Source: a virus
Direction: 5' to 3' (one strand)
Length of the DNA: 44,270 nucleotides
Virus record (IMG/VR): IMGVR_UViG_3300045988_131882
Shown here: positions 1 to 44,270 of the stretch, in pieces
Numbering within the stretch: position 1 is the first letter of the stretch
Layout of the letters: every line of letters starts with the position of its first letter
The notes under the pieces: generated by a model
The model's database searches: none
What the model saw: the letters and a program-made list of their open reading frames with translations, nothing else
Told to the model about the DNA's origin: nothing
Made by a program: the position numbers and the translations under genes

Positions 1-234
1 CCGGAGACCAGCGCGTCGCCGTAGACCTCCGCGCTGTCGGAGACCCGCGCGTTGCCGTAGACCTGCGCGTTGCCGGAGACCCACGCGTTGCCGGAGACCC
101 GCGCGTTGCCGGAGACCTCCGCGTTGCCGGAGACCTCCGCGTCGCCGGAGACCCGCGCGTCGCCGTAGACCTCCGCGCTGTCGGAGACCCGCGCGTCGCC
201 GTAGACCTGCGCGTCGCCGGAGACCCACGCGTTG
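1..234. repeat. Tandem 18-bp coding repeat, 13 units (hexapeptide repeat array)
   Basis: Units such as ccggagacccgcgcgttg and ccgtagacctccgcgctg repeat with an exact 18-nt period. Units at 19-90 and 163-234 differ at only 2 nt, giving a 144-bp higher-order repeat. Confidence 0.95.
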
Positions 235-383
235 CCGTCGTGGGAGAGGTTATCTTCCTTCTCAATAAATCCGCCGAGTTCTCCCTTCTCGACGTTGCCA
301 AAAGCGACGAGAGCCTTAACGCGGAACAGCTTCTTCCCGAAAACGTTCGTTACAAATTCGGCGGTCAGTTCAAATTTTTTCAT
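1..383 (-). CDS. Hexapeptide-repeat (beta-helix-like) early protein, N-terminal part; the gene wraps the window junction and continues at 43936..44270
   Basis: rc ATG at 381-383 with AAGGAGG 8 nt upstream. Translation: MKKFELTAEFVTNVFGKKLFRVKALVAFGNVEKGELGGFIEKEDNLSHDGNAWVSGDAQVYGDARVSDSAEVYGDARVSGDAEVSGNAEVSGNARVSGNAW... The ORF is edge-truncated, so it is absent from the supplied track. Confidence 0.8.
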   Translation of the reverse strand, partial: MKKFELTAEFVTNVFGKKLFRVKALVAFGNVEKGELGGFIEKEDNLSHDGNAWVSGDAQVYGDARVSDSAEVYGDARVSGDAEVSGNAEVSGNARVSGNAWVSGNAQVYGNARVSDSAEVYGDALVS

Positions 384-546
384 GGCTGGATGCCTCCTTG
401 AAATACAGCCCGCACAGCAGATTCAGCGCCAGCATGGCGGCGATGGTGGTGGGGATGTTGAGAGAACCGAGCGCAGCAAGCAGCAGCACCAAATCTGCGG
501 TGATTGCCAGCTTGACGGCGGCGCGTTTCAGTGATACAATGTTCAT
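370..546 (-). CDS. Small hydrophobic membrane protein (58 aa)
   Basis: Hand translation: MNIVSLKRAAVKLAITADLVLLLAALGSLNIPTTIAAMLALNLLCGLYFKEASSHEKI. GGAAAG lies upstream of the ATG (544-546 rc). The 3' end overlaps the next gene start. At under 60 aa it is not in the track. Confidence 0.55.
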   Translation of the reverse strand: MNIVSLKRAAVKLAITADLVLLLAALGSLNIPTTIAAMLALNLLCGLYFKEASSHEKI

Positions 547-609
547 GTAATACTTTCCTTTCTGTTCTCGCCGCGTCGGTGCGCCAACACCGATGCGGCG
601 CTTTTTGTT

Positions 610-807
610 TCAGCATAAAAGGCTTGCGATTTGTTCGCAGGTCATGTTGCGGATGCTGCCATAGTGCATCCAGACCCAGCCGCGGGAGCGACCAAGAATC
701 TTTGCGACCTTTCCAGGGCCGAAAAGAATCTCACCGGGGTAAAGCTCGGCAGCGCGGGCACGGACGGTGACAAGGGTGTCACGGTAGAGAGGCTTTTCAC
801 GGGGCAT
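610..807 (-). CDS. Small early protein, possible HTH DNA-binding protein (excisionase or antirepressor type is a guess)
   Basis: 65-aa ORF with AAGGAG 9 nt upstream of the ATG. The segment KVAKILGRSRGWVWMHYG looks like a recognition helix. It is the second gene of the early operon. Confidence 0.6.
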   Translation of the reverse strand: MPREKPLYRDTLVTVRARAAELYPGEILFGPGKVAKILGRSRGWVWMHYGSIRNMTCEQIASLLC

Positions 808-813
808 GGCGGG

Positions 814-999
814 TTACTCCTTTCTTAAAAGTTCGTCTACGGTGCAGCCGTAGAGCTTAGCCATAAGGACGAGCGATGCGGCACGGGGCATGTTCTCGCC
901 GGTTTCCCAGCGGCATACAGCCGACTGGTCAACACCGAGTTCCTTTGCTACCTGTGCTTGGGAAAGACCTGCTTTCTGGCGGGCCTGTGCAAATGCCAT
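814..999 (-). CDS. XRE-family HTH regulator, Cro-like (first gene of the lytic operon)
   Basis: MAFAQARQKAGLSQAQVAKELGVDQSAVCRWETGENMPRAASLVLMAKLYGCTVDELL is a canonical XRE HTH. The ATG at 997-999 rc has GGAGGTG 6 nt upstream (the track starts at an upstream GTG, 1008). It is divergent from the cI-like gene. Confidence 0.85.
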   Translation of the reverse strand: MAFAQARQKAGLSQAQVAKELGVDQSAVCRWETGENMPRAASLVLMAKLYGCTVDELLRKE

Positions 1000-1024
1000 A
1001 AATCTCACCTCCCGAAATGAAATA

Positions 1025-1067
1025 ATGAGATAATCTCATTGACAAACAAGAGAGCCAAAGTTATAAT
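1025..1067 (+). promoter_or_regulatory. Operator palindrome overlapping a consensus sigma-70-type promoter
   Basis: ATGAGAT-a-ATCTCAT is a perfect palindrome at 1025-1039. TTGACA (1039-1044), a 17-nt spacer and TATAAT (1062-1067) follow. A partial copy, ATATCTCAT, lies at 1145-1153. Confidence 0.7.
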
Positions 1068-1231
1068 GAAGTTGTCAGAAATCATTGGTAAGCCGCTGAA
1101 ACATGGGGCTTGGCTTTTGCTTTGCTTGTTTGTATACTATGATTATATCTCATTCTTCTCAAACTTGCAATAGGAAAATCTCAATCTTCTTGATGTTGTA
1201 GGCTTGCACAAAATGAGGTGCAGTAATTTGT

Positions 1232-1558
1232 ATGTTTTGGGATAATTTTGTACTGCTGTGTGACCGCGCCGGAAAATCACCGAACGCAGTTGCGGCAGAA
1301 ATCGGATTCAAGTCAACTGGTACGGTAACAGGATGGAAAGATGGGAAAATACCCTACGAAAGAAACCTTAAGAAAATAGCCGAATACTTTGGTGTAACAG
1401 TTGACTACCTTTTAAACGCAGAAAAAGAAAACCCCACCAGCGTTACCGCTGATGGGGTGGACGAACTAGATAAAGAGGCGCTGGACATCATGCACCAGCT
1501 TCCGCCGGAGAAACGGGCGGCGGGTCTGGCGATGCTGCGAGGGCTTTTAAATAATTAA
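1232..1558 (+). CDS. XRE-family HTH repressor (cI-like) with a short C-terminal tail
   Basis: MFWDNFVLLCDRAGKSPNAVAAEIGFKSTGTVTGWKDGKIPYERNLKKIAEYFGVTVDYLL is an XRE HTH. It is divergent from the Cro-like gene and on the same strand as the integrase. Confidence 0.8.
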   Translation: MFWDNFVLLCDRAGKSPNAVAAEIGFKSTGTVTGWKDGKIPYERNLKKIAEYFGVTVDYLLNAEKENPTSVTADGVDELDKEALDIMHQLPPEKRAAGLAMLRGLLNN

Positions 1559-1625
1559 CATAGGCTGCCTTATCTGGCAGTTGGTGAAGCATGGCAACAA
1601 ATTCCTGATCGCTGATTTCCTGCAT
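1488..1625 (-). CDS. Hypothetical 45-aa ORF, convergent with and partly antisense to the repressor 3' end
   Basis: ATG at 1623-1625 rc with AAGGAGAA upstream. MQEISDQEFVAMLHQLPDKAAYVNYLKALAAS... shares an MxHQLPxxKxAA motif with the repressor tail (DIMHQLPPEKRAAGLAMLRGLL). Confidence 0.3.
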   Translation of the reverse strand: MQEISDQEFVAMLHQLPDKAAYVNYLKALAASPDPPPVSPAEAGA

Positions 1626-1922
1626 GGTCGTTCTCCTTTTTATGTAGCTGCTGTTTTCGATACAACTATAACACAACTTACGGTTGTATTCCATTGACAT
1701 ATTAAACAAATCGGTTGTCAATATTTTGTGGTACGAATTATCGGACGCTTTCTCTTTCTGGTTCTGCCGTGATGGCTGGGCGGCGGCTCTGGCACTTTGC
1801 ACATATCGTAGCTCCTTTTGTTAAAAGTGTACTACGCTCACAATAGGCTTTTTGTCAAAACGTGTAAACGACCAGAAAAGAAAATGCGATACATGACGGA
1901 ATATATCAGCTTACGGGGGTGA

Positions 1923-2345
1923 ATGGGCTTGGATGCGTCGTACATAAAAACGCTGATGGAGCGAGAAAATATCACGCAAGCAGAACTTGCGAGATTGACT
2001 GACATACCGCAAGGGACATTATCGCGAATTTTAAACGGCACAACAGACTGCCCGACATTTGCCAATGTTACGGCCATTGTAAAAGCGCTGCATGGGAGCC
2101 TTGATGTGATGGCCGGAATCGTAGACGAGCCGAACGACAAGCCGATGACGATGACCGAACGGGAGCTATACGAGAAACTGATCGCAGACAAGGAACGGCA
2201 GCTGCGCAGTATAAACGGCATATTGGAACAGAAGCAACAATGGATGCGGATGCTGTGGCGACTGCTGATCGTGATGATAGCAGTTGTCGGCGTGATGCTG
2301 GTGCTTGATGTGTCGATTGGGTCGGTTGGGTTTGTGAGGTACTAA
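1923..2345 (+). CDS. Membrane-anchored XRE-type HTH protein (N-terminal HTH, coiled-coil linker, C-terminal TM helix)
   Basis: ENITQAELARLTDIPQGTLSRILNG is the HTH. The C-terminal WRLLIVMIAVVGVMLVLDVSIG is a TM helix. GGGGGTG lies just upstream of the ATG. Confidence 0.75.
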   Translation: MGLDASYIKTLMERENITQAELARLTDIPQGTLSRILNGTTDCPTFANVTAIVKALHGSLDVMAGIVDEPNDKPMTMTERELYEKLIADKERQLRSINGILEQKQQWMRMLWRLLIVMIAVVGVMLVLDVSIGSVGFVRY

Positions 2346-2346
2346 A

Positions 2347-3072
2347 ATGGGAAACCATATTGTGTACTGGGATAGCGGAACAAATGACGGAGTTATACAC
2401 GAAAGCCCGAACTGCCAAGAACTGCGGCATGTGATAAGCATACACAGAGGCACGCAGGAAGAGGCAAGGCAGACGGGGCGCGTAAAGCAATGCCCCTATT
2501 GCAGCAGCAAGACCGAAGTCCGGGAAAGTGCGGAGCCGCCGACGATGCGGCGGAGCTACAGCATCATGTTGGCGCTGCTGGCGGCCTGCTGTGTGTGGGT
2601 TGGCTGCGCAATTTACTACGATGGCATGGCGGATACGGCCTACAGCAGCGGCTATGCGGCGGCGCAGGCTGATGCGGAGACAACGGCAAGCGAGCGATAC
2701 CGGGCCGGGTATGACACAGGGAAGGAAATTGGGTACAAATCCGGCAAGCGGGAAGGCTATAACAGCGGATACACAGAAGGATACTTCAAGGGAAAAGACG
2801 CAGCGGACACGAACACCGCTTATAATAATGGCTATAATGATGGCTATGCCACAGGGTACGATGACGGAATAGCAAACTCATACGCAAACAGTACACCGGC
2901 ATACAGCGACAGCGAATCTTCTTATAGCAATAATTATACCGTGTATATTACTGCAACGGGAAACAAGTACCACTCTTGGGGTTGCCAGTATTTGAGAAAT
3001 AGTTGTTATAGCATTACTTTGAGTGATGCTATTGCACAAGGATATACAGCTTGTAGCAGGTGTAAGCCATGA
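2347..3072 (+). CDS. Single-pass membrane protein with a GY-repeat tract and a duplicated His/Cys motif at both termini
   Basis: TM helix: YSIMLALLAACCVWVGCAIYY. Repeats: GYDTGKEIGYKSGKREGYNSGYTEGY...NNGYNDGYATGYDDG. N-terminal VIHESPNCQELR...QCPYC resembles C-terminal KYHSWGCQYLR...ACSRC. The start lies 1 nt after the upstream stop. Confidence 0.75.
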   Translation: MGNHIVYWDSGTNDGVIHESPNCQELRHVISIHRGTQEEARQTGRVKQCPYCSSKTEVRESAEPPTMRRSYSIMLALLAACCVWVGCAIYYDGMADTAYSSGYAAAQADAETTASERYRAGYDTGKEIGYKSGKREGYNSGYTEGYFKGKDAADTNTAYNNGYNDGYATGYDDGIANSYANSTPAYSDSESSYSNNYTVYITATGNKYHSWGCQYLRNSCYSITLSDAIAQGYTACSRCKP

Positions 3073-3398
3073 AGGAAGATAGAGTTATAACCAAAAATGA
3101 GTTGCATTCAGCTTTGCTGTCTGTTTGCATTATGGCCGTGTTCGCGATTGCGGCTTTTTACTCTATAGGAAGAGATGAGGGCTATGACAAAGGGTATGAT
3201 GAAGGCTACGATGAAGGTTACAGTGCAGGGTGCGATGAGATAGAAGACAGATATGAAGGGCATCATTACGAAAACGGGTACGAGGATGGATATGAAGACG
3301 GGATGAATGATGGGACTTATGGCATTGATGAGCTAATGGAAGGCTACTACGAAGACGGGTATAACGATGGGTATGCGGACGCATTAGCCGGAGAATAA
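3069..3398 (+). CDS. Single-pass membrane protein with an acidic (D/E)GY repeat tract
   Basis: ATGA overlap with the upstream gene. TM helix: LLSVCIMAVFAIAAFYSI. Repeats: EGYDKGYDEGYDEGYSAG...NGYEDGYEDG...DGYNDGY. Confidence 0.75.
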   Translation: MKEDRVITKNELHSALLSVCIMAVFAIAAFYSIGRDEGYDKGYDEGYDEGYSAGCDEIEDRYEGHHYENGYEDGYEDGMNDGTYGIDELMEGYYEDGYNDGYADALAGE

Positions 3399-3496
3399 AA
3401 AAGCCCCTGCCGGTGAGTCGAGCACCAACAAGGGCAAAGGGTGTCAGCTTTTAGCTGGCATCTTTTAGTATATAGCGATTTTGGGAGGGTGTCAAC

Positions 3497-4612
3497 ATGG
3501 CAAGAGCAAAAGCGCGGGCCGATGGGCTGATTGAACGAACAAGAACCTATGACGGCAAGCGAGTACACTTTTACGGCAAGACCGCGAAAGAGGTCTCCGC
3601 GAAAATTGACGAGTACGAACGCCAGCGGGAAGCGGTAAAAGAGAATGGCCCGCTGTTTGAGGATGTGGCCGGTGAATGGTGGGAGAACCATTCAAAAAAT
3701 ATCAAGACCGGCGCGGAAAGAGCCTACAATGGCAGCTACAAGGCCGCGCTGGAAGAGTTCAGCGGGTATCGCATGAAAGAGATAACGCCCGCGCTGGTGT
3801 CGCTGTGGGGAGAAAAATTCAAGGCCGCAGGGTATGCAGGGAAAACGGCAAGCAACGCCCGGAGCGTGTTGTCTTGTGTGTTCAAGTTTTGGTGCGTCCG
3901 GGATGGCGAAACATACAACCCGGTGACAATTACGGATTTGCCGCGAGGAATGAAAAAGGAGCGCCGGGAGCCGCCGACTGTGGAACAGCTGGAAACGGTC
4001 AAGGCACACCCGGAGGGGTTCGGGCTGTGTGCCTGGCTGTTCATGTATACGGGCTGTCGTTTGGGTGAGGTGCTGGCGCTGCAATGGCAGGATGTGGATT
4101 TTGAGAAAAACAGAATTAGCATAAGTAAAGAAGTGGCATGGGTGCATAATAAGCCGATTGTACAGATGCCCAAGACAGCAAGCGGCGTGCGTGCCGTGCC
4201 GCTGCTGTCGCCGCTGCGGGGCGTGTTGGAACCGCTGCGCGGGGCAGATAATGAGTATATACTTGGAGGGGAAAGGCCGCTGACAGGCACAGCATATCAG
4301 CGCAGATGGGCTTATTATTGCAAGGATGTGGGCATGGCACATTATACCGTACAGGTCCGGAAAAACAAGCACCGGGGCAAGGTGTACGAAACCGCGGTGA
4401 AGGTATGGAAGGCAGATGTCACGGCGCACCAGTTCCGGCACGAATACGCCAGCATGTTATATGCGGCGGGAATTGGAGAGCTGGAAGCGCAACGCCTTAT
4501 GGGGCATGCCGACATTACGACAACACGGCGAGTATATACACATATACGGGAACGCCAACTAGATACAGCAGGAGAGGCACTAGAAAAATTTATAAGCGAT
4601 AAAACGATATAA
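3497..4612 (+). CDS. int: Tyrosine recombinase (phage integrase)
   Basis: 371 aa. Catalytic signature: TGCRLGEVLAL (Arg), HQFRHEYAS (His-x-x-Arg), GHADITTTRRVYTHI (His, Tyr). It lies next to attP-like repeats. Confidence 0.92.
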   Translation: MARAKARADGLIERTRTYDGKRVHFYGKTAKEVSAKIDEYERQREAVKENGPLFEDVAGEWWENHSKNIKTGAERAYNGSYKAALEEFSGYRMKEITPALVSLWGEKFKAAGYAGKTASNARSVLSCVFKFWCVRDGETYNPVTITDLPRGMKKERREPPTVEQLETVKAHPEGFGLCAWLFMYTGCRLGEVLALQWQDVDFEKNRISISKEVAWVHNKPIVQMPKTASGVRAVPLLSPLRGVLEPLRGADNEYILGGERPLTGTAYQRRWAYYCKDVGMAHYTVQVRKNKHRGKVYETAVKVWKADVTAHQFRHEYASMLYAAGIGELEAQRLMGHADITTTRRVYTHIRERQLDTAGEALEKFISDKTI

Positions 4613-4616
4613 TTGA

Positions 4617-4650
4617 AGCCCGGTTGCATGGTGCAATCGGGCTGTTTTTT
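4617..4650 (+). terminator. Rho-independent terminator after int
   Basis: AGCCCG(4617-4622)...CGGGCT(4638-4643), with inner TTGCA/TGCAA pairing, followed by a T run (4645-4650). Confidence 0.8.
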
Positions 4651-4754
4651 TACGACACTTTTACGACATCTTGAAAAAATAAAAGCGTTTACGACGGTTT
4701 TACGACGCGAAAAATAACATACTTGAACATATGGAGACATTGCAAGACGTAGAA

Positions 4755-4796
4755 AAAGAGCGCATCTACGTTAATGATTCGTAGATACGCTCTTTT
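4755..4796. terminator. Imperfect inverted repeat with A/T runs on both sides (bidirectional terminator-like hairpin)
   Basis: aaaaAGAGCGcATCTACg-ttaatgattc-GTAGATaCGCTCTtttt. Confidence 0.55.
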
Positions 4797-4801
4797 TGAA
4801 A

Positions 4802-4829
4802 TGGTGCGGCTAACAGGACTTGAACCTGT
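4802..4829 (-). other. Fragment identical in form to the 3' end of a tRNA gene (T arm, 3' acceptor strand, discriminator A, CCA): putative attP core
   Basis: The rc reads ACAGG-TTCAAGT-CCTGT-TAGCCGC-A-CCA. No matching 5' acceptor strand (GCGGCTA), D arm or anticodon arm lies upstream, so this is not a complete tRNA. Confidence 0.7.
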
Positions 4830-4919
4830 TTATATGTTCGATGTATCGTTGATAATGCGGTTTTATACGACACAAATACGACGTTTCAAACGAATAAATC
4901 AACGATGGCTTGCAGCTAT

Positions 4920-5102
4920 TCAATCGTAAATTTCATTAAACCAGAGCGGGCCGAAGCGGTAGGAGATCACGTAAGACGGATGAAGGCGGGCGCTGTCGGA
5001 GGCGGAGACTAGGCGAGCGCTCAACATGGTGGCACGGCATCCGGCAGCGAAGGATGCCGCCAGCGCGGCGGCGATGATGGCGGATAGAATAAATTTCTTC
5101 AT
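4920..5102 (-). CDS. Small lipoprotein (moron next to attP)
   Basis: MKKFILSAIIAAALAASFAAGC is a signal peptide with a lipobox Cys. AAGGAG lies upstream of the ATG. Confidence 0.7.
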   Translation of the reverse strand: MKKFILSAIIAAALAASFAAGCRATMLSARLVSASDSARLHPSYVISYRFGPLWFNEIYD

Positions 5103-5181
5103 GGTGGTTACTCCTTATTTGCCCGGCCGATGATCTCGGCCAGAATCTTGTGACGGTTGGCAGGCGTGGCAAGGGCCATCG

Positions 5182-6828
5182 TCAGGCGGGGTTGTGGGAG
5201 GCAAGCTGCATAAGCGTTGCGGTGGTGGGGACCAGATGCCGCGCCATCGTGTCGTTGTAGCCGGTCTCGCCTTCGAAGCTGTCCACGACGGCGCGATCTG
5301 CCGTGCTCATGTCGTGATAGGTCTTTTTGCCGTAGGACGGAGGCAGCCAGCCTTTTTTCTGGGATGCGAAGATGTTGAAGGATTTCAGCACATCGGCGTT
5401 GGTGAACTCGATGTGACAGGTGCCTTTTTTGTAGAACGTGGCGGTGAAGTAGTGCAGCTTGATCTTGGTGGTCTGGCCGCTGGCCTCGGCAGCTTTGAGG
5501 GTGGCGCGGAGGTCATCGCCGTTGTAGGCGGTGCCGTTGGTGTCGAGGAAGTGAAGCGTTTTCTCGATGTTGGCGATCTCCTCCGCGATGTTGGTCGGGT
5601 AAAAATCGTCGGAGTAGACGCTGTAGGCATTGCAGCGGAAGATCATGTGCTTATCGACCTTGTAGGCGGAATTTGTGCACCAGCCGTTGTAATAGTGGAC
5701 ATTTTTGCTGTACTCGCTGTTGTAGTGAAGGTTGGTCCAATCATCAAAAAGGCGGATGATCTCGGATTCGATGTTGGAGACGATGTTGCGGGAGATTTCC
5801 TCGCGGATCGTGAGGATGTTGTAGGGGCTAAAATCGTAGTGGCAAAGGTCGTTGAGGCGCTTGTGGTAGTCGTTCTGCATCGTCTGCGTCATGGCGTCGC
5901 GGATTTGCGGAAGGTCGAAAAGCTGCTCCCAATAGATGGCGCGGAGATCGCACAGCGCGTCGTTGTAGCCCTTGTCGAGGGAGACACAGGGCGCGGGGGC
6001 GCTGCTGTCGCCCTGCTTTTTGGGTAGGGTGAAAAGCGAGGAAATACCGTCGTATTCTTCATACAGGCGGGCGAGACAGTCCGCGGCGGCGTTGTAGCGC
6101 TCGACTGCTGCCGTGAGGGGGTCATTGCTGACGAGGGCTACCAGGTCGGGCGCGGCCTGGTAGCGATGTGTCGTCTCGGCGTTGAGCTCTAAGCGGATGC
6201 GGGAGACAGGCGGCGCGGGCGGGATCGTGACGAAAACGAGCGCAACCTCCACCGCGGTTTTGCGGGTGGCGTGGGTGAAAGCGTCCTGCTTGTAGGTGAT
6301 CCGGGCGTTGTACTTGGCAAGCAGGGCGGCAAGCTCCTTGCGCTCGTTGGTGCAGGGGTTGCGGATCGTCTCGGCGTTGAGGATGCAGCGGACTTCCCCG
6401 CCCCGCTCCATGATGTGCAGGGCGTGCAGCAGGTGGCGCGCACCCTCGGAAAACGGCGGGTTCATGATGATCGCCTTGTAGTGGGCGCGGGGCGTGAAGG
6501 TGAGGAAATCGTCGTGGATGACGCGGAAGCCGTTTTCTTTGAGGGTGGCCCGGAGGGCGGCGGACTGCTCGATGCAGTCGAGCTGCAGGGCCTCCAAGCG
6601 GTACTTGTTCTTGGTTCTGTAGTAGTCGTCGCGGGTGCCGTCGCTGTTGTAGTGGATGTCGGCGGCCTTCTCGATGGCGCGGGCGAGGTCGCCGGAACCG
6701 GCGGACGGCTCCAGGATGGGGCCGCCTGCGTACTCGATGCTGTGGCCGTCGATCTTGAGACCGGCGAGCAGCTCCGCGGCGAGGGCCGGGGGCGTTGGGT
6801 AGTAGTCTTTGCTGTCGTTCGGAATCAT
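5182..6828 (-). CDS. SAM-dependent N6-adenine DNA methyltransferase (orphan, no cognate nuclease seen) with a large C-terminal extension
   Basis: Motif I is ILEPSAGSGDLA and motif IV is IIMNPPFSEG (NPPF). 548 aa. GGAGG lies upstream of the start. Confidence 0.85.
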   Translation of the reverse strand: MIPNDSKDYYPTPPALAAELLAGLKIDGHSIEYAGGPILEPSAGSGDLARAIEKAADIHYNSDGTRDDYYRTKNKYRLEALQLDCIEQSAALRATLKENGFRVIHDDFLTFTPRAHYKAIIMNPPFSEGARHLLHALHIMERGGEVRCILNAETIRNPCTNERKELAALLAKYNARITYKQDAFTHATRKTAVEVALVFVTIPPAPPVSRIRLELNAETTHRYQAAPDLVALVSNDPLTAAVERYNAAADCLARLYEEYDGISSLFTLPKKQGDSSAPAPCVSLDKGYNDALCDLRAIYWEQLFDLPQIRDAMTQTMQNDYHKRLNDLCHYDFSPYNILTIREEISRNIVSNIESEIIRLFDDWTNLHYNSEYSKNVHYYNGWCTNSAYKVDKHMIFRCNAYSVYSDDFYPTNIAEEIANIEKTLHFLDTNGTAYNGDDLRATLKAAEASGQTTKIKLHYFTATFYKKGTCHIEFTNADVLKSFNIFASQKKGWLPPSYGKKTYHDMSTADRAVVDSFEGETGYNDTMARHLVPTTATLMQLASHNPA

Positions 6829-6913
6829 GGGGTTGCCTCCTGTGTTGTGGTTGTTATTCGGTTATGGGGTAGGGTCGCTTTACTGTGCGGCCCTGCAAGG
6901 TATCAGGCGGGGA

Positions 6914-7111
6914 TCAGTCGTTGATGCAGAGCATATAGCCGCGCTTTGCACAGATGATAGCGAGGCGGGCATAGTTCATATAGTGTCGGACTGCATCGGG
7001 CTTACTTGTGGTTGCGTACTCGTTTGAAAGCCTTTGCAGGTTGCGGCGCTGCTGCGCAAGCTCTTTTTGAGCGCTGCGCGGGGTTAGCTTGAAGGTTGTG
7101 TATTGGGTCAT
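6914..7111 (-). CDS. Hypothetical small protein upstream of the methyltransferase
   Basis: 65-aa ORF with AAGGAG upstream: MTQYTTFKLTPRSAQKELAQQRRNLQRLSNEY... Same strand as the methyltransferase, 85 nt upstream of it. Confidence 0.6.
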   Translation of the reverse strand: MTQYTTFKLTPRSAQKELAQQRRNLQRLSNEYATTSKPDAVRHYMNYARLAIICAKRGYMLCIND

Positions 7112-7160
7112 GGTTGTTTGCTCCTTTCGGTGCTGTGGTTTTGATTTGTCTATATGATAC

Positions 7161-7258
7161 TACGGTTAACCGTATATGTCTATTGGCGTTTTGCATAATG
7201 TTTACCGTATATTTTGGGCGCTTTTCTACTGTAAACCGTATTGCCGTTGTGTTACAAT
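7161..7258. promoter_or_regulatory. Divergent control region: 14-bp palindrome plus two half-site copies and an extended -10 promoter
   Basis: TACGGTTAACCGTA is a perfect palindrome at 7161-7174. ACCGTAT half-sites lie at 7204-7210 and 7235-7241. TGtTACAAT is at 7250-7258, upstream of the RHH gene. Confidence 0.6.
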
Positions 7259-7284
7259 AGGAATGCAAGAAAGGGGGCTATATT

Positions 7285-7464
7285 GTGGCCGTTTCTGAAA
7301 GTCAAAAAAAAGCGTCTGCGAAATGGGATAAAAACCATGCGGCAACACTTGCTTGTAAGGTGCCAAAGGAAAAAGCGGAAGCGTTCCGGGATTATTGTGC
7401 TGATCAGGGGAAAAGTGTCCACGCGGTTTTGCTGGAGTATGTCAACCACTGCTTAGAGCGGTGA
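7285..7464 (+). CDS. Ribbon-helix-helix (Arc/CopG-like) DNA-binding protein, GTG start
   Basis: Hand translation: (M)AVSESQKKASAKWDKNHAATLACKVPKEKAEAFRDYCADQGKSVHAVLLEYVNHCLER. AAGGGGG lies 7 nt upstream of the GTG. It replaces the implausible track ORF 7241..7456 and resembles the protein at 8264..8464. Confidence 0.65.
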   Translation: MAVSESQKKASAKWDKNHAATLACKVPKEKAEAFRDYCADQGKSVHAVLLEYVNHCLER

Positions 7465-7526
7465 CGGCTCCCGCGACCTTGCCCGGCTGGCTGCCGGGTG
7501 GTTTCGACCCTTGCCGGGGGTCATCA

Positions 7527-8060
7527 TCAGGCGGGAATTGTTTCGCGGCTGCGGGTCTGGTAGCTGGTGCCGTTGTACTTCTGGTAGATTTCTTCATAGG
7601 ATGCGCGGCGGTTGCGGCGGCTGCTGTCGCCTGCCGGATGCCAGTAGTACTTGCAGCGGTTAGCAGACCAGCGGAAACCGAGCTTTTCGAGGGTGTGCAA
7701 CCACTTGTGGCTGCTGTCGGCCCAAATCCAGGAGCCGACGACGTCGAACCTCAAGCCCGGGCATTTGGCGAGTTCTTCGGCCATCTTGGCGGCCTCTGCA
7801 TCCTGTGCGGCCTTGGCGGCATCCTCTGCCGCTTTGGTCTGCTCGTACTGCTGGCGGCCTTGCTTAGCCTGCTCGCTGCAGAAGCGGGGCAGCGTGGGCT
7901 TGAGTTCGTCCCACTCGGCGTTGATTTCCTGCATGTCGGAGACGCTGCCGCCGTGGTCGGGGTGGTGCTTGGTGGCCAGGTCTCTGTACATTACTGTTCC
8001 TTCGGTGATGGTGCTGGGGCGGGGGTTGAACCATTTGTAGGGTTTATATGTGGTAGTCAT
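7527..8060 (-). CDS. J-domain-like (HPD motif) protein
   Basis: MTTTYKPYKWFNPRPSTITEGTVMYRDLATKHHPDHGGSVSDMQEINAEWDEL contains the HPD tripeptide and helix II/III-like context. AGGAGG lies upstream of the ATG at 8058-8060 rc (the track starts at 8117). Confidence 0.65.
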   Translation of the reverse strand: MTTTYKPYKWFNPRPSTITEGTVMYRDLATKHHPDHGGSVSDMQEINAEWDELKPTLPRFCSEQAKQGRQQYEQTKAAEDAAKAAQDAEAAKMAEELAKCPGLRFDVVGSWIWADSSHKWLHTLEKLGFRWSANRCKYYWHPAGDSSRRNRRASYEEIYQKYNGTSYQTRSRETIPA

Positions 8061-8114
8061 TTTGTAGGCCTCCTGTTTGGTGTGGGGTTGTTTGCTTTCT
8101 ATGTCTGTATTATA

Positions 8115-8233
8115 CATGCTAGCATGAACAATGTCAACATGCTATCATGAAGATTGGAGAAATACACAATAATGCTAGCATGAATCTGTGCAATTTGTAC
8201 ATGCTTGCATGATTCAGCGCTCTGTGCTATAAT
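8115..8233. promoter_or_regulatory. Four copies of a 12-bp palindromic operator plus a sigma-70-type promoter
   Basis: CATGCTAGCATG at 8115-8126, CATGCTATCATG at 8138-8149, AATGCTAGCATG at 8171-8182, CATGCTTGCATG at 8200-8211. TTGCAT (8205-8210), a 17-nt spacer and TATAAT (8228-8233) follow. The fourth operator overlaps the -35. Confidence 0.75.
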
Positions 8234-8263
8234 GTGGGTACTATACAAAAGGAGGTGCGCAAA

Positions 8264-8464
8264 ATGTCGACCGATGCAAAACGGGCCGGAAATGCGCGAT
8301 ACTTGGCAAAGCTGAAAACTATTACAGTAAGGATGCAGCCAGATACAGCGGAAACCATCCAGCAGGCAGCAGCGGCAGCAGGGGAAAGCGTGAACGGCTA
8401 TATTCTGGCGGCGGTAGATGCGAGATTGCAGCGAGAAAACCACGGTAAGCCGCAAAACACTTGA
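8264..8464 (+). CDS. Ribbon-helix-helix (Arc/CopG-like) DNA-binding protein
   Basis: MSTDAKRAGNARYLAKLKTITVRMQPDTAETIQQAAAAAGESVNGYILAAVDARLQRE. AAGGAGGTG lies upstream of the ATG at 8264. It sits directly downstream of the operator array. Confidence 0.7.
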   Translation: MSTDAKRAGNARYLAKLKTITVRMQPDTAETIQQAAAAAGESVNGYILAAVDARLQRENHGKPQNT

Positions 8465-8489
8465 CAAAATCGCACCTAGGGTGTAAAAT
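8461..8489 (+). promoter_or_regulatory. Consensus-like promoter upstream of the packaging and late genes
   Basis: TTGACA (8461-8466), a 17-nt spacer and TAAAAT (8484-8489). A second TATAAT lies at 8493-8498. A roughly 56-nt imperfect hairpin follows (TATAATGAG 8493-8501 pairs with CTCATTATA 8540-8548). Confidence 0.55.
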
Positions 8490-8585
8490 GTGTATAATGA
8501 GCGAACCCGCGAGGAAGCGAGCTCCCGCGGCGGGGCTCACTCATTATACAGTTTTAACGGTTTAACGCAAAAAATCAGGTTTCAG

Positions 8586-8616
8586 GCGTCCAGCTTTACG
8601 GCTGGGCGCTTTTTTT
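8586..8616 (+). terminator. Rho-independent terminator between the promoter and terS
   Basis: GCGTCCAGC (8586-8594), a 6-nt loop, GCTGGGCGC (8601-8609), then T7 (8610-8616). Confidence 0.8.
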
Positions 8617-8643
8617 GTGCGAAAAATCAGGGAGGGCGGCAAC

Positions 8644-9198
8644 ATGGCAGAAAAAAAGGCGGCGGAGGCCGTCCAGCAGATGAGCAAGGCAGAACGCGGA
8701 GCGATTCGAGCAAAAGAGCAAGCAGAGCGCGGGGAACTGATTAGCAAAACAGGCAGGCGAATGAATCCGGCAAGCATTGCCAACCTGCAGCCGAGAACGC
8801 TAGACCAGCAACCAGCAGAGCGAAAAAGAGAGATACAAAGCGCGGGAGCAAAAGCAAGCAACGAGCTACAAGCAAAGCGCCGTACTATTAGGGATATATA
8901 TAACGACCTGTTGAAGCAGCCTGACGACATCAGCAGCTTAGAAGATCAGGACCTAGCAGAGAGAGCCCAAAAGATGGCCCAACAGAGAGGCGAACCTCTG
9001 ACGGTATACGACAGCATCGCAATAGCGATGGCCGCCAAGGCGAAGGCAGGAGACGTCAAAGCGGCGGTATTTGTGCGGGATTCTGCGGGGGATAAACCTG
9101 CCGATGCCGTGGAAATCACAGCCGAGACGATGACCGACGCGGATAGAAAAATGTTGCAGAACATCCAGAAGAGAATGCAAAAGGACGATGCAACGTAA
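8644..9198 (+). CDS. terS: Putative terminase small subunit
   Basis: 184 aa. GGAGGG lies 7 nt upstream of the ATG at 8644. The N-terminal half is basic and helical; KAGDVKAAVFVRDSAGDKP is typical of small terminases I recall. It lies upstream of terL. The assignment rests on position and motif only. Confidence 0.5.
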   Translation: MAEKKAAEAVQQMSKAERGAIRAKEQAERGELISKTGRRMNPASIANLQPRTLDQQPAERKREIQSAGAKASNELQAKRRTIRDIYNDLLKQPDDISSLEDQDLAERAQKMAQQRGEPLTVYDSIAIAMAAKAKAGDVKAAVFVRDSAGDKPADAVEITAETMTDADRKMLQNIQKRMQKDDAT

Positions 9199-9339
9199 AA
9201 TGGATGTTCGCTAAATAAGTATTTAGCGAAATAGGCGGCTTTCCCGGCATGGGGACAGCTGGCAACGGATAGCAGAAAAGCGGAAAGCCTGCTGCTGGCT
9301 GCATCAAGGAAGGGGCGGGGGTCTATTTTTTTTTGTGGC

Positions 9340-9741
9340 AAATTCCGAGCCGGGAGGGCGGCAGGGTAGGGGGTGGGGGTATCCCCCCTATGAGGGCGGC
9401 CCGGGGGTGTACGAAGAGCGCAGGCCAGTACGAATATGTCCGTTCCCCCAGCGCATTCAAAAATAAAATTCACACCTTCGTGCCCGGCTATGGTACAAAT
9501 TTCCATGTAAAATACAAGAAAACGCGGGATTGTATCACAAGCAGGAAACAAGAGTACATATCCCCCCTATGAGGGGACTATATCCTGGATAGCAAAGGTT
9601 CCCTGGAAAAATAAAATTTTGAAATTTTGAGTTTTATGGTGTGGGAGATAGTATTTTTTATTGTTTATGGGATGAGGGCCGTCCGCTTCAAGACCCAGCG
9701 GCCAAATACAAAGCGTTCTGCGAAAAGCAGGGCGCTTTTTT
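9340..9741 (+). ncRNA. Candidate structured non-coding RNA(s) ending at an intrinsic terminator; boundaries uncertain
   Basis: No credible ORF. A 17-nt motif is duplicated (TATCCCCCCTATGAGGG at 9380-9396 and 9559-9575), as is a 12-nt motif (AAAAATAAAATT at 9459-9470 and 9607-9618). AGCCGGG (9348-9354) is complementary to CCCGGCT (9483-9489). There are G-run/C-run hairpins and a terminator at 9713-9741. Confidence 0.35.
9713..9741 (+). terminator. Rho-independent terminator not preceded by any gene
   Basis: GCGTTCTGC (9713-9721), loop GAAAA, GCAGGGCGC (9727-9735), then T6 (9736-9741). Confidence 0.8.
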
Positions 9742-9926
9742 ATATGCTGCATAGCTGACCATTTTGGTGACGTTACCAAGATGGTATGAGCGCTGCGTTC
9801 CGCAAGCAACGGCGCGGCAAAGGTGCAAGACCTATGTGCAGTACCAACGCCGAGGATACAGGTAACAAGGCAGCATGGCCGGACGTGGCAAGCGCGTTCC
9901 CCATTAGGCGACACCTGTTAGGCGAC

Positions 9927-9967
9927 CCCCGCAAGCCTACTAACAGTGCGCAACCTGCGGGGTTTTT
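9927..9967 (+). terminator. Terminator-like hairpin with a large loop and U tail, directly upstream of the tRNA-like element
   Basis: CCCCGCA (9927-9933) pairs with TGCGGGG (9956-9962), followed by TTTTT (9963-9967). The 22-nt loop takes part in an alternative helix (CACCTGTTAG 9912-9921 with CTAACAGTG 9940-9948). Confidence 0.5.
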
Positions 9968-9971
9968 ATAT

Positions 9972-10029
9972 GCCCTTGTAGCTCAATGGCAAGAGCCTTG
10001 GTGTGCCGGTTCAAGTCCGGCTAAGGGCA
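9972..10029 (+). ncRNA. tRNA-shaped element with acceptor stem, D arm and T arm but no anticodon arm (58 nt)
   Basis: GCCCTTG-TA-GCTC-AATGGCAA-GAGC-cttggtgt-GCCGG-TTCAAGT-CCGGC-TAAGGGC-A. The acceptor stem is 7 bp (one G-U). The D loop has GG and the T loop has TTCAAGT. Only 8 nt stand where about 22 nt (anticodon arm plus variable loop) should be. Confidence 0.6.
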
Positions 10030-10382
10030 AAGGCGGGGTCGCTCCCCTCCGTAAAGCCGGACGGAATACAGACCGATAGCACTGGGGCGCATCGGAGAGC
10101 AACGATGGCAAGCCGCTCAGGAGCGCGGCGCGATGGCAGGTCGCAACGGGACTTCGAGAGCCTGAAAAAATCTGCCCGGCATCTGCTTGTGCGGACTCCG
10201 TTACTGACGCAGTTACGCATCGCCGGAACCCATAATATTAAAGCAGAGAACGCGAATCCGCACGCGGGGATAAATGCAGCGGATGAAAAAAGCGCTGCAG
10301 ACTTGCTATCTGCAACGGGTGAGACCGGCACAGCATAAACCGGTAGGGCGGGAAAGGGGAATTTGCAGAAGAAGGTGATAGG

Positions 10383-11873
10383 TTGACACTGGAAGAAGCG
10401 CGGGAATTGGAGCGCGAGGCGTGTAGAAAAGACCCGGTGTATTTTTGTGAAACCTATTGCCATATTGAGGACAAGGACGCGGCAGAGCTGATACAGCCGT
10501 TCACATTATGGGAAGGGCAGAGGAAGGCCATCCGCGTGTTTGCCGCGAACCGGCTTGTGTGCGTGCTGAAAGCGCGACAGCTGGGCTTTACATGGCTTGC
10601 GCTGGTTGAGGTGGCAAGGCTGGTTGCCTTGAACACAGGCCGCACTGCGATTGGCCTAAGCCGGTCGGAGGACGAGGCAAAGGAGCTTGTGCGCCGCCTG
10701 GCGGTGATACTGCGGTATATGCCGGAGTTTATCCGCGAGGTAGACACACCGGGCGGCAGTATCCAGGGGTGGACAGGGCCGGTGTTCTACAAAAGCACGA
10801 TGCAGGTAGTTGTGATGTGGCCGGATGGGCCGGAAAGTATGTTCAAAGCGTTCCCATCCAGCCCGGCGGCAGGCCGTTCGTTTACTGCTGACTTGATCGT
10901 GATAGATGAATGGGCGTTCCAGCAGTACGCAGAGGAGATTTGGCAGGCGGCATACCCGGTTATCAACCGACCGTTTGGCGGGCGGGTCATTGGCTTGTCT
11001 ACTATCAAGCTGGGAACGCTGTTTGAGGAAATTTACACAAACCCCGGCAACGGCTTTACCAAGCTGTTTTTGCCATGGTCAACTGACCCGCGCCGTAGTG
11101 AGAAGTGGTACGCACAGACAGTCGCTGCGCTGGGCGAAGATAAAACGATGCAGGAGTACCCTGCGACAGAGGAAGAAGCGCTCTCCGCACCAGGAGGGCG
11201 CTTTTTTAGTGAGCTTGATAAAGATACCCACTTGGTCGATGCACCGCCAACAGGGCCGCTTAGACGCTATGTGGCGATTGACTACGGCCTTGATATGCTG
11301 GCGGCTATCTGGATCGCCGTTGACCCGAACAACCATGCAACGGTGTACCGGGTGGACGGCGGGCCAAACAAGACGATAGGCGAGGCAGCAGACCTGATTT
11401 TGCGAGATTCCGAGGGCGAGGAAATTGATATGTATCTTGCACCGCCTGATTTGTGGAACCGCAGCCAGGAGAGCGGCAAGAGCCGTGCACAGCTGTTCAG
11501 CGAAGCGCATCTGCCGCTGGTGCAAAGTTCCCGCGATTTCCCTGCCGGGTGTGCGGCCATGAAACAATGGCTGCGCAAGGACGAGAAAACAGGGAAGGGG
11601 TATCTGACGTTCTACAAGCCGGGCGAGTTGTGGACGTGCCTGACGAAAATACAGAAGGATGATAAAAACCCTGATGTGTATGCGAAGAACCCGCACGGAT
11701 TGACGCATTTCCCGGATGCGTTACGCTATTTTTGCGTTTGGTGGACAAGCCCGGCGAAAAAGCCGGTGAATATTAAAAAGCGGCATTGGACGGCAGATAT
11801 GTACGAGGACTACAAGAACGCAAGCCCGAGTGACCGCAAAATGCTGATTGAGAAATGGGGGAGCCCTGCATGA
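10383..11873 (+). CDS. terL: Terminase large subunit
   Basis: 496 aa. ATPase motifs: VLKARQLGFTWLAL (Walker A-like) and DLIVIDEWAF (Walker B). A C-terminal nuclease-type region is present. TTG start with GAAGGTGA upstream. Confidence 0.88.
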   Translation: MTLEEARELEREACRKDPVYFCETYCHIEDKDAAELIQPFTLWEGQRKAIRVFAANRLVCVLKARQLGFTWLALVEVARLVALNTGRTAIGLSRSEDEAKELVRRLAVILRYMPEFIREVDTPGGSIQGWTGPVFYKSTMQVVVMWPDGPESMFKAFPSSPAAGRSFTADLIVIDEWAFQQYAEEIWQAAYPVINRPFGGRVIGLSTIKLGTLFEEIYTNPGNGFTKLFLPWSTDPRRSEKWYAQTVAALGEDKTMQEYPATEEEALSAPGGRFFSELDKDTHLVDAPPTGPLRRYVAIDYGLDMLAAIWIAVDPNNHATVYRVDGGPNKTIGEAADLILRDSEGEEIDMYLAPPDLWNRSQESGKSRAQLFSEAHLPLVQSSRDFPAGCAAMKQWLRKDEKTGKGYLTFYKPGELWTCLTKIQKDDKNPDVYAKNPHGLTHFPDALRYFCVWWTSPAKKPVNIKKRHWTADMYEDYKNASPSDRKMLIEKWGSPA

Positions 11874-12049
11874 GATGCCAGACCTGCGGCATAGAGTGCC
11901 GCACCGATTCCGAGCACGAAGTGCTGAAATTCATTTGCCGGAACAAGCAGTGCCCTGATTTTGGGCACGTAAGGGGGGAGAAAGCCCCCGACGTTGCGGT
12001 GATGCGGGTAAATTACCCTGTGGGAGCACAAGGAGAAGCGGGGAAATAG
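11870..12049 (+). CDS. Small zinc-ribbon protein
   Basis: The ATG overlaps the terL stop (ATGA). MRCQTCGIECRTDSEHEVLKFICRNKQCPDFGHV has a CxxC...CxxxxC pattern. GGGGGAG lies 6 nt upstream. Confidence 0.6.
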   Translation: MRCQTCGIECRTDSEHEVLKFICRNKQCPDFGHVRGEKAPDVAVMRVNYPVGAQGEAGK

Positions 12050-12080
12050 CGACACACTGCGGGCGTAGCCCCACAGGGGA

Positions 12081-12119
12081 AGGCAGGAGCGGGGCGTCGA
12101 GGACGCCGCCCCCTACAAC
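12081..12119 (+). repeat. 39-nt hairpin repeat, copy 1 (38/39 identical to 30244-30282)
   Basis: AGGCAgGAGCGGGGCGTCGAGGACGCCGCCCCCTACAAC. It contains the hairpin GGGGCGTC-gag-GACGCC(g)CCCC and lies 12 nt upstream of a terminator. Confidence 0.9.
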
Positions 12120-12131
12120 TACGATAGAAGA

Positions 12132-12163
12132 AGCGCTTACCAGAGATGGTAGGCGCTTTTTTT
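12132..12163 (+). terminator. Rho-independent terminator
   Basis: AGCGCTTACC-agagat-GGTAGGCGCT followed by T7 (12157-12163). Confidence 0.8.
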
Positions 12164-12205
12164 ATACAAATTTTTAGCCGGCGGGCGTTGTACGCGGAGG
12201 AACCT

Positions 12206-13027
12206 ATGGACGAGTTTGAAAACGGCGTGACCGCTGGCGTAGCCGACCAGATCGAGAACACCCCGGAAGAAAACGTGGAAACTGTTGAAAACGTGGAAAC
12301 AGATGTGGAAAGTACGGAAACTGCCCCCGCGCAGGAACCGGAAATCCCCAACAATGTATGGGCCATTGCCCGCCAGCGCAGCGAGCGAGAGGCACAGCAG
12401 CGCGTAGACCGACAGTTTGCACAGCGCTTTGCCGGGTACAAGAACCCCGAGACCGGCGCGGCTATCCATACGATGCAGGATTACTTTGACGCGATGGATG
12501 CCCAGAACCGCATTGCCAGACAGAAAGCCATTGAACAGGCTACGGCCAACCAGACGGCAGAACAGCGTGCCGCATTGCAGCGCATCATTGACAACGACCC
12601 AGAGAAAGCACAGCTGAAAGCCGAGATGGAGGAGCTGAAAGCCGCAAGGGTCAACGATGAGGCGCAGGCGGCGTTCAACGCTGATTTTGCCGAACTGCAA
12701 AAGCTGGAACCGGGCCTGAAAAGTGTTGCTGACCTTGCCAACATGGAGAATTTTGGCGAGATCGTGAACCTGGTGCAGAACAATGGCCTGGATATGGTGA
12801 CGGCCTACAAGGCGGTCAACTATGGCAAGGCCGTACAGAGCGGCACAGCGGCAGGGCGACAAGCAGCTATCAACGCGGCACGCGGCAAAGGGCATCTGGC
12901 GTCCCACGGAGGAGCCAATATGCCGGGCAAGGAAAAGACCATGAGCAGCGGGATGCTTGCGAAAGCACGTGAGTATTTCCCGGACAAGAGCGAAGAGGAG
13001 CTACAGAAGCTCTACAACTCAATTTGA
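12206..13027 (+). CDS. Putative scaffolding protein
   Basis: 273 aa, acidic N-terminus and long helical Ala/Gln/Glu-rich sequence (MDEFENGVTAGVADQIENTPEENVETVENVETDVEST...). It lies immediately upstream of the capsid gene. GGAGGA lies upstream of the ATG at 12206. Confidence 0.65.
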   Translation: MDEFENGVTAGVADQIENTPEENVETVENVETDVESTETAPAQEPEIPNNVWAIARQRSEREAQQRVDRQFAQRFAGYKNPETGAAIHTMQDYFDAMDAQNRIARQKAIEQATANQTAEQRAALQRIIDNDPEKAQLKAEMEELKAARVNDEAQAAFNADFAELQKLEPGLKSVADLANMENFGEIVNLVQNNGLDMVTAYKAVNYGKAVQSGTAAGRQAAINAARGKGHLASHGGANMPGKEKTMSSGMLAKAREYFPDKSEEELQKLYNSI

Positions 13028-13050
13028 TTTTTGTGTAAAGGAGACTGACT

Positions 13051-14052
13051 ATGGCAGTTATTTTTAGTAAGGCAAGCGGCCTTGCCAATGATTTTTGGAA
13101 TGAGTGGGCTGACCTGCTCACCATGAAAATGAAGGACACCGACAACGAGAAGAACAACGATGACGAGCTTGTGAAAGCGCTGTTCAATGTCAAGAAGTCC
13201 AAGCGTTTCGGCGAGAAGATCGCAGGTATGTCTACCTTCTCCAACTTTGATCTGGTCGATGAGGGCGCGTCCAGCCCGCTGGATGATTTCGGCGAGGTGG
13301 AACCCAAGCTTATCCAGCATTCGGAGTTCAAGAAAGCGTTCCGCATCACCAAGACGATGATCGAGGACAACCAGTTTGATATGGCCGCTGCCCGCGCGGC
13401 AGCCTATGTGCGTGCCTACAAGCGCAGCCGTGCTGTGTTTGCTTCCAGCGCACTGACCAGCGCCGCCGCGACCTTTACTTACGGCGCAAAGACCGGGCTG
13501 GATTCCACCACTGCGGACGGCAAGGCCCTGTTTGCCAAAGACCATACCGGCAATACCGGCGTTGCCGCACAGAGCAATGTGTTCACCAATGCGCTGGGCA
13601 CCGATGACGCGATGCTGAACAAGCTGGCGAATGTCGGCTTCAACTTCATGAATGCCTCCGGCAACCACATGGGCTATGTGTTCGACACCATCATCCTGCC
13701 TGCCAACCGCCCCGATATGATCGTGCTGGCAAAGAAGATTGCCAACAGTGACCAGCAGGTCGGCAGCAACTTCAACGATGTGAACGTCAACAAGGGTATG
13801 TGGAAGCTGATCGTTGACCATCATTGGCAGGCAGCGGAGGAAAGCAACCCCTATATCATCATGAGCAGCCAGGCCAACAAAGACCTGCTGGGCAACGTGT
13901 TCTATGACCGTACCGCGATGGAGACCTTCCAGAATGTGGACACGCTGACGCAGGATCTGATCACTTCCTGCCGTGGCCGTTTCAGCGCCGGTTTCGGAGA
14001 TTGGCGGCACGTTATTTTGGGCGGCGCTGCTGCTGGTAGCACGCTGACCTAA
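13051..14052 (+). CDS. Major capsid protein
   Basis: 333 aa. Strong AAGGAG ribbon. It follows the scaffold gene. Its composition and length are typical of HK97-fold capsid proteins. No database check was made. Confidence 0.7.
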   Translation: MAVIFSKASGLANDFWNEWADLLTMKMKDTDNEKNNDDELVKALFNVKKSKRFGEKIAGMSTFSNFDLVDEGASSPLDDFGEVEPKLIQHSEFKKAFRITKTMIEDNQFDMAAARAAAYVRAYKRSRAVFASSALTSAAATFTYGAKTGLDSTTADGKALFAKDHTGNTGVAAQSNVFTNALGTDDAMLNKLANVGFNFMNASGNHMGYVFDTIILPANRPDMIVLAKKIANSDQQVGSNFNDVNVNKGMWKLIVDHHWQAAEESNPYIIMSSQANKDLLGNVFYDRTAMETFQNVDTLTQDLITSCRGRFSAGFGDWRHVILGGAAAGSTLT

Positions 14053-14063
14053 GGCGGTGCGGC

Positions 14064-14249
14064 ATGGTTCCTAAAGGATTGAAAATCGGTGACACCTTTG
14101 AGGACGGCAAGCGGCTGTATGTTGTGGAGGCTGTGAACAAGGACGGGACGTATTATTCCCGGGCAGTAGAGAACGACGAGGCTCACCCTGGCAGTGACAG
14201 CTTGCCACAAGGGGAAGTTGCCCGGAAACGGCGAACCAAGAAGCAGTAA
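14064..14249 (+). CDS. Small hypothetical head-module protein
   Basis: 61-aa ORF: MVPKGLKIGDTFEDGKRLYVVEAVNKDGTYYSRAVENDEAHPG..., followed by a terminator. Confidence 0.55.
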   Translation: MVPKGLKIGDTFEDGKRLYVVEAVNKDGTYYSRAVENDEAHPGSDSLPQGEVARKRRTKKQ

Positions 14250-14252
14250 TTT

Positions 14253-14282
14253 TAGCGGCTCTGCTACGGCATGGCCGCTTTT
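14253..14282 (+). terminator. Rho-independent terminator
   Basis: AGCGGC (14253-14258)...GCCGCT (14273-14278) followed by TTTT. Confidence 0.7.
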
Positions 14283-14322
14283 TATCACATTTGCGGGGGC
14301 GTGACCCCACAGGAGTGACGAT

Positions 14323-16209
14323 ATGAAGAAAGACGATAAGCAGACAAAAGACCTTGAAAAATGGCAGGGCAAGCTATCCAGCGCGAAATCTGCGTACAGC
14401 GGCACGCTGGATAAGATGCGCAAGCGCGAGGCCATGTACTACGGCAGCCACGAGATACAGGGGGCCAAGAAGGATGCCACCAATGTGCGCAATATCATCT
14501 ATGAGCTGATTGAGAGCCAGGTGGATTCGACCTACCCGCTACCGAAGGTGACGGCCATCCACCGGGAGGACGAGGACAAGGCACGCAAGCTGGAAAGCCT
14601 TTTGCGCAACCAGGCACGCCGGATGCACTTTACCGAACTGAACGACCGCAGCGAGCGCACCGTACCGGTGCAGGGGGCTGATTTTTTCCATGTGGAATGG
14701 AACCCGGCGGCTGGGTATCACTGCACACTGGGCGACGTGGAAATCGAGTTGCGCCACCCGCGGCAGGTCATCCCCCAGCCGGGCGTGTACAAGCTGGACG
14801 ACATGGATTATGTGTTTGTGCAGATATCCAAGAGCAAAGAAGCCCTGGAAGCGCGGTACGGCATCAAGCTGGACACCGACACCGAAGATGCGCCGGATGC
14901 CAGAGGTGGAGACGATGGCAGCACCCACACAGGCGTTGTGACCCAGAACATTGTGTACTACAAGCATGATAAGGGCACAGTGGGGATGTTTAGCTGGGTA
15001 GGCAGCCAAGTGTTGGAAGATTTCCCCGACTATTACGCACGAACGGCGGAGGTCTGCACAAAATGCGGACGCCGCCGGGTGGGGGATGTGTGTGTCTGCG
15101 GGAATAAGAAATTCAAGGAACAGCCCGTGCAGACGCTTACCCTGACCCAGGATGTGACGATGAGCAGCGGGGAGGTTCTGCCCGCCCAGGTACAGGGCGA
15201 GGATGTGCCCATCATAAACCCGGATGGCAGCGTACAGCTGGATAATGACTCCGGGGAAGTTATCCTGATGCCCGGCGAGATGCAGGCCAATGAGATACCC
15301 GCCTACAAGCCGCACGGTTTCCCCCTGATTGAGCGGGTGAACATTGCTGCATCGGATATGTTTTTGGGCGTATCGGATGTGGACATTGTGGCCGACCAAC
15401 AGCAAGCCATCAACAAATACGGCACGAAGATACAGGAAAAGCTGCTGAAAGGCGGCAGCTGGGTCATTCTGCCGGAGGGTGTGCAGGCAGAACTGAACGA
15501 CGACGAGCTAAAAATCCTGCGCATAGAGAACCCGAGCCAGCGCAACATGATCGATGTCCTCAACGTGCAGCCCAATGTGCAGAACGACCAGAATATGCTG
15601 GAATATAACTATAACTGGGCAAAATCGACGCTGGGCATCACCGATGCGTTCCAGGGCAAGTACGATAGTTCTGCGACATCCGGCAGTGCAAAGCAGTTCA
15701 GCGCGAACCAAAGCGCGGGCCGTTTGCAATCCAAGCGGGAGATGAAGAACAACGCCTACGCCAAGTTGTACCGCAAGATGTTTGAATTTTTGCTGGCGTA
15801 TGCGGATGAGCCGTATCCCATGACGGATACCGACGTGGACGGCGAACAGCAGTATGGGCACTTTGACCGCATGGAGTTTTTGAAGCGGGACGCAGCCGGG
15901 GAATTGTACTGGAACGATGAATTTATCATTGAGGTAGACCCGGCAAGCAACCTTGCCAGCAACCGTGAACGGCTGTGGGATATGGCAAAGGTGGATTTCC
16001 AGGCGGGCGCGTTTGGCCCCATCGGCGATCTGAACACTTCAAGAACCTACTGGACATGGAACAAGAGCACCGGCTACCCTTACGCGGCAACGGTGCTGGA
16101 AGATATCAACAAGCAGCTGGAAGCACAGCGGCAGATGGAACAGGGGGTGAATGCTGTTGACCTGGAAGGAAATCAAACTGGCGACCTTACAAAAAATGTT
16201 CAGTTCTGA
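14323..16209 (+). CDS. Putative portal protein
   Basis: 628 aa. The size, the N-terminal pattern (KREAMYYGSHEI...NIIYELIESQVDSTYPLPKV) and the head-module position fit a portal. It contains a Cys4 insertion, CTKCGRRRVGDVCVCG. Confidence 0.6.
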   Translation: MKKDDKQTKDLEKWQGKLSSAKSAYSGTLDKMRKREAMYYGSHEIQGAKKDATNVRNIIYELIESQVDSTYPLPKVTAIHREDEDKARKLESLLRNQARRMHFTELNDRSERTVPVQGADFFHVEWNPAAGYHCTLGDVEIELRHPRQVIPQPGVYKLDDMDYVFVQISKSKEALEARYGIKLDTDTEDAPDARGGDDGSTHTGVVTQNIVYYKHDKGTVGMFSWVGSQVLEDFPDYYARTAEVCTKCGRRRVGDVCVCGNKKFKEQPVQTLTLTQDVTMSSGEVLPAQVQGEDVPIINPDGSVQLDNDSGEVILMPGEMQANEIPAYKPHGFPLIERVNIAASDMFLGVSDVDIVADQQQAINKYGTKIQEKLLKGGSWVILPEGVQAELNDDELKILRIENPSQRNMIDVLNVQPNVQNDQNMLEYNYNWAKSTLGITDAFQGKYDSSATSGSAKQFSANQSAGRLQSKREMKNNAYAKLYRKMFEFLLAYADEPYPMTDTDVDGEQQYGHFDRMEFLKRDAAGELYWNDEFIIEVDPASNLASNRERLWDMAKVDFQAGAFGPIGDLNTSRTYWTWNKSTGYPYAATVLEDINKQLEAQRQMEQGVNAVDLEGNQTGDLTKNVQF

Positions 16210-16756
16210 CGGAACGGATATCACGAACCCGGATGAGTCGAACAAAGAGTACATGAACGCCATGCCGCAGGCCGCCAACGAAGCCATTGAAATGCTGTGC
16301 ACGGCGGGGCGATACCTGCGCAAAAGCTGCCGTTTTACCAAAGAGGCGGACGTGCCGCTGACCGTTGACCTGGAAAAGACAGTACCGAATTTCTGGCGCA
16401 CCGGGGTCATGGAAATCTACAAGATGGCCGACGGAACGCCAACCCCGGTGAGCGGCATTGTACTGTACGGCGGCAAGTATCTGGTATTCCCGGACAGCTA
16501 TGCGGGAGAGTTTGAGTTTTTTTATGACGCAAAGCCCGAGATGCTGACGCTGACCACCGCCGACGACACGGTGATTGACATGCCGGACGACGCGGTTGTA
16601 CTGCTGCCGCTGTACATGGCAAGCCAGCTGTACAAGGATGATGACATTACGGTGGCGACCTACTACCGCAACGAATTTGAAACCGCTTTTGAACGGCTGC
16701 GCAATCCGCAGGCTGTGACGAAAGAGGAATTTACCAGCAATACAGGGTGGTGGTAA
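16151..16756 (+). CDS. Putative head-tail adaptor or connector protein
   Basis: 201-aa ORF overlapping the portal 3' end by 59 nt: MLLTWKEIKLATLQKMFSSDG... The assignment is by position only. Confidence 0.45.
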   Translation: MLLTWKEIKLATLQKMFSSDGTDITNPDESNKEYMNAMPQAANEAIEMLCTAGRYLRKSCRFTKEADVPLTVDLEKTVPNFWRTGVMEIYKMADGTPTPVSGIVLYGGKYLVFPDSYAGEFEFFYDAKPEMLTLTTADDTVIDMPDDAVVLLPLYMASQLYKDDDITVATYYRNEFETAFERLRNPQAVTKEEFTSNTGWW

Positions 16757-16758
16757 GG

Positions 16759-18621
16759 ATGGCGACATTCAGTATTCCGACGCCCATCAGCCGCTCCAAG
16801 CTGGTGATCGACAAGCTGCTGGGCATCGACTACACGAGCAACACTGCCAACGTGAGCACGAGCCAAAGCCCCAATGCGCAGAACATCATCCGCAGTGAAC
16901 CCGGCAAGGTCCGCAAACGAATGGGATATGAAAAGCTGTACACCTACCCGGCCCGCATCAATGGCTGCCATATCCTGAAAGACAAGACGCTGATCCATGC
17001 GGGCACGGCGCTGTACCTGAAACCGACGAGCGGCAGCGACATCGGGTCTGCCATTTATACCGGGATGGCCGATGCGCGGAGCAGCAGTTGGCAGATGGAC
17101 GATAAGCTGTACATTGCTGACGGCAAATGCCTGTTGGTCTATGACGGCAGTACCATCAAGAAAGCAAGCGACAATGCCCGCATCCCGACGCTGACGATTG
17201 CAAAAGCACCGTCCGGCGGCGGCAAGCAGTATGACGCATTGAACCTGCTGCAACCGAAGTTCAAGGAACTGTTTTCAGCAGACGGAACCAGCACCCAGTA
17301 CCATTTGAGTTTTTCCGGGCTGGACAGTGCCAATGTGACGGTGCGCAAGCTGACGAGCAACGGCAGTTGGGAAACGATGACCAGCGGATACAGCTGCAAT
17401 GCGTCAACGGGTGTGGTAACGTTCAACACTGCGCCGGGGAAAAGCCCTGTTACCGGCGAGGATAACATTGAGATCACCGCAAGCCGCACCGTGAAAGGCT
17501 ATGCGGACAGAATCAACAAATGCAATATCGGCATTTTGTTCGGTGTGAACGGTGCGACCGACCGCCTGTTTTTAAGCGGGAATCCGGACTATCCAAACCA
17601 GGACTGGTACAGCGGGCAGTATGACCTGACTTACTGGCCTGATACCGGGTACAGCAAGGTGGGCACAGAGAAAAGTGCCATCATGGGATATTCCATCATT
17701 GAGAACCGCATAGCGGCGCACAAGGATGAGCACGAGACAGACCGAAACGTAATTATCCGGCAGGGCAATTTGGTGGACAATGAACCGGCGTTCCCTGTCA
17801 CGAACACGATCCAGGGGCCGGGCGCAATCGCCAAATACAGTTTTGCCTACTGCGCGAACGAGCCAATGTTTTTGACAAACTTAGGCATCTATGCGATCAC
17901 GCCCAGTGACATTGTGGGTGAGAGATTCAGCCAGAACCGCAGTTATTACATGAACGGCAAGCTGCTGGCCGAAGCAGGAAAGGGCGACGCCTACGCCTGT
18001 GTATACAAGGATATGTACTGGCTGTGCTTGAACGGCGTTGCCTATGTGCTGGACGGACAGCAGAATTTGGGCGCGAACAAGAACGAGCCGTATTCCACAC
18101 GGCAATACGCCTGTTTTTACGAGACGAATATCCCGGCGCGGGTCATGTGGGTGAACGAGACAAGGCTGTATTTTGGCTCTGCTGATGGGAAAATTTATCG
18201 GTTTTATAACGACACCGAAGCGCTGACGAGCTACAACGACGACGGCAAGGCCATCTGCGCCGCGTGGGAGACCCCGGATTTGATGGGAACGCTGTTTTAC
18301 AAGAACAAAAGTTTCCGCTATCTGGCGCTGCAAATGGCACCCAGTGTCGCCACGAGCGTGACAGTGTTTGCCATGAAGCGCGGCATCTGGAACCAGATAT
18401 GGAAGGACGAACTGCACAGCCGGTATTTTACCTATTCCCAGTTGGTATACCACCAGTTCACCTACTCCAACGACCAGACGGCGCGAACGCTGCACAACAA
18501 AATACGCATCAAGCGGGTGGACAAGGCGCGGTTCCGATTTGTGAACGAGGAACTGAACCAGCCCTTTGGCCTGATGCAGATTGCCACAGAATTTGTGGAA
18601 AACGGAAACTTTAAGGGGTGA
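16759..18621 (+). CDS. Virion structural protein (tail, nozzle or baseplate candidate)
   Basis: About 620 aa with beta-rich composition, between the adaptor and fibre genes. The start is either the ATG at 16759 or the GTG at 16747. Confidence 0.5.
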
Positions 18622-18625
18622 GGAA

Positions 18626-19960
18626 ATGGCATTCAGAGAAATATTACCCGCCGATTTGAGCGGCAAGGGCAACGTTGGCAAACCGGACACACCGGGATTT
18701 AGCACAGCAGAGATGCAGCGGGTCATGGACGAAATACCGCGAGAAGTCATTGTGCCGATTTTCAACCAGCTTGTGACGGCCCTGAACGAAATGGCACTGG
18801 AAAACCGCACCCACAATGAGGGTGGCTGCCTGTATATCCGTTTAAACGGCGATAAAGTCCTTGAGACGAGCAACGACGGCAAGACCTGGCAGGCTACCGG
18901 CAGCAGTGGCCATTTGATACTGGACGATGGCGGCGAGGAAATGCCGCAGCGGAGCCGGATGCAGTTTATGGGCGCGACCGTGACGGACAATGGCGGCGTG
19001 ACACAGATAGCACTGCGCAAAGGTGATACCGGCGCACAAGGCCCGCAAGGCCCGGTAGGCCCGCAGGGGCCAGCGGGTGCACAGGGCAATATTGGCCCCA
19101 TGGGGCCGCAGGGGATTCAAGGCCCGCGCGGCGTGCAGGGTTTGACCGGCGCACAAGGGCCGACCGGCGCAACAGGCCCGACAGGCCCGCAGGGGCCGCA
19201 GGGTGAGAAGGGCGCAGACGGCACGAGCTTTGTTGTGCTGGGGCGCTACAACAGCCTGACGATGTTGGAAGGAGCACACCCTACCGGCAACAAGGGCGAT
19301 GCCTACGCGGTGGGCAGTGAGACCGACAACGTTGTGCACATTTGGGACGTGGACGCCAAGAAATGGAACCCGATCGGCAGTTTGCAAGGCCCGCAGGGGC
19401 CGCAGGGACCGCAGGGGCCGCAAGGCGCTACCGGTGAGACAGGCCCCGTTGGCCCGCAAGGTGAAGTTGGCCCGGAAGGGCCGCAGGGCATTCAGGGGGA
19501 AAAGGGAGAAACCGGCGAACGAGGGCCGCAGGGCCTCCAGGGCTTGACAGGTGAGCAAGGCCCAATCGGCGCGACAGGCCCGCAAGGCGAGAAAGGCGAC
19601 CCGGGCGTTATCCAAAACGTGAACGGCAAGACCGGGGAATCGGTATGGCTGAGCGCGAAAGAGGTAGGCGCAGAAGCCGAGCATAGCTACAAAACGGTTA
19701 CGGTGGCGGCATCGGCCTGGACGGCTGGCAGCTACACAGTGTCGTGGGATGACGGCAGCACGAGCAGCTACACCACCTGCGCTACGGTCACGGTGGCCGG
19801 TGTGACGGCTGACAGCCGGATTGCTGTAAGTGACCGCACGAGAGTTACTGATGCAGTGCGTTTGGTGGCGGCGCTGGAATCCGGGGCCGGAGTTATTAAG
19901 TTTTATGCGAACGCAGCGCCGACAAGCGCGGCGGTCTTTGTGGTGGAGGTGAGCGTATGA
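18626..19960 (+). CDS. Collagen-like repeat tail fibre protein
   Basis: Two Gly-X-Y blocks (about 19022-19222 and 19388-19606), e.g. [40 protein letters not shown] lies upstream of the ATG at 18626. Confidence 0.8.
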
Positions 19961-20394
19961 CGGACAACCCTTATAAATATCCTTATGTGCCCGTTGGCGG
20001 CATCATCGAGTGGGACGGAACCGGGCTGATCGGCGCGCCGGATTTGAGCACGCCGGAAAAGGTTGCGGCGGTGTACGGATATGGAACCTGGGAACGGTAC
20101 GGCGTTGACCGAGTAACGGTAGGTGCTGGCGGAGATTATGAGGCAGGCAGTGTTGGCGGTGAGAAGGAACATACGCTGACTGAGAATGAAACTGCAAGAC
20201 ACCGCCATGAAGGACTTGAATGGGTAACTGGTGAAAATGTCGGGCTGAATGATGGAACAAGTGCGTCTATCCGACTCGCATTTACTTCCGTCGGCTGTAC
20301 AAATGGGTTTAGGACTGCTTTTGCTGGTGGCTCTCAGCCTCACAACAATATGCAGCCCTATATCGCCACATACCGTTACCGCCGCATCGCGTGA
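19957..20394 (+). CDS. Tail-collar-domain fibre protein
   Basis: [20 protein letters not shown] and [22 protein letters not shown] match the phage tail collar motif pattern. ATGA overlap with the upstream gene. Confidence 0.75.
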
Positions 20395-20428
20395 AAGGAG
20401 AACCACATGAACGCAACAAATAATCCGT

Positions 20429-20773
20429 ATGCTGTCACCCCCCCCCACTGATACGACGCTGACGCAAGAGGGCGTTGCTGCTGACGCTAAGGCTGTGGGT
20501 GATGCGCTTGGCAAGAAATCAAATAAGTTAATACTAAAAAGTACGGATTTTTCTGGCAGAACAGACCAGTTTGCGCAGATATCCGTAAGAGCGCCAGACG
20601 ATGCATTTGCCATTCTAAACATTTCGTCTTCTGGAACAATGTTCGTACCAATGAACCTTTCCTTAGCAAACGCTTCGTTTCGGTGCATAACTGGGCTGTC
20701 TAATATGCAGATGAACTTTGCGCCGAACACTGAGGTATCTGGCACCGTGTGGTATTTGGCCTACGCGAAATGA
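20429..20773 (+). CDS. Fibre or receptor-binding-like protein; the likely true start at 20407 is out of frame because of a C9 tract
   Basis: TLTQEGVAADAKAVGDALGKK is a motif common at the N-termini of Firmicute phage fibre proteins. There is no SD before 20429. AAGGAG lies 7 nt before the ATG at 20407, whose frame stops at 20449-20451 just after the C9 run. Confidence 0.6.
   Translation: MLSPPPTDTTLTQEGVAADAKAVGDALGKKSNKLILKSTDFSGRTDQFAQISVRAPDDAFAILNISSSGTMFVPMNLSLANASFRCITGLSNMQMNFAPNTEVSGTVWYLAYAK
20438..20446 (+). repeat. Homopolymeric C9 tract
   Basis: gtcaCCCCCCCCCactg, at the junction of the two reading frames. Confidence 0.95.
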
Positions 20774-20909
20774 AATTTATTGTGGAGGTATAGCAAAATG
20801 ACGCTACGTTATTCATTCGGGGGGAGCTGCCGTAAGACAGCCTTGTGCAGTTTGGACAGGTGCTGCGCATGAATGCAACGGATGACTGAAAATTTAAGGA
20901 GTTGATTCT

Positions 20910-22166
20910 ATGAGATTATCTAACGGCGAGGTGCTGCTGCACTGGCCACTTGACCTGCACGTTTTAACGCAGGGCTGGTACTACAACGATGGCAGTTTGC
21001 ATCAGGGCGCCGATTGGCGCACGCAGAACGGCACGGATTACAAGCGCCCGATCTACGCTGCCGAGGAAGGCACGGTTGACCAAACACAGAACTGGGACGG
21101 CCACACAAAGACCGGAATGCAGAGCTATGGCAACATGGTGAGAATCAAACACGCGCCTTACAAGGGAAAAACTTTACAGACGCGATACGCCCACCTTAGC
21201 AGCTATTGCGTCAAGGTCGGACAGAAGGTCAAAGAGGGAGAACTCATCGGCTTTTCTGGCGTTAGTGGGAACGTGTTCGGTGCGCACCTGCATTTTGAAG
21301 TTATCCTGAACGGCAAGCGCACAAACCCTCTGGTATGGCTGGACAGCGACTTCACCACGGCGAGCAGTCAGGTGTTTACCTACCGCGCCGGTGAACACGC
21401 AGTGGAAAAACCTGCGGACGCTGCACAGTCCAGCGGTGAGGAAGTGCTGATTGATGTGTCCCATCACCAGGGCGCTATTGACTGGGCGAAAGTTCCCTAC
21501 CGCGCCATTGTTCGCATCGGCTACCGTGGTTACGGCAGCGGCAAGCTTATGAAGGACGAGCAGTTCGACGCCAACCTTGCAGGGGCGAAAGCGAACGGAA
21601 AGCTGTTCGGCTTTTATTTCTTCTCGCAGGCGGTCACGGTGGACGAAGCCCGCGAGGAAGCCGATTTCTGCGCAAGCCTTGCCCCGACCGGCTACCCGCT
21701 GTTTTTCGATGCCGAATGGAGCCGCGAGGAACACGATGGCCGCGCTGACAACCTGACGAAAGACCAGCGCACGGCAATCGCAATGGCATTTTGCGAGAAA
21801 GCCAAAGCGCATGGATTCACGGCTGGCATTTACACCTTCACAGCGTTTGCAAGCACGAACATCGACTACGCCTACCTGTGTGAAGATTACATCGGATGGT
21901 TGGCCGACACGCGCACGAACTACAACAAAACACTGCCGCGCTACATCCACCAATACGGACAGGGCTATGTTGCGGGCATTGCCAAGGTGGTTGATTTGAA
22001 TCATCTGGTCAAGGCCCTGCCCGCAGTGGACAAGCCTGCAAACAAGCTGCAAGTGATTACCATTGGGCCGGTGAGCCAGGGGGACGCAGATGCGGTTTAT
22101 CTGCTGTGCAAACAGCGCGGCCTGACGGATGCAGGGCTGTATAAATCTGAATGGGCGGAGGAGTGA
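20910..22166 (+). CDS. Bifunctional endolysin: M23 peptidase plus GH25 muramidase
   Basis: M23 motifs: HQGADW (HxxxD) and GAHLHFEV (HxH). GH25 motifs: IDVSHHQGAIDWAKV, GFYFFS, FFDAEW. AAGGAG lies upstream. Confidence 0.88.
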   Translation: MRLSNGEVLLHWPLDLHVLTQGWYYNDGSLHQGADWRTQNGTDYKRPIYAAEEGTVDQTQNWDGHTKTGMQSYGNMVRIKHAPYKGKTLQTRYAHLSSYCVKVGQKVKEGELIGFSGVSGNVFGAHLHFEVILNGKRTNPLVWLDSDFTTASSQVFTYRAGEHAVEKPADAAQSSGEEVLIDVSHHQGAIDWAKVPYRAIVRIGYRGYGSGKLMKDEQFDANLAGAKANGKLFGFYFFSQAVTVDEAREEADFCASLAPTGYPLFFDAEWSREEHDGRADNLTKDQRTAIAMAFCEKAKAHGFTAGIYTFTAFASTNIDYAYLCEDYIGWLADTRTNYNKTLPRYIHQYGQGYVAGIAKVVDLNHLVKALPAVDKPANKLQVITIGPVSQGDADAVYLLCKQRGLTDAGLYKSEWAEE

Positions 22167-22171
22167 TGCCG

Positions 22172-22519
22172 ATGCAGCACGTATTTTCATTTACGATCGC
22201 GGAAGCCTGGGCGTTTTTGATTTACGCGGCAGGCGCTGCTGCCGGACTGTATGCCGGGGGCGTGGCCATAAGCAAAGTAATCGCCGCAGTAAAAAAGCCG
22301 AAGACCGACCAGGACAAACGCATTACCCAGTTGGAAGCGCGGGTGAACGCCATGGAGAGATTCTTGAAAAACGACAAACTGCGGCTTGACCGCATGGACG
22401 AGGGGCAGCGCGTGACCATGCAGGCGCTGTTGGCCCTGCTTGACCACAATCTGGATGGGAACAACATTGACCAGATGCAGAAAGCAAAGAAAGATTTGCA
22501 GAAGCATCTGATCGGCTGA
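22172..22519 (+). CDS. Membrane-anchored coiled-coil protein of the lysis cassette (holin or holin-accessory candidate)
   Basis: N-terminal TM helix (IAEAWAFLIYAAGAAAGLYAGGVAI) followed by a coiled coil. Possible starts are at 22151, 22166 and 22172. GGAGGAG lies 8 nt before 22172. Confidence 0.6.
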   Translation: MQHVFSFTIAEAWAFLIYAAGAAAGLYAGGVAISKVIAAVKKPKTDQDKRITQLEARVNAMERFLKNDKLRLDRMDEGQRVTMQALLALLDHNLDGNNIDQMQKAKKDLQKHLIG

Positions 22520-22535
22520 AAGAGGGTGTATATCT

Positions 22536-22721
22536 ATGAGTGATTTTTTAAAAAATCTGGCAGCGCTTATCAAGGTGAAAACCATTGTGACGCTTGTGGT
22601 TGTTGCGGTTTTTGCCGTGATGGCATTGCAGAGCAAATTACAGCCTGACACGGTCATGACCATTGTGACAATGGTCGTGGCCTTTTATTTTGGCACGCAG
22701 AGCGAGAAGAAAGGGGAATGA
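22536..22721 (+). CDS. Holin (two TM helices, charged C-terminus)
   Basis: MSDFLKNLAALIKVKTIVTLVVVAVFAVMALQSKLQPDTVMTIVTMVVAFYFGTQSEKKGE. Confidence 0.7.
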   Translation: MSDFLKNLAALIKVKTIVTLVVVAVFAVMALQSKLQPDTVMTIVTMVVAFYFGTQSEKKGE

Positions 22722-22724
22722 TGT

Positions 22725-23591
22725 ATGCCGAAACCAGTTACAGGGTCTACAAAAGATTACTACGTTAAACCCGGCACGAACAGAGTAAACCAGTATGGCA
22801 GCAGAAAAACATATACGACCGGCAGCAACAAATATACGGCCCCAAAGAAGACGTATACCCCGCCTGTGCAGCCGGTGAGCCAGCCAAAGACCACCTACAC
22901 AGCCCCGGCCACGGTGGTATCCACGCCCACGTACAGCGCACCGCAGCAGAGTTACAGCGCACCGCAGCAGAACAACGACTATATGCAAAGCTACCTGAAC
23001 CAGATGCAGAGCGCCTTACAGGCGGCCCAGCAGCAGGCGGCGGAAGCACAGCGCCGGGCGGAAGAGCAGATGAGAGCCGCGCAGGAGGCGCAGCGCAAAG
23101 CGCGTGAGGAAGCCTACCAGCGCAGTGCGGCCCAGCAGAAAACCGACTATGAGTACGGCCAGGGCCAGCTGAACAGCGCCACAGACAGCGCCTTGCAGCA
23201 AGCGTACATCAACAAGATGATGAACCAGCGCACCCTTGCCCAGCAGCTTGCGGCGCAGGGCATTGGCGGCGGCGCGGCGGAGACCACGACCGCCGGTATG
23301 CTGAACAACTACGGCAGCAGCCGCAACGCCCTGGAAACCGAACGTGCCGCCCAGCTGGCAAGTTTGCTGAACACCTACCAGAACAACATGGCCCAGCTGG
23401 AAAACCAGAAGGCCAGCGGCGACGCAGCCGATTTGAGCCAGTACCAGACGAATTTGAGCAACCTGACGGCGAACAACGCAAATAACTTGATCAGCCTGAT
23501 GCAGGGATACGCGAACATGGCCGCCAGTATGCCGCGCTTACAGCAGAAGTTCAACACCAGCACCGGGCAGTGGGAATACAGCTACGAATAA
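22725..23591 (+). CDS. Gln/Ala-rich low-complexity protein (internal virion or ejection protein candidate)
   Basis: 288 aa. The N-terminal Pro/Thr/Tyr-rich repeats (TYTAPKKTYTPP, TPTYSAPQQSYSAPQQ) are followed by a long coiled coil. Its composition resembles the N-terminus of the downstream giant protein. Confidence 0.55.
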   Translation: MPKPVTGSTKDYYVKPGTNRVNQYGSRKTYTTGSNKYTAPKKTYTPPVQPVSQPKTTYTAPATVVSTPTYSAPQQSYSAPQQNNDYMQSYLNQMQSALQAAQQQAAEAQRRAEEQMRAAQEAQRKAREEAYQRSAAQQKTDYEYGQGQLNSATDSALQQAYINKMMNQRTLAQQLAAQGIGGGAAETTTAGMLNNYGSSRNALETERAAQLASLLNTYQNNMAQLENQKASGDAADLSQYQTNLSNLTANNANNLISLMQGYANMAASMPRLQQKFNTSTGQWEYSYE

Positions 23592-23597
23592 AGGAAT

Positions 23598-23632
23598 GGG
23601 GCGGCAAAGGAAAAGCCGCCCCACCACTTTTT
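23598..23632 (+). terminator. Hairpin with a displaced T run (possible terminator)
   Basis: GGGGCGGC (23598-23605), loop aaaggaaaa, GCCGCCCC (23615-23622), then accac and TTTTT (23628-23632). Confidence 0.5.
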
Positions 23633-23653
23633 GTATATGGGAGGTCTTGACAG

Positions 23654-26600
23654 ATGGCAAAAGTGAGCAACCGGGAAGATGCGTTGTTGAACGCATATTT
23701 GAACCGGTACAAAAACGCCCAGGCCAGCACGGTGAACGAGGGCAAGAACAAAACGCAGACGGCGCGGGCAAAAGGCGCGGCGCTGCTGAATGCGACCGAC
23801 AAGACCCTGCCTGTACTGAAAGACACGTACAGCGACACCCTGCAAAACATTGTGCAGGGGGCCAGCCTGGAAAACAGCCTGAACAATGATGTGCTGAACC
23901 GCCAGATGAAACTTGCACAAGCCAAGTTTGAACAGGCAAACGACCTGTATGAGCAGCAAAAAAAGGCACAGCAGTATGCCGAAAAACAGGCAGCGAAAGA
24001 AGCGGCGGCAGCGGCCAAAGCGGCGGCCAAAGCGGCCAGGAGCGGGCGCAGAAGCGGGAATGGCAGCGGAAAATCCGGCAGCAGCACCGGCAGCGCCAGC
24101 GGTGAGGATGCAGGGGCGGCAATGGATGCACTGTTTGGCAGTACTGCAAGTACCGGCGGCAGCACGGCGAGCAGCAAGCCCAAGGCAGAGGACACGAAAA
24201 AAGACGAGACAAAGAGCGAAAAGCCAAAGGAAAAGAGTGCGCAGGAAAAGTATCTGGAAGCAAAAAAAGCCGGTACCCGCACGACCGCCGCAAAGAGCTA
24301 CGCCGAGCAGAACGGTATAGGCCGTGGGAACGCCGCGCAGCCCGCCCAGAGCCGCGCTGTGACGCGGGGCGGAAAAGTTATCGGCAGCAGTTACGCCGCC
24401 GCAGGAAGTGCCCCTAGTGCGGCAGAGACGCAGGCTGCAAAGGACAAGCGCAACGACTACAAGAGCCAGCAGGAGGACACCGCCGCAGCCTTGAAAAAGT
24501 TGCAGAGCGATGCGGACTACCGCGCCGAGCTTGCCGCACCGGGCCGCAAGCTGACGAGCGCCGAAATCAAGGCGGTGAAACAGTACGGCCAGAATGCTGG
24601 GGATTTGTACAAGCAGGTGCAGAACGGAACGCTGTCGCTGGATGACTACAACACGCAGGCGCAAGCACTTTCCCGGATGAACCAGAAAGCATCCCTGAAC
24701 GGGCTGGGACAGGATTTGCAGGCGGCGACGGCAGGCTTTATGCGCAGCTTCCCGATGCAAAAACAAACCGAGAAAGCGTTCACGGATTGGGCAGATAAGC
24801 AAACGGGCGGCAAGTACACGCAGGCCATTGAAAGCGGCACTGTACCGGCGCTTGTGCCGACGCTGGACAAGTACACCGAGCAAAACCCGCTTGCGGCTAT
24901 TGGCGGCTCTATTGCGGGCAAAGCGGTACAGTACAACGCGTTCAATCAGCTTGTGGATGGCACAAAATACGCCGACGCTGCGCAGAAGGTGGGCGGCAAG
25001 CTGTATGACGCTGCCAAGAAAATCCCGGTACTGCAAAACATTGTACAGCCCGGCTTTGGCGAAGCGGCGGGGCGTGTGCTGGCCGATACAAGTGCTGATC
25101 TGGCGCTGGACACGCTGCCCACGCTGGCGGATGATTTCAGCACCTATTCTGCCCAGCAGGAGGCAATCGCAAATGGTCAGACGGTAGACGACGCCTTGAC
25201 CCCCGGTAAAATTGCGGGGAACACAGCTAAGAACATTGCCGGGAACGTTGCCATGAATGCACTGCCGGAAATCGGCGGGGCGGTGTTCAACAGGCTGAAA
25301 GGCGCAGCGGGTGACGCTGCGCAGGATGCCTTGAAACAAGCTGACGATGCCGTGCAGGATGTGCAGAGCGCCGCACCGGCAAGAAACATTGTGCAGCCGG
25401 AAGCCAACGGCACAACCGGGCTTGCCGCGCAGATACAGCGGATGAACACGCCAGACGCGACCAATCGCAGTGCACTTGATACACTAGATGAACTGCGCGG
25501 GCAGGTCAATTTGAACGGTGCGCAGGAAAAAGAAGCCGAACAGCTGCGCCGCGCCGTGTTGCAGCGCCAGCAGGAGATTGGCGATGAAGCCAAACTTGCG
25601 CTGCAAAATACGGACAGTTTGCCGATTGACGCGCAGGGGCAGGCAGGTTACAATGGAGCAAAGGCAGGTGCTGTAAATGAGAACTTGGGAGAAAACATTC
25701 CAGCAAACATTCGGGTCGATGCTGAATCTGGCGGAGGCAATGAACTGCAATCCGGAAGCGTTAGAGATGGACTTTCTGGACAAGCAGGTGAAGGCGGGCA
25801 AGGTGGCGCCGAGGGTGTGCTCGGACGAGGAGTACAAAACAATGATGCGCGAAACGCTCAATCAGTGGCAGAGTGGGCGCAGACAATCACAGGAAAAGAC
25901 CGCAGAAGCCCCTACACAAGACGCATAGAATCACTGCACAGCCAGATGCAGAACGGCGCAAGCCGTGATGACCTTGCAGAGGAAGCCAAAAGCATTGCGC
26001 TTGGCATTGTGAGGGCTGAGGATTACGCTGAACCGTTGGATGAATCCGCAACGATTCTGAAAGAATATCTGAAAACTACGCCTATCAAGGTCGATGCACA
26101 GACGCAGGGCGAGCTGCTGAATGCCAGCGGCCTCAAGACTTTGTCGCAGTACAATATCCAGAACGGCACGCATTTTTCGCTGAAAGATGGCGTGGATTAC
26201 GACACTGCCATAACGGAAGTGTACGACATGATGGGCATGGGAAACCGCATACCGGACGGCAACGCGGCAGACGCCCTTATGGGACTTGTGCAGCAGAGCA
26301 AAGCCGGGCCTTTGGTTGATGCCGATATGCGCGGAACCGTCATAGACTATATGCGGGATCGTATCCTTGATGGCCCCGGCAACGCACCGCTTGGCGGCGA
26401 GGATTTTGCAGACTGGTTAGACACGCAGTCTTTCGACCGGAATGCGCCTGACTATGTAAAACGGGTATATGAGCGCGGTGACGCTACAATGCCAACCATG
26501 AACACAGCGCCTTCGGCTGATGCCGGGGGCGCTGCATTTTTGCAGCCGACTGACACCGCGAGTGAGCCTGTGCCGGGTATGGACATTGTGGAGAATGCCC

Positions 26601-29600
26601 GCCAGACGGCAGGAGCCGCCAGCGGGCAGAATGCAGCGCGGCCCCTGAATGGCAGCGAGAGCGTGCCGGAGAATGCGGTGGGCGCGGAAAGTACGCAGTA
26701 TGACCGCCGCGAGGTAGTGAACCAGGACTACGCGAACCAGCGTGCGATGGGCGGCAAAATTGATGCGGACGAGGCCGCAGCGGCAGGTATCTGGCAACAG
26801 ACTCATACCGTATACAGCAGGGCAGAAGGTAAGGATACCGCCAAACAGGATTTTGATTTGTTAGTACAGCAGAACGGCGATATTTTGAGCGCCGGGCGCA
26901 CGGTTGCGGATGAATTGGCCCGAAAATCAGCTGACGGAAATTTTGATGCCAGCGACGTATATCGCGGTTATTATGCTGCCGACCAGCTGCAAAACATGCT
27001 GAACAGCTACGAAAAAGGCAGCGCAGATGCACAGTTGGTGCAGGCACAAATCGAAAACCTGAACCGCGCTGTCAGCGCCGGGCAGAGCAAAAATGCCCAA
27101 GCATTGAGCGCAGGGCGCTGGGCGCAAATTGACGAGTACACTCCCATTCGCAAGTTTGAACAAATCACGCAAAGAAAAGTAAATGATTTTGCGGAAACGC
27201 GAGACGGCAAGCAGCTGGAATCTTTGGCATCAGATGTTGTAGAAATGGCGAAGTCTGGGCCGCAAGACGAAGAATTTACCGCTTTTTTGAAGGCACAGGG
27301 CGTTGATGTAGGCGATAATCCACTGAACGCACAGATGGATGACCTTGCAAAACGCATTAAAAACATGGCGGGTACAAAAGGTATCAAGGCCACCGATGAG
27401 CAAGCAAAATCTGCGGCTGCCAGCATCCTTGCCGGAGGCAATGCAGACGATGTGTTTAATGCAATGGCGCGTAAAACTCTCGGCGTTGAGAATTTAAGCC
27501 AGGAAGATTACGACTATGTAAAAAACGCATTTGCCGAAATGGCCGATATGCCAGACAGCAAAGCACGCTACGAAAAGGAACTGGACGCATATAAGCGGCT
27601 TGCCAAATATTTGCCTGCCAAAACATTTGGCGACAAGATGGAAAGTATCCGCTATCTGTCTATGCTGGGAAATACCAGAACCCACGCAAGAAACGTGCTT
27701 GGCAACGTATCGATGGGCGTTGTAACCCGCGCCAAAGACAATGTTTCCGGCGTGATGCAGCTTGCTTTGCCGAAAGACCAACGAACAAAAGCCGTTGGAA
27801 CAACCCTTACAGCCGATGGCCGCAAGATGGTAGACCTTGCCAAAGAGTATGGGCAGAACAAAATGTATTCTGTTTTGTACAATGACGGCAAGTTCAATGC
27901 GGAAAGCGGGCTGCGTGCCGCGCAGGATACGTTTACCAGCAAACCCGGGAAGATAATCCAGAAAGCGGCTGACATCAACAGTGCATTGCTGGAAAAAGAG
28001 GATAATATTTTCCTTACTTCGGCATTTGGCAATGCAATGGCAAGCCAGCTGAAAGCGCGTGGCTATGACAGCAGCGTTTTTACAGCAACCGATGCAAAAA
28101 GCAAGCAGGCACTTGTGGATGCAGCTGCAACGGCTTTGCGCGATGCAAAAGAAGCCACATTCCACGAAGATAACTTTCTTTCCACTGCACTGAAAAATTA
28201 TCAGAATGATATTAAAGGGCACGGAATAGAGGGGAAAATTCTTTGGGCAATAGGCGAAGGCGTTTTACCGTTCAAGAAAACCCCGCTGAACATTGCCAAA
28301 AATGCAATGGAATACAATATTGTAGGTGGCACAGTAGAAGCTGCTTATCGCTATGCCACAGGTGCAAGCAGCGCAGATGTAATTGACGCTGCTGCCAAAG
28401 GTCTGACTGGCACGGCATTGATGGGCATAGGCGGCATCCTTGCATATAATGGGCTGTTGAACGGCAGCGATAGCGGAGACGACCGTGCCGATGCATTTGA
28501 TGAGATGACAGGCAAACAGGAATATTCCATCAATATTCCAGGTAAAGGAACGTACACCATTGATTGGGCAAGCCCCGCAAGCGTACCGCTTTTGATGGGC
28601 GCCGAGATTGCCAATGAATGGCAGAACGACGGTCTAAGTGTTACAAAATTCCTTGACGCTGCGCGAAAAATCGGGAACCCGATTTTGGAAACCACGATGC
28701 TGCAAGGACTGAATGACACGTTGGACAGCGTGAGCTATGCAGATTCCAACGATAAATTGGCAACGCTTCTCGGTGGGACGCTGGGCAGTTATGCACAGCA
28801 GTATGTTCCAACCGCATCTGGTCAAATTGCTAGAACCATTGACCCTATGCGCCGTTCCACTTATGGCGGCGGGGATAGCAAGACGGAAAGAAATACCAAC
28901 TACGCAATCCGAAAAGCGGAGAATAAAATCCCCGGCTTAAGCATGAACAACGAGCCGTACATTGACCAGTGGGGCCGCGAAGAGGCGAGCTTGGACGGTA
29001 CGGACGATTCAGCGGGAGGTATGTTCCTGCGCGGTGCGTACAACATGCTTAGCCCCGGTTATGTGAGCGCCGAAAACATTACCCCGGTTGACGAGTATCT
29101 GCAAGAGCTGTACGGCAGCACGAACGACAGCCATGTCTTGCCGGAAAAGGCAAGCAGCCAAATCAAGGTGGACGGCGAGGGGTATTACATGACCCCGGAG
29201 GAAAAGACCGAGTATGCCAAGACGAGCGGTCAGACAGCCTATGACCTGGTTGACGAGTTACGGCAGAACAGTATGTTTTTGCAGCTGCCGGAAGACCAGC
29301 AGAGTGCGCTTGTGCAGGATGCCTACACGGTAGCCAAGACCGCTGGCGGTGTGGCCGCTGTTGGCGACGGCGTGAGCGGTGTGAACGCGAAGGAGTACGA
29401 GGCATACCGGGACGGCGGTGCGGAAGGATTCAGCCAGTATGTGCTGATGAAGAACGCCACCGACCTTGTACGCGACGAAAAGCGGGAGACGAGCGGCAAT
29501 GACAATGCGGACCTGAACACGGTGGAAACTTGGAATACACTGTACTCGCAGTTTGGTGAGGATGCTGTTGGCAACTTTGTGAACAGCACCAAAGAGGACA

Positions 29601-30046
29601 GTACGGTGCGCAACATCAGCGACCTTGCCGGAGACAAGGCGGTCACCGCTTATATGCAGGCTTACAGTTCTGTGGCAAATACGCTGGACGATGGGCAGAC
29701 ACCGGACAAGTTTACTGTTGGCTACGGTATGCAGAAATACGGTTTGAGCGGAGACGACTTTGCGAGGGCGTATCTGGCAGCGTACTACAAGAAGGACAAG
29801 AACGGCAAGTACCCGGAAAAGGGCGGCACCTATGCCGACAAGGCCGGTGCAGAGATTTACCAGAGCTACGGCGCAGATGCGCTGCGCGACTGGGTAAACT
29901 ACCGCGCTACCATTTCCGACACGAACGGCAACGGCAAAGTCGATAAGGACGAGGCTATGGCACGTTTGAACGAGATGGATTTGACGAACGAACTGCGCCG
30001 AGCCTATTTGACAAAGACAAACAAGCAGTGGAAGAATCCCTATTGA
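23654..30046 (+). CDS. Giant (2130 aa) virion-associated multidomain protein (polyvalent or ejection protein candidate; not an obvious tape measure)
   Basis: One ORF of 6.4 kb with GGGAGGT upstream. It has an N-terminal coiled coil and a Ser/Gly/Lys-rich linker. The central globular region contains ESIRYLSMLGNTRTHARNVLGN. An EF-hand-like loop, DTNGNGKVDKDE, is encoded at 29918-29953. Confidence 0.7.
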   Translation: MAKVSNREDALLNAYLNRYKNAQASTVNEGKNKTQTARAKGAALLNATDKTLPVLKDTYSDTLQNIVQGASLENSLNNDVLNRQMKLAQAKFEQANDLYEQQKKAQQYAEKQAAKEAAAAAKAAAKAARSGRRSGNGSGKSGSSTGSASGEDAGAAMDALFGSTASTGGSTASSKPKAEDTKKDETKSEKPKEKSAQEKYLEAKKAGTRTTAAKSYAEQNGIGRGNAAQPAQSRAVTRGGKVIGSSYAAAGSAPSAAETQAAKDKRNDYKSQQEDTAAALKKLQSDADYRAELAAPGRKLTSAEIKAVKQYGQNAGDLYKQVQNGTLSLDDYNTQAQALSRMNQKASLNGLGQDLQAATAGFMRSFPMQKQTEKAFTDWADKQTGGKYTQAIESGTVPALVPTLDKYTEQNPLAAIGGSIAGKAVQYNAFNQLVDGTKYADAAQKVGGKLYDAAKKIPVLQNIVQPGFGEAAGRVLADTSADLALDTLPTLADDFSTYSAQQEAIANGQTVDDALTPGKIAGNTAKNIAGNVAMNALPEIGGAVFNRLKGAAGDAAQDALKQADDAVQDVQSAAPARNIVQPEANGTTGLAAQIQRMNTPDATNRSALDTLDELRGQVNLNGAQEKEAEQLRRAVLQRQQEIGDEAKLALQNTDSLPIDAQGQAGYNGAKAGAVNENLGENIPANIRVDAESGGGNELQSGSVRDGLSGQAGEGGQGGAEGVLGRGVQNNDARNAQSVAEWAQTITGKDRRSPYTRRIESLHSQMQNGASRDDLAEEAKSIALGIVRAEDYAEPLDESATILKEYLKTTPIKVDAQTQGELLNASGLKTLSQYNIQNGTHFSLKDGVDYDTAITEVYDMMGMGNRIPDGNAADALMGLVQQSKAGPLVDADMRGTVIDYMRDRILDGPGNAPLGGEDFADWLDTQSFDRNAPDYVKRVYERGDATMPTMNTAPSADAGGAAFLQPTDTASEPVPGMDIVENARQTAGAASGQNAARPLNGSESVPENAVGAESTQYDRREVVNQDYANQRAMGGKIDADEAAAAGIWQQTHTVYSRAEGKDTAKQDFDLLVQQNGDILSAGRTVADELARKSADGNFDASDVYRGYYAADQLQNMLNSYEKGSADAQLVQAQIENLNRAVSAGQSKNAQALSAGRWAQIDEYTPIRKFEQITQRKVNDFAETRDGKQLESLASDVVEMAKSGPQDEEFTAFLKAQGVDVGDNPLNAQMDDLAKRIKNMAGTKGIKATDEQAKSAAASILAGGNADDVFNAMARKTLGVENLSQEDYDYVKNAFAEMADMPDSKARYEKELDAYKRLAKYLPAKTFGDKMESIRYLSMLGNTRTHARNVLGNVSMGVVTRAKDNVSGVMQLALPKDQRTKAVGTTLTADGRKMVDLAKEYGQNKMYSVLYNDGKFNAESGLRAAQDTFTSKPGKIIQKAADINSALLEKEDNIFLTSAFGNAMASQLKARGYDSSVFTATDAKSKQALVDAAATALRDAKEATFHEDNFLSTALKNYQNDIKGHGIEGKILWAIGEGVLPFKKTPLNIAKNAMEYNIVGGTVEAAYRYATGASSADVIDAAAKGLTGTALMGIGGILAYNGLLNGSDSGDDRADAFDEMTGKQEYSINIPGKGTYTIDWASPASVPLLMGAEIANEWQNDGLSVTKFLDAARKIGNPILETTMLQGLNDTLDSVSYADSNDKLATLLGGTLGSYAQQYVPTASGQIARTIDPMRRSTYGGGDSKTERNTNYAIRKAENKIPGLSMNNEPYIDQWGREEASLDGTDDSAGGMFLRGAYNMLSPGYVSAENITPVDEYLQELYGSTNDSHVLPEKASSQIKVDGEGYYMTPEEKTEYAKTSGQTAYDLVDELRQNSMFLQLPEDQQSALVQDAYTVAKTAGGVAAVGDGVSGVNAKEYEAYRDGGAEGFSQYVLMKNATDLVRDEKRETSGNDNADLNTVETWNTLYSQFGEDAVGNFVNSTKEDSTVRNISDLAGDKAVTAYMQAYSSVANTLDDGQTPDKFTVGYGMQKYGLSGDDFARAYLAAYYKKDKNGKYPEKGGTYADKAGAEIYQSYGADALRDWVNYRATISDTNGNGKVDKDEAMARLNEMDLTNELRRAYLTKTNKQWKNPY

Positions 30047-30054
30047 GGTGCTGT

Positions 30055-30243
30055 ATGAAGTTTGATTTTTGCATGAACCGGGCGGAGTATGACGAGCTTG
30101 TATTCAGCCTGACGGACGATGAGCGGGAAGTGCTGGATATGCGGCGGCACGGGCGGCGCAATGCCGAGATCGCAGCCGAGCTGAACTGCTGCGAGAGGAC
30201 GGTAAACAGGCATGTGAGAAGCATTAAGAATAAGATGCGGTAA
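30055..30243 (+). CDS. Stand-alone LuxR/GerE-type HTH protein (sigma-70 region-4-like), 62 aa
   Basis: SLTDDEREVLDMRRHGRRNAEIAAELNCCERTVNRHVRSIKNKM fits the LuxR/FixJ HTH pattern. GAGGTG lies upstream of the ATG at 30055. Confidence 0.7.
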   Translation: MKFDFCMNRAEYDELVFSLTDDEREVLDMRRHGRRNAEIAAELNCCERTVNRHVRSIKNKMR

Positions 30244-30282
30244 AGGCAAGAGCGGGGCGTCGAGGACGCCGCCCCCTACAAC
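30244..30282 (+). repeat. 39-nt hairpin repeat, copy 2
   Basis: AGGCAaGAGCGGGGCGTCGAGGACGCCGCCCCCTACAAC, 38/39 identical to 12081-12119 and again just upstream of a terminator. Confidence 0.9.
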
Positions 30283-30285
30283 ATG

Positions 30286-30322
30286 GCGGGCAGTCACTTT
30301 TTGAGTGGCTGCCCGCTTTTTT
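30286..30322 (+). terminator. Rho-independent terminator
   Basis: GCGGGCAGTCACT (30286-30298) pairs with AGTGGCTGCCCGC (30304-30316), followed by T6. Confidence 0.85.
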
Positions 30323-30418
30323 GTCTTGGCGTGAGGATGGCGCAAATGTGGCGCGGAGGTGTCCTACGGCGCGGGATAAATTGCGGTACAATGAAACCAG
30401 AAAGACGAGGTGAGCGGG

Positions 30419-30775
30419 ATGTACTGGAACAACTACGGTATGCAGACCCCCTACAGCAACCCTTATGGGCAGACGATGCAGCAGGCGTTACAGCCGTGCA
30501 GCATCACGAAGGTGAGCGGCGAGAACGGCGCAAAGGCGTTTGGAATGGCACCAAATTCCAGCGCACTTCTGCTGGACGAGACCGCGCCGCTGGTATGGCT
30601 GAAAACAACAGATGGGGCAGGGTATCCCACTTTGACACCCTACACCATTACCCCGTACCAGGCCGCGCCGCCGGTGGACGTGAACAGCCTGGAAAACCGT
30701 GTGAAACGATTGGAGGAGATGCTCAATGACAAATCCGATTCTACAGGCAATGGGGAAAAGCGCAATGCCAAATAG
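30419..30775 (+). CDS. Hypothetical protein (Tyr/Pro/Gln-rich N-terminus)
   Basis: MYWNNYGMQTPYSNPYGQTMQQALQPCSITKVSGENGAKAF... GAGGTGA lies 5 nt upstream of the ATG at 30419. Confidence 0.6.
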   Translation: MYWNNYGMQTPYSNPYGQTMQQALQPCSITKVSGENGAKAFGMAPNSSALLLDETAPLVWLKTTDGAGYPTLTPYTITPYQAAPPVDVNSLENRVKRLEEMLNDKSDSTGNGEKRNAK

Positions 30776-30938
30776 CCCGATGAACGTGGTGCAGCAGTTT
30801 ATGCAGTTCAAACAGCAGATGCAGGGGAAAGACCCGCAAAAAATTGTGGAGCAGATGCTTTCAGATGGCAGAATGAGCCAGCAGCAGTTTGAGCAGCTGA
30901 AACAACAGGCGGAACAGTTCAAGGGCATATTTTACTGA
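30726..30938 (+). CDS. Hypothetical Gln-rich helical protein
   Basis: 70 aa. GGAGGAG lies 8 nt upstream. It overlaps the 3' end of the previous gene. MTNPILQAMGKSAMPNSPMNVVQQFMQFKQQMQGKDPQKIVEQ... Confidence 0.55.
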   Translation: MTNPILQAMGKSAMPNSPMNVVQQFMQFKQQMQGKDPQKIVEQMLSDGRMSQQQFEQLKQQAEQFKGIFY

Positions 30939-30994
30939 TATAGGCCGGGTCGACACGGCTTATAAATACAAATCTTATGAAAGGATTGGATACT

Positions 30995-31627
30995 ATGGAC
31001 AATGGGTACTCTTTGAGCGACCTGCGCGCGGCGACCGGTGACGGCAACGGCTTCGGTGGAAACGGCGCATGGTGGATCGTGATTTTGTTCCTGTTCTGCT
31101 TCATGGGCGGCGGCTTCTGGGGCAACCGGCAGGGCGAGTTCGGCCAGTATGCCACCGCTGCCAGCCAGCAGGAAATTTTGTTCGGCCAGCAGTTCGGCCA
31201 GCTGAACGACAGAATCGCAAATCTGGGCAACGGTATCTGTAATCTCGGCTATGAGATGCAGGGCAACATCGGCCAGCTTGGCAAGGAAGTGGCGCTGGGC
31301 CAGAGCAATCTGAACCAGACCGTAATGCAGACCGGCAACAATATCCAGCAGCAGATCGCCAGCTGCTGCTGCGAGAACCGGCTTGCGACGGCCAATCTGT
31401 CCGCGCAGATGGATCGCCAGACCTGCGACATCACGAATGCAATTCGCGCCGAAGGCGAACAGACCCGTGCACTGATGCAGGCTAACGAGATTCAGCAGCT
31501 GCGCGACAAGGTAAACGCCTTGCAGATGGACAACCGCATGTACGGCGTGGTGCGTTACCCCAACGGTTACACCTACACGGCAGGGCCGAGCCCCTTCTGC
31601 GGCTGCAACACTGGTTGCTGCAACTAA
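30995..31627 (+). CDS. Membrane protein with a coiled-coil region and a Cys-rich C-terminus
   Basis: TM helix: AWWIVILFLFCFMGGGFWG. Gln/Asn-rich repeats, an internal CCC, and the C-terminal FCGCNTGCCN. The start is at 30995 (AAAGGA upstream) or 30977. Confidence 0.6.
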   Translation: MDNGYSLSDLRAATGDGNGFGGNGAWWIVILFLFCFMGGGFWGNRQGEFGQYATAASQQEILFGQQFGQLNDRIANLGNGICNLGYEMQGNIGQLGKEVALGQSNLNQTVMQTGNNIQQQIASCCCENRLATANLSAQMDRQTCDITNAIRAEGEQTRALMQANEIQQLRDKVNALQMDNRMYGVVRYPNGYTYTAGPSPFCGCNTGCCN

Positions 31628-31646
31628 TTCGCTGTAACAGCGCGTC

Positions 31647-31679
31647 AGCCCGCACGGCAAGCGCTGTGCGGGCTTTTTT
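31647..31679 (+). terminator. Rho-independent terminator
   Basis: AGCCCGCAC (31647-31655) pairs with GTGCGGGCT (31666-31674), followed by a T run to 31679. Confidence 0.85.
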
Positions 31680-31698
31680 GAGGAAAGGAGTATAGTTT

Positions 31699-32139
31699 AT
31701 GGCTTGCAATGAAAGGCTGAAAAATCCCCATTTCAAGAGCGCACAGAACGCCTACAACAACACGGCACAGACGATGGCCGCGACCGCAACGCCCATCAAT
31801 GTACTGGGCATCCTGAACACAGATACCGGGTGCAGCATCGACACGAACGCGGGCGGATTTATCATCCGGCACAGTGGGTTATACCGCATAAGCTATGACG
31901 TGACGTTTACGGCGGGCGCTGCCGGAACGGAAGTGCTGCAAGGCCTGAAAGACACGGCAGCGCTGCCCTGCATGACGGCAAGCGCGACGGTGGCCGCGAA
32001 CGAGGTTTCCACTTTCCATGCGGAAACTGTCGTGTACATCCCTGTATGCTGCGGCAGCACGCCGACGATCAGCGCCGTGCTGAGCGGCGTGGCCGGAACC
32101 GTGACCCACGTCTGCGCCAGCGTTGTGAAGCTGGCATGA
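31699..32139 (+). CDS. C1q/TNF-like (BclA C-terminal-domain-like) jelly-roll protein
   Basis: GGFIIRHSGLYRISYDVTFTAGAAG...VLQGLKD...TVTHVCASVVKLA follows the G-x-Y-x-I-x-Y-x-V pattern and the C-terminal strand pattern of BclA-CTD/C1q domains. AAAGGAG lies upstream. Confidence 0.5.
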   Translation: MACNERLKNPHFKSAQNAYNNTAQTMAATATPINVLGILNTDTGCSIDTNAGGFIIRHSGLYRISYDVTFTAGAAGTEVLQGLKDTAALPCMTASATVAANEVSTFHAETVVYIPVCCGSTPTISAVLSGVAGTVTHVCASVVKLA

Positions 32140-32149
32140 GGTGCGCGAG

Positions 32150-32614
32150 ATGGAGAAGATCAAGGCGTACAAGGAAAAGCTGGAACACGAGATTGACGAG
32201 TTTGTGGAAAACTATCCCGTGAATGAGCGCACCGTCGCGGCACTGACCGCGATGCTGGAATGCTGGGAGCACGTGAAGAACTGCACGGCCTGCGCCGAAA
32301 GCGGCAAGCTGACGCAGGAAGACGCGATGGCATGGATGTACCAGATGAAAAACGAGGACGGCACGTTCGGCGCACATTGGGATGTTGCGCAGACAAAGCC
32401 TTACATGGAGCCGCGCGGTGTGAGCTGCGAGGCGTGGAAGTGGGCAGCGGTCATGAACATGATGTACAGCGACTACTGCAAGGCGGCACGCAAGAACAGC
32501 GTGGACAGACCGGAGTTTTACGCAGACCTTGCGGCGGCGTTTTTGGAGGACAAGGACGCGCCGGAGGACAAGGCTGGGCGGTACTACCACAATATTGCGG
32601 CGGTGCAGGAATAA
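32150..32614 (+). CDS. Conserved phage protein of unknown function
   Basis: MEKIKAYKEKLEHEIDEF...MKNEDGTFGAHWDVAQTK...MNMMYSDYCKAARK is a pattern I recognise from many Firmicute phage genomes. TGAGGTG lies upstream of the ATG at 32150. Confidence 0.65.
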   Translation: MEKIKAYKEKLEHEIDEFVENYPVNERTVAALTAMLECWEHVKNCTACAESGKLTQEDAMAWMYQMKNEDGTFGAHWDVAQTKPYMEPRGVSCEAWKWAAVMNMMYSDYCKAARKNSVDRPEFYADLAAAFLEDKDAPEDKAGRYYHNIAAVQE

Positions 32615-32660
32615 AAAAATCAGCCCGCAGCTGACGAGGGTTTCTCGACAGTTGCGGGCT
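32613..32660. terminator. Bidirectional terminator between the convergent late (+) and early (-) operons
   Basis: A 17-bp stem with one mismatch (32622-32638 with 32644-32660). An A7 run lies on the + side, which reads as T7 for minus-strand transcripts. Confidence 0.85.
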
Positions 32661-32668
32661 TTGCTGTG

Positions 32669-33115
32669 TCAGGGGAGAATATCAAGCTCCCAGCCGGAGG
32701 GGAGTTTCAGAAGAAACAGGCCGGTGCGTTCCTGCGCTCGTACCCAGAAATCAGAACGGTTCAGTTCTTTTGCTGTGTCACGGCGTGATTTGCCCTCAAA
32801 GTAAATGGCGATCAGGACAGATTGCTGGTCGGAGTTGAGGGGGTTCATAGCTTCGTGCCGCTTGCAATAGGCTGTGTTCATCTCGGCGCGGGCACGGCAG
32901 TACCGGGCATAGGCTTTATCGTACCGTTCTGCCAGGCGGGCTACCGGGTCAGAGTGGGCGTTTCCTTTGGGCATACCATCGGCAGGGTGAGCCGACATGG
33001 CGGCGTTGGATTCATAGAATTTATCGCGGGCCTCGATAAAGGCTTCCTGATAGGCGGCGTATTTTTCCATCCATTTTTTACGCTGGGTGTTGCCGCATGG
33101 TACATTATTTCCCAT
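32669..33115 (-). CDS. Sigma-70 region-4-like late transcription regulator (ArpU/RinA-type candidate)
   Basis: The C-terminal LNSDQQSVLIAIYFEGKSRRDTAKELNRSDFWVRAQERTGLFLLKL is a region-4-type HTH. It is the last gene of the early operon. GGAGGA lies 8 nt upstream of the ATG at 33113-33115 rc. Confidence 0.6.
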   Translation of the reverse strand: MGNNVPCGNTQRKKWMEKYAAYQEAFIEARDKFYESNAAMSAHPADGMPKGNAHSDPVARLAERYDKAYARYCRARAEMNTAYCKRHEAMNPLNSDQQSVLIAIYFEGKSRRDTAKELNRSDFWVRAQERTGLFLLKLPSGWELDILP

Positions 33116-33464
33116 TGCTGATGTCCTCCAACCAGTAATCTTTTTTGCACTGCTCACAGGGTTTACCATTTCTTACACATTTGGTTTTATATGATTTATC
33201 AATCTTTTTAGGGCATATATTTATAATACCGTTTTTCATTGGGGCATCTAAAAAATACCTTTTCAAAGCATCTTGCCTTGTGCGCGGCCATTTTTCCGCC
33301 CATTCGATTAGCTTTTGTGTACGTTCTACAACCTCTATTGTGTCATAGTTGCATAAAACGCATCCTTTGCTTTTTCCATTACTGTTTAGCTGGCATACCG
33401 CGCAAAATCCATTATACATAGTGCAAAGCTGGGCACGGTATATTTCGTATTGAAAAGCGTCCAT
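33105..33464 (-). CDS. Cys-rich protein, paralogue of 36473..36820
   Basis: Shared blocks: EWAEKWP.TRQ, NGIINICPKKID, C..C...YW.E. Confidence 0.65.
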   Translation of the reverse strand: MDAFQYEIYRAQLCTMYNGFCAVCQLNSNGKSKGCVLCNYDTIEVVERTQKLIEWAEKWPRTRQDALKRYFLDAPMKNGIINICPKKIDKSYKTKCVRNGKPCEQCKKDYWLEDISNGK

Positions 33465-33505
33465 GTGACACCTCCTTTTTCAAACTGCGAAAGGGTTGGC
33501 TGGCG

Positions 33506-33922
33506 TTACTTTTTATCGCCATCCTCCTGATAATATTCTTTGCTTTTTTCCCTGACAAGTTTACACCATTCATCCCAGCCATCTGAAATCCATAAATTCC
33601 CATCTTTTATTGCAGCTTTATGCTCTTCTAGGGTGGCTCTTTTTATGAGCTTGAGCTTTTTGAAATTGAAGGTTTCATATTTGCCATTTCCAAAATCAAC
33701 TGTATAGTTGTTGTCTTCAAGCGGGGAATCTTCATCATCATAGCTAATGTATAAAACCCTTCCTGCCTGGTCATAATAATCAGAAAACGAATCAGAGACA
33801 CGGACAGTATCTCCAAAATCGAAACAACGGTTCTCAATATCTGCAAGATATTGTGATGGGCTCATTTTAGAAAATTCAGAAAGTCTTGGGTCATTCGCAA
33901 TGCTTGATTCTTCTCGTTCCAT
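33506..33922 (-). CDS. Hypothetical protein
   Basis: 138-aa ORF in an AT-richer patch: MEREESSIANDPRLSEFSKMSPSQYLADIENRCFDFGDTVRV... Confidence 0.6.
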   Translation of the reverse strand: MEREESSIANDPRLSEFSKMSPSQYLADIENRCFDFGDTVRVSDSFSDYYDQAGRVLYISYDDEDSPLEDNNYTVDFGNGKYETFNFKKLKLIKRATLEEHKAAIKDGNLWISDGWDEWCKLVREKSKEYYQEDGDKK

Positions 33923-34043
33923 TTTTGCTCCTTTCTTTCAGTTTCATGCAGCGCGGCAGCGTGCAAATATCGCCATTCTTCCACTGGCATGTCGCGCAAA
34001 GATGTTTGCGGGCGTATTCATCAATTAGTTGCTGTTTTGTCAT
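33891..34043 (-). CDS. Small Cys-rich protein
   Basis: MTKQQLIDEYARKHLCATCQWKNGDICTLPRCMKLKERSKNG... GGAGGAA lies upstream of the ATG at 34041-34043 rc (the track starts at 34094). Confidence 0.5.
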   Translation of the reverse strand: MTKQQLIDEYARKHLCATCQWKNGDICTLPRCMKLKERSKNGTRRIKHCE

Positions 34044-34683
34044 GGGGTTCCTCCGGCTTCTTCCCAATCTCTTTACAAAAGTCGAGATAGTCATTCACGG
34101 CGTTGTGAAACTCTCTTTCGATTTCCTCTGCTTTGAAAGAATGGAAGTTTATCATGTCATGAATTTTATCAAGTTTACCATGCCAGAGTTTGTCATCATC
34201 ATCGTACTCAATAGTTGCCGTATAGCCGCGATAACTAAGCTTTAGAGACTCCGTATCCTCCGGGGGGTTGGGGAGTGGCATCCAGTGGGTGACGGCGTCC
34301 AGAGCGTAATAATCGCCCACATTGATAAATTCCTCTGTGTTCGGAAGTCTGAACGCCATAGACATAGAATCAAACGCTGCTTCGTATGCAAGAACCATTT
34401 CTTTTGCTTGTGGAAGTCTGTCTTTAACGCTTACCCATTTGCCGCAAACGTCTTTATATGGTTTAACCTGATATACAGCAGCAAGAGCATCAAGAACCCG
34501 CGCGCCAACTGGCGTATTTGAGTTAAAAGGCAAATGCTCACTAATGCACCTCTGTCTGATTGCTTTTAACGCATCGCCGCGCAAAATCAAATCACTGTTG
34601 TCATATTCTCCATTTATCATTTTATCTTTTGCCTTTTGGATAGCTTCAGCAATCTTATCTCCATCAAGTACAATGCTTTTCAT
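34021..34683 (-). CDS. Fusion protein: DUF551-like central region plus a HicB-antitoxin-like C-terminal domain
   Basis: GKWVSVKDRLPQAKEMVL...THWMPLPNPPE is the DUF551 pattern. LSYRGYTATIEYDDDDKLWHGKLDKIHDMINFHSFKAEEIEREFHNAVNDYLDFCKEIGKKPEEP is the HicB-like pattern. Confidence 0.65.
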   Translation of the reverse strand: MKSIVLDGDKIAEAIQKAKDKMINGEYDNSDLILRGDALKAIRQRCISEHLPFNSNTPVGARVLDALAAVYQVKPYKDVCGKWVSVKDRLPQAKEMVLAYEAAFDSMSMAFRLPNTEEFINVGDYYALDAVTHWMPLPNPPEDTESLKLSYRGYTATIEYDDDDKLWHGKLDKIHDMINFHSFKAEEIEREFHNAVNDYLDFCKEIGKKPEEPHDKTATN

Positions 34684-35023
34684 CTGTGCTCACCATCCTT
34701 GCGCCACAGTGCGGGCAATACTCGTAATTGTTTTCTTCTGGCGTACCATCTTCCAGAATGAACCTGTCCTTGCAGGCAGAACAACACCAGACGATAGAAT
34801 CGCCATAGTAATCGTCCTCGTTTTCCCAATGCGCCGTAGGCCGCAGGGATTCGGGGTCGATGGTGGTGCAGTCGTCTGCAACGCATTTTACCGCTTTGCA
34901 TAGTTCCTGCATTTTGAAGCATCGGTTAATTTGTCGCCCCTCTGCTGCGCCCATTGCCTTGTTCCACTCACCGTAAGCGTGTTCTGCAACCTCTACAATT
35001 TCATCCGCATCAATCAGTCGCAT
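34664..35023 (-). CDS. MRLIDAD-family zinc-ribbon protein (paralogue of 35010..35420)
   Basis: MRLIDADEIVE..., IDPESLRPTAHW, CSAC, YCPHCGARM. GAGGAG lies upstream of the ATG at 35021-35023 rc. Confidence 0.65.
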   Translation of the reverse strand: MRLIDADEIVEVAEHAYGEWNKAMGAAEGRQINRCFKMQELCKAVKCVADDCTTIDPESLRPTAHWENEDDYYGDSIVWCCSACKDRFILEDGTPEENNYEYCPHCGARMVSTDEKHCT

Positions 35024-35420
35024 TTTCTTTCTCCTCTCTTTCATCTGTGTTCACCATCCTTGCGCCGCAGAACATACAATACTTCATACGGCTTGCGCTT
35101 GTTCTCCATTCTGTTTGGTGACAAGCGGAACACTCGTATTCGTTTTCTCCGCAAACATATCCTCGTTTTATCCAATGTGCCGTATGCCGCAGGGATTCAG
35201 GGTCTATGGTTGGAATTGCTTTCAGCCATTTAGCAAAATACCTTAACTTTACAATGTCTTTAGTGCACCGAATTGCGTAAGCAGATTCGCCTAATTCATC
35301 TGCTTTTCCATGCAACATCATAATGTCTAATTCTATATTCTTTAGAATTGGCACCACATCAATCAGCCGCATCGGCTCTTTCGGCTGGCTTGCGCCGGGG
35401 ATGGGGCAGTAGTTATTCAT
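35010..35420 (-). CDS. MRLID-family zinc-ribbon protein (paralogue of 34664..35023)
   Basis: PMRLIDVVPIL..., IDPESLRHTAHW, CSAC, YCMFCGARM. GGAGGT lies upstream. Confidence 0.65.
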   Translation of the reverse strand: MNNYCPIPGASQPKEPMRLIDVVPILKNIELDIMMLHGKADELGESAYAIRCTKDIVKLRYFAKWLKAIPTIDPESLRHTAHWIKRGYVCGENEYECSACHQTEWRTSASRMKYCMFCGARMVNTDEREEKENATD

Positions 35421-35447
35421 TGCCGGTTACCTCCGTCTGTCTTTTTG

Positions 35448-35570
35448 TTAAAGCAAAGCGTTATATATAAAGGCAAGCAAAATCCACCAGGTCCACATAA
35501 AGTTTCCAGTGATAGAAACCATAGCTACAATGAAAGCCAAAGTGGCAGAATAGATAATTGCGCTTTTCAT
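35448..35570 (-). CDS. Small hydrophobic membrane peptide (40 aa)
   Basis: MKSAIIYSATLAFIVAMVSITGNFMWTWWILLAFIYNALL. GGAGGGG lies upstream. The start is 1 nt after the upstream stop. Confidence 0.5.
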   Translation of the reverse strand: MKSAIIYSATLAFIVAMVSITGNFMWTWWILLAFIYNALL

Positions 35571-35571
35571 T

Positions 35572-35724
35572 TTAATGAACTTCCCCTCCGTGTGTATGTT
35601 CCATTCTGATATCTTCTTTCTGCTGCTGCGTTGCTTCCCGGCCAGCGGATACGCCCATGGCGTAGAATACAACAAACATGGCGGCAAGCGCTGCACCGCC
35701 GATGATATTTGCTAGGATGGTCAT
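35572..35724 (-). CDS. Small membrane protein (50 aa)
   Basis: MTILANIIGGAALAAMFVVFYAMGVSAGREATQQQKEDIRMEHTHGGEVH. GAGGAGG lies upstream of the ATG at 35722-35724 rc. Confidence 0.5.
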   Translation of the reverse strand: MTILANIIGGAALAAMFVVFYAMGVSAGREATQQQKEDIRMEHTHGGEVH

Positions 35725-36311
35725 TCGGATACCTCCTCTACATAGGCCATGCTCTGGCGCAGATTGAGCGATTTTGGATTGAGAATACAAGCCGGGGCGA
35801 CAGCGCCGCTGAGACACGCACCAACGCAGCCAAACCGATCACCAATATCCACAGCGCGAACCATAGCCGCGCCGCATCCCGTGTCGGAATCCTCGTAACC
35901 GCAAAACCATGGTGTTGCAGTCCACACCCAACTGTCGTAGCGCTGGATGAACTCACGGTACTTTCTGTACTCGTCACAAGTCAGGATAAAAACAAAGTCA
36001 TGTACAGTGCCATAAGCTCTGTCGCCGTTGTCTGCAACAAGGTCAACGGTATGTGCCAGTAGACATGTTCCACCAAAAACAGCATTAGCCATATCAGATA
36101 GAACCCCACGCACATTACTGGTACGGTAGTTATTCCAGTTGCCTTTCTCATCGGTAAATTTATCACTTGGACAGAATTTTACGTCTTTTCCCCACGGTTC
36201 AGCCATAATTGCCAGCACTCCGCCGTCAGGGTGGTTAGGGTCAAGGCAGACCCACTCAAAGTTTTTGAACATGAAGTGCTCGCCGGGGCGCAGGGTTGTG
36301 ATGTTAGTCAT
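35721..36311 (-). CDS. Hypothetical protein (DUF6273-like pattern, uncertain)
   Basis: 196 aa: MTNITTLRPGEHFMFKNFEWVCLDPNHPDGGVLAIMAEPWG... GGAGGT lies upstream. Confidence 0.6.
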   Translation of the reverse strand: MTNITTLRPGEHFMFKNFEWVCLDPNHPDGGVLAIMAEPWGKDVKFCPSDKFTDEKGNWNNYRTSNVRGVLSDMANAVFGGTCLLAHTVDLVADNGDRAYGTVHDFVFILTCDEYRKYREFIQRYDSWVWTATPWFCGYEDSDTGCGAAMVRAVDIGDRFGCVGACLSGAVAPACILNPKSLNLRQSMAYVEEVSE

Positions 36312-36483
36312 TGTCGGTTACCTCCGTTCTGTGATTCCATAACTCAATCGCTTTCTGCTTGCTTTTCATGTGGATAGTCCCGATGCTGCAGTAGTTGCAC
36401 TGCACTACATACCTACCGTCATAGCTTTCATATAACCCGGCTGTAGAACCACAGAACGGGCAAGGCTTGAGTTTAATTTCCAT
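36304..36483 (-). CDS. lar: Lar-family restriction alleviation protein (zinc ribbon)
   Basis: Hand translation: MEIKLKPCPFCGSTAGLYESYDGRYVVQCNYCSIGTIHMKSKQKAIELWNHRTEVTDND. The pattern CPFCG...C..C...AI..WN.R is the Lar signature. At under 60 aa it is not in the track. Confidence 0.65.
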   Translation of the reverse strand: MEIKLKPCPFCGSTAGLYESYDGRYVVQCNYCSIGTIHMKSKQKAIELWNHRTEVTDND

Positions 36484-36820
36484 TGTCGGTTACCTCCTCG
36501 TTCCAAAACAGTTGACGACACACGTTGCATCTTGTTCCCAGACATTCACTAGTTGACTTACAGCCTTCGTCTATAAGGATAGGACATATATTTATTATTC
36601 CGTCTGATTTTTGGGCATTCGGGAACAACTTCAAGAACTCGCTCTGGCGAATCTTGACGGGGTGGTCTTTTGCCCATTGCTCGACTTCTTTCACAATGCT
36701 TTCTCTATTTCTGCCGATATAGCGAATTGAGCACTTGCCACCTCCAAGCGGGCAGCTTTCACACGAAAAATGATTTTTACAAATCCTATCTAACTGTTTA
36801 CAAAATTCCATTGCGTCCAT
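36473..36820 (-). CDS. Cys-rich protein, paralogue of 33105..33464
   Basis: EQWAKDHPVKIRQSEFLKLFPNAQKSDGIINICPILIDEGC...CNVCRQLFWNEEV. Confidence 0.65.
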   Translation of the reverse strand: MDAMEFCKQLDRICKNHFSCESCPLGGGKCSIRYIGRNRESIVKEVEQWAKDHPVKIRQSEFLKLFPNAQKSDGIINICPILIDEGCKSTSECLGTRCNVCRQLFWNEEVTDNGN

Positions 36821-36824
36821 AGTC

Positions 36825-37106
36825 TCACTCCTTATCCAGCCCGCGGGCTACATACTGCCCATAGGTCAGGCCCAGGGCGGCGGCTTCGCGGACACATTGC
36901 TCAATGGGTTTTATGGTTTTCTTCAGGCAGGGATGCGCAGCGGGTTTCTTGCATTTTTTCAAAGCACCGGCATCCCTGCGGCGCTGGTAGGACGCCTGCG
37001 CGCTTTTGATATTGCGCTTGCGGATGCAGGAATCACAATAGCGCTTTGTGGGCTGGACATCCCACATGATTTTCCCGCAGGTCTTGCAGAATTTTGTTTT
37101 GGTCAT
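36825..37106 (-). CDS. Zinc-ribbon protein
   Basis: MTKTKFCKTCGKIMWDVQPTKRYCDSCIRKR...AAALGLTYGQYVA. Confidence 0.6.
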   Translation of the reverse strand: MTKTKFCKTCGKIMWDVQPTKRYCDSCIRKRNIKSAQASYQRRRDAGALKKCKKPAAHPCLKKTIKPIEQCVREAAALGLTYGQYVARGLDKE

Positions 37107-37432
37107 AGTGGCTCCTTTGTTTGGGGTGCTTCAATGCCGATGCCCTGTAGTGTTACCTGTGCCCAAAGGTCTGCAAGCTGGTCATTGCGGTACTCATTGT
37201 ATTTGTCAGCAACGGGGCCGGTCATTGCATCCTGAATCCGTTTCAGTGTGCGGGGAGAAAGACCTACCTGATAGCACGCCAGCAGGCACAGATAGGCAGC
37301 GCGGGTGGCAATGTCGTTGCGCTCCTTCATGACAGCTTCCTGCGCACGGCACTGGATGCCTTGAATTTTAGCTTCTGCATAGGCGTCTATGGCTTTTTGC
37401 ATGGCCGGGGTGGGATGAAGTCTGGCTTTCAT
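37103..37432 (-). CDS. Hypothetical protein
   Basis: The ORF is in the track as 37103..37441 (TTG start). An ATG at 37430-37432 rc lies 6 nt after the upstream stop. Confidence 0.55.
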   Translation of the reverse strand: MKARLHPTPAMQKAIDAYAEAKIQGIQCRAQEAVMKERNDIATRAAYLCLLACYQVGLSPRTLKRIQDAMTGPVADKYNEYRNDQLADLWAQVTLQGIGIEAPQTKEPL

Positions 37433-37437
37433 GTCTT

Positions 37438-37644
37438 TCAACTCTTTCCTGTTTTATATAATCCGTATTTTCTGACATCGCGGCAGATTTTAATTCCACG
37501 CTCTGCATCTGCCGCGTCCGCTGCGGCATCTGCAAGCCGCTGTGCGCGGATTTTTTCAAACATGGCCGCATACTCGCCGTAGCGATTGCAAGTGCTGTGG
37601 CAGTGCGCATGGCGGTCTGGGCAGTCTTTACACGGGCTGTTCAT
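37438..37644 (-). CDS. Cys/His-rich small protein
   Basis: MNSPCKDCPDRHAHCHSTCNRYGEYAAMFEKIRAQRLADAAADAADAERG... Confidence 0.55.
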   Translation of the reverse strand: MNSPCKDCPDRHAHCHSTCNRYGEYAAMFEKIRAQRLADAAADAADAERGIKICRDVRKYGLYKTGKS

Positions 37645-38047
37645 CGTCCAGCATCTCCTCTATGAAAATTTCGGTGCGGGGGTTGGCTTTGTCGTACAGT
37701 ACGCGGGAGCCGTCTGTTGCTGCTACGATGTTGCTGTTGTCATCTTTCAAAATCCTGGTATCAACCAGAATATCCATGATGGCGCTTTCAAGGTTTGTTT
37801 TATCTACCCTGTGCCGTGTAGGCATGTAATACAAGCACTTGACATTGTAGCGGCCTTCCAGCGGATTTTTGGGCGCTGGTTTTAAATACATCTTGGCAGT
37901 TCTTGCGTACTTCAAGTAGGCTGCACTTGGCAGAACTTTTGCGTACTTGCCCTTATGGCATACCGGGCAGTGTGCGCCAACGTATCCGATGCGGGGGCTG
38001 TTCTTTTTGGTGATGGGCTTGCCGTAGATTATGTATTTTTGGATCAT
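37628..38047 (-). CDS. rusA: RusA-family Holliday junction resolvase
   Basis: MIQKYIIYGKPITKKNS...RHRVDKTNLESAIMDILVDTRILKDDNSNIV is the RusA pattern (D-x-x-N...D...DD). GGAGGA lies upstream of the ATG at 38045-38047 rc. Confidence 0.75.
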   Translation of the reverse strand: MIQKYIIYGKPITKKNSPRIGYVGAHCPVCHKGKYAKVLPSAAYLKYARTAKMYLKPAPKNPLEGRYNVKCLYYMPTRHRVDKTNLESAIMDILVDTRILKDDNSNIVAATDGSRVLYDKANPRTEIFIEEMLDDEQPV

Positions 38048-38964
38048 ATAAAGTCCTCCACGCTCATCTGTCCTGGCAGTACATCTTCCTCCATCCACCA
38101 ACGGAATACATCTTGCCCTGTACCGCCCATCATCCAGCTTCCGTCCAGCTTTCCGCGCGCCCTGCGCTCATCAAGCATCCTGTCAAAGGCCTGTATGTAG
38201 AGCTTCTCGTAAGCAGGCCAGCGTCGGAACTCCGCATATCGTTTACTTTTCTTTGCGAGTGGGCATCCGATACACCCCACACGATTCAGCCCACATTCAT
38301 ACAACGGATTCACAGGCACCTTTGCATCCTGCAAAAAGCTCCATACTTGATTGTCCGTCCAGTCCACAACGGGGTTTACTACGCGTTTTGCGGCCACCTT
38401 GCACCCTTCAAAGATTTTGCTCGGCTCCTGTTCTTCGCCTTTCAAAACGATTCTGTTATCTTTGTTCCGGGTGTATGCTTCAAAAACGCCTCTGTCGCGC
38501 TTTCTTCGGCTACTTTCCGCCCACCGCACGCCAGTCGTGATGAACCGCCCGTTTCCGCCCTGTTCTTTCAGCACACCGCAGCAGTACCTCACGATTCGTG
38601 TCGGCGGCATCAGTTTTTGCGGGATTAGGTCCCACATACTTGTGCGCTTGCCCTTATAAACGGGGTAGTTAATGGTGCATTTCACGCCCAGATTTTCAAG
38701 TCTGGCAAATTCCTGCCGTACAAACCGCACTGTCTCCGGCGCATCCGCAGTTGTGTGGTTGTGCTGCACCTCAAACGGAATGCCCCCCCTCAGTGCAAGC
38801 TCTACGCACACGCTGCTGTCCTTGCCGCCGCTGGTCGTTACCACAAGCGGCGTTCCGTAATACTTCAGTGCCATGTCGCTTGCCGCTTTCAACCGCCCGA
38901 TGGCGATCTTCTCCGGGTCTCCGCTTGTCGGTAGGGTCACAAGGCCCCAATCTTCTTTGCTCAC
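38044..38964 (-). CDS. PAPS-reductase / DndC-like PP-loop ATPase family protein
   Basis: The PP-loop is VVTTSGGKDSSV. The C-terminal Cys cluster is CGLNRVGCIGCP. 306 aa. Confidence 0.8.
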   Translation of the reverse strand: MSKEDWGLVTLPTSGDPEKIAIGRLKAASDMALKYYGTPLVVTTSGGKDSSVCVELALRGGIPFEVQHNHTTADAPETVRFVRQEFARLENLGVKCTINYPVYKGKRTSMWDLIPQKLMPPTRIVRYCCGVLKEQGGNGRFITTGVRWAESSRRKRDRGVFEAYTRNKDNRIVLKGEEQEPSKIFEGCKVAAKRVVNPVVDWTDNQVWSFLQDAKVPVNPLYECGLNRVGCIGCPLAKKSKRYAEFRRWPAYEKLYIQAFDRMLDERRARGKLDGSWMMGGTGQDVFRWWMEEDVLPGQMSVEDFI

Positions 38965-39146
38965 GGTGCTATCTCCTTTACTTTCGCGTAATACTTCTCG
39001 CTGTACCAGATTTCCGTCAGGCGGGGATTTTGGGTGTAACCTGCGGTGCGCAGGGCGGCTTCATCGTTCCAACGTGTGGAATACAGGCGCTTGGAGTGGG
39101 TGAGGTCGCCGGTAGAGCGGGAGTAGGTGATGATTTCATACTTCAT
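38961..39146 (-). CDS. Hypothetical small protein
   Basis: MKYEIITYSRSTGDLTHSKRLYSTRWNDEAALRTAGYTQNPRLTEIWYSEKYYAKVKEIAP. It overlaps both neighbours by a few nt. Confidence 0.5.
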   Translation of the reverse strand: MKYEIITYSRSTGDLTHSKRLYSTRWNDEAALRTAGYTQNPRLTEIWYSEKYYAKVKEIAP

Positions 39147-39297
39147 CGGTGTGCAGGGCCTCTTGCAGGTGCTTTTGCGCGCTGTCCATAATCTCTGCGG
39201 CCTTTTCAAGTTTCACTTTCGCGTCGCTGCGCAGGAGGTTGGTTGCATAGGCAATCTCTGCAACCGCAAGTCTGAGCAGAAAATCTTTATCAGTCAT
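39136..39297 (-). CDS. Hypothetical small helical protein (53 aa)
   Basis: Hand translation: MTDKDFLLRLAVAEIAYATNLLRSDAKVKLEKAAEIMDSAQKHLQEALHTDEV. The start overlaps the dnaB stop and the stop overlaps the next start. Confidence 0.45.
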   Translation of the reverse strand: MTDKDFLLRLAVAEIAYATNLLRSDAKVKLEKAAEIMDSAQKHLQEALHTDEV

Positions 39298-40468
39298 AGT
39301 CCGTCATCTCCATAAATCGTTGGTAGTTTCCGTCAAAGGCGATGTGCAAATCGCCTGTAATGCCGCGCTTGTTCTTGGCAAGGGAGAAATAGTATTCGGT
39401 TTCGCCTTTGCCCAAAAGGATGATTGCATCTGCGTCCTGTTCTATCTGGCCGGATTCTTTGAGGTCCTGCACCTTCGGTGCGTCCACGCCGCCTCGGTTT
39501 ATCTGGGCGAGCGCCACGACAAGGCGGCCTGTTGTCTGGGCGAGGGTGTGCAGCTGCATTGAAATGTTTGTGACCACCTCATACCTGCTGTTGCCCCTGC
39601 CGGGAATCAGTTGCAGATAGTCCACGATGATGACATCTGCCTGTTTGGCGGCTGCGGTAGCCGATACCCATGCGACATTTTGACCGCCTGCATTGATGAG
39701 CCATAGCGGCAGGCTGCTGATAGTTGCGCATGCCTTGGCGTATTCTTCATCCTGCGGGGCGCGGCGCTTAAAGACGATCTCTTCCATCGGGATAAGGGCA
39801 AAGCAGGAAATGAGCTTATCAAACAAGCCGACATGGTCTGTCTCATAGGAGAAGAAGCAGACCTTTTTGCCGTCCTTTGCAAATTGCAATGCCATCTGCA
39901 AACCGAGCGCGGTCTTGCCTGCGCTGGGTCTGCCGCCGACAACGACCATCTGTCCGGGGCGGATAGAGCAGCGCCTATCCAGCGCGCCGAGCCCGGTCTT
40001 GATGCTGTGGTCTGTCTTGTCGTTCTGCTCCATGAGCCACTTGCCTGCGACCTCTGCAACGGTCATGCAGCGGCTATCGACGCTGTCCTCTGTGAGAACG
40101 TCAGAGAGGGCCGCAGAAAGGCCGCGCATGTCATCGACGCTCTTTCCAGCTTCGGCAATTTGAAGGCCAATCCGGGCGGCTCTGCGGCGCTGAGAGGCAT
40201 CCTTGACAGCGGCAACGAATTTTCGGTAACCGCTGATAGAAGGAAGCGATGCAGCACACACCGCGGCGGTCTCGCGGTTCTTCATAAGCACATAGTCATC
40301 CTGTGCGAAGTACCCGCGTGTTGTGTACATGGATTTGATCTCGGCGAATGTGGCGGCGCAGGCACCGTCCGCAAAGTCGCTTTCGCTTAGGTGGTCGATG
40401 CAGTAGAGGATGCTGTCCGGCGCGTAGACCATTGCGCCGATAACGCATTGTTCCGGTGTCGGGTTCAA
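39290..40468 (-). CDS. dnaB: Replicative DNA helicase (DnaB-like)
   Basis: Walker A is GGRPSAGKTALGLQMAL and Walker B is VIIVDYLQLI. An N-terminal DnaB-type domain is present. 392 aa. Confidence 0.88.
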   Translation of the reverse strand: MNPTPEQCVIGAMVYAPDSILYCIDHLSESDFADGACAATFAEIKSMYTTRGYFAQDDYVLMKNRETAAVCAASLPSISGYRKFVAAVKDASQRRRAARIGLQIAEAGKSVDDMRGLSAALSDVLTEDSVDSRCMTVAEVAGKWLMEQNDKTDHSIKTGLGALDRRCSIRPGQMVVVGGRPSAGKTALGLQMALQFAKDGKKVCFFSYETDHVGLFDKLISCFALIPMEEIVFKRRAPQDEEYAKACATISSLPLWLINAGGQNVAWVSATAAAKQADVIIVDYLQLIPGRGNSRYEVVTNISMQLHTLAQTTGRLVVALAQINRGGVDAPKVQDLKESGQIEQDADAIILLGKGETEYYFSLAKNKRGITGDLHIAFDGNYQRFMEMTDYD

Positions 40469-41121
40469 TCAATCCACTTCCTTTCCTGCGGGGCCGTCTG
40501 CTGGCGGCTACGCTCCCATGTGCGCACTGCGGCTTTCCAGTCTTTCATTTGGTTCCTGCCTACCTTCCAGTCCTTGCTTGTGTAGAAGTCGCAGAATTCA
40601 CTTCCGTCAATGCCGTTACGGCGCTCCTGACAATAGGCGTTGACTTCATCCGGTGTTGGGGGAACAAACCGCTTTGAAACAGGCACACCCTCGTCCCCCT
40701 GTGGGGGATTATAGGGGGTATTCTTAACTTCTTTATTCTTCTTTATATTAGGGTCTGTGTTAGCACTGTGTTGGTTCTGTGTTACCTGTTTGTTAGCTTC
40801 TGTGTTAGCACATTGGTAGTCGCTGTAATTATTTACCGTAAATACGCTGAATTTCCCATGTTCGCACTGTGTTATTTCTTGTGTTGATTTTAGATGGTTT
40901 ATAGCAGTGCGAACGGATTGAACACTTATGCCAGTATCTGTTGAAATTTGACGGATAGAGGAAACGGCCTGACCTGGTTCTAGTTGGACGCCTTTGTAGT
41001 AGCACGGCTCATAGCAAGCCAGAAACAGCAAGTGCAGAAACACACATTTTGTAGGGGTGTCGGTATACCAGCCCCACTTCATCATGCGACGGTACAGCTT
41101 GATATAGCCCTCGTTAGCCAT
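40465..41121 (-). CDS. Phage replisome organiser / DnaD-like replication initiation protein
   Basis: MANEGYIKLYRRMMKWGWYTDTPTKCVFLHLLFLACY...SIRQISTDTGISVQSVRTAINHLK is the winged-helix organiser N-domain pattern. It lies upstream of the helicase gene. Confidence 0.7.
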   Translation of the reverse strand: MANEGYIKLYRRMMKWGWYTDTPTKCVFLHLLFLACYEPCYYKGVQLEPGQAVSSIRQISTDTGISVQSVRTAINHLKSTQEITQCEHGKFSVFTVNNYSDYQCANTEANKQVTQNQHSANTDPNIKKNKEVKNTPYNPPQGDEGVPVSKRFVPPTPDEVNAYCQERRNGIDGSEFCDFYTSKDWKVGRNQMKDWKAAVRTWERSRQQTAPQERKWID

Positions 41122-41124
41122 TTT

Positions 41125-41364
41125 TCAACACTCCAAGTAATATTCTGCGACGCGGCACAGTCTGCCGTAACGGTTGCGGCGCTGCACCATGCGGGATGCC
41201 ACCGGGACGCCCCGGCGCTTTAGGTCTGTAATGCGGGAGGCAAGGCGACTGCATCCGAAGTCCTCGAGTGCATCCAGTGCGGTCAATGTGCCGCCGGATT
41301 CCAGCACGGCTAAAATCTGGTCAAGCTGGCTCGGCTGCTTTCTTTCATTCGTTCTTTCTTTCAT
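41125..41364 (-). CDS. Winged-helix DNA-binding protein
   Basis: MKERTNERKQPSQLDQILAVLESGGTLTALDALEDFGCSRLASRITDLKRRGVPVASRMV... GAGGTG lies upstream of the ATG at 41362-41364 rc. Confidence 0.6.
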   Translation of the reverse strand: MKERTNERKQPSQLDQILAVLESGGTLTALDALEDFGCSRLASRITDLKRRGVPVASRMVQRRNRYGRLCRVAEYYLEC

Positions 41365-41374
41365 GACGCGCACC

Positions 41375-41815
41375 TCAGAACGGCAAATCACCGTCATCTT
41401 CAATGAGGGCGTAGTCGGCATCGGGTTCGCCCTGCGTGCGCTGTGAGGGGGCTGCGGGACGCTGTGCGGCGTTCTGCGGGGCTGGGCTAGCACTTTCCTT
41501 ACTGCCGCAGAAACTCACGTTCTGGGCCACGATTTCAACGGCTGTGCGGTTCTGGCCGCTCTTGTCCTGATACTGCCGGGTCTGCAAGCGGCCATCAATG
41601 GCAATGAGGGAGCCTTTAGGAAAGTATTTGCAGATGAATTCGGCAGTCTTGCCCCAGGCGGTGACATCGAGCCAGTTCGTCTGGCTCTGGCCGCTGGCAT
41701 CCTTATAGCCGGAATCGTTGGCGATGCGGAACGAACAGACGGACTTGCCGCTGTTCGTGGTTTTGAGTTCCGGCGATGCAGCGAGTCTTCCGATGATAGC
41801 AACGACATTCAACAT
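41375..41815 (-). CDS. ssb: Single-stranded DNA-binding protein
   Basis: The OB-fold N-terminus is MLNVVAIIGRLAASPELKTTNSGKSVCSFRIA. The acidic tail ends DDGDLPF. Confidence 0.9.
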   Translation of the reverse strand: MLNVVAIIGRLAASPELKTTNSGKSVCSFRIANDSGYKDASGQSQTNWLDVTAWGKTAEFICKYFPKGSLIAIDGRLQTRQYQDKSGQNRTAVEIVAQNVSFCGSKESASPAPQNAAQRPAAPSQRTQGEPDADYALIEDDGDLPF

Positions 41816-41818
41816 AGG

Positions 41819-42142
41819 TTAGTCCTCCAAGTAGTTAATATAGAAGCGGCGGCGAAAGTCGTCGTGATCCCAATGGTAATAGGCTTCTGCAAGCACTTGG
41901 CCTTGTTTGTGGTAATGGTCTTGCAGGTCGCCGCTTGAATGAATGGCGGCGTGGCAGGCGGGGCAGACGTTAATCCATAGGCCCAGCGCCTTGCTGGCCT
42001 TGCGGCGGCTTCCGCCGTAGATTTCATGCCGGGCGGTGTCTTCAAAGCGGTGGCAGTGATAACAGCGGAACGATTCATGTACGAACAGCGACGGCGCGTA
42101 GCCGTTCTTGTCCAGCTTCACGCCGAATTCATTGCGGGTCAT
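41819..42142 (-). CDS. Zinc-binding (HNH-like?) phage protein
   Basis: RCYHCHRFEDTARHEIYGGSRRKASKALGLWINVCPACHAAIH has Cys/His pairs. Confidence 0.5.
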   Translation of the reverse strand: MTRNEFGVKLDKNGYAPSLFVHESFRCYHCHRFEDTARHEIYGGSRRKASKALGLWINVCPACHAAIHSSGDLQDHYHKQGQVLAEAYYHWDHDDFRRRFYINYLED

Positions 42143-42671
42143 CTTCTGTCAGTCCTTTCAGTTTTGCGATTTCTTCCGGGGTCATGGTGGGGATGCACTG
42201 CTGCTGGCATTCCTGCACGATCAGTTCAATAAGTCGGTGCATCTGTGATGGGTCGAACTGGGAAGAGCCGTACCAGCATTGCAGGTTGTAGAACGTACCC
42301 TGCGGGGTTGTCATTTCATCGAGCTTGTGAACCTGCCAGCCATCGCCCTTGCTCTCCCAGCCGTTTTTGAATGCTTTTGCAGCATCGGCGCGGAGGGTGA
42401 CAAGGGCTGAACTGCCGCCGATGTCGCGTATCAAATCACGGTAGATGTCCAGTACAGGGCGGTTGATTTTGGCGGCAAGCTGGTTCATGAGCGTCCATGC
42501 GTAAGCGTTGGCCGAGAGGCTGCGCTTTTGCGAGGCCGTGCCGATGACGGCGGCAAGGGGCTTTCCCTCGTCAATAACGGCGCGGGCTTTATCGCAGTCG
42601 GCGGGGGAACATTCCAGCGTGATTGTGTTTCCGATAACAACTGCGGTCTTGATGGCAATTTGCTGCTTCAT
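42129..42671 (-). CDS. Possible NinB/Orf-like recombination mediator
   Basis: KRSLSANAYAWTLMNQLAAKI resembles the RSLxQN..lW motif of lambda NinB. It lies in the recombination and replication module. Tentative. Confidence 0.4.
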   Translation of the reverse strand: MKQQIAIKTAVVIGNTITLECSPADCDKARAVIDEGKPLAAVIGTASQKRSLSANAYAWTLMNQLAAKINRPVLDIYRDLIRDIGGSSALVTLRADAAKAFKNGWESKGDGWQVHKLDEMTTPQGTFYNLQCWYGSSQFDPSQMHRLIELIVQECQQQCIPTMTPEEIAKLKGLTEDDPQ

Positions 42672-43378
42672 TTTCTGTGTTCAAACTCCTTCGCAACGCT
42701 GCGCCAATCATCATCGGTGAAGTCCTTAAACAACTTGCCAATAAAGGTCTTTGCTTCTGTTTGGACTGTCTTTTTGTCCTTACCGGTTCGCTGTGCATAT
42801 CCTGCCAGCGCAGTTGTTGCCATGTCCTTTACGACCTGTGCGGTAACTTCTGGTGATGCTGTGACCGGCTGGGGCTCTTCTTCATAGCGCTCTTTAAATT
42901 CATCTGCTTCACTGTCGGAATAGATGCCGTCAAACGCAAGTTTGCAGATTTTTAAAACAACACGGTCAAACAAGCGTTTGTATGCCATCGCATAAGGGTA
43001 AGCATTCTTACAGTTCTGCGCGGATGCTTCGCCAACTTCGTAAAGCCCCTGCTGCTTGTTGGTGTAAGTGAACACAAGAGAGTTCCCGTATCCAGTTTTA
43101 TCAACGGATACGCAATCCGGGTTGAACTTGTCTTTTTCCGGCATGTTATCATTGATTTTCAGGCAGGCGTTGTGACTGATGATAAGGCCGGTATACATCA
43201 TTTTCCCGGTTTTGGTTTCGTTCATGAGAATCCAGAAGTCTGCCTCGTTAAGGTAGGGCCGTTCCTGAATGGCCTTTATGGCTTTGGCACGGCTGGCAAG
43301 GTATTTCGCGCTCTGCACGACAGGGATTTGTTGCCGAGTCTTGAGAGAGTATTCAGAAGTTTTTTCGTTAAACATCAA
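42668..43378 (-). CDS. Conserved early protein; possible single-strand annealing or recombination protein (position-based guess)
   Basis: 236 aa. The motif GEASAQNCKNAYPYAMAYKRLFDRVVLKI is present. It sits beside the NinB-like, SSB and RusA genes. Confidence 0.35.
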   Translation of the reverse strand: MMFNEKTSEYSLKTRQQIPVVQSAKYLASRAKAIKAIQERPYLNEADFWILMNETKTGKMMYTGLIISHNACLKINDNMPEKDKFNPDCVSVDKTGYGNSLVFTYTNKQQGLYEVGEASAQNCKNAYPYAMAYKRLFDRVVLKICKLAFDGIYSDSEADEFKERYEEEPQPVTASPEVTAQVVKDMATTALAGYAQRTGKDKKTVQTEAKTFIGKLFKDFTDDDWRSVAKEFEHRK

Positions 43379-43707
43379 ATAGATTCTCCTTCCGGGTCGG
43401 GGGTGGTGAGGTGGATGCGGTAGCAGGCAGTTGGCGGCTGGGTGGTGCAGGGCTTGCGGGTCTTTAGGTCGTAGAAGTAGACCGGAATGCCGTCTGCCAG
43501 AAAATAGGTGCTGTTCAGGCCGTATTCATGTTTTGCGAAAAGCGGTACAAATGCGCCGATACTCTCGGAATAGATGCGGCGGGCAGCCTGCACGGCGTTA
43601 AAATAACAAGCGCTGATTCCCTTTCCAGTTGGGATGAACTCGGCAAGATGCCGACCCTTCAAAAGTGCGTGCGCCTGCTGAAAGGCGCGGATGTCGTCAA
43701 TGGTCAT
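43375..43707 (-). CDS. Hypothetical protein
   Basis: MTIDDIRAFQQAHALLKGRHLAEFIPTGKG... GGAGGA lies upstream of the ATG at 43705-43707 rc (the track starts at 43866). Confidence 0.55.
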   Translation of the reverse strand: MTIDDIRAFQQAHALLKGRHLAEFIPTGKGISACYFNAVQAARRIYSESIGAFVPLFAKHEYGLNSTYFLADGIPVYFYDLKTRKPCTTQPPTACYRIHLTTPDPEGESI

Positions 43708-43708
43708 T

Positions 43709-43939
43709 TTAGTAGTCCTCCATACAGCGGGAATCTTCCCACGGGTTCGCCGCTTGGACATCCTCACCGGGGAAGTCGTCGGGGTTGTAACACATATCAC
43801 AGCCGAGGATTTCGGTGACGCGGCTGGCAGTTCGAATCTTGTAGATAGTTTCGCATTCTGCGCCACAGACAGGGCAGCGCGGGAACGCTGGTTCGTCAGG
43901 CGGAAAGGGGTTATCTTGATGACCCCAAAAGCTGGTCAT
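43709..43939 (-). CDS. Small zinc-ribbon protein
   Basis: RCPVCGAECETIYKIRTASRVTEILGCDMC. ATGA overlap with the upstream gene. Confidence 0.55.
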   Translation of the reverse strand: MTSFWGHQDNPFPPDEPAFPRCPVCGAECETIYKIRTASRVTEILGCDMCYNPDDFPGEDVQAANPWEDSRCMEDY

Positions 43940-44270
43940 TCGTCGGCCTCCTGATTTTCTTCCTCATCAGAAAAATGCAGCTCCATCAAGTCGGCGATTG
44001 CGAGGTACTCTTTGGCTCGTTTGCTGTCTCCGTGGGTTTTCTTGACGATTTCACGGAATTGCTCCAAATCGCCGTAGAAGCATCCGCACTGTACGCGGAG
44101 AATCTTGTCCTTGCAGCGGAAAAATGTGGTCGCACGGAAAAATCGGCCGAAGCCTTTAACGGTGGCATAGTCCGCGTTGCCGTAGACCCGCGCGTTGCCG
44201 GAGACCAGCGCGTCGCCGTAGACCTCCGCGCTGTCGGAGACCCGCGCGTTGCCGTAGACCTGCGCGTTGC
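43936..44270 (-). CDS. Hexapeptide-repeat early protein, C-terminal part (continuation of 1..383 across the circular junction)
   Basis: ...VSGNARVYGNADYATVKGFGRFFRATTFFRCKDKILRVQCGCFYGDLEQFREIVKKTHGDSKRAKEYLAIADLMELHFSDEEENQEADE, with the stop at 43936-43938 rc. nt 44198-44270 duplicate nt 1-73. Confidence 0.8.
   Translation of the reverse strand, partial: NAQVYGNARVSDSAEVYGDALVSGNARVYGNADYATVKGFGRFFRATTFFRCKDKILRVQCGCFYGDLEQFREIVKKTHGDSKRAKEYLAIADLMELHFSDEEENQEADE
44180..44270. repeat. Continuation of the 18-bp tandem repeat array; the last 73 nt duplicate the window start
   Basis: ccgtagacccgcgcgttg, ccggagaccagcgcgtcg, ccgtagacctccgcgctg, tcggagacccgcgcgttg, ccgtagacctgcgcgttg, then c. 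Confidence 0.95.

What the first reader, a model, noticed from the sequence alone, without database searches (positions are those of the whole stretch)
1923..3398. Lysogeny-module trio: membrane-tethered HTH protein plus two GY-repeat single-pass membrane proteins
Three translationally coupled genes sit between the cI-like repressor and the integrase, the part of a temperate phage normally expressed in the lysogen. The first stop at 2343-2345 is followed by a start at 2347, and there is an ATGA overlap at 3069-3072.

1. An XRE-type HTH joined by a coiled-coil linker to a C-terminal TM helix.
2. A single-pass membrane protein whose two ends carry the same His/Cys motif: VIHESPNCQELR...GRVKQCPYC at the N-terminus and KYHSWGCQYLR...GYTACSRC at the C-terminus. 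A TM helix and a period-4 tract (GYDTGKEIGYKSGKREGYNSGYTEGY...NNGYNDGYATGYDDG) separate them.
3. A second single-pass protein with an acidic version of the same repeat (EGYDKGYDEGYDEGY...NGYEDGYEDG...DGYNDGY).

I cannot place the GY repeat in a named family. A membrane-anchored transcription factor co-transcribed with two repeat-bearing membrane partners could be a superinfection-exclusion or defence module, or a membrane-signal input to the lysis-lysogeny decision.
Basis: partly seen in the sequence, partly recalled or inferred. Interest (0 to 1): 0.62.

Follow-up and report, generated by a model that had tools for sequence, protein, structure and literature searches.

The report
Phage membrane regulator with swappable cargo
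In a temperate gut phage, a conserved membrane-anchored DNA-binding protein sits in front of a swap slot next to the integrase, and here that slot holds two surface proteins (a glycine-zipper stalk with an Ada-like zinc head) that most likely protect the lysogen from other phages, so the 'trio' is a regulator plus exchangeable cargo rather than one machine.

Summary
The three ORFs exist exactly as described and evolve as real genes (dN/dS 0.04-0.27). They lie in the lysogeny module of a complete 44-kb temperate gut phage; a related prophage sits in a Gemmiger/Subdoligranulum-like genome.

They are not one conserved unit.
- Gene 1 (XRE HTH, long helix, C-terminal TM) and about 270 bp of upstream control DNA form a sharply bounded cassette. 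Gene 1 has over 150 homologous protein clusters.
- The DNA between its stop codon and a conserved hairpin before int is a cargo slot. In 24 loci fetched through gene 1 alone, the slot is empty in 6 and holds a GY protein in 8. Only 1 has the full trio. The rest hold other, unrelated membrane proteins.
- GY proteins also precede int in phages without gene 1. In two contigs gene 1 is precisely deleted.

The GY repeat is a FliH/Yae1-type GxxxG glycine repeat. The His/Cys motif is an Ada-like zinc domain, common in exported proteins and often joined to secreted nucleases. Lipoprotein homologues place the repeat and C-domain outside the cell. This anchor-stalk-head design resembles Ltp exclusion proteins.

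Function is inferred, not shown.

The parts
1660..1922 (.). Conserved control region that travels with gene 1. It contains the palindrome ACAAC-N5-GTTGT at 1673-1687 and promoter-like hexamers for the minus strand (TTTACA-17-TATTGT, 1868-1840).
   Evidence: - blastn blocks start at 1659/1660 in five mosaic relatives.
- The region is conserved in 24 distinct sequences.
- The palindrome arms are invariant apart from one base in two sequences, with 11 different spacers.
- The palindrome occurs once in the window.
- Promoter scan.
1718..1804 (-). A 28-aa, very basic micro-ORF (MCKVPEPPPSHHGRTRKRKRPIIRTTKY) transcribed divergently from gene 1.
   Evidence: - An AAAGGAG ribosome-binding site lies 7 nt upstream.
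- The reading frame is kept in all 12 loci examined, including those where gene 1 is only 63-79% identical.
- One relative has a synonymous AGA-to-CGT Arg change.
1923..2345 (+). Gene 1: a membrane-tethered XRE-type DNA-binding protein. HTH at residues 5-63, disordered linker at 64-77, juxtamembrane helix at 78-110, TM at about 112-128, and a conserved 12-aa tail (D.xIGSxGFxRY).
   Evidence: - Pfam HTH_3 43.4 bits.
- 151 homologous clusters at 67-99% identity.
- Alignment A1 has 84% mean column identity, including the linker helix and tail.
- AlphaFold2 model.
- Fold matches are SinR, HipB, CapH-NTD and P22 c2.
- dN/dS 0.04-0.15.
2347..2511 (+). Gene 2 N-terminal domain (residues 1-55): a cytoplasmic His-Cys3 zinc-ribbon-like domain.
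   Evidence: - pLDDT 82-93, with strand-strand-strand-helix-strand order.
- H18, C23, C50 and C53 are conserved in homologues that have the domain.
- The domain is absent from lipoprotein homologues and duplicated in P0017/P0018.
- It precedes the RR-flanked TM, so it is predicted to face inside.
2554..2625 (+). Gene 2 transmembrane helix (residues 70-93), predicted N-in, C-out.
   Evidence: - Hydropathy analysis.
- 'MRRS' lies before the helix and acidic residues lie after it.
- In homologues P0024, P0025, P0027 and P0029, a lipoprotein signal peptide with lipobox replaces the N-domain and TM.
2707..2868 (+). Gene 2 GxxxG glycine-repeat stalk: 8 consecutive Gxxx units (residues 121-152) plus 3 more (162-174), with Tyr at the position after Gly.
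   Evidence: - Shuffle test.
- Pfam Yae1_N scores 23.2 bits, below the 27.5 cut-off.
- NCBIfam FliH models match only this tract.
- Length and sequence vary between homologues. P0026 and P0028 have a Pro/Thr linker in its place.
- The model is helical here but at low confidence.
2935..3069 (+). Gene 2 C-terminal head (residues 197-241): an extracellular Ada-like His-Cys3 zinc domain, and the conserved part of the family.
   Evidence: - Nearly invariant in alignment A2.
- The only PDB fold matches of the gene-2 model are N-Ada 1u8b and 1zgw, about 48 columns (probability 0.98).
- 5,277 cluster representatives carry the domain.
- Of the best 145, 51 hit Ada_Zn_binding, 45 hit DUF6233 and 24 carry SNase.
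- 97 of those 145 have an N-terminal signal peptide or anchor.
- H, C, C and C are invariant.
- GC3 is 35%, against 60-70% for the phage.
3069..3398 (+). Gene 3: a small single-pass protein. TM at residues 15-33, then a very acidic (net -23) GxxxG/GY ectodomain.
   Evidence: - ORF and ATGA overlap.
- Yae1_N scores 27.3 bits against a 27.5 cut-off.
- Charge and TM.
- dN/dS 0.12-0.14.
- It has only near-identical homologues and two weak hits.
- It follows the GY-type gene 2 in the window, L058-L061 and L069, and the Pro/Thr-linker relative in L065/L066, always with the same ATGA overlap.
3398..3435 (.). Conserved hairpin that closes the cargo slot. On the minus strand it reads as an intrinsic terminator.
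   Evidence: - Terminator scan.
- The 3398-3505 block is 89-90% identical in L001 and L002, although their integrases are only 33% identical.
- In L016, which has an empty slot, the same hairpin follows the gene 1 stop codon directly.
3497..4612 (+). Tyrosine integrase, the right-hand neighbour of the slot.
   Evidence: - Pfam Phage_integrase 62.7 bits and phrog_1 at E 5e-59.
- Five integrase types occur next to gene 1 in relatives.

Best explanation
The region has two layers.

**(1) A conserved cassette (shown).**
- It consists of a 270-bp control region (1660-1922), a divergent 28-aa micro-ORF, and gene 1.
- Gene 1 is an XRE-type DNA-binding protein held at the inner face of the membrane by a C-terminal TM helix. 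This makes it a phage-encoded transmembrane transcription regulator.

**(2) A cargo slot (shown).**
- The slot runs from the gene 1 stop codon (2346/2347) to a conserved hairpin (3398) in front of int.
- In relatives it is empty or holds one or two membrane proteins of at least seven unrelated kinds.
- Genes 2 and 3 are this phage's cargo.

**Gene 2 architecture (inferred from sequence, model and homologues).**
- It is a single-pass N-in/C-out protein.
- A zinc domain faces the cytoplasm.
- Outside the cell, a GxxxG glycine-zipper helix forms a stalk or oligomerisation element.
- The stalk carries an Ada-like His-Cys3 zinc domain as the conserved head.

**Gene 3 (inferred).** A small partner with a very acidic GxxxG ectodomain.

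**Function (inferred, not shown).**
- Genes 2 and 3 are made in the lysogen and act at the cell surface as superinfection-exclusion or phage-resistance proteins. This is the same anchor-spacer-head design and the same genomic slot as Ltp-type exclusion lipoproteins.
- The head, or the acidic gene 3 ectodomain, would bind a component of an incoming phage such as the tape measure or ejected DNA.
- Gene 1 most likely regulates its own operon and the divergent micro-ORF unit through the invariant palindrome, whatever cargo follows it.
For: **Phage context.**
- The window encodes terL, portal, endolysin, DnaB, int and cI/cro.
- Its ends overlap by 73 nt.

**Cassette boundaries.**
- blastn blocks run 1659/60 to 2345-2347 at 84-98% identity in L002, L005, L006, L007 and L009, while the flanks differ.
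- The empty slot in L016 has the hairpin directly after the gene 1 stop.

**Slot content in 32 loci.**

| Content | Loci |
|---|---|
| GY + gene 3 | 6 |
| GY + 158-aa protein | 1 |
| GY alone | 9 |
| 214-aa multipass | 6 |
| 157-aa multipass with zinc ribbon | 2 |
| 295-aa | 1 |
| 279-aa | 1 |
| Empty | 6 |

- Every cargo protein has predicted TM segments.
- Integrase and cI types are shuffled independently of the cargo.

**GY proteins are independent of gene 1.**
- They lie directly upstream of int in other lysogeny backbones that lack gene 1: an S24-type cI in L003 and an ImmA-like protein in L067.

**Topology.**
- Four homologues replace the N-domain and TM with a lipoprotein signal peptide.
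- 97 of 145 proteins carrying the head domain have an N-terminal export signal or anchor.

**Head domain.**
- The only PDB fold matches are N-Ada.
- Virome homologues are auto-named 'Metal binding domain of Ada'.
- 24 of 145 relatives carry a staphylococcal-nuclease domain, 3 carry PLDc_2 and 3 carry a metallo-beta-lactamase domain.

**Stalk.**
- Yae1_N and FliH repeat-region hits.
- FliH GxxxG repeats favour Tyr at x1 and are thought to mediate helix-helix packing (PMC2674601).

**Foreign origin.**
- GC3 is 35% for the gene 2 C-domain and 44.5% for gene 3, against 60-70% for the phage.
- The block from 3025 onward is shared with L065, which has a different upstream part.

**Gene 1 as regulator.**
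- Generic XRE repressor fold.
- A PADLOC capH hit spans the HTH and the helix (E 6e-7).
- Palindrome arms are essentially invariant, with variable spacers, in 24 sequences.
- HTH is the commonest DNA-binding domain among membrane-bound one-component regulators (PMC10269533).
Against: - There is no expression, localisation or phenotype data of any kind.
- No PADLOC defence model matches gene 2, gene 3 or the alternative cargo.
- Genes 2 and 3 have no sequence similarity to Ltp or any tested exclusion protein.
- The head domain's association with nucleases suggests DNA binding. That could serve functions unrelated to phages.
- Gene 3 keeps 96% identity next to a gene 2 relative that has no GxxxG stalk. 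This weakens the idea that genes 2 and 3 pair through their glycine repeats.
- Gene 1 is naturally deleted in two contigs, so it is not essential. Its target DNA is a guess based on conservation.
- The plus-strand promoter of gene 1 could not be located convincingly.
- The confidence of both structure models is modest (mean pLDDT 66-67).
Confidence: 0.55

Rival explanations
1. The trio is one signalling device. Gene 1 is a membrane-tethered transcription factor whose activity or proteolytic release is controlled by the two GY partners, which sense something at the cell surface and feed it into the lysis-lysogeny decision.
For: - The genes are translationally coupled.
- All three proteins are at the membrane.
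- Gene 1 faces a divergent unit made of a micro-ORF and then a small helical ORF that loosely resembles cI C-terminal tails. That ORF ends at a strong minus-strand terminator inside cI.
- The trio does travel as a block in the 5 trio loci inspected; gene 2's cluster lies on at least 23 contigs.
Against: - Gene 1 at 97-99% identity is followed by unrelated cargo.
- In 6 of 24 loci found through gene 1 alone, nothing follows it.
- Only 1 of those 24 loci has the trio.
- GY proteins occur without gene 1.
- Gene 1 is cleanly deleted in L065/L066 while gene 3 and a gene 2 relative stay.
- Gene 1 shows no co-variation with the cargo.
Confidence: 0.1
2. Gene 1 and the membrane protein after it form a toxin-antitoxin or abortive-infection pair. 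The XRE protein would be the antitoxin or repressor, and the membrane protein the effector that damages the membrane upon infection.
For: - XRE antitoxin models give weak hits: HipB, HigA and Xre-like.
- Gene order and coupling resemble type II modules.
- Membrane-anchored prophage Abi proteins exist, such as PdpSau and AbiP (PMC10127798).
- All cargo proteins are membrane proteins.
Against: - Gene 1 stands alone in 6 loci.
- Cargo stands without gene 1 in L003, L065 and L067. A toxin without its antitoxin should not persist.
- Most of gene 2 is predicted to lie outside the cell and has no pore-forming features.
- No PADLOC hit for the cargo.
Confidence: 0.08
3. Genes 2 and 3 are lysogenic-conversion factors that serve the host rather than act against phages. 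For example, they could bind extracellular DNA or surface polymers for adhesion or biofilm matrix, or interfere with DNA uptake.
For: - The head domain is common in exported bacterial proteins and is fused to secreted nucleases (SNase, PLD-like, MBL). This points to DNA binding outside the cell.
- A lipoprotein homologue lies next to ordinary metabolic genes rather than phage genes (L063).
- The N-Ada fold is a DNA-binding fold.
Against: - GY proteins recur exactly in the slot before int in at least four different lysogeny backbones. In Gram-positive phages that slot typically holds exclusion genes (PMC3952083).
- Stalk length and ectodomains turn over quickly, which looks more like an arms race.
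Confidence: 0.2
4. Gene 1 itself is the exclusion protein. A DNA-binding domain parked at the inner face of the membrane would capture or block the genome of an incoming related phage at its point of entry.
For: - Gene 1 and its palindrome are conserved across heteroimmune relatives whose cI and cro differ. A resident copy could therefore recognise incoming relatives.
- AbiP and PdpSau are precedents for membrane-anchored nucleic-acid-binding proteins.
Against: - The palindrome occurs only once per genome.
- The gene is dispensable in L065/L066.
- No test was possible.
Confidence: 0.07

Closest known systems
Ltp-type superinfection-exclusion lipoproteins of temperate Streptococcus thermophilus phages (TP-J34; PMC3952083)
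   Same: - Both are encoded in the lysogeny module next to int.
- Both have the same three-part design: membrane anchor, low-complexity spacer, and a small globular head exposed on the cell surface.
- In both, the head uses a fold otherwise known from DNA-binding proteins.
- Some gene 2 homologues are true lipoproteins.
   Different: - There is no sequence similarity.
- The head is an Ada-like His-Cys3 zinc domain, not HTH repeats.
- The spacer is a GxxxG helix, not a serine-rich coil.
- Gene 2 has an extra cytoplasmic zinc domain and a TM helix instead of a lipid anchor.
- Exclusion activity is untested.
FliH/YscL GxxxG glycine repeats (PMC2674601) and the deca-GX3 motif of Yae1-Lto1 (Pfam PF09811; PMC4523923)
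   Same: - Long runs of Gly at every fourth residue.
- Tyr is favoured right after Gly and acidic or polar residues elsewhere.
- The tract is predicted helical and variable in length.
- Yae1 and Lto1 are two separate proteins that both carry the motif and work as a complex, as genes 2 and 3 might.
   Different: - Those proteins are cytoplasmic: a flagellar/T3SS ATPase regulator and a eukaryotic Fe-S adaptor.
- Here the repeat is predicted to be extracellular.
- Only the repeat tract matches, and scores are below the family cut-offs.
N-terminal zinc domain of E. coli Ada (Pfam PF02805; PDB 1U8B, 1ZGW)
   Same: - It is the only solved fold matched by the gene 2 model.
- Ligand spacing is the same: x3 between the first two ligands and x2 between the last two.
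- The A..xG(Y/F)..C..C signature is shared.
- 51 of 145 relatives of the head domain hit the Pfam model.
   Different: - The first ligand, Ada Cys38, is the methyl acceptor. Here it is His, so a repair function is not expected.
- The domain is a 45-aa stand-alone module, often tandem, and mostly on exported proteins.
- Gene 2 itself scores below the Pfam cut-off: 17.2 against 23 bits.
Transmembrane transcription regulators (BcrR, ToxR/TcpP, CadC; PMC10269533)
   Same: Gene 1 has a cytoplasmic DNA-binding domain and a membrane anchor in one polypeptide. HTH is the commonest DNA-binding domain in this class.
   Different: - Gene 1 has only about 12 residues outside the membrane, so it has no sensor domain.
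- It is phage-encoded and sits at the head of a variable cargo slot.
- DNA binding from the membrane is not shown.
Regulators at the head of defence cargo (CapH of CBASS; ImmR-type phage repressors)
   Same: - A small XRE HTH is followed by a helical oligomerisation segment.
- The PADLOC capH model aligns over residues 6-105 (E 6e-7).
- The fold search lists the CapH N-domain.
- The regulator is conserved while the cargo varies.
   Different: - There is no CapP/ImmA protease partner next to it.
- Gene 1 carries a TM helix, which those proteins lack.

Membership tests
XRE / Cro-C1 HTH (Pfam PF01381 HTH_3) | Score above the curated cut-off and a five-helix HTH fold | tested here: met
   - Gene 1 scores 43.4 bits against a cut-off of 23.
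- The model has helices at 5-15, 19-26, 30-37, 46-55 and 60-63.
- Fold matches are SinR, HipB, CapH-NTD and P22 c2.
Transmembrane transcription regulators (one-component, membrane-bound) | A DNA-binding domain and at least one TM helix in the same protein | tested here: met
   - HTH as in the row above.
- The 19-aa hydropathy window scores 2.88 at residues 114-132, with hydrophobic character conserved across 27 homologues.
Transmembrane transcription regulators (one-component, membrane-bound) | Binds its target DNA and regulates transcription while in the membrane | not testable with these tools
   There is only an indirect hint: a palindrome with near-invariant arms and 11 spacer variants in the co-conserved upstream region.
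Yae1_N (Pfam PF09811, deca-GX3) | Score above the gathering cut-off of 27.5 bits | tested here: not met
   - Gene 3 scores 27.3 bits and gene 2 scores 23.2 bits.
- Several gene 2 homologues do carry a precomputed PF09811 hit.
- The similarity lies in the repeat only.
FliH (NCBIfam PRK05687 and relatives) | Full-length match above the cut-offs (180-293 bits), including the FliI-binding C-terminal domain | tested here: not met
   Scores are 17-31 bits, confined to the GxxxG tract at model positions 30-128.
Ada_Zn_binding (Pfam PF02805) | Score above 23 bits | tested here: not met
   - Gene 2 scores 17.2 bits, matching only the last 21 residues.
- 51 of 145 proteins with the same head domain do match (E up to 0.001), with a best E of 2e-15.
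Ada_Zn_binding (Pfam PF02805) | Four Cys zinc ligands, the first being the methyl-accepting Cys38 | tested here: not met
   - The first ligand is His in both domains of gene 2.
- It is invariant His across the 145 relatives.
- The Cys38 role is from established knowledge of N-Ada.
Ada_Zn_binding (Pfam PF02805) | N-Ada fold | tested here: met
   - Foldseek against the PDB returns only 1u8b_A (probability 0.98, rmsd 2.5 over 48 columns, E 0.31) and 1zgw.
- The E-value is weak because the domain is short.
Ltp-type superinfection exclusion proteins | Encoded in the lysogeny module, with a membrane anchor, a spacer and a surface head | tested here: met
   - Position next to int.
- Predicted topology and lipoprotein homologues.
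Ltp-type superinfection exclusion proteins | Sequence or fold homology to the Ltp HTH repeat domain | tested here: not met
   No such hit in the Pfam, PHROG, PDB or BFVD searches.
Ltp-type superinfection exclusion proteins | Blocks DNA entry of superinfecting phage | not testable with these tools
   This needs a host, a phage panel and expression constructs.
Known anti-phage defence systems (PADLOC-DB 2.0) | A match of gene 2, gene 3 or the alternative cargo to any model | tested here: not met
   There are no hits for genes 2 and 3 or for five alternative slot proteins. Only the gene 1 HTH hits capH.

The most novel reading that the evidence does not exclude
Gene 1 is a membrane-tethered repressor of a second immunity region.

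- Through the invariant palindrome it would hold down the divergent minus-strand unit. That unit consists of the 28-aa basic micro-ORF followed by a small helical ORF that resembles repressor C-terminal tails and terminates antisense inside cI.
- Damage to or occupation of the membrane, possibly by an incoming phage or through the cargo proteins, would inactivate gene 1 and tip the prophage toward induction.
- This would be a phage-encoded envelope sensor wired to an antirepressor. It would be analogous in logic to P22 immI (Mnt/Arc/Ant), but with its input at the membrane.
Probability: 0.12. Interest if true: 0.8.

Novelty: new variant of a known kind. Interest (0 to 1): 0.45.

Why it matters
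- **A cargo hot spot in uncultured gut phages.** It defines a precisely bounded slot, from the gene 1 stop codon to the conserved hairpin, in a widespread group of gut Oscillospiraceae phages. The slot collects at least seven families of uncharacterised membrane proteins. It is a ready-made list of candidate exclusion or defence genes for bacteria that have almost no experimental phage biology.
- **Names for two unplaced features.** The GY repeat is a FliH/Yae1-type glycine zipper, here used outside the cell. The His/Cys motif is an Ada-like zinc module that is very common on exported proteins (5,277 cluster representatives) and on secreted nucleases. Gene 2 itself matches no Pfam family above its cut-off.
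- **A conserved phage-encoded membrane-bound XRE regulator.** Gene 1, with its divergent micro-ORF, is a compact and testable control element of lysogeny.

Tried and rejected
- **Trio as a conserved unit:** rejected on gene-neighbourhood evidence.
- **Gene 1 as immunity repressor or recombination directionality factor:** rejected. Gene 1 stays 63-99% identical next to cI, cro and integrase types that share only 24-47% identity.
- **Gene 2 as a member of FliH, Yae1 or Ada repair proteins:** rejected. See the membership tests.
- **Sequence search of the PDB with profiles of gene 2 and gene 1:** nothing significant.
- **Rfam scan of 1-5200:** no hit.
- **GTDB representative genomes:** no relative of gene 1.
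- **GenBank phages:** no gene 1 relative, and only one fragmentary match to the gene 2 head.
- **Gene 3 homologues:** essentially none beyond near-identical copies.
- **Homology of the two ends of gene 2:** the profile comparison gives only E 0.01 over 17 columns.
- **Cognate mimicry between the small minus-strand ORFs and their own cI tails:** the score matrix is equivocal, with the diagonal best in 3 of 5 types.
- **Plus-strand promoter for gene 1:** none convincing in the consensus scan.
- **The window's own assembly** is not held for the genome search.
- **Earlier scan notes:** none match genes 1 or 2 on other DNA.


Full report
**1. What is in the sequence**

The ORF list and raw sequence confirm the three plus-strand genes at 1923-2345 (140 aa), 2347-3072 (241 aa) and 3069-3398 (109 aa). 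The TAA-A-ATG junction at 2343-2349 and the ATGA overlap at 3069-3072 are as described.

The window is a temperate phage. It has a tyrosine integrase at 3497-4612, divergent Cro-like (814-1008, minus) and cI-like (1232-1558) XRE genes, terL, portal, a structural protein, an endolysin-like protein and a DnaB helicase. The two ends of the window share 73 nt, so the contig is probably a complete circularly assembled genome.

A related prophage sits in a 370-kb contig. Its flanking aminotransferase is 98% identical to two gut MAGs with discordant labels, 93% to a Subdoligranulum variabile MAG and 84-86% to Gemmiger formicilis. The hosts are therefore gut Oscillospiraceae.

**2. Gene 1**

- **Domains.** Pfam HTH_3 scores 43.4 bits. 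The AlphaFold2 model shows a five-helix HTH, a disordered linker at residues 64-77, and a single helix at 78-139 that contains the hydrophobic segment. Fold matches are ordinary XRE repressors and antitoxins: SinR, HipB, the CapH N-domain and P22 c2.
- **Conservation.** The protein has 151 homologous clusters at 67-99% identity, all from gut metagenome assemblies. Conservation extends over the linker helix, the TM segment and the 12-residue tail. dN/dS is 0.04-0.15.
- **Absence from reference collections.** No relative is present in GTDB representative genomes or GenBank phages.
- **Class.** It fits the known class of membrane-bound one-component regulators, in which HTH is the commonest DNA-binding domain (PMC10269533).

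**3. The trio is not a unit**

I collected 32 loci in which gene 1 and its downstream DNA can be read and classified what follows gene 1.

| Content after gene 1 | Loci |
|---|---|
| GY protein + gene 3 | 6 |
| GY protein + 158-aa multipass protein | 1 |
| GY protein alone | 9 |
| 214-aa multipass protein | 6 |
| 157-aa multipass protein with zinc ribbon | 2 |
| 295-aa protein (gene 2 N-domain, different ectodomain) | 1 |
| 279-aa protein | 1 |
| Nothing | 6 |

Some loci were fetched through gene 2 homologues, which biases the count. In the 24 loci found through gene 1 alone, GY proteins fill 8 slots, the full trio fills 1, and 6 are empty.

Nucleotide comparison shows why. The block from 1659/60 to 2345-2347 is 84-98% identical in five relatives whose flanks do not align. 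A second conserved block starts at 3394-3398. In an empty locus, the hairpin found at 3398-3435 follows the gene 1 stop codon directly. The slot is thus bounded by the gene 1 stop on the left and the hairpin on the right.

The integrase (five types) and cI are shuffled independently of the cargo.

The reverse also holds:
- GY proteins sit directly before int in phages without gene 1. L003 has an S24-type cI, and L067 has an ImmA-like protein.
- In L065/L066, gene 1 is deleted from codon 2 to its stop. The control region, a gene 2 relative and a 96%-identical gene 3 remain.

**4. Gene 2**

Alignment of 28 homologues shows that the C-terminal 45 residues are nearly invariant: TVYITATGxKYHxxGCxYL...AIAQGYTACSRCNP. 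The N-terminal His/Cys domain is optional or duplicated. The GY tract varies in length and is replaced by a Pro/Thr linker in two homologues.

Four homologues begin with a lipoprotein signal peptide instead of the N-domain and TM. This places the GY tract and C-domain outside the cell. It agrees with the RR-before and acidic-after pattern around the TM of gene 2.

The AlphaFold2 model is confident for both end domains, which have the same secondary-structure order, and for the TM helix. The GY tract is helical at low confidence.

*The head domain.*
- The only PDB fold matches are the N-terminal zinc domain of Ada, 1u8b and 1zgw.
- BFVD returns gut-virome homologues auto-named 'Metal binding domain of Ada'.
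- An exhaustive phmmer search with the 49-residue head finds 5,277 cluster representatives, often with 2-9 copies per protein.
- Among the best 145, 51 match Ada_Zn_binding, 45 match DUF6233, 24 carry a staphylococcal nuclease domain, 3 carry PLDc_2 and 3 carry a metallo-beta-lactamase domain.
- 97 of the 145 have an N-terminal signal peptide or anchor.
- His, Cys, Cys and Cys are the only invariant columns. The first ligand, the methyl-accepting Cys38 in Ada, is His here. The domain is therefore a structural zinc module, probably a DNA- or ligand-binding accessory of exported proteins, and not a repair domain.

*Similarity of the two ends.* Sequence homology between the two ends of gene 2 is only weakly supported.

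**5. The GY repeat**

- The repeat is a run of Gly at every fourth residue: 8 consecutive units at residues 121-152 of gene 2 plus 3 more, and 5 plus shorter runs in gene 3. It is far beyond chance.
- It hits Pfam Yae1_N just below the cut-off, and it hits the repeat tract of FliH models.
- The FliH study reports that Tyr is strongly favoured at the position after Gly and argues for helix-helix packing (PMC2674601).
- Yae1 and Lto1 are two proteins that share the motif and form a complex (PMC4523923).
Neither protein belongs to those families.

**6. Gene 3**

- It is a real gene: dN/dS is 0.12-0.14, with 8-9 synonymous against 5 non-synonymous changes.
- It has a TM helix and a net -23 ectodomain.
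- It has no homologues beyond near-identical copies.
- It always follows a protein ending in the head domain, with the same ATGA overlap. This includes the variant without a GY stalk, so pairing through the glycine repeats is not required.
- The gene 2 C-domain has GC3 of 35% and gene 3 has 44.5%, far below the phage's 60-70%. The block from 3025 onward is shared with L065. This is the composition signature of imported cargo.

**7. Likely function**

*Shown:* a conserved regulator cassette, a bounded slot, exchangeable membrane-protein cargo, and the predicted surface exposure of the gene 2 stalk and head.

*Inferred:*
- Genes next to int in the lysogeny module of Gram-positive temperate phages are typically expressed in the lysogen.
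- The best-studied example, Ltp, has the same anchor-spacer-head layout and blocks DNA entry by binding the tape measure protein (PMC3952083).
- Fast turnover of stalk and ectodomain, and the variety of membrane cargo, fit a phage-phage arms race.
- I therefore rank superinfection exclusion or phage resistance first for genes 2 and 3.
- A host-serving surface function, such as extracellular DNA binding, ranks second, because the head domain accompanies secreted nucleases.

*For gene 1,* the most economical reading is a membrane-bound autoregulator of the operon and of the divergent micro-ORF unit. It is comparable in position to CapH-like regulators at the head of variable defence cargo; the PADLOC capH hit has E 6e-7.

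No defence model matches any cargo.

**8. The control region**

- The 270 bp upstream of gene 1 are conserved even where gene 1 is 63% identical.
- They encode, on the minus strand, a 28-aa basic micro-ORF with a strong ribosome-binding site. It is kept in all 12 loci checked and shows a synonymous AGA-to-CGT change in one.
- They also carry a palindrome, ACAAC-N5-GTTGT. Its arms are invariant apart from one base in two sequences, and its spacer takes 11 forms in 24 sequences. It is unique in the genome.
- Downstream on the minus strand there is always a 33-48-aa helical ORF with a strong ribosome-binding site.
- In this window that ORF ends 30 nt before a strong minus-strand terminator inside cI.
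- Its similarity to cI tails is visible but not clearly cognate-specific.
- This arrangement keeps alive, at low probability, the reading that gene 1 gates an antirepressor unit.

**9. Verdict**

The finding is a new variant of known kinds: lysogeny-module surface morons, and a membrane-bound XRE regulator. Its real value is as a defined cargo hot spot in uncultured gut phages. It is neither a categorically new system nor a three-part machine.

Noticed in passing
window 1718-1804 (minus): A conserved 28-aa, very basic micro-ORF (PPxHHGRxRKRKRPIIRT core) with an AAAGGAG ribosome-binding site, divergent from gene 1. It is present in all 12 related loci checked, including the one where gene 1 is deleted. 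It has no Pfam match.
   Followed up: partly
window 1673-1687: A palindrome, ACAAC-N5-GTTGT, whose arms are invariant apart from one base in two sequences and whose spacer takes 11 forms across 24 related sequences. It is unique in the 44-kb genome. It is a candidate operator or small hairpin between the micro-ORF and the 45-aa ORF.
   Followed up: partly
window 1431-1625 (minus): The 45-aa minus-strand ORF (1625-1488) is followed 30 nt later by a strong minus-strand terminator-like hairpin with a T-run (1458-1431) inside the cI coding region. A real convergent transcription unit therefore probably ends antisense in cI. Analogous 33-48-aa ORFs occupy this position in all relatives.
   Followed up: partly
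window 3403-3495 (minus): A near-consensus minus-strand promoter (TTGACA-17-TATACT, 3495-3467) overlaps the int start and is followed at once by a minus-strand terminator (3435-3403). This could produce a short antisense RNA at the int 5' end. The 3398-3505 block stays 89-90% identical next to integrases that are only 33% identical.
   Followed up: no
L065 2273-3483 and L066: Natural variants from two different sequencing runs in which gene 1 is deleted exactly from codon 2 to its stop. This places a 196-aa gene 2 relative (Pro/Thr linker instead of GY repeats) and gene 3 directly behind the conserved control region.
   Followed up: yes
L005 3458-4102; L007 4142-4615; L021 2994-3881; L074 2948-3787; L062 2332-2808: Alternative cargo in the same slot, none matching Pfam or PADLOC models significantly:
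- a 214-aa multipass protein;
- 157/158-aa multipass proteins ending in a CxxC...C zinc ribbon;
- a 295-aa protein with the gene 2 N-domain and a different beta-rich ectodomain;
- a 279-aa coiled-coil plus multipass protein.
   Followed up: partly
window 2926-3398: The gene 2 C-domain (GC3 35%) and gene 3 (GC3 44.5%) are much poorer in G+C than the rest of gene 2 (N-domain and TM, GC3 68%) and the phage (about 60-70%). Gene 2 is therefore a recombinant whose 3' end came in together with gene 3.
   Followed up: yes
L002 2526-3326 and L078 1829-2605: Some relatives carry a second GY-family paralogue (265-266 aa) between cI and gene 1, in addition to the one after gene 1.
   Followed up: no
window 1-73 and 44198-44270: The first and last 73 nt of the window are identical and lie inside an 18-nt tandem repeat of an early gene. 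This is consistent with a circular assembly closed within the repeat.
   Followed up: partly

What the first reader, a model, noticed from the sequence alone, without database searches (positions are those of the whole stretch)
9199..10382. 1.2-kb ORF-poor, structure-rich gap between terS and terL: candidate large phage non-coding RNA locus
Elsewhere in this genome genes abut or overlap. Here 1184 nt between the small and large terminase genes contain no ORF with a convincing ribosome-binding site and protein-like composition; the track ORFs in this stretch are Arg/Pro/Cys-rich or antisense to one another.

What the region does contain:
- Two + strand intrinsic terminators that follow no gene (9713-9741 and 9927-9967).
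- A perfect 10-bp hairpin right after terS (TTCGCTAAAT/ATTTAGCGAA, about 9208-9231).
- A duplicated module: TATCCCCCCTATGAGGG at 9380-9396 and 9559-9575, each followed by AAAAATAAAATT (9459-9470 and 9607-9618).
- Long-range complementarity between AGCCGGG (9348-9354) and CCCGGCT (9483-9489).
- Many G-run/C-run hairpins.
- A tRNA-shaped element at 9972-10029.

Large ornate RNAs of unknown function (the GOLLD and ROOL classes) are known to occur in phages and prophages of Firmicutes, often next to tRNAs. This locus has that look. I cannot verify a match to either consensus by eye, so it could also be a new class, or a pac/TerS-binding region.
Basis: partly seen in the sequence, partly recalled or inferred. 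Interest (0 to 1): 0.78.

Follow-up and report, generated by a model that had tools for sequence, protein, structure and literature searches.

The report
Mosaic small-RNA cassette array before terL
The 1.2-kb gap before the phage's large terminase gene is not one giant RNA but a patchwork of small non-coding elements shared by more than a hundred gut-phage contigs, including the known D12-methyl RNA motif and a very conserved tRNA look-alike with no anticodon arm, which I could not find described in Rfam or in the paper library.

Summary
The gap (9199-10382) is real and non-coding. It is not a GOLLD/ROOL-like giant RNA: Rfam gives no such hit even at E<=10, and only one segment folds better than shuffles.

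It has two parts.
- 9199-9737 is specific to this phage clade. It holds an invariant palindrome, a repeated C-run/TATGA/G-run motif and a strong terminator (T1).
- 9738-10364 is a roughly 630-nt module, 68-83% identical to the region upstream of the first packaging gene in other gut-phage contigs. In five of the six loci inspected, that region follows a late-activator-like gene.

In relatives this module carries 0-3 tRNA genes in slots after terminator-like hairpins. The window has none. It keeps a 58-nt tRNA-like element with no anticodon arm (9972-10029), the most conserved piece of the module. Independent versions occur in unrelated phage contigs, and their acceptor stems covary strongly.

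The module ends in the Rfam D12-methyl motif (10293-10356; 85 bits), 26 nt before terL. Elsewhere this motif precedes terS, portal or methylase genes, usually with a terminator about 40 nt downstream.

Best reading: a processed late-operon leader that carries stable-RNA cassettes. The mechanism is inferred.

The parts
8461..8611 (+). Context: sigma-70-like promoter (TTGACA-17-TAAAAT, 8461-8489), a leader of about 95 nt, and an intrinsic terminator (8584-8611) just upstream of the presumptive terS.
8644..9198 (+). Presumptive small terminase gene (terS). The assignment rests on position only.
   Evidence: Homologs abut terL (7-nt gap or overlap) in distant relatives L049, L084, L085, L088, L089, L102, L079, L097 and L112. 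There is no Pfam hit, and the only PHROGs hit is phrog_2412, of unknown function. The codon-type substitution pattern supports a coding gene.
9207..9230 (.). Perfect palindrome TTCGCTAAATA-AG-TATTTAGCGAA, 8 nt after the terS stop codon.
   Evidence: 100% complementary arms. It is nearly invariant in the 22 close relatives aligned. It never covaries, so the data cannot tell a DNA site from an RNA hairpin.
9272..9336 (+). Purine-rich GGAAAGC-type repeats, variable in copy number between relatives, followed by a G-run and a T9 run.
   Evidence: Alignment of relatives; sequence.
9363..9470 (+). G5-TA-C6 palindrome with copy 1 of the C-run/TATGA/G-run motif (9380-9396), the nearly invariant GTACGAATATGT, and AAAAATAAAATT.
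   Evidence: The motif occurs once or twice at conserved offsets after terS in 31 of the 32 close relatives listed, and nowhere else in the window.
9559..9618 (+). Copy 2 of the 17-nt motif (9559-9575) and of AAAAATAAAATT (9607-9618).
   Evidence: Two copies about 93-180 nt apart are present in 18 relatives.
9710..9747 (+). Intrinsic terminator T1 (12-bp stem plus T-run), ending in the junction TTTTTATATGC.
   Evidence: z = -3.2; junction repeat D11. In relatives, tRNA-Ser(GCT) starts right after this T-run.
9738..10364 (+). Shared non-coding module of about 630 nt, a chain of local hairpins. In other phages it lies upstream of the first packaging gene. In five of six inspected loci it follows a late-activator-like gene.
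   Evidence: 13 full-length homologs at 68-83% identity; partial matches in 200 held loci; flanking genes; consensus fold.
9790..9846 (+). Most widely conserved core of the module's 5' half. It forms two hairpins; the first (GCUGCG/CGCGGC) varies U.G / C-G / U-A.
   Evidence: 96-98% identity across phage types; matched in 143 held loci; fold; variants read.
9927..9973 (+). Hairpin T2 plus a U-run and the second TTTTTATATGC junction. It resembles the abiF RNA only weakly, below threshold.
   Evidence: Partial compensatory changes in the outer stem (columns 239-244 with 267-272). abiF scores 19.6 bits against a gathering score of 37, E = 2, and is not reached in relatives.
9972..10029 (+). 58-nt tRNA-like element without an anticodon arm. 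It has a 7-bp acceptor stem, a D-arm, an 8-nt linker (CUUGGUGU), a T-arm and discriminator A, with no encoded CCA.
   Evidence: 99.3% of cells paired; 8 of 16 pairs with changes on both sides; 0 of 500 shuffles as high; diversity 0.021, against 0.12-0.37 in the rest of the module.
10030..10292 (+). Variable hairpin cassettes between the tRNA-like element and D12-methyl. Non-coding.
10293..10356 (+). D12-methyl RNA motif (Rfam RF02950): two hairpins joined by the conserved linker GGGUGAG and followed by the tail AGGGCGGG.
   Evidence: 85.2 bits against a gathering score of 57; E 3e-14; 181 occurrences, 93 distinct variants in held loci; covariation in both hairpins.
10367..11873 (+). Ribosome-binding site (AAGGTGA) and the large terminase gene terL (TTG start at 10383).

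Best explanation
**What it is (shown)**
The gap is a mosaic, non-coding cargo region inside the packaging gene cluster of a temperate Oscillospiraceae (Gemmiger-like) phage.
- The 3' half (9738-10364) is a conserved module shared by many gut-phage contigs.
- In those phages the module lies between a late-activator-like gene (where I inspected the upstream side) and the first packaging gene.
- The module is an array of slots. Each slot is a terminator-like hairpin, then a T-run, then a tRNA.
- In relatives the slots hold tRNA-Ser, tRNA-Thr, tRNA-Trp, tRNA-Asp, tRNA-Gln or an odd 84-86-nt tRNA-like.
- In this window the only occupant is a 58-nt tRNA mimic without an anticodon arm.
- The module ends in the D12-methyl motif, 26 nt upstream of the terL start codon.

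**How it most likely works (inferred)**
1. The + strand is transcribed as a long leader or inter-cistronic part of the late transcript.
2. RNase P and the tRNA 3'-end enzymes excise the tRNA or tRNA-like elements. This releases stable small RNAs and cuts the message between terS and terL.
3. The remaining terL mRNA starts with the D12-methyl hairpins. These act in cis on read-through into, or stability and translation of, the packaging genes.
4. In most other phages the motif sits about 40 nt upstream of an intrinsic terminator. That is the layout of an attenuation or antitermination leader.

**Left open**
The half next to terS (9199-9737) is a clade-specific set of conserved DNA or RNA sites. 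Its role (end of the terS transcript, a regulator site or a pac site) is not resolved.
For: **Non-coding**

**The gap is a lineage-specific expansion**
The terS homolog abuts terL in distant relatives, but lies 1055-2356 nt away in the close clade.

**Mosaic structure and tRNA slots**
- blastn block pattern.
- ARAGORN finds 0-3 + strand tRNA genes inside the gap in relatives and none in the window.
- The slot of the armless element is filled by tRNA-Trp in L005 and L018, and by an 84-86-nt tRNA-like in L010, L013, L024, L029 and L032, with conserved flanks.
- The same 11-nt junction TTTTTATATGC follows both hairpins.

**The module is shared across phage types**
-.
- Upstream genes in the six loci inspected: DUF1492 / Sigma70_r4-like proteins in three, and a 129-aa ORF with no Pfam match in three. 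Domain matches are from one representative of each upstream type and of each downstream class.
- Downstream genes: GP3_package terS, SPP1 portal, ParB-methylase, D12 methylase or terL.
- Sigma70_r4-like and DUF1492 proteins are two of the Ltr families of late activators encoded just upstream of the late promoter. Late transcripts of phages phi11 and 80alpha are reported to be processed (PMC3753634).

**RNA-level constraint on the + strand**
- Covariation in the armless tRNA-like element.
- Covariation in D12-methyl, with 15 G.U cells on the + strand.
- U.G / C-G / U-A variation in the 9792-9819 hairpin.
- The tRNA-like element is the least variable part of the module.

**Terminators**
- A terminator-like hairpin follows D12-methyl in 67 of 109 distinct downstream contexts. 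Its stem shows a compensatory variant.
- The late region of the window contains internal + strand terminators at 12124-12165 and 22652-22682.

**Precedent for RNase P**
Against: - There are no expression data. Transcription start sites, processing sites and even transcription of the gap are all inferred.
- No sigma-70-like promoter was found inside the gap.
- In this window, terminators T1 and T2 lie upstream of D12-methyl, so the motif cannot help polymerase past them.
- In the window's own clade there is no terminator after the motif. Some relatives have a small ORF between the motif and terL, so the motif is not tightly coupled to the terL ribosome-binding site.
- The high conservation of the tRNA-like element could partly reflect recent spread by recombination rather than selection.
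- Covariation in inverted repeats does not by itself exclude palindromic protein-binding DNA sites.
- The window has no detectable DUF1492 homolog next to the module. The only candidate is a weak hit on the opposite strand at 32669-33169.
Confidence: 0.55

Rival explanations
1. The region, or at least 9738-10364, is one large structured non-coding RNA of a new class, comparable to GOLLD or ROOL, which folds as a unit.
For: - About 630 nt of non-coding sequence is conserved across many phages and lies next to tRNA genes.
- RNAalifold predicts one 12-bp long-range helix, 9790-9801 with 10119-10130.
Against: - No Rfam large-RNA hit even at E<=10.
- Internal cassettes are freely swapped, deleted or replaced: 267-478 nt between the two ends of the interval, in 54 variants.
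- The covariation term is only -0.73 kcal/mol.
- The long-range helix has no change on both sides and is broken in L171 and L187.
- Single-sequence folds are not more stable than shuffles.
- 72% of the columns in 10107-10250 are polymorphic.
Confidence: 0.07
2. The half next to terS (9199-9737) is the packaging recognition region (pac). The invariant palindrome, the GGAAAGC repeats and the duplicated C-run/TATGA/G-run motif would be binding sites for the small terminase on DNA.
For: - It lies immediately after terS and always travels with it (continuous homology from 8603 to about 9470).
- A perfect, nearly invariant palindrome and repeated motifs sit at conserved offsets, found only here in the window.
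- The repeats vary in copy number.
- TerL is of the T4-like Terminase_6 type. That this family is usually headful-packaging is my own knowledge.
Against: - The motifs stay almost unchanged while the terS protein diverges to 52-93% identity. A co-evolving recognition site would not be expected to behave this way.
- Distant relatives with terS abutting terL lack this region.
- No data on packaging ends are available.
Confidence: 0.2
3. The gap is decaying junk: a tRNA island that has lost its tRNAs. The armless element would be a deletion pseudogene, and the hairpins leftover terminators.
For: - The window has no canonical tRNA while relatives have up to three.
- The region is highly plastic.
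- The element has no encoded CCA.
Against: - The armless element is the most conserved part of the module (diversity 0.021, against 0.12-0.37).
- It occurs in about 100 copies of this type in at least two upstream contexts.
- Its rare changes keep the pairs.
- Independent versions of the same 58-nt architecture, with unrelated acceptor stems and often an encoded CCA, occur in unrelated high-GC viral contigs.
- D12-methyl passes its curated Rfam threshold by 28 bits.
Confidence: 0.15
4. The gap hides one or more small protein genes, for example ORF 10105-10338 (which has a GGAGAG ribosome-binding site), ORF 10003-10338 or the antisense ORF 10011-10463.
For: - Long ORFs exist on both strands.
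- Cell counts of mismatches in 10030-10292 look periodic: 551/206/394.
- Some relatives do carry small ORFs with ribosome-binding sites between D12-methyl and terL.
Against: - The periodicity disappears when polymorphic columns are counted (34/33/37).
- There are 18 one-nucleotide indels among 40 variants, and the ORFs stay open in only 25-27 of 40.
- The ATG at 10105 is absent from relatives.
- The three plus-strand ORFs scanned (9333-9572, 9786-10079, 10003-10338) have no Pfam hit; the antisense ORFs were not scanned.
- The plus-strand ORFs 9786-10079 and 10003-10338 run through the tRNA-like element, and 10003-10338 and 10105-10338 run into the D12-methyl hairpins.
Confidence: 0.03

Closest known systems
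D12-methyl RNA motif (Rfam RF02950)
   Same: Window 10293-10356 matches the whole 64-position model at 85.2 bits (gathering score 57). It has both hairpins and the conserved linker and tail. Both hairpins covary in 35 variants.
   Different: From memory, the family was named for lying upstream of D12-class adenine methyltransferase genes. The main text of the Weinberg et al. 2017 paper does not mention the motif, and its supplement was not available. Here it lies 26 nt upstream of terL. Among the loci retrieved, the downstream gene is more often terS (32), portal (19), terL (16-23) or a ParB-methylase (15) than a D12 methylase (4). So the consistent association is with the start of the packaging module.
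Phage tRNA gene clusters
   Same: Relatives carry 0-3 tRNA genes on the + strand at this position. The armless element sits in one of those slots, with the same flanks.
   Different: The window has no decoding tRNA. Its element cannot read a codon. The array sits between terS and terL rather than in a separate tRNA region.
tRNA-like domain of bacterial Y RNAs (YrlA)
   Same: Both have a T-arm, a D-arm and an acceptor-like stem without a normal anticodon arm. M. smegmatis YrlA, which has a 7-bp acceptor stem, is cut by RNase P and receives CCA (PMC4201824).
   Different: The element here stands alone at 58 nt. It has no Ro-binding stem, and the searches run for other purposes turned up no Ro60/Rsr gene, though no dedicated search was made. 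Rfam gives no Y-RNA hit at E<=10. In YrlA the tRNA-like module is embedded in a longer RNA.
GOLLD and ROOL large RNAs
   Same: They are non-coding, occur in Firmicutes phages and prophages, and often lie near tRNAs (PMC5737381).
   Different: There is no covariance-model match. The locus is modular and variable, without a conserved large fold.
Intergenic late-promoter region between ltr and terS in phages of Gram-positive bacteria (RinA / ArpU / LtrA-C systems)
   Same: In three of the six loci inspected, the module lies between a DUF1492 / Sigma70_r4-like gene and the first packaging gene, after a hairpin plus T-run. This is the layout described in PMC3753634.
   Different: The intergenic region here is about 800 nt instead of roughly 100-200 nt, and it carries tRNA(-like) genes and D12-methyl. 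In the window the module lies downstream of terS, with no adjacent ltr gene.
Cis-acting antitermination RNAs (HK022 put, Bacillus EAR)
   Same: From my own knowledge, put RNA is a roughly 70-nt element of two stem-loops that acts in cis on RNA polymerase, upstream of terminators. D12-methyl is 64 nt with two stem-loops and usually lies about 40 nt before a terminator, in an operon with internal terminators.
   Different: There is no sequence or model similarity and no functional test. This is a resemblance in how it might work, not membership.

Membership tests
D12-methyl RNA (RF02950) | Covariance-model score at or above the curated gathering score over the full model. | tested here: met
   85.2 bits against 57; model positions 1-64 of 64; E 3e-14.
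D12-methyl RNA (RF02950) | Two hairpins supported by compensatory changes. | tested here: met
   Hairpin 2: 3 of 5 pairs change on both sides. Hairpin 1: 2 of 8. The covariation score was reached by 0 of 500 shuffles.
D12-methyl RNA (RF02950) | Location upstream of a D12-class DNA methyltransferase gene (the origin of the name, as I recall it). | tested here: not met
   In the window the next gene is terL. Only 4 of about 110 retrieved loci have a MethyltransfD12 gene downstream. This is a contextual feature, not a structural one.
tRNA (RF00005) | Model score at or above the gathering score. | tested here: met
   43.1 bits against 29.
tRNA (RF00005) | Complete cloverleaf with an anticodon stem-loop. 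| tested here: not met
   The 18 model positions of the anticodon arm are replaced by 4 nt. ARAGORN finds no tRNA. The linker between the D-arm and T-arm is 8 nt.
tRNA-like RNA without an anticodon arm (class proposed here) | 7-bp acceptor stem, D-arm, short linker of 7-10 nt (8 nt in the 18 sequences aligned) and T-arm, with covariation across independent lineages. | tested here: met
   18 distinct sequences, 58 columns without gaps. 99.3% of cells are paired, and 6 of 7 acceptor pairs change on both sides. The D-arm and T-loop were fixed by the search pattern, so they count for nothing.
tRNA-like RNA without an anticodon arm (class proposed here) | Expressed and processed like a tRNA (RNase P cleavage, CCA end). 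| not testable with these tools
   No expression data. The window copy has no encoded CCA; several copies in high-GC contigs do.
GOLLD / ROOL / other large ornate RNAs | Match to the family covariance model. | tested here: not met
   No hit in 9100-10500 even at E<=10 with permissive filters, and none at the gathering threshold over the whole window.
Intrinsic terminator | G+C-rich hairpin followed by a T-run on the transcribed strand. | tested here: met
   T1: 9710-9738, 12 pairs, T-run; z = -3.2. T2: 9927-9967 has a 7-bp outer stem plus UUUUU but a long structured loop, and was not called by the scan.
abiF RNA (RF03085) | Model score at or above the gathering score. | tested here: not met
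   19.6 bits against 37, E = 2 for 9927-9963. Not reached in L092 or L024 either.
pac site / TerS-binding region | Packaging cleavage and TerS binding map to the motifs. | not testable with these tools
   Only indirect: conserved palindrome and repeats next to terS.

The most novel reading that the evidence does not exclude
**An undescribed class of phage RNA**
The 58-nt element at 9972-10029 would belong to an undescribed, widespread class: minimal tRNA mimics that keep the acceptor stem, D-arm, variable-loop remnant and T-arm (the tRNA elbow) but have precisely lost the anticodon stem-loop. Such an RNA could be handled by RNase P, tRNA 3'-end enzymes, the CCA-adding enzyme and modification enzymes, yet could never decode. 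Possible uses are:
- a processing signal inside late transcripts;
- a decoy or sponge for host enzymes or defence nucleases that recognise tRNA shape.

**A shared late-leader RNA**
Together with D12-methyl, the element would form a conserved late-leader RNA used by more than 100 gut Oscillospiraceae phage contigs, whichever packaging genes follow it. D12-methyl would act as a cis antitermination or attenuation element, not as a methylase-specific one.
Probability: 0.35. Interest if true: 0.75.

Novelty: new variant of a known kind. Interest (0 to 1): 0.55.

Why it matters
- **It replaces a vague lead with a concrete map.** 'Possible giant RNA' becomes a modular leader that carries tRNA slots and ends in a known orphan RNA motif.
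- **It gives D12-methyl a testable role.** The motif has no established function that I know of. Its consistent position is the start of the packaging or late module, usually about 40 nt before a terminator. Reporter fusions could test a role in late-gene read-through directly.
- **It brings to light a tRNA look-alike with no anticodon arm.** This is the best-conserved piece of the locus and recurs with unrelated sequences in distant phage contigs. If it is functional, it adds a new kind of phage-encoded tRNA mimic at a time when tRNA-targeting defences and phage counter-measures are under active study.
- **It affects annotation.** tRNA finders miss these elements, and Rfam's tRNA model reports them as tRNA.

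Tried and rejected
- **Known large-RNA families.** Rfam at the gathering threshold and at E<=10 finds no large-RNA family. A weak group II intron D1-D4 hit (20 bits, E 0.056) and other sub-threshold hits were treated as chance.
- **abiF RNA.** The 9927-9963 hairpin resembles abiF RNA, but it is below threshold in the window and in relatives.
- **Cultured phages.** blastn of the gap against GenBank phage records finds no match.
- **Small protein at 10105-10338** (good-looking ribosome-binding site). Rejected: the start codon is not conserved, there are frameshifting indels, and one variant has a 1-nt shorter D12 hairpin loop.
- **Apparent codon periodicity in 10030-10292**. It proved to be an artefact of counting related sequences many times.
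- **Window element as tRNA-Trp with a simple deletion.** Rejected: the acceptor and T-arm sequences differ, and only the flanks are shared.
- **AGGGCGG enrichment.** 11 matches against 7.5 expected in the window; not significant.
- **The 7-nt complementarity AGCCGGG/CCCGGCT.** Chance level.
- **A DUF1492-type late activator in the window.** Only a weak hit on the opposite strand at 32669-33169.
- **Literature on phage tRNA-likes without an anticodon arm.** Nothing relevant found in the held library.
- **Text describing D12-methyl.** The main text of the 2017 paper does not mention it, and its supplement is not held.
Full report
**1. The observation**

The gap runs from 9199 to 10382. It lies between ORF 8644-9198 and the large terminase gene terL (10383-11873; TTG start with an AAGGTGA ribosome-binding site; Pfam Terminase_6N; tblastn matches to terminase large subunits).

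- the 11+11-nt perfect palindrome at 9207-9230;
- the exact 17-nt repeat at 9380-9396 and 9559-9575;
- the second repeat AAAAATAAAATT;
- terminator T1 at 9710-9738;
- the hairpin plus U-run at 9927-9967;
- a tRNA-shaped element at 9972-10029.

Two claims do not exceed chance.
- The 7-nt long-range complementarity is what a 1.2-kb sequence gives by itself.
- The region is not 'structure-rich' by folding energy. Only the T1 segment beats its shuffles (z = -3.2). The other nine segments have z between +0.25 and -2.15.

**2. The region is non-coding**

Against homologous loci, substitutions fall 1072/592/2051 by codon position in terS and 3995/3096/11250 in terL, but 1280/1136/1381 in the gap.

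One sub-block (10030-10292) looked periodic when every sequence was counted. With polymorphic columns counted once, the classes are 34/33/37. Among 40 variants there are 18 one-nucleotide indels, and neither long ORF stays open. The ATG at 10105, which has a good-looking ribosome-binding site, is absent from relatives. The three plus-strand gap ORFs that were scanned have no Pfam match.

**3. Known RNA families**

Rfam at curated thresholds finds two things in the whole window:
- D12-methyl RNA (RF02950) at 10293-10356, at 85.2 bits against a gathering score of 57;
- 'tRNA' at 9972-10029, at 43.1 bits, with the anticodon arm missing.

A permissive scan of 9100-10500 (E<=10) adds only sub-threshold noise and no GOLLD, ROOL, HEARO, Y RNA or similar family. 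ARAGORN finds no tRNA or tmRNA in the window.

**4. Relatives**

The terL protein retrieved 80 IMG/VR loci and 32 loci from GTDB genomes. The genome hits are largely Clostridia, with the closer ones in Oscillospiraceae such as Gemmiger, Allofournierella and Ruthenibacterium. No cultured phage has similar DNA.

In distant relatives the homolog of ORF 8644-9198 abuts or overlaps terL. This supports calling it the small terminase by position, although it has no family match. In the window's clade the same two genes lie 1055-2356 nt apart, so the gap is a lineage-specific expansion.

blastn shows the gap is a mosaic. Blocks are present, absent or re-ordered from phage to phage.

**5. tRNA slots**

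In relatives the gap holds 0-3 tRNA genes on the + strand: Ser(GCT), Thr(TGT), Trp(CCA), Asp(GTC), Gln(TTG), and an odd 84-86-nt tRNA-like that ARAGORN calls His(atg).
- They sit directly after terminator-like hairpins. tRNA-Ser starts right after the T-run of T1.
- The window's tRNA-like element starts 2 nt into the same 11-nt junction TTTTTATATGC, which occurs after both T1 and T2.
- The slot holding the window's element is filled by tRNA-Trp in L005 and L018, and by the 84-86-nt tRNA-like in five others. The flanks are conserved but the inserts are unrelated.

So the region is an array of exchangeable cassettes. The window's version lacks every decoding tRNA.

**6. The tRNA-like element without an anticodon arm**

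The element is 58 nt:
- acceptor stem GCCCUUG / UAAGGGC (7 bp);
- UA, then the D-arm GCUC-AAUGGCAA-GAGC with the G18 G19 pair;
- an 8-nt linker CUUGGUGU, which I read as position 26, two bridging bases and a normal 5-nt variable loop;
- the T-arm GCCGG-UUCAAGU-CCGGC;
- discriminator A, with no encoded CCA.

Fifteen terL-related loci carry it almost unchanged, in two different upstream contexts. Its rare changes keep the pairs: U-A to U-G, and C-G to U-A in the T stem.

A pattern that fixes only the D-arm, a short linker and the T-loop found 108 stretches in IMG/VR. Most are this type. A dozen are unrelated versions from high-GC viral contigs. They have the same 58-nt architecture, different acceptor stems and, in several, an encoded CCA.

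In an 18-sequence, gap-free alignment:
- 99.3% of cells form pairs;
- 6 of 7 acceptor pairs change on both sides;
- none of 500 shuffles reaches the observed covariation;
- slid controls drop to 28-50% paired.

The acceptor stem was not part of the search pattern, so this is independent evidence for an RNA fold.

Within the shared module, the element's nucleotide diversity is 0.021, against 0.12-0.37 for the other segments. I found no description of such phage elements in the held literature. [quoted passage not shown]

**7. D12-methyl and the shared module**

In the loci now held there are 181 occurrences and 93 distinct 66-nt variants.

Both hairpins covary. In hairpin 2, ACCGG/CCGGU alternates with GUCGG/CCGAC and CCCGG/CCGGG. 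There are 15 G.U cells on the + strand. In one clade, hairpin 1 is replaced by the 3' end of a tRNA-Gln.

By sequence signatures, with one representative of each class checked against Pfam and window-type terL identified by blastp, the first downstream ORF is:

| Downstream gene | Loci |
|---|---|
| GP3_package small terminase | 32 |
| SPP1-type portal | 19 |
| The window's type of terL | 16-23 |
| ParB-N6/N4 methylase | 15 |
| Another terL (with a short terS between) | 8 |
| D12-class methylase | 4 |

So the constant association is with the start of the packaging module, not with the methylase.

In 67 of 109 distinct downstream contexts, a terminator-like hairpin lies about 40 nt after the motif, with a compensatory stem variant. 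The window's clade lacks it.

The tRNA-like element lies 220-430 nt upstream of the motif core in 54 distinct composite variants. The span from the start of the element to the end of the motif is 267-478 nt, with internal cassettes swapped.

Window 9738-10364 is 68-83% identical over about 600 nt to 13 full-length homologs, and 9790-9846 is 96-98% identical across phage types.

In the six other-type loci whose upstream side I inspected, the module follows a gene for a DUF1492 / Sigma70_r4-like protein (three loci) or a 129-aa protein with no Pfam match (three loci). In the five whose upstream sequence was read, a small hairpin plus T-run precedes the module. Sigma70_r4-like and DUF1492 proteins are two of the Ltr families of late activators. 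Those genes are described as encoded just upstream of the late promoter, with a terminator in the intergenic region. Late-transcript 5' ends in phi11 and 80alpha are reported to arise by processing (PMC3753634).

**8. Is the module one big RNA?**

RNAalifold on 14 full-length copies gives -121.9 kcal/mol with a covariation term of only -0.73 kcal/mol. The supported helices are local: the variable hairpin after GCUGCAUAGC, T2, the tRNA-like arms, two hairpins in 10130-10250, and D12-methyl hairpins 1 and 2. One predicted 12-bp long-range helix (9790-9801 with 10119-10130) has no change on both sides and is broken in two sequences. Given the cassette swapping as well, I read the module as a chain of independent elements, not a single ornate fold.

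**9. The half next to terS (9199-9737)**

This part exists only in the window's clade and always travels with terS. It contains:
- the nearly invariant palindrome;
- GGAAAGC-type repeats, variable in copy number;
- a G-run followed by T9;
- a G5-TA-C5 palindrome overlapping the C-run/TATGA/G-run motif, which occurs once or twice at conserved offsets in 31 of the 32 close relatives listed and nowhere else in the window;
- a nearly invariant GTACGAATATGT;
- terminator T1.

Nothing covaries here, so these data cannot separate DNA-level sites (a pac site or regulator sites) from RNA hairpins.

**10. Context in the window**

The window looks like a complete temperate phage genome:
- integrase at 3497-4612;
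- methyltransferase at 5182-6828, minus strand;
- an Arc-like gene at 8234-8464;
- major head protein at 13051-14052;
- portal at 14323-16209.

A near-consensus promoter (8461-8489) is followed by a leader of about 95 nt and a terminator (8584-8611) before terS. Further strong + strand terminators lie inside the late region at 12124-12165 and 22652-22682, with one at its end at 30285-30317. An operon with internal terminators fits some form of antitermination, but this is inference.

**11. Conclusion**

*Shown:*
- The gap is non-coding.
- It is a mosaic cassette array.
- It ends in a true D12-methyl motif.
- It contains a strongly constrained tRNA-like RNA fold without an anticodon arm.
- Its 3' 630 nt are a module shared with many gut-phage contigs, where it lies just upstream of the first packaging gene. 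In five of six inspected loci it follows a late-activator-like gene.

*Inferred:*
- The module is transcribed as part of the late leader.
- tRNA and tRNA-like elements are excised by RNase P and tRNA 3'-end enzymes.
- D12-methyl acts in cis on read-through, stability or translation of the packaging genes.

*Not supported:* a GOLLD/ROOL-like giant RNA.

*Open:* the role of 9199-9737, including the pac alternative, and what the tRNA mimic without an anticodon arm is for.

Noticed in passing
window 8461-8611: A near-consensus sigma-70 promoter (TTGACA-17-TAAAAT, followed by TGTGTATAAT), a leader of about 95 nt and a strong intrinsic terminator sit immediately upstream of the presumptive terS. The layout recalls a short terminated leader or small RNA ahead of a late operon.
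   Followed up: partly
window 8109-8137 (minus strand): A perfect 12/12 sigma-70 consensus promoter (TTGACA-17-TATAAT) points leftward. It diverges from the Arc-like gene at 8234-8464 and so marks a divergent control region.
   Followed up: no
window 12124-12165 and 22652-22682: Strong + strand intrinsic terminators lie inside the structural gene block: after terL and the small ORF 11855-12049, and in mid-operon. This suggests either antitermination or several late transcription units.
   Followed up: no
window 11855-12049: A 64-aa ORF right after terL has two Cys-x-x-Cys-type motifs (CQTCGIEC...CRNKQCPDFGH), like a zinc ribbon. It has no PHROGs match. A similar ORF follows terL in L012.
   Followed up: no
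L035 815-894 and 2830-2909 (minus strand); L092 1297-1349; L018 846-898: Relatives of this phage carry two twister-sister ribozymes (85 and 75 bits) or a RAGATH-5 RNA upstream of the packaging region. Neither is found in the window.
   Followed up: no
L013 4096-4181, L024 4524-4609, L029 4563-4648, L010 2938-3021, L032 4322-4407: An 84-86-nt non-canonical tRNA-like fills the same slot as the window's armless element. ARAGORN calls it 'His, anticodon atg', and Rfam tRNA scored the two copies scanned (L010, L024) at 39 and 46 bits. Its anticodon stem pairs poorly.
   Followed up: partly
L247 447-503, L249 1949-2005, L265 7792-7848: In high-GC viral contigs the tRNA-like element without an anticodon arm has an encoded CCA. 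It is preceded by a short hairpin ending in ACCA (a minihelix-like element) and followed directly by a ribosome-binding site and an ATG.
   Followed up: partly
L239 4840-6459 and L286 3844-5440: In two high-GC viral contigs the armless tRNA-like element lies next to an ORF of about 500 aa carrying an H-x-T-x motif (LHCTVAYLG), typical of 2H phosphoesterase / LigT-like RNA repair enzymes. This hints at a link to tRNA repair.
   Followed up: no
L001, L002, L004-L009, L016, L018, L020 (about 165 nt before terL); L014, L017: Some relatives carry a small ORF with a ribosome-binding site between D12-methyl and terL. One type is about 55 aa (MDCRFDFEIYGKSFFLLPSLSF...). The other is a hydrophobic peptide of about 40 aa (MLVLCVIVAYLLKMPFLWAALLLCCGF...). 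Both look like small inserted accessory genes.
   Followed up: partly
window 32669-33169 (minus strand): A 166-aa ORF weakly matches PHROGs 'transcriptional activator' (phrog_248, E 2.9e-4) and the 129-aa gene that precedes the module in other phages. It is a candidate late regulator encoded far from the packaging genes.
   Followed up: partly
L031 4733-4796 and L052 3251-3314: In these two loci the second D12-methyl hairpin is precisely deleted between two ACCGG repeats (GGGTGAGACCGGTAGGGCGGG). This is a natural deletion variant that could be used to test the motif's function.
   Followed up: no

Follow-up and report, generated by a model that had tools for sequence, protein, structure and literature searches.

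The window analysed in our study is the whole stretch of 44,270 nt from the gut phage record IMGVR_UViG_3300045988_131882. Upstream of the terminase large subunit gene terL, an array of tRNA-shaped RNAs with hairpins at its junctions is followed by a conserved non-coding leader, and one member of this array is a 58-nt tRNA-shaped RNA gene which lacks the anticodon arm (the armless element). The features of the region are collected in Table 1. No sigma-70-like promoter was found in a promoter scan of positions 9300-10500.

Table 1. Features at and around the armless element, in positions of the window.
Positions	Strand	Feature	Evidence or remark
9710..9745	+	Terminator-like hairpin and UUUUUUAUAU, directly 5' of tRNA-like RNA #1	Terminator scan: 12-bp stem, T run
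9746..9846	+	tRNA-like RNA #1, 101 nt including encoded CCA	Four-way-junction fold
9927..9971	+	Upstream hairpin CCCCGCA...UGCGGGG, then UUUUU AUAU	Fold; stem 9927-9933 with 9956-9962
9972..10029	+	Anticodon-arm-less tRNA-shaped RNA gene, 58 nt	Rfam tRNA match, covariance model R1, compensatory changes
9972-9978 with 10022-10028	+	Acceptor stem, 7 bp	Includes G7-U66
9979-9980	+	U8 A9	Part of the armless element
9981-9996	+	D arm, GG in loop	Part of the armless element
9997-10004	+	Linker CUUGGUGU, 8 nt: position 26, 2-nt stub, then 44-48	
10005-10021	+	T arm, loop UUCAAGU	Part of the armless element
10029	+	Discriminator A	CCA not encoded
10035-10047	+	Leader hairpin GGGG-UCGCU-CCCC	Compensatory changes
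10048-10061	+	Leader hairpin UCCG-UAAAGC-CGGA	Compensatory changes
10062..10292	+	Remaining conserved non-coding leader, from the hairpins to D12-methyl	Alignment of family loci
10293..10356	+	D12-methyl RNA motif RF02950, 26 nt 5' of terL	85.2 bits, gathering score 57
10383..11873	+	Terminase large subunit gene terL, first recognisable late gene 3' of the leader	Pfam Terminase_6N, E = 4.9e-05

The earlier note had described the armless element as a tRNA core of acceptor stem, D arm, T arm and discriminator A in which 8 nt replace the anticodon arm. The letters agree with this description, and the Rfam tRNA model RF00005 aligns end to end to 9972-10029 of the plus strand (model positions 1-71, 43.1 bits, E = 3.7e-07), above its gathering score of 29. 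The alignment places the acceptor, D and T arms and has 4 nt at the 18 anticodon stem-loop positions; in tRNA numbering, 2 nt of the 8-nt linker stand in place of the 17-nt anticodon stem-loop (positions 27-43). The stem-loop presenting the anticodon in a decoding tRNA is absent, and the element is unable to decode. ARAGORN, a check which the earlier note had proposed, called no tRNA in the whole window, and our own covariance model R1 scores the element at 90.8 bits. The nucleotides of the tertiary core (U8, A14, R15:Y48, G18 G19, T54-A58) are complete, with A15:U48 in this copy. In folding, the acceptor and T stems are predicted at probabilities of at least 0.79-1.0; the nearest-neighbour model slightly favours an alternative pairing of the D region (-24.8 vs -23.5 kcal/mol; z = -2.15 against shuffles), and this alternative is lost in the linker variants CAUGG, CUGAGG and CGUAGG.

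Other readings of the same letters were also considered. The Group II intron and plastid-ycf2 Rfam matches which overlap the element score far under their gathering scores. Three overlapping ORFs (9786-10079, 10003-10338 and 10011-10463, the last on the minus strand) were taken as non-coding in view of the Rfam-scored RNAs and the structure-preserving variation found there. An attP or integration-site reading was rejected, since both tRNA halves are present and the pattern of G-U pairs and compensatory changes speaks for selection at the RNA level, on this strand.

The armless element is directly preceded by a hairpin with a U-rich tail. This hairpin, which the earlier note had seen as terminator-like, proved to be real, its stem being followed by U5 and AUAU, and a simple terminator scan misses it because its loop exceeds 8 nt. 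The same hairpin recurs 5' of the armless element in one relative (L001) and 5' of tRNA-Trp in two others (L005, L018), and a junction of the same type lies 5' of tRNA-like RNA #1. The earlier note had placed a flanking ncRNA upstream, and this is to be corrected in that the upstream region includes another unusual tRNA-like RNA, one whose CCA is encoded. RNA #1 has an acceptor of GCUGCAU with GUGCAGU, discriminator A and CCA, a long variable hairpin in the place of the D arm, an odd 'anticodon' arm and a T-like arm, GGUGCAAGACC. None of 200 shuffles folds equally well (z = -4.35), and about 60 distinct homologues were found, with compensatory acceptors GCUACAC/GUGUAGU and GCUAUAC/GUAUAGC; the Rfam tRNA model gives no match on 9746..9846. 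RNA #1 is the upstream cassette of the array, and some relatives have tRNA-Trp at that position.

On the 3' side, the constant late-operon leader begins 5 nt past the discriminator. Its first hairpin had been pointed out in the earlier note, and it is indeed conserved with compensatory changes; in the hairpin pair 10035..10061, 5 of 11 base pairs have changed on both sides (RNAalifold, 12 loci). The structure of the remaining leader is not resolved by folding of 10030-10150 (z = +0.5). The D12-methyl motif, also found in the relatives L002, L007, L010, L013, L018 and L023, is a separate feature 264 nt 3' of the armless element, which lies outside the RF02950 model; across the copies of the element the D12-methyl signature is typically 290-410 nt 3' of it.

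The earlier note had asked whether the armless form is conserved in other phages, and the same element was found in at least 90 IMG/VR contigs with about 23 sequence variants. In 17 variants, 99.3% of the stem cells are paired, three pairs have changed on both sides (acceptor 2-71, T-stem 50-64 and T-stem 51-63), and there are G-U to G-C switches which are sensible only for an RNA of this strand. At least three unrelated flank contexts are seen for the family, and the 16 nt of its D arm are identical across families with unrelated flanks, whereas the discriminator may be A, G or C. Homologous elements in L150, L155, L156, L081 and L171 have unrelated flanks without the constant leader. Judged by these substitutions, the acceptor stem, D arm, T arm and tertiary core are maintained under selection. 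BLAST of positions 9600-10400 gave no match among GenBank phages. The strict pattern, run on species-representative genomes, gave one match, a 43-kb contig of an Oscillospiraceae MAG; this contig is itself probably phage, and the host hint is weak.

The armless architecture extends beyond this family. A relaxed pattern, in which pair 15:48 was left unfixed, gave 84 unique matches outside the family; at least six of the seven acceptor pairs are formed in 69 of the 84 (1.3% expected by chance), with 57 distinct acceptor stems. The Levitt pair 15:48 covaries across 65 families of the class (A:U 21, G:C 41, other 3; p = 8e-16), and the covariation is repeated with a different D stem (A:U 6, G:C 13, other 1); the claim that the elbow and acceptor are retained is strengthened by it. 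The D-loop GG is present in 66/66 class members. CCA is encoded in 6 of 65 armless elements as against 24 of 31 full-length tRNAs found with the same pattern (9% vs 77%; p = 3e-11). There is typically one armless copy per genome, in leader position, and class members often lie just 5' of terS, terL, portal or capsid genes; in the large phages L233 and L225 they are found inside ordinary tRNA arrays, with several per genome in L225. These comparisons indicate that the armless RNAs are a conserved class in many phages, which keeps the folded core of tRNA minus codon reading.

Flanking hairpins, both 5' and 3', are equally common around armless elements and full-length phage tRNAs, and they were rejected as a hallmark of the class. 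A nearby downstream start codon is only mildly enriched (34% vs 24%), and U at position -1 is found in 41% of armless elements vs 64% of canonical tRNAs. BLAST of the context of L215 against GenBank phages gave no match. No description of phage tRNA-like RNAs without an anticodon arm was found in the full-text literature searched, and the passages which a keyword search retrieved from papers on non-canonical tRNAs included none on forms lacking this arm.

A terL search confirmed 102 relatives in IMG/VR, and the best 80 of the 102 loci were kept. Among the terL-selected loci with the leader, a tRNA-shaped element was present in 32/32, these loci being contigs and not independent lineages, and it ended 2-6 nt before the leader except in 2 of the 32, where an insert of 15-55 nt intervenes. 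The slot is occupied by armless elements in 13 loci, odd 84-86-nt elements in 7, odd 69-nt elements in 5, elements of about 60 nt in 2 and standard tRNAs (Thr, Trp) in 5. The leader is kept behind whichever tRNA-shaped cassette fills the slot, and phages with 93-98% identity in terL carry different cargo in it. In a distant group (L035-L045), a tRNA-Gln abuts a D12-methyl-like second half, in place of the first hairpin of the motif. By this comparison of loci, the armless element is one interchangeable cassette of a small tRNA-shaped array in the leader of the operon for the late (packaging and structural) genes. A slot which is always filled, with only 5 standard tRNAs among its 32 occupants, suggests that the tRNA shape is used here and not decoding.

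The reading which we prefer, with a rough probability of 0.4, is that the armless element is the phage counterpart of the plant mitochondrial t-elements and would be excised by RNase P and RNase Z. A late precursor RNA would be read through the tRNA-shaped array, and host RNase P would cut at G9972, with the hairpin module 9927..9971 as its leader, leaving an upstream RNA which ends in the hairpin and its U-rich tail. RNase Z is proposed to cut after A10029 because CCA is not encoded. The RNA of about 58 nt would be released and then given CCA, and the late mRNA would gain a defined 5' end, 5 nt before a stable hairpin. The element carries the features of an RNase P and RNase Z substrate, namely the acceptor/T arm, U at -1, G1-C72 and a non-CCA sequence after the discriminator. 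Depletion of CCA together with the variable discriminator suggests a processing rather than an acceptor function. A processing signal was among the roles proposed in the earlier note, and by context it is the best supported one (slot always filled, contents interchangeable, CCA depleted), the cleavage itself being putative.

As a processing boundary, the element adjoins the constant late leader, but the enrichments of flanking hairpins and start codons are weak or unspecific and U at -1 is rarer than in canonical tRNAs. Moreover, a dedicated cutting signal seems unnecessary inside the tRNA arrays of L233 and L225, and variable cargo in near-identical phages is also expected of accessory or arms-race genes. 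RNase P and RNase Z require no more than the acceptor and T arm of a substrate, so that processing by itself gives no obvious reason for the very strict conservation of the D arm and of pair 15:48.

The closest comparison for the processing reading is with the t-elements, one of which is without an anticodon arm, and which serve as RNase P/Z signals at mRNA ends and receive non-encoded C/A nucleotides after cleavage (PMC1920247, PMC5499578). Both these and the phage element are tRNA-derived, do not decode and retain the acceptor stem, the T arm and the GGTTCRANYCC T loop; t-elements lie between transcription units, as the phage element probably does, and the Arabidopsis nad6 t-element likewise has no anticodon arm (PMC1920247, PMC5499578). 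Both are proposed to set mRNA 5'/3' ends via tRNA-processing enzymes. On the other hand, t-elements are organellar, few and visibly degenerate with irregular D arms, whereas the phage class is large, keeps its D arm intact and shows covariation of a tertiary pair; the phage elements occupy phage tRNA slots, unlike t-elements, and their cleavage is predicted. In the case of mascRNA/MALAT1 and MEN-beta (Rfam mascRNA-menRNA), RNase P cleavage on the 5' side generates the mature 3' end of the upstream RNA, to which an adjacent structure gives protection, and RNase Z then cuts the small RNA before CCA is added to it. There too a tRNA-like structure lies inside a longer transcript, but mascRNA is eukaryotic and nuclear, keeps a reduced anticodon arm and relies on triple-helix protection, where the phage element has a hairpin and U run upstream. 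The vtRNAs (TMER) of murine gammaherpesvirus 68 are tRNA-like and not aminoacylated, with hairpins directly 3' which are freed by RNase Z, and CCA is added; unlike the phage element they have a full cloverleaf with anticodon arm, polymerase III promoters and pre-miRNA hairpins downstream. Canonical phage tRNAs (RF00005) are interchangeable with the armless element in the same slots and share its acceptor/D/T architecture and tertiary pairs, and differ from it in the anticodon stem-loop, in the far more frequent encoded CCA and in being visible to ARAGORN. The bacterial Y RNA YrlA also has a partial tRNA fold, mimicking the acceptor, D and T core, but it is a module of a Ro-binding RNA with another topology (PMC4201824). 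That tRNA enzymes can cope with missing arms is seen from the armless mitochondrial tRNAs, although theirs is the opposite truncation, in which the D and/or T arms are lost and the anticodon arm is kept, and they still decode (PMC7609411).

An alternative which we hold only tentatively is that the excised RNA would be a stable, CCA-tailed species of 58-61 nt acting in trans as a mimic of the tRNA core, in the role of decoy, sponge or cofactor. The decoy role, which the earlier note had also proposed, is neither supported nor contradicted by the present comparisons. The targets of the RNA would be proteins which read the acceptor end and elbow but ignore the anticodon, with host toxins and immune effectors which alter or cut tRNA acceptor ends as candidates, along with tRNA-processing or -modifying enzymes. 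The cargo of the slot would then be accessory, like anti-defence genes, and its turnover between phages of nearly identical terL is typical of accessory loci, while a slot filled in every locus is unusual for optional cargo. Such mimicry would fit the strict conservation of the full tertiary core beyond the minimum of the processing enzymes and the armless elements in large-phage arrays, but not the usual single copy in leader position. A host target, which is still hypothetical, would fit the lack of a conserved partner gene nearby; no such RNAs were found in the literature searched. Anticodon nucleases are the best-known tRNA-directed defences, and the armless element cannot decoy them because it has no anticodon loop. 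More broadly, it is doubtful that the whole class represents a widespread, so far undescribed kind of phage ncRNA acting in trans as tRNA acceptor/elbow mimics. Its members may, for example, act as decoys against host toxins or immune effectors which target tRNA, or they may inhibit or hijack the enzymes which process or modify tRNA, and excision from the late leader may then be a mere route of biogenesis.

It is unlikely that the element acts in cis as a riboregulator module, whose tRNA elbow would stay attached to the transcript and dock on, or nucleate, the leader and D12-methyl structures controlling the late genes. The constant structured leader which always adjoins the element, the usual spacing to D12-methyl and the tRNA-Gln standing for the first hairpin of that motif in L035-L045 are consistent with such a module. 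Against it, the homologues in L150, L155, L156, L081 and L171 and other families have unrelated flanks and no such leader, and canonical tRNAs with encoded CCA, which are expected to be excised, occur in the same slot. A non-systematic search showed no covariation of the element with the leader.

That the element is a tRNA pseudogene or an assembly deletion without function is very improbable, the decayed tRNA gene proposed in the earlier note being largely refuted by the comparative data. It does sit in a slot where relatives have real tRNAs, ARAGORN rejects it, and viral contigs also hold intermediates with shortened anticodon arms. But the same architecture recurs in contigs from independent assemblies, with unrelated flanks and within a broad class; compensatory substitutions keep both variable stems paired and the tertiary pair 15:48 covaries. 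Linker lengths are discrete, with a sharp peak at 8-9 nt and a trough at 12-16 nt without a smear. Essentially no full-length counterpart exists: at least 90 armless copies compare with a single full-length tRNA in IMG/VR which has the same D arm, an unrelated tRNA-Val of a 101-kb phage. Lineage restriction, uncompensated substitutions and arbitrary deletion end-points, which would mark neutral decay, were not seen. The earlier note had regarded a full-length tRNA in related phages, together with a truncated form unique to this genome, as a sign of simple decay or assembly deletion; full-length tRNAs (Trp, Thr) do occur at exactly this position in relatives, but the argument does not apply since the truncated form is not unique. 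A non-decoding aminoacyl carrier, charged by an anticodon-blind synthetase and passing its amino acid to a non-ribosomal transferase, is the least probable reading: some synthetases can charge minihelices, the acceptor stem, discriminator and elbow are intact and G3:U70 is present in 6/66 class members, but the discriminator and first acceptor pairs vary freely within family and class, CCA is rarely encoded and no transferase gene is associated.

Discussions of phage tRNA genes usually stop at decoding and at the supply of spare parts against anticodon nucleases, and the present RNAs form a discrete, strongly conserved phage class which retains all of tRNA except the part which reads codons. 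If they are processing signals, phage late operons, too, would make regular use of the mRNA punctuation by tRNAs which mitochondria are known for, and the armless elements could be used as small, portable modules for cutting RNA. A role in trans would make them a new form of host manipulation by RNA. The class can be tested easily, as isolates exist and the predicted RNA ends are exact. Because tRNA finders miss these RNAs and Rfam would label them as plain 'tRNA', they are overlooked or mis-annotated even in cultured phages. The Lactobacillus phages Lb and LBR48, which infect Levilactobacillus brevis, each carry one unannotated armless element, at about 21375-21432 on the minus strand of NC_047983 for Lb and at about 20008-20065 of GU967410 for LBR48. 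It is located 74-82 nt past the last regulator-type gene (a DUF722 protein or a 'putative transcription regulator') and 5' of the next annotated genes, which in phage Lb include terS and terL.

At about 44 kb, the window represents the genome of a temperate tailed phage. A non-coding stretch at ~9600-10380, enclosed by terL and the last of the small ORFs on the plus strand, carries an array of tRNA-shaped cassettes ahead of a constant late leader. The armless element of this array, a 58-nt tRNA-shaped RNA without the anticodon arm, reads GCCCUUG-UA-GCUC-AAUGGCAA-GAGC-CUUGGUGU-GCCGG-UUCAAGU-CCGGC-UAAGGGC-A. It was matched over its full length by the Rfam tRNA model with 43.1 bits (cut-off 29), the acceptor, D arm and T arm being aligned and the 18 model positions of the anticodon stem-loop being reduced to 4 nt. 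This bears out the 7-bp acceptor, D arm and T arm described in the earlier note; both flanking hairpins reported there were also found in the fold, and ARAGORN, which it had proposed as a check, called no tRNA in the window. By-eye comparison with a full-length tRNA-Val having the same D arm has shown that exactly positions 27-43 are absent, and the linker consists, in tRNA numbering, of C26, a 2-nt stub (UU) and G44 G45 U46 G47 U48. The tRNA-core nucleotides are all kept, namely U8, A14, A15 with U48, G18 G19, and U54 U55 C56 with A58. In the energy prediction the acceptor and T stems were formed at high probability and an alternative pairing of the D region was slightly favoured (-24.8 vs -23.5 kcal/mol); this alternative is not kept in the natural linker variants.

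The 101-nt RNA upstream, recognised by neither Rfam nor ARAGORN, folds into a four-way junction (z = -4.35) and has about 60 distinct homologous sequences with compensatory acceptor changes. Its acceptor has 7 bp, the place of the D arm is taken by a long variable hairpin, and an odd two-part 'anticodon' arm and a T-like loop UGCAAGA are present; in some relatives the whole RNA is replaced by tRNA-Trp(CCA). The D12-methyl motif lies directly 5' of terL, and not 5' of a methyltransferase, in the window and relatives; in the group of loci L035-L045 the first hairpin of the motif is replaced by a tRNA-Gln, directly next to a D12-methyl-like second half. Between leader and terL (window 8600-10383) the analysis recognised no small terminase subunit, and in the relative L105 a gp3-type terS lies 234 nt 3' of its armless element. 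A scan of window 9300-10500 gave no sigma-70-like promoter. Self-cleaving ribozyme motifs are located 2-4 kb 5' of terL in relatives, and none of these was found in the window.

Coordinates of features in the window and in viral loci retrieved for comparison (L-numbers)
Feature	Location	Strand	Basis or remark
Integrase	window 3497-4612		
DUF4942-type DNA methyltransferase, 548 aa	window 5182-6828	-	accessory gene
Terminator-like hairpin, then UUUUUUAUAU	window 9710-9738		terminator scan
Non-canonical tRNA-like RNA, 101 nt, encoded CCA	window 9746-9846	+	fold and homologues
Spacer	window 9847-9926		
Hairpin, then UUUUUAUAU	window 9927-9962		fold
Armless element	window 9972-10029	+	Rfam tRNA model
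Two covarying hairpins	window 10035-10047 and 10048-10061		
Conserved leader, ~230 nt	window 10062-10292		
D12-methyl motif (RF02950)	window 10293-10356	+	
Terminase large subunit (terL)	window 10383-11873		
Capsid	window 13051-14052		
Portal	window 14323-16209		
HicB-like antitoxin domain protein	window 34021-34683	-	accessory gene
PAPS-reductase-like protein	window 38044-38964	-	accessory gene
Replication genes	window 39-43 kb	-	
69-nt tRNA-like RNA	L002 3255-3323, L003 3540-3608, L006 3265-3333, L007 3399-3467, L022 3262-3330		
84-86-nt element	L010 2938-3021, L013 3504-3589, L024, L029, L030, L032		ARAGORN tRNA-His(ATG)
~60-nt element	L016 ~3400-3460, L056 ~3570-3630		
tRNA-Gln with D12-methyl-like second half	L037 3855-3900		
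Twister-sister	L037 1601-1680	-	76.8 bits
Pistol	L033 1424-1490	-	67.6 bits
RAGATH-5	L023 159-211	-	50.9 bits
Armless element, Lactobacillus phage LBR48	L392, GU967410 ~20008-20065		82 nt after 'putative transcription regulator'
Armless element, Lactobacillus phage Lb	L393, NC_047983 ~21375-21432	-	74 nt after DUF722 protein
72-nt tRNA, Glutamicibacter phage BIM BV-113	L394 2428-2499		between HTH-protein gene and terL
Four tRNA-like elements, 55-62 nt	L225 350-410, 2052-2113, 3556-3610, 10701-10761 (-)		
HEARO RNA	L225 7959-8172	-	
GOLLD RNA and permuted tmRNA	L233 12031-12431, 749-1101		

At least 90 IMG/VR contigs were found to carry the armless element when the D arm was required to reach the T loop by only 6-16 nt, with about 23 sequence variants among them; the form is hence conserved in related phages, a point which the earlier note had left to be checked. 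Across 17 variants that differ in sequence, standard pairs account for 99.3% of the stem cells, in comparison to 24-55% when partners were slid by 1-3 columns. Double changes are seen in three pairs, two in the T stem and C2-G71, which has become A-U; several pairs alternate G-U with G-C or A-U, and such switches carry information only if the RNA is made from this strand. The stub of 2-3 nt varies freely (UU, AU, UGA, UCA, GUA), and linker C26 and GG(U/A)GU are invariant. The flanks of the armless element fall into at least three unrelated contexts, including L081, L164 and the L150/L155/L156 group, where the element comes after a terminator and before a gene that was read by eye as putatively scaffold-type and has no Pfam match. 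While armless copies number at least 90, the IMG/VR scan for full-length tRNAs with the same D arm yielded one, an unrelated tRNA-Val of a 101-kb phage, and thus no living parent for a recent deletion is seen. Representative genomes gave one match, on a contig of 43 kb from a MAG of the Oscillospiraceae, which tentatively points to this family as the host clade.

With the D loop and T loop loosened and the short linker retained, the pattern matched at least 120 contigs from many different metagenomes, giving at least 84 unique sequences outside the window's own family. Among the matches listed, at least 6 of the 7 acceptor pairs are formed in 69/84 (chance expectation 1.3%), all three T-stem pairs left free by the pattern in 79/84, and 57 different acceptor stems are present in 66 well-paired elements. 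Linker length in the relaxed-pattern matches listed peaks at 8-9 nt, and a control scan of 12-19-nt linkers showed, among its listed matches, a trough at 12-16 nt and a further peak at 18-19 nt, where a 3-bp stem carries a 7-nt loop; hence, the armless form is a discrete state and not part of a continuum of deletions. Of all results the strongest is the covariation of the Levitt pair, as in real tRNAs. Bases 15 (D loop) and 48 (last linker base), neither fixed by the search pattern, are A15:U48 in 21, G15:C48 in 41 and otherwise in 3 of the 65 families listed (Fisher p = 8e-16), and with a different D stem (GUUC/GAAC) again A:U in 6, G:C in 13 and other in 1. Selection evidently acts on an L-shaped tRNA core minus its anticodon limb. 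The class members scanned exceed the threshold of the Rfam tRNA model, so automated Rfam annotation would label them tRNAs. Processing signals and mimics resembling tRNA are known kinds; the novelty would be a phage-borne class removing exactly the anticodon arm while the tertiary core still covaries. A full-text literature search, whose incomplete coverage leaves an earlier description possible, returned no large discrete phage class of this type, and the parts of papers on non-canonical tRNAs reached by keyword look-up contain no passage on anticodon-arm-less forms.

In relatives gathered through terL (best 80 of 102 from IMG/VR), a route unbiased for tRNAs, the junction with the constant leader (…GCUGGGUCGCUCCCACCGG…) holds varied elements ending 2-6 nt 5' of the first leader hairpin, with a 15-55-nt insert in two loci. 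This slot is filled in 32/32 terL-found loci having the leader: by the armless element in 13, an 84-86-nt odd tRNA (ARAGORN 'His-ATG') in 7, a 69-nt tRNA-like RNA that encodes CCA and has its anticodon stem shortened to 3-4 bp in 5, a ~60-nt T-arm-containing element in 2, tRNA-Thr in 3 and tRNA-Trp in 2. Standard decoding tRNAs are thus only 5/32 of the occupants, the loci being contigs, many closely related, rather than independent events. With the slot always filled and standard tRNAs in the minority, it seems to require a tRNA shape and not a given anticodon. The 69-nt RNA has a conserved CUCGAG in its anticodon-arm loop, scores 47-49 bits with the Rfam tRNA model in two loci scanned, received no ARAGORN call, and belongs to a wider 'short-arm' class of viral contigs (linker 18-19 nt). 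The 84-86-nt element has an extra internal hairpin, and the ~60-nt element a normal T arm, short acceptor and minimal middle hairpin.

RNase P, RNase Z and the CCA-adding enzyme read the acceptor stem, T arm, D/T elbow and U-1, which are kept in the armless element. CCA is encoded in 6/65 armless elements as against 24/31 full-length tRNAs from the same pattern and set of loci (p = 3e-11; among the matches listed), and within the family itself the discriminator may be A, G or C; both observations argue against selection on the 3' end for accepting an amino acid. RNase Z of Firmicutes acts on precursors that lack CCA and cuts them precisely after the discriminator. In view of these features, RNase P and RNase Z are proposed to excise the armless element from the late precursor, as its most likely mode of action; transcription, both cleavages and any consequence for late expression are inferred. 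A hairpin would then form the 3' end of the upstream RNA, and the late mRNA would gain a defined 5' end, 5 nt 5' of a stable hairpin. The same excision logic applies to mascRNA and herpesvirus vtRNA-hairpin transcripts. Plant mitochondrial t-elements, tRNA-like cis signals for RNase P and RNase Z, also share this logic, and the nad6 t-element likewise is without an anticodon arm (PMC1920247, PMC5499578). In other families the genes 3' of armless elements encode three terS types, portal, capsid protein, ParB-like protein, RecT and DUF4417 protein, which fits a location at the front of the packaging module.

The processing role put forward in the earlier note is thus favoured by the filled slot and depleted CCA, and only in part, as flanking hairpins are no commoner than around ordinary phage tRNAs and U-1 is rarer than in ordinary tRNAs. 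Moreover, RNase P and RNase Z require little more than an acceptor/T minihelix, a need exceeded by the maintained tertiary pair and by a D arm of which 16 nt are identical between families with unrelated flanks. In large phages, armless elements are also found among the tRNAs of normal arrays, L225 having several. These misfits weaken the processing model and make a trans-acting RNA a serious, though rather unlikely, alternative, in which the excised RNA would mimic the tRNA core; variation of the slot cargo among near-identical phages is a signature of accessory genes too. The remaining readings are weaker than this one. The element may possibly be the docking module of a leader riboregulator, which is not general since homologues occur without the constant leader. 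The variable discriminator and missing CCA make it unlikely that the RNA is a charged carrier with no decoding role. Neutral decay of a tRNA gene, as raised earlier, is contradicted by the conservation in at least 90 contigs, compensatory changes, unrelated flanks, discrete linker length and 15:48 covariation; relatives do carry full-length tRNA-Thr or tRNA-Trp in the slot, but the truncated form is not unique to this genome.

Two cultured phages, Lactobacillus phages LBR48 and Lb, have the armless element in an unannotated spacer, and its function is directly testable in them. In phage Lb, a DUF2829 gene, terS and terL lie downstream of it. Contig L178, related to Glutamicibacter phage BIM BV-113, has an armless element where the latter has its tRNA. 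The 180-kb phage contig L225 also carries a HEARO RNA, and in the 71-kb contig L233 an armless element is placed inside a large tRNA array, with GOLLD RNA and a permuted tmRNA. The hairpin GCCGG-GAAAGA-CCGGC or a close variant directly precedes tRNA-shaped elements in a number of unrelated phage families (L085, L096, L097, L103, L113, L163, L167, L193, L195, L249 and L264), and this recurrence suggests a shared junction or recognition module.
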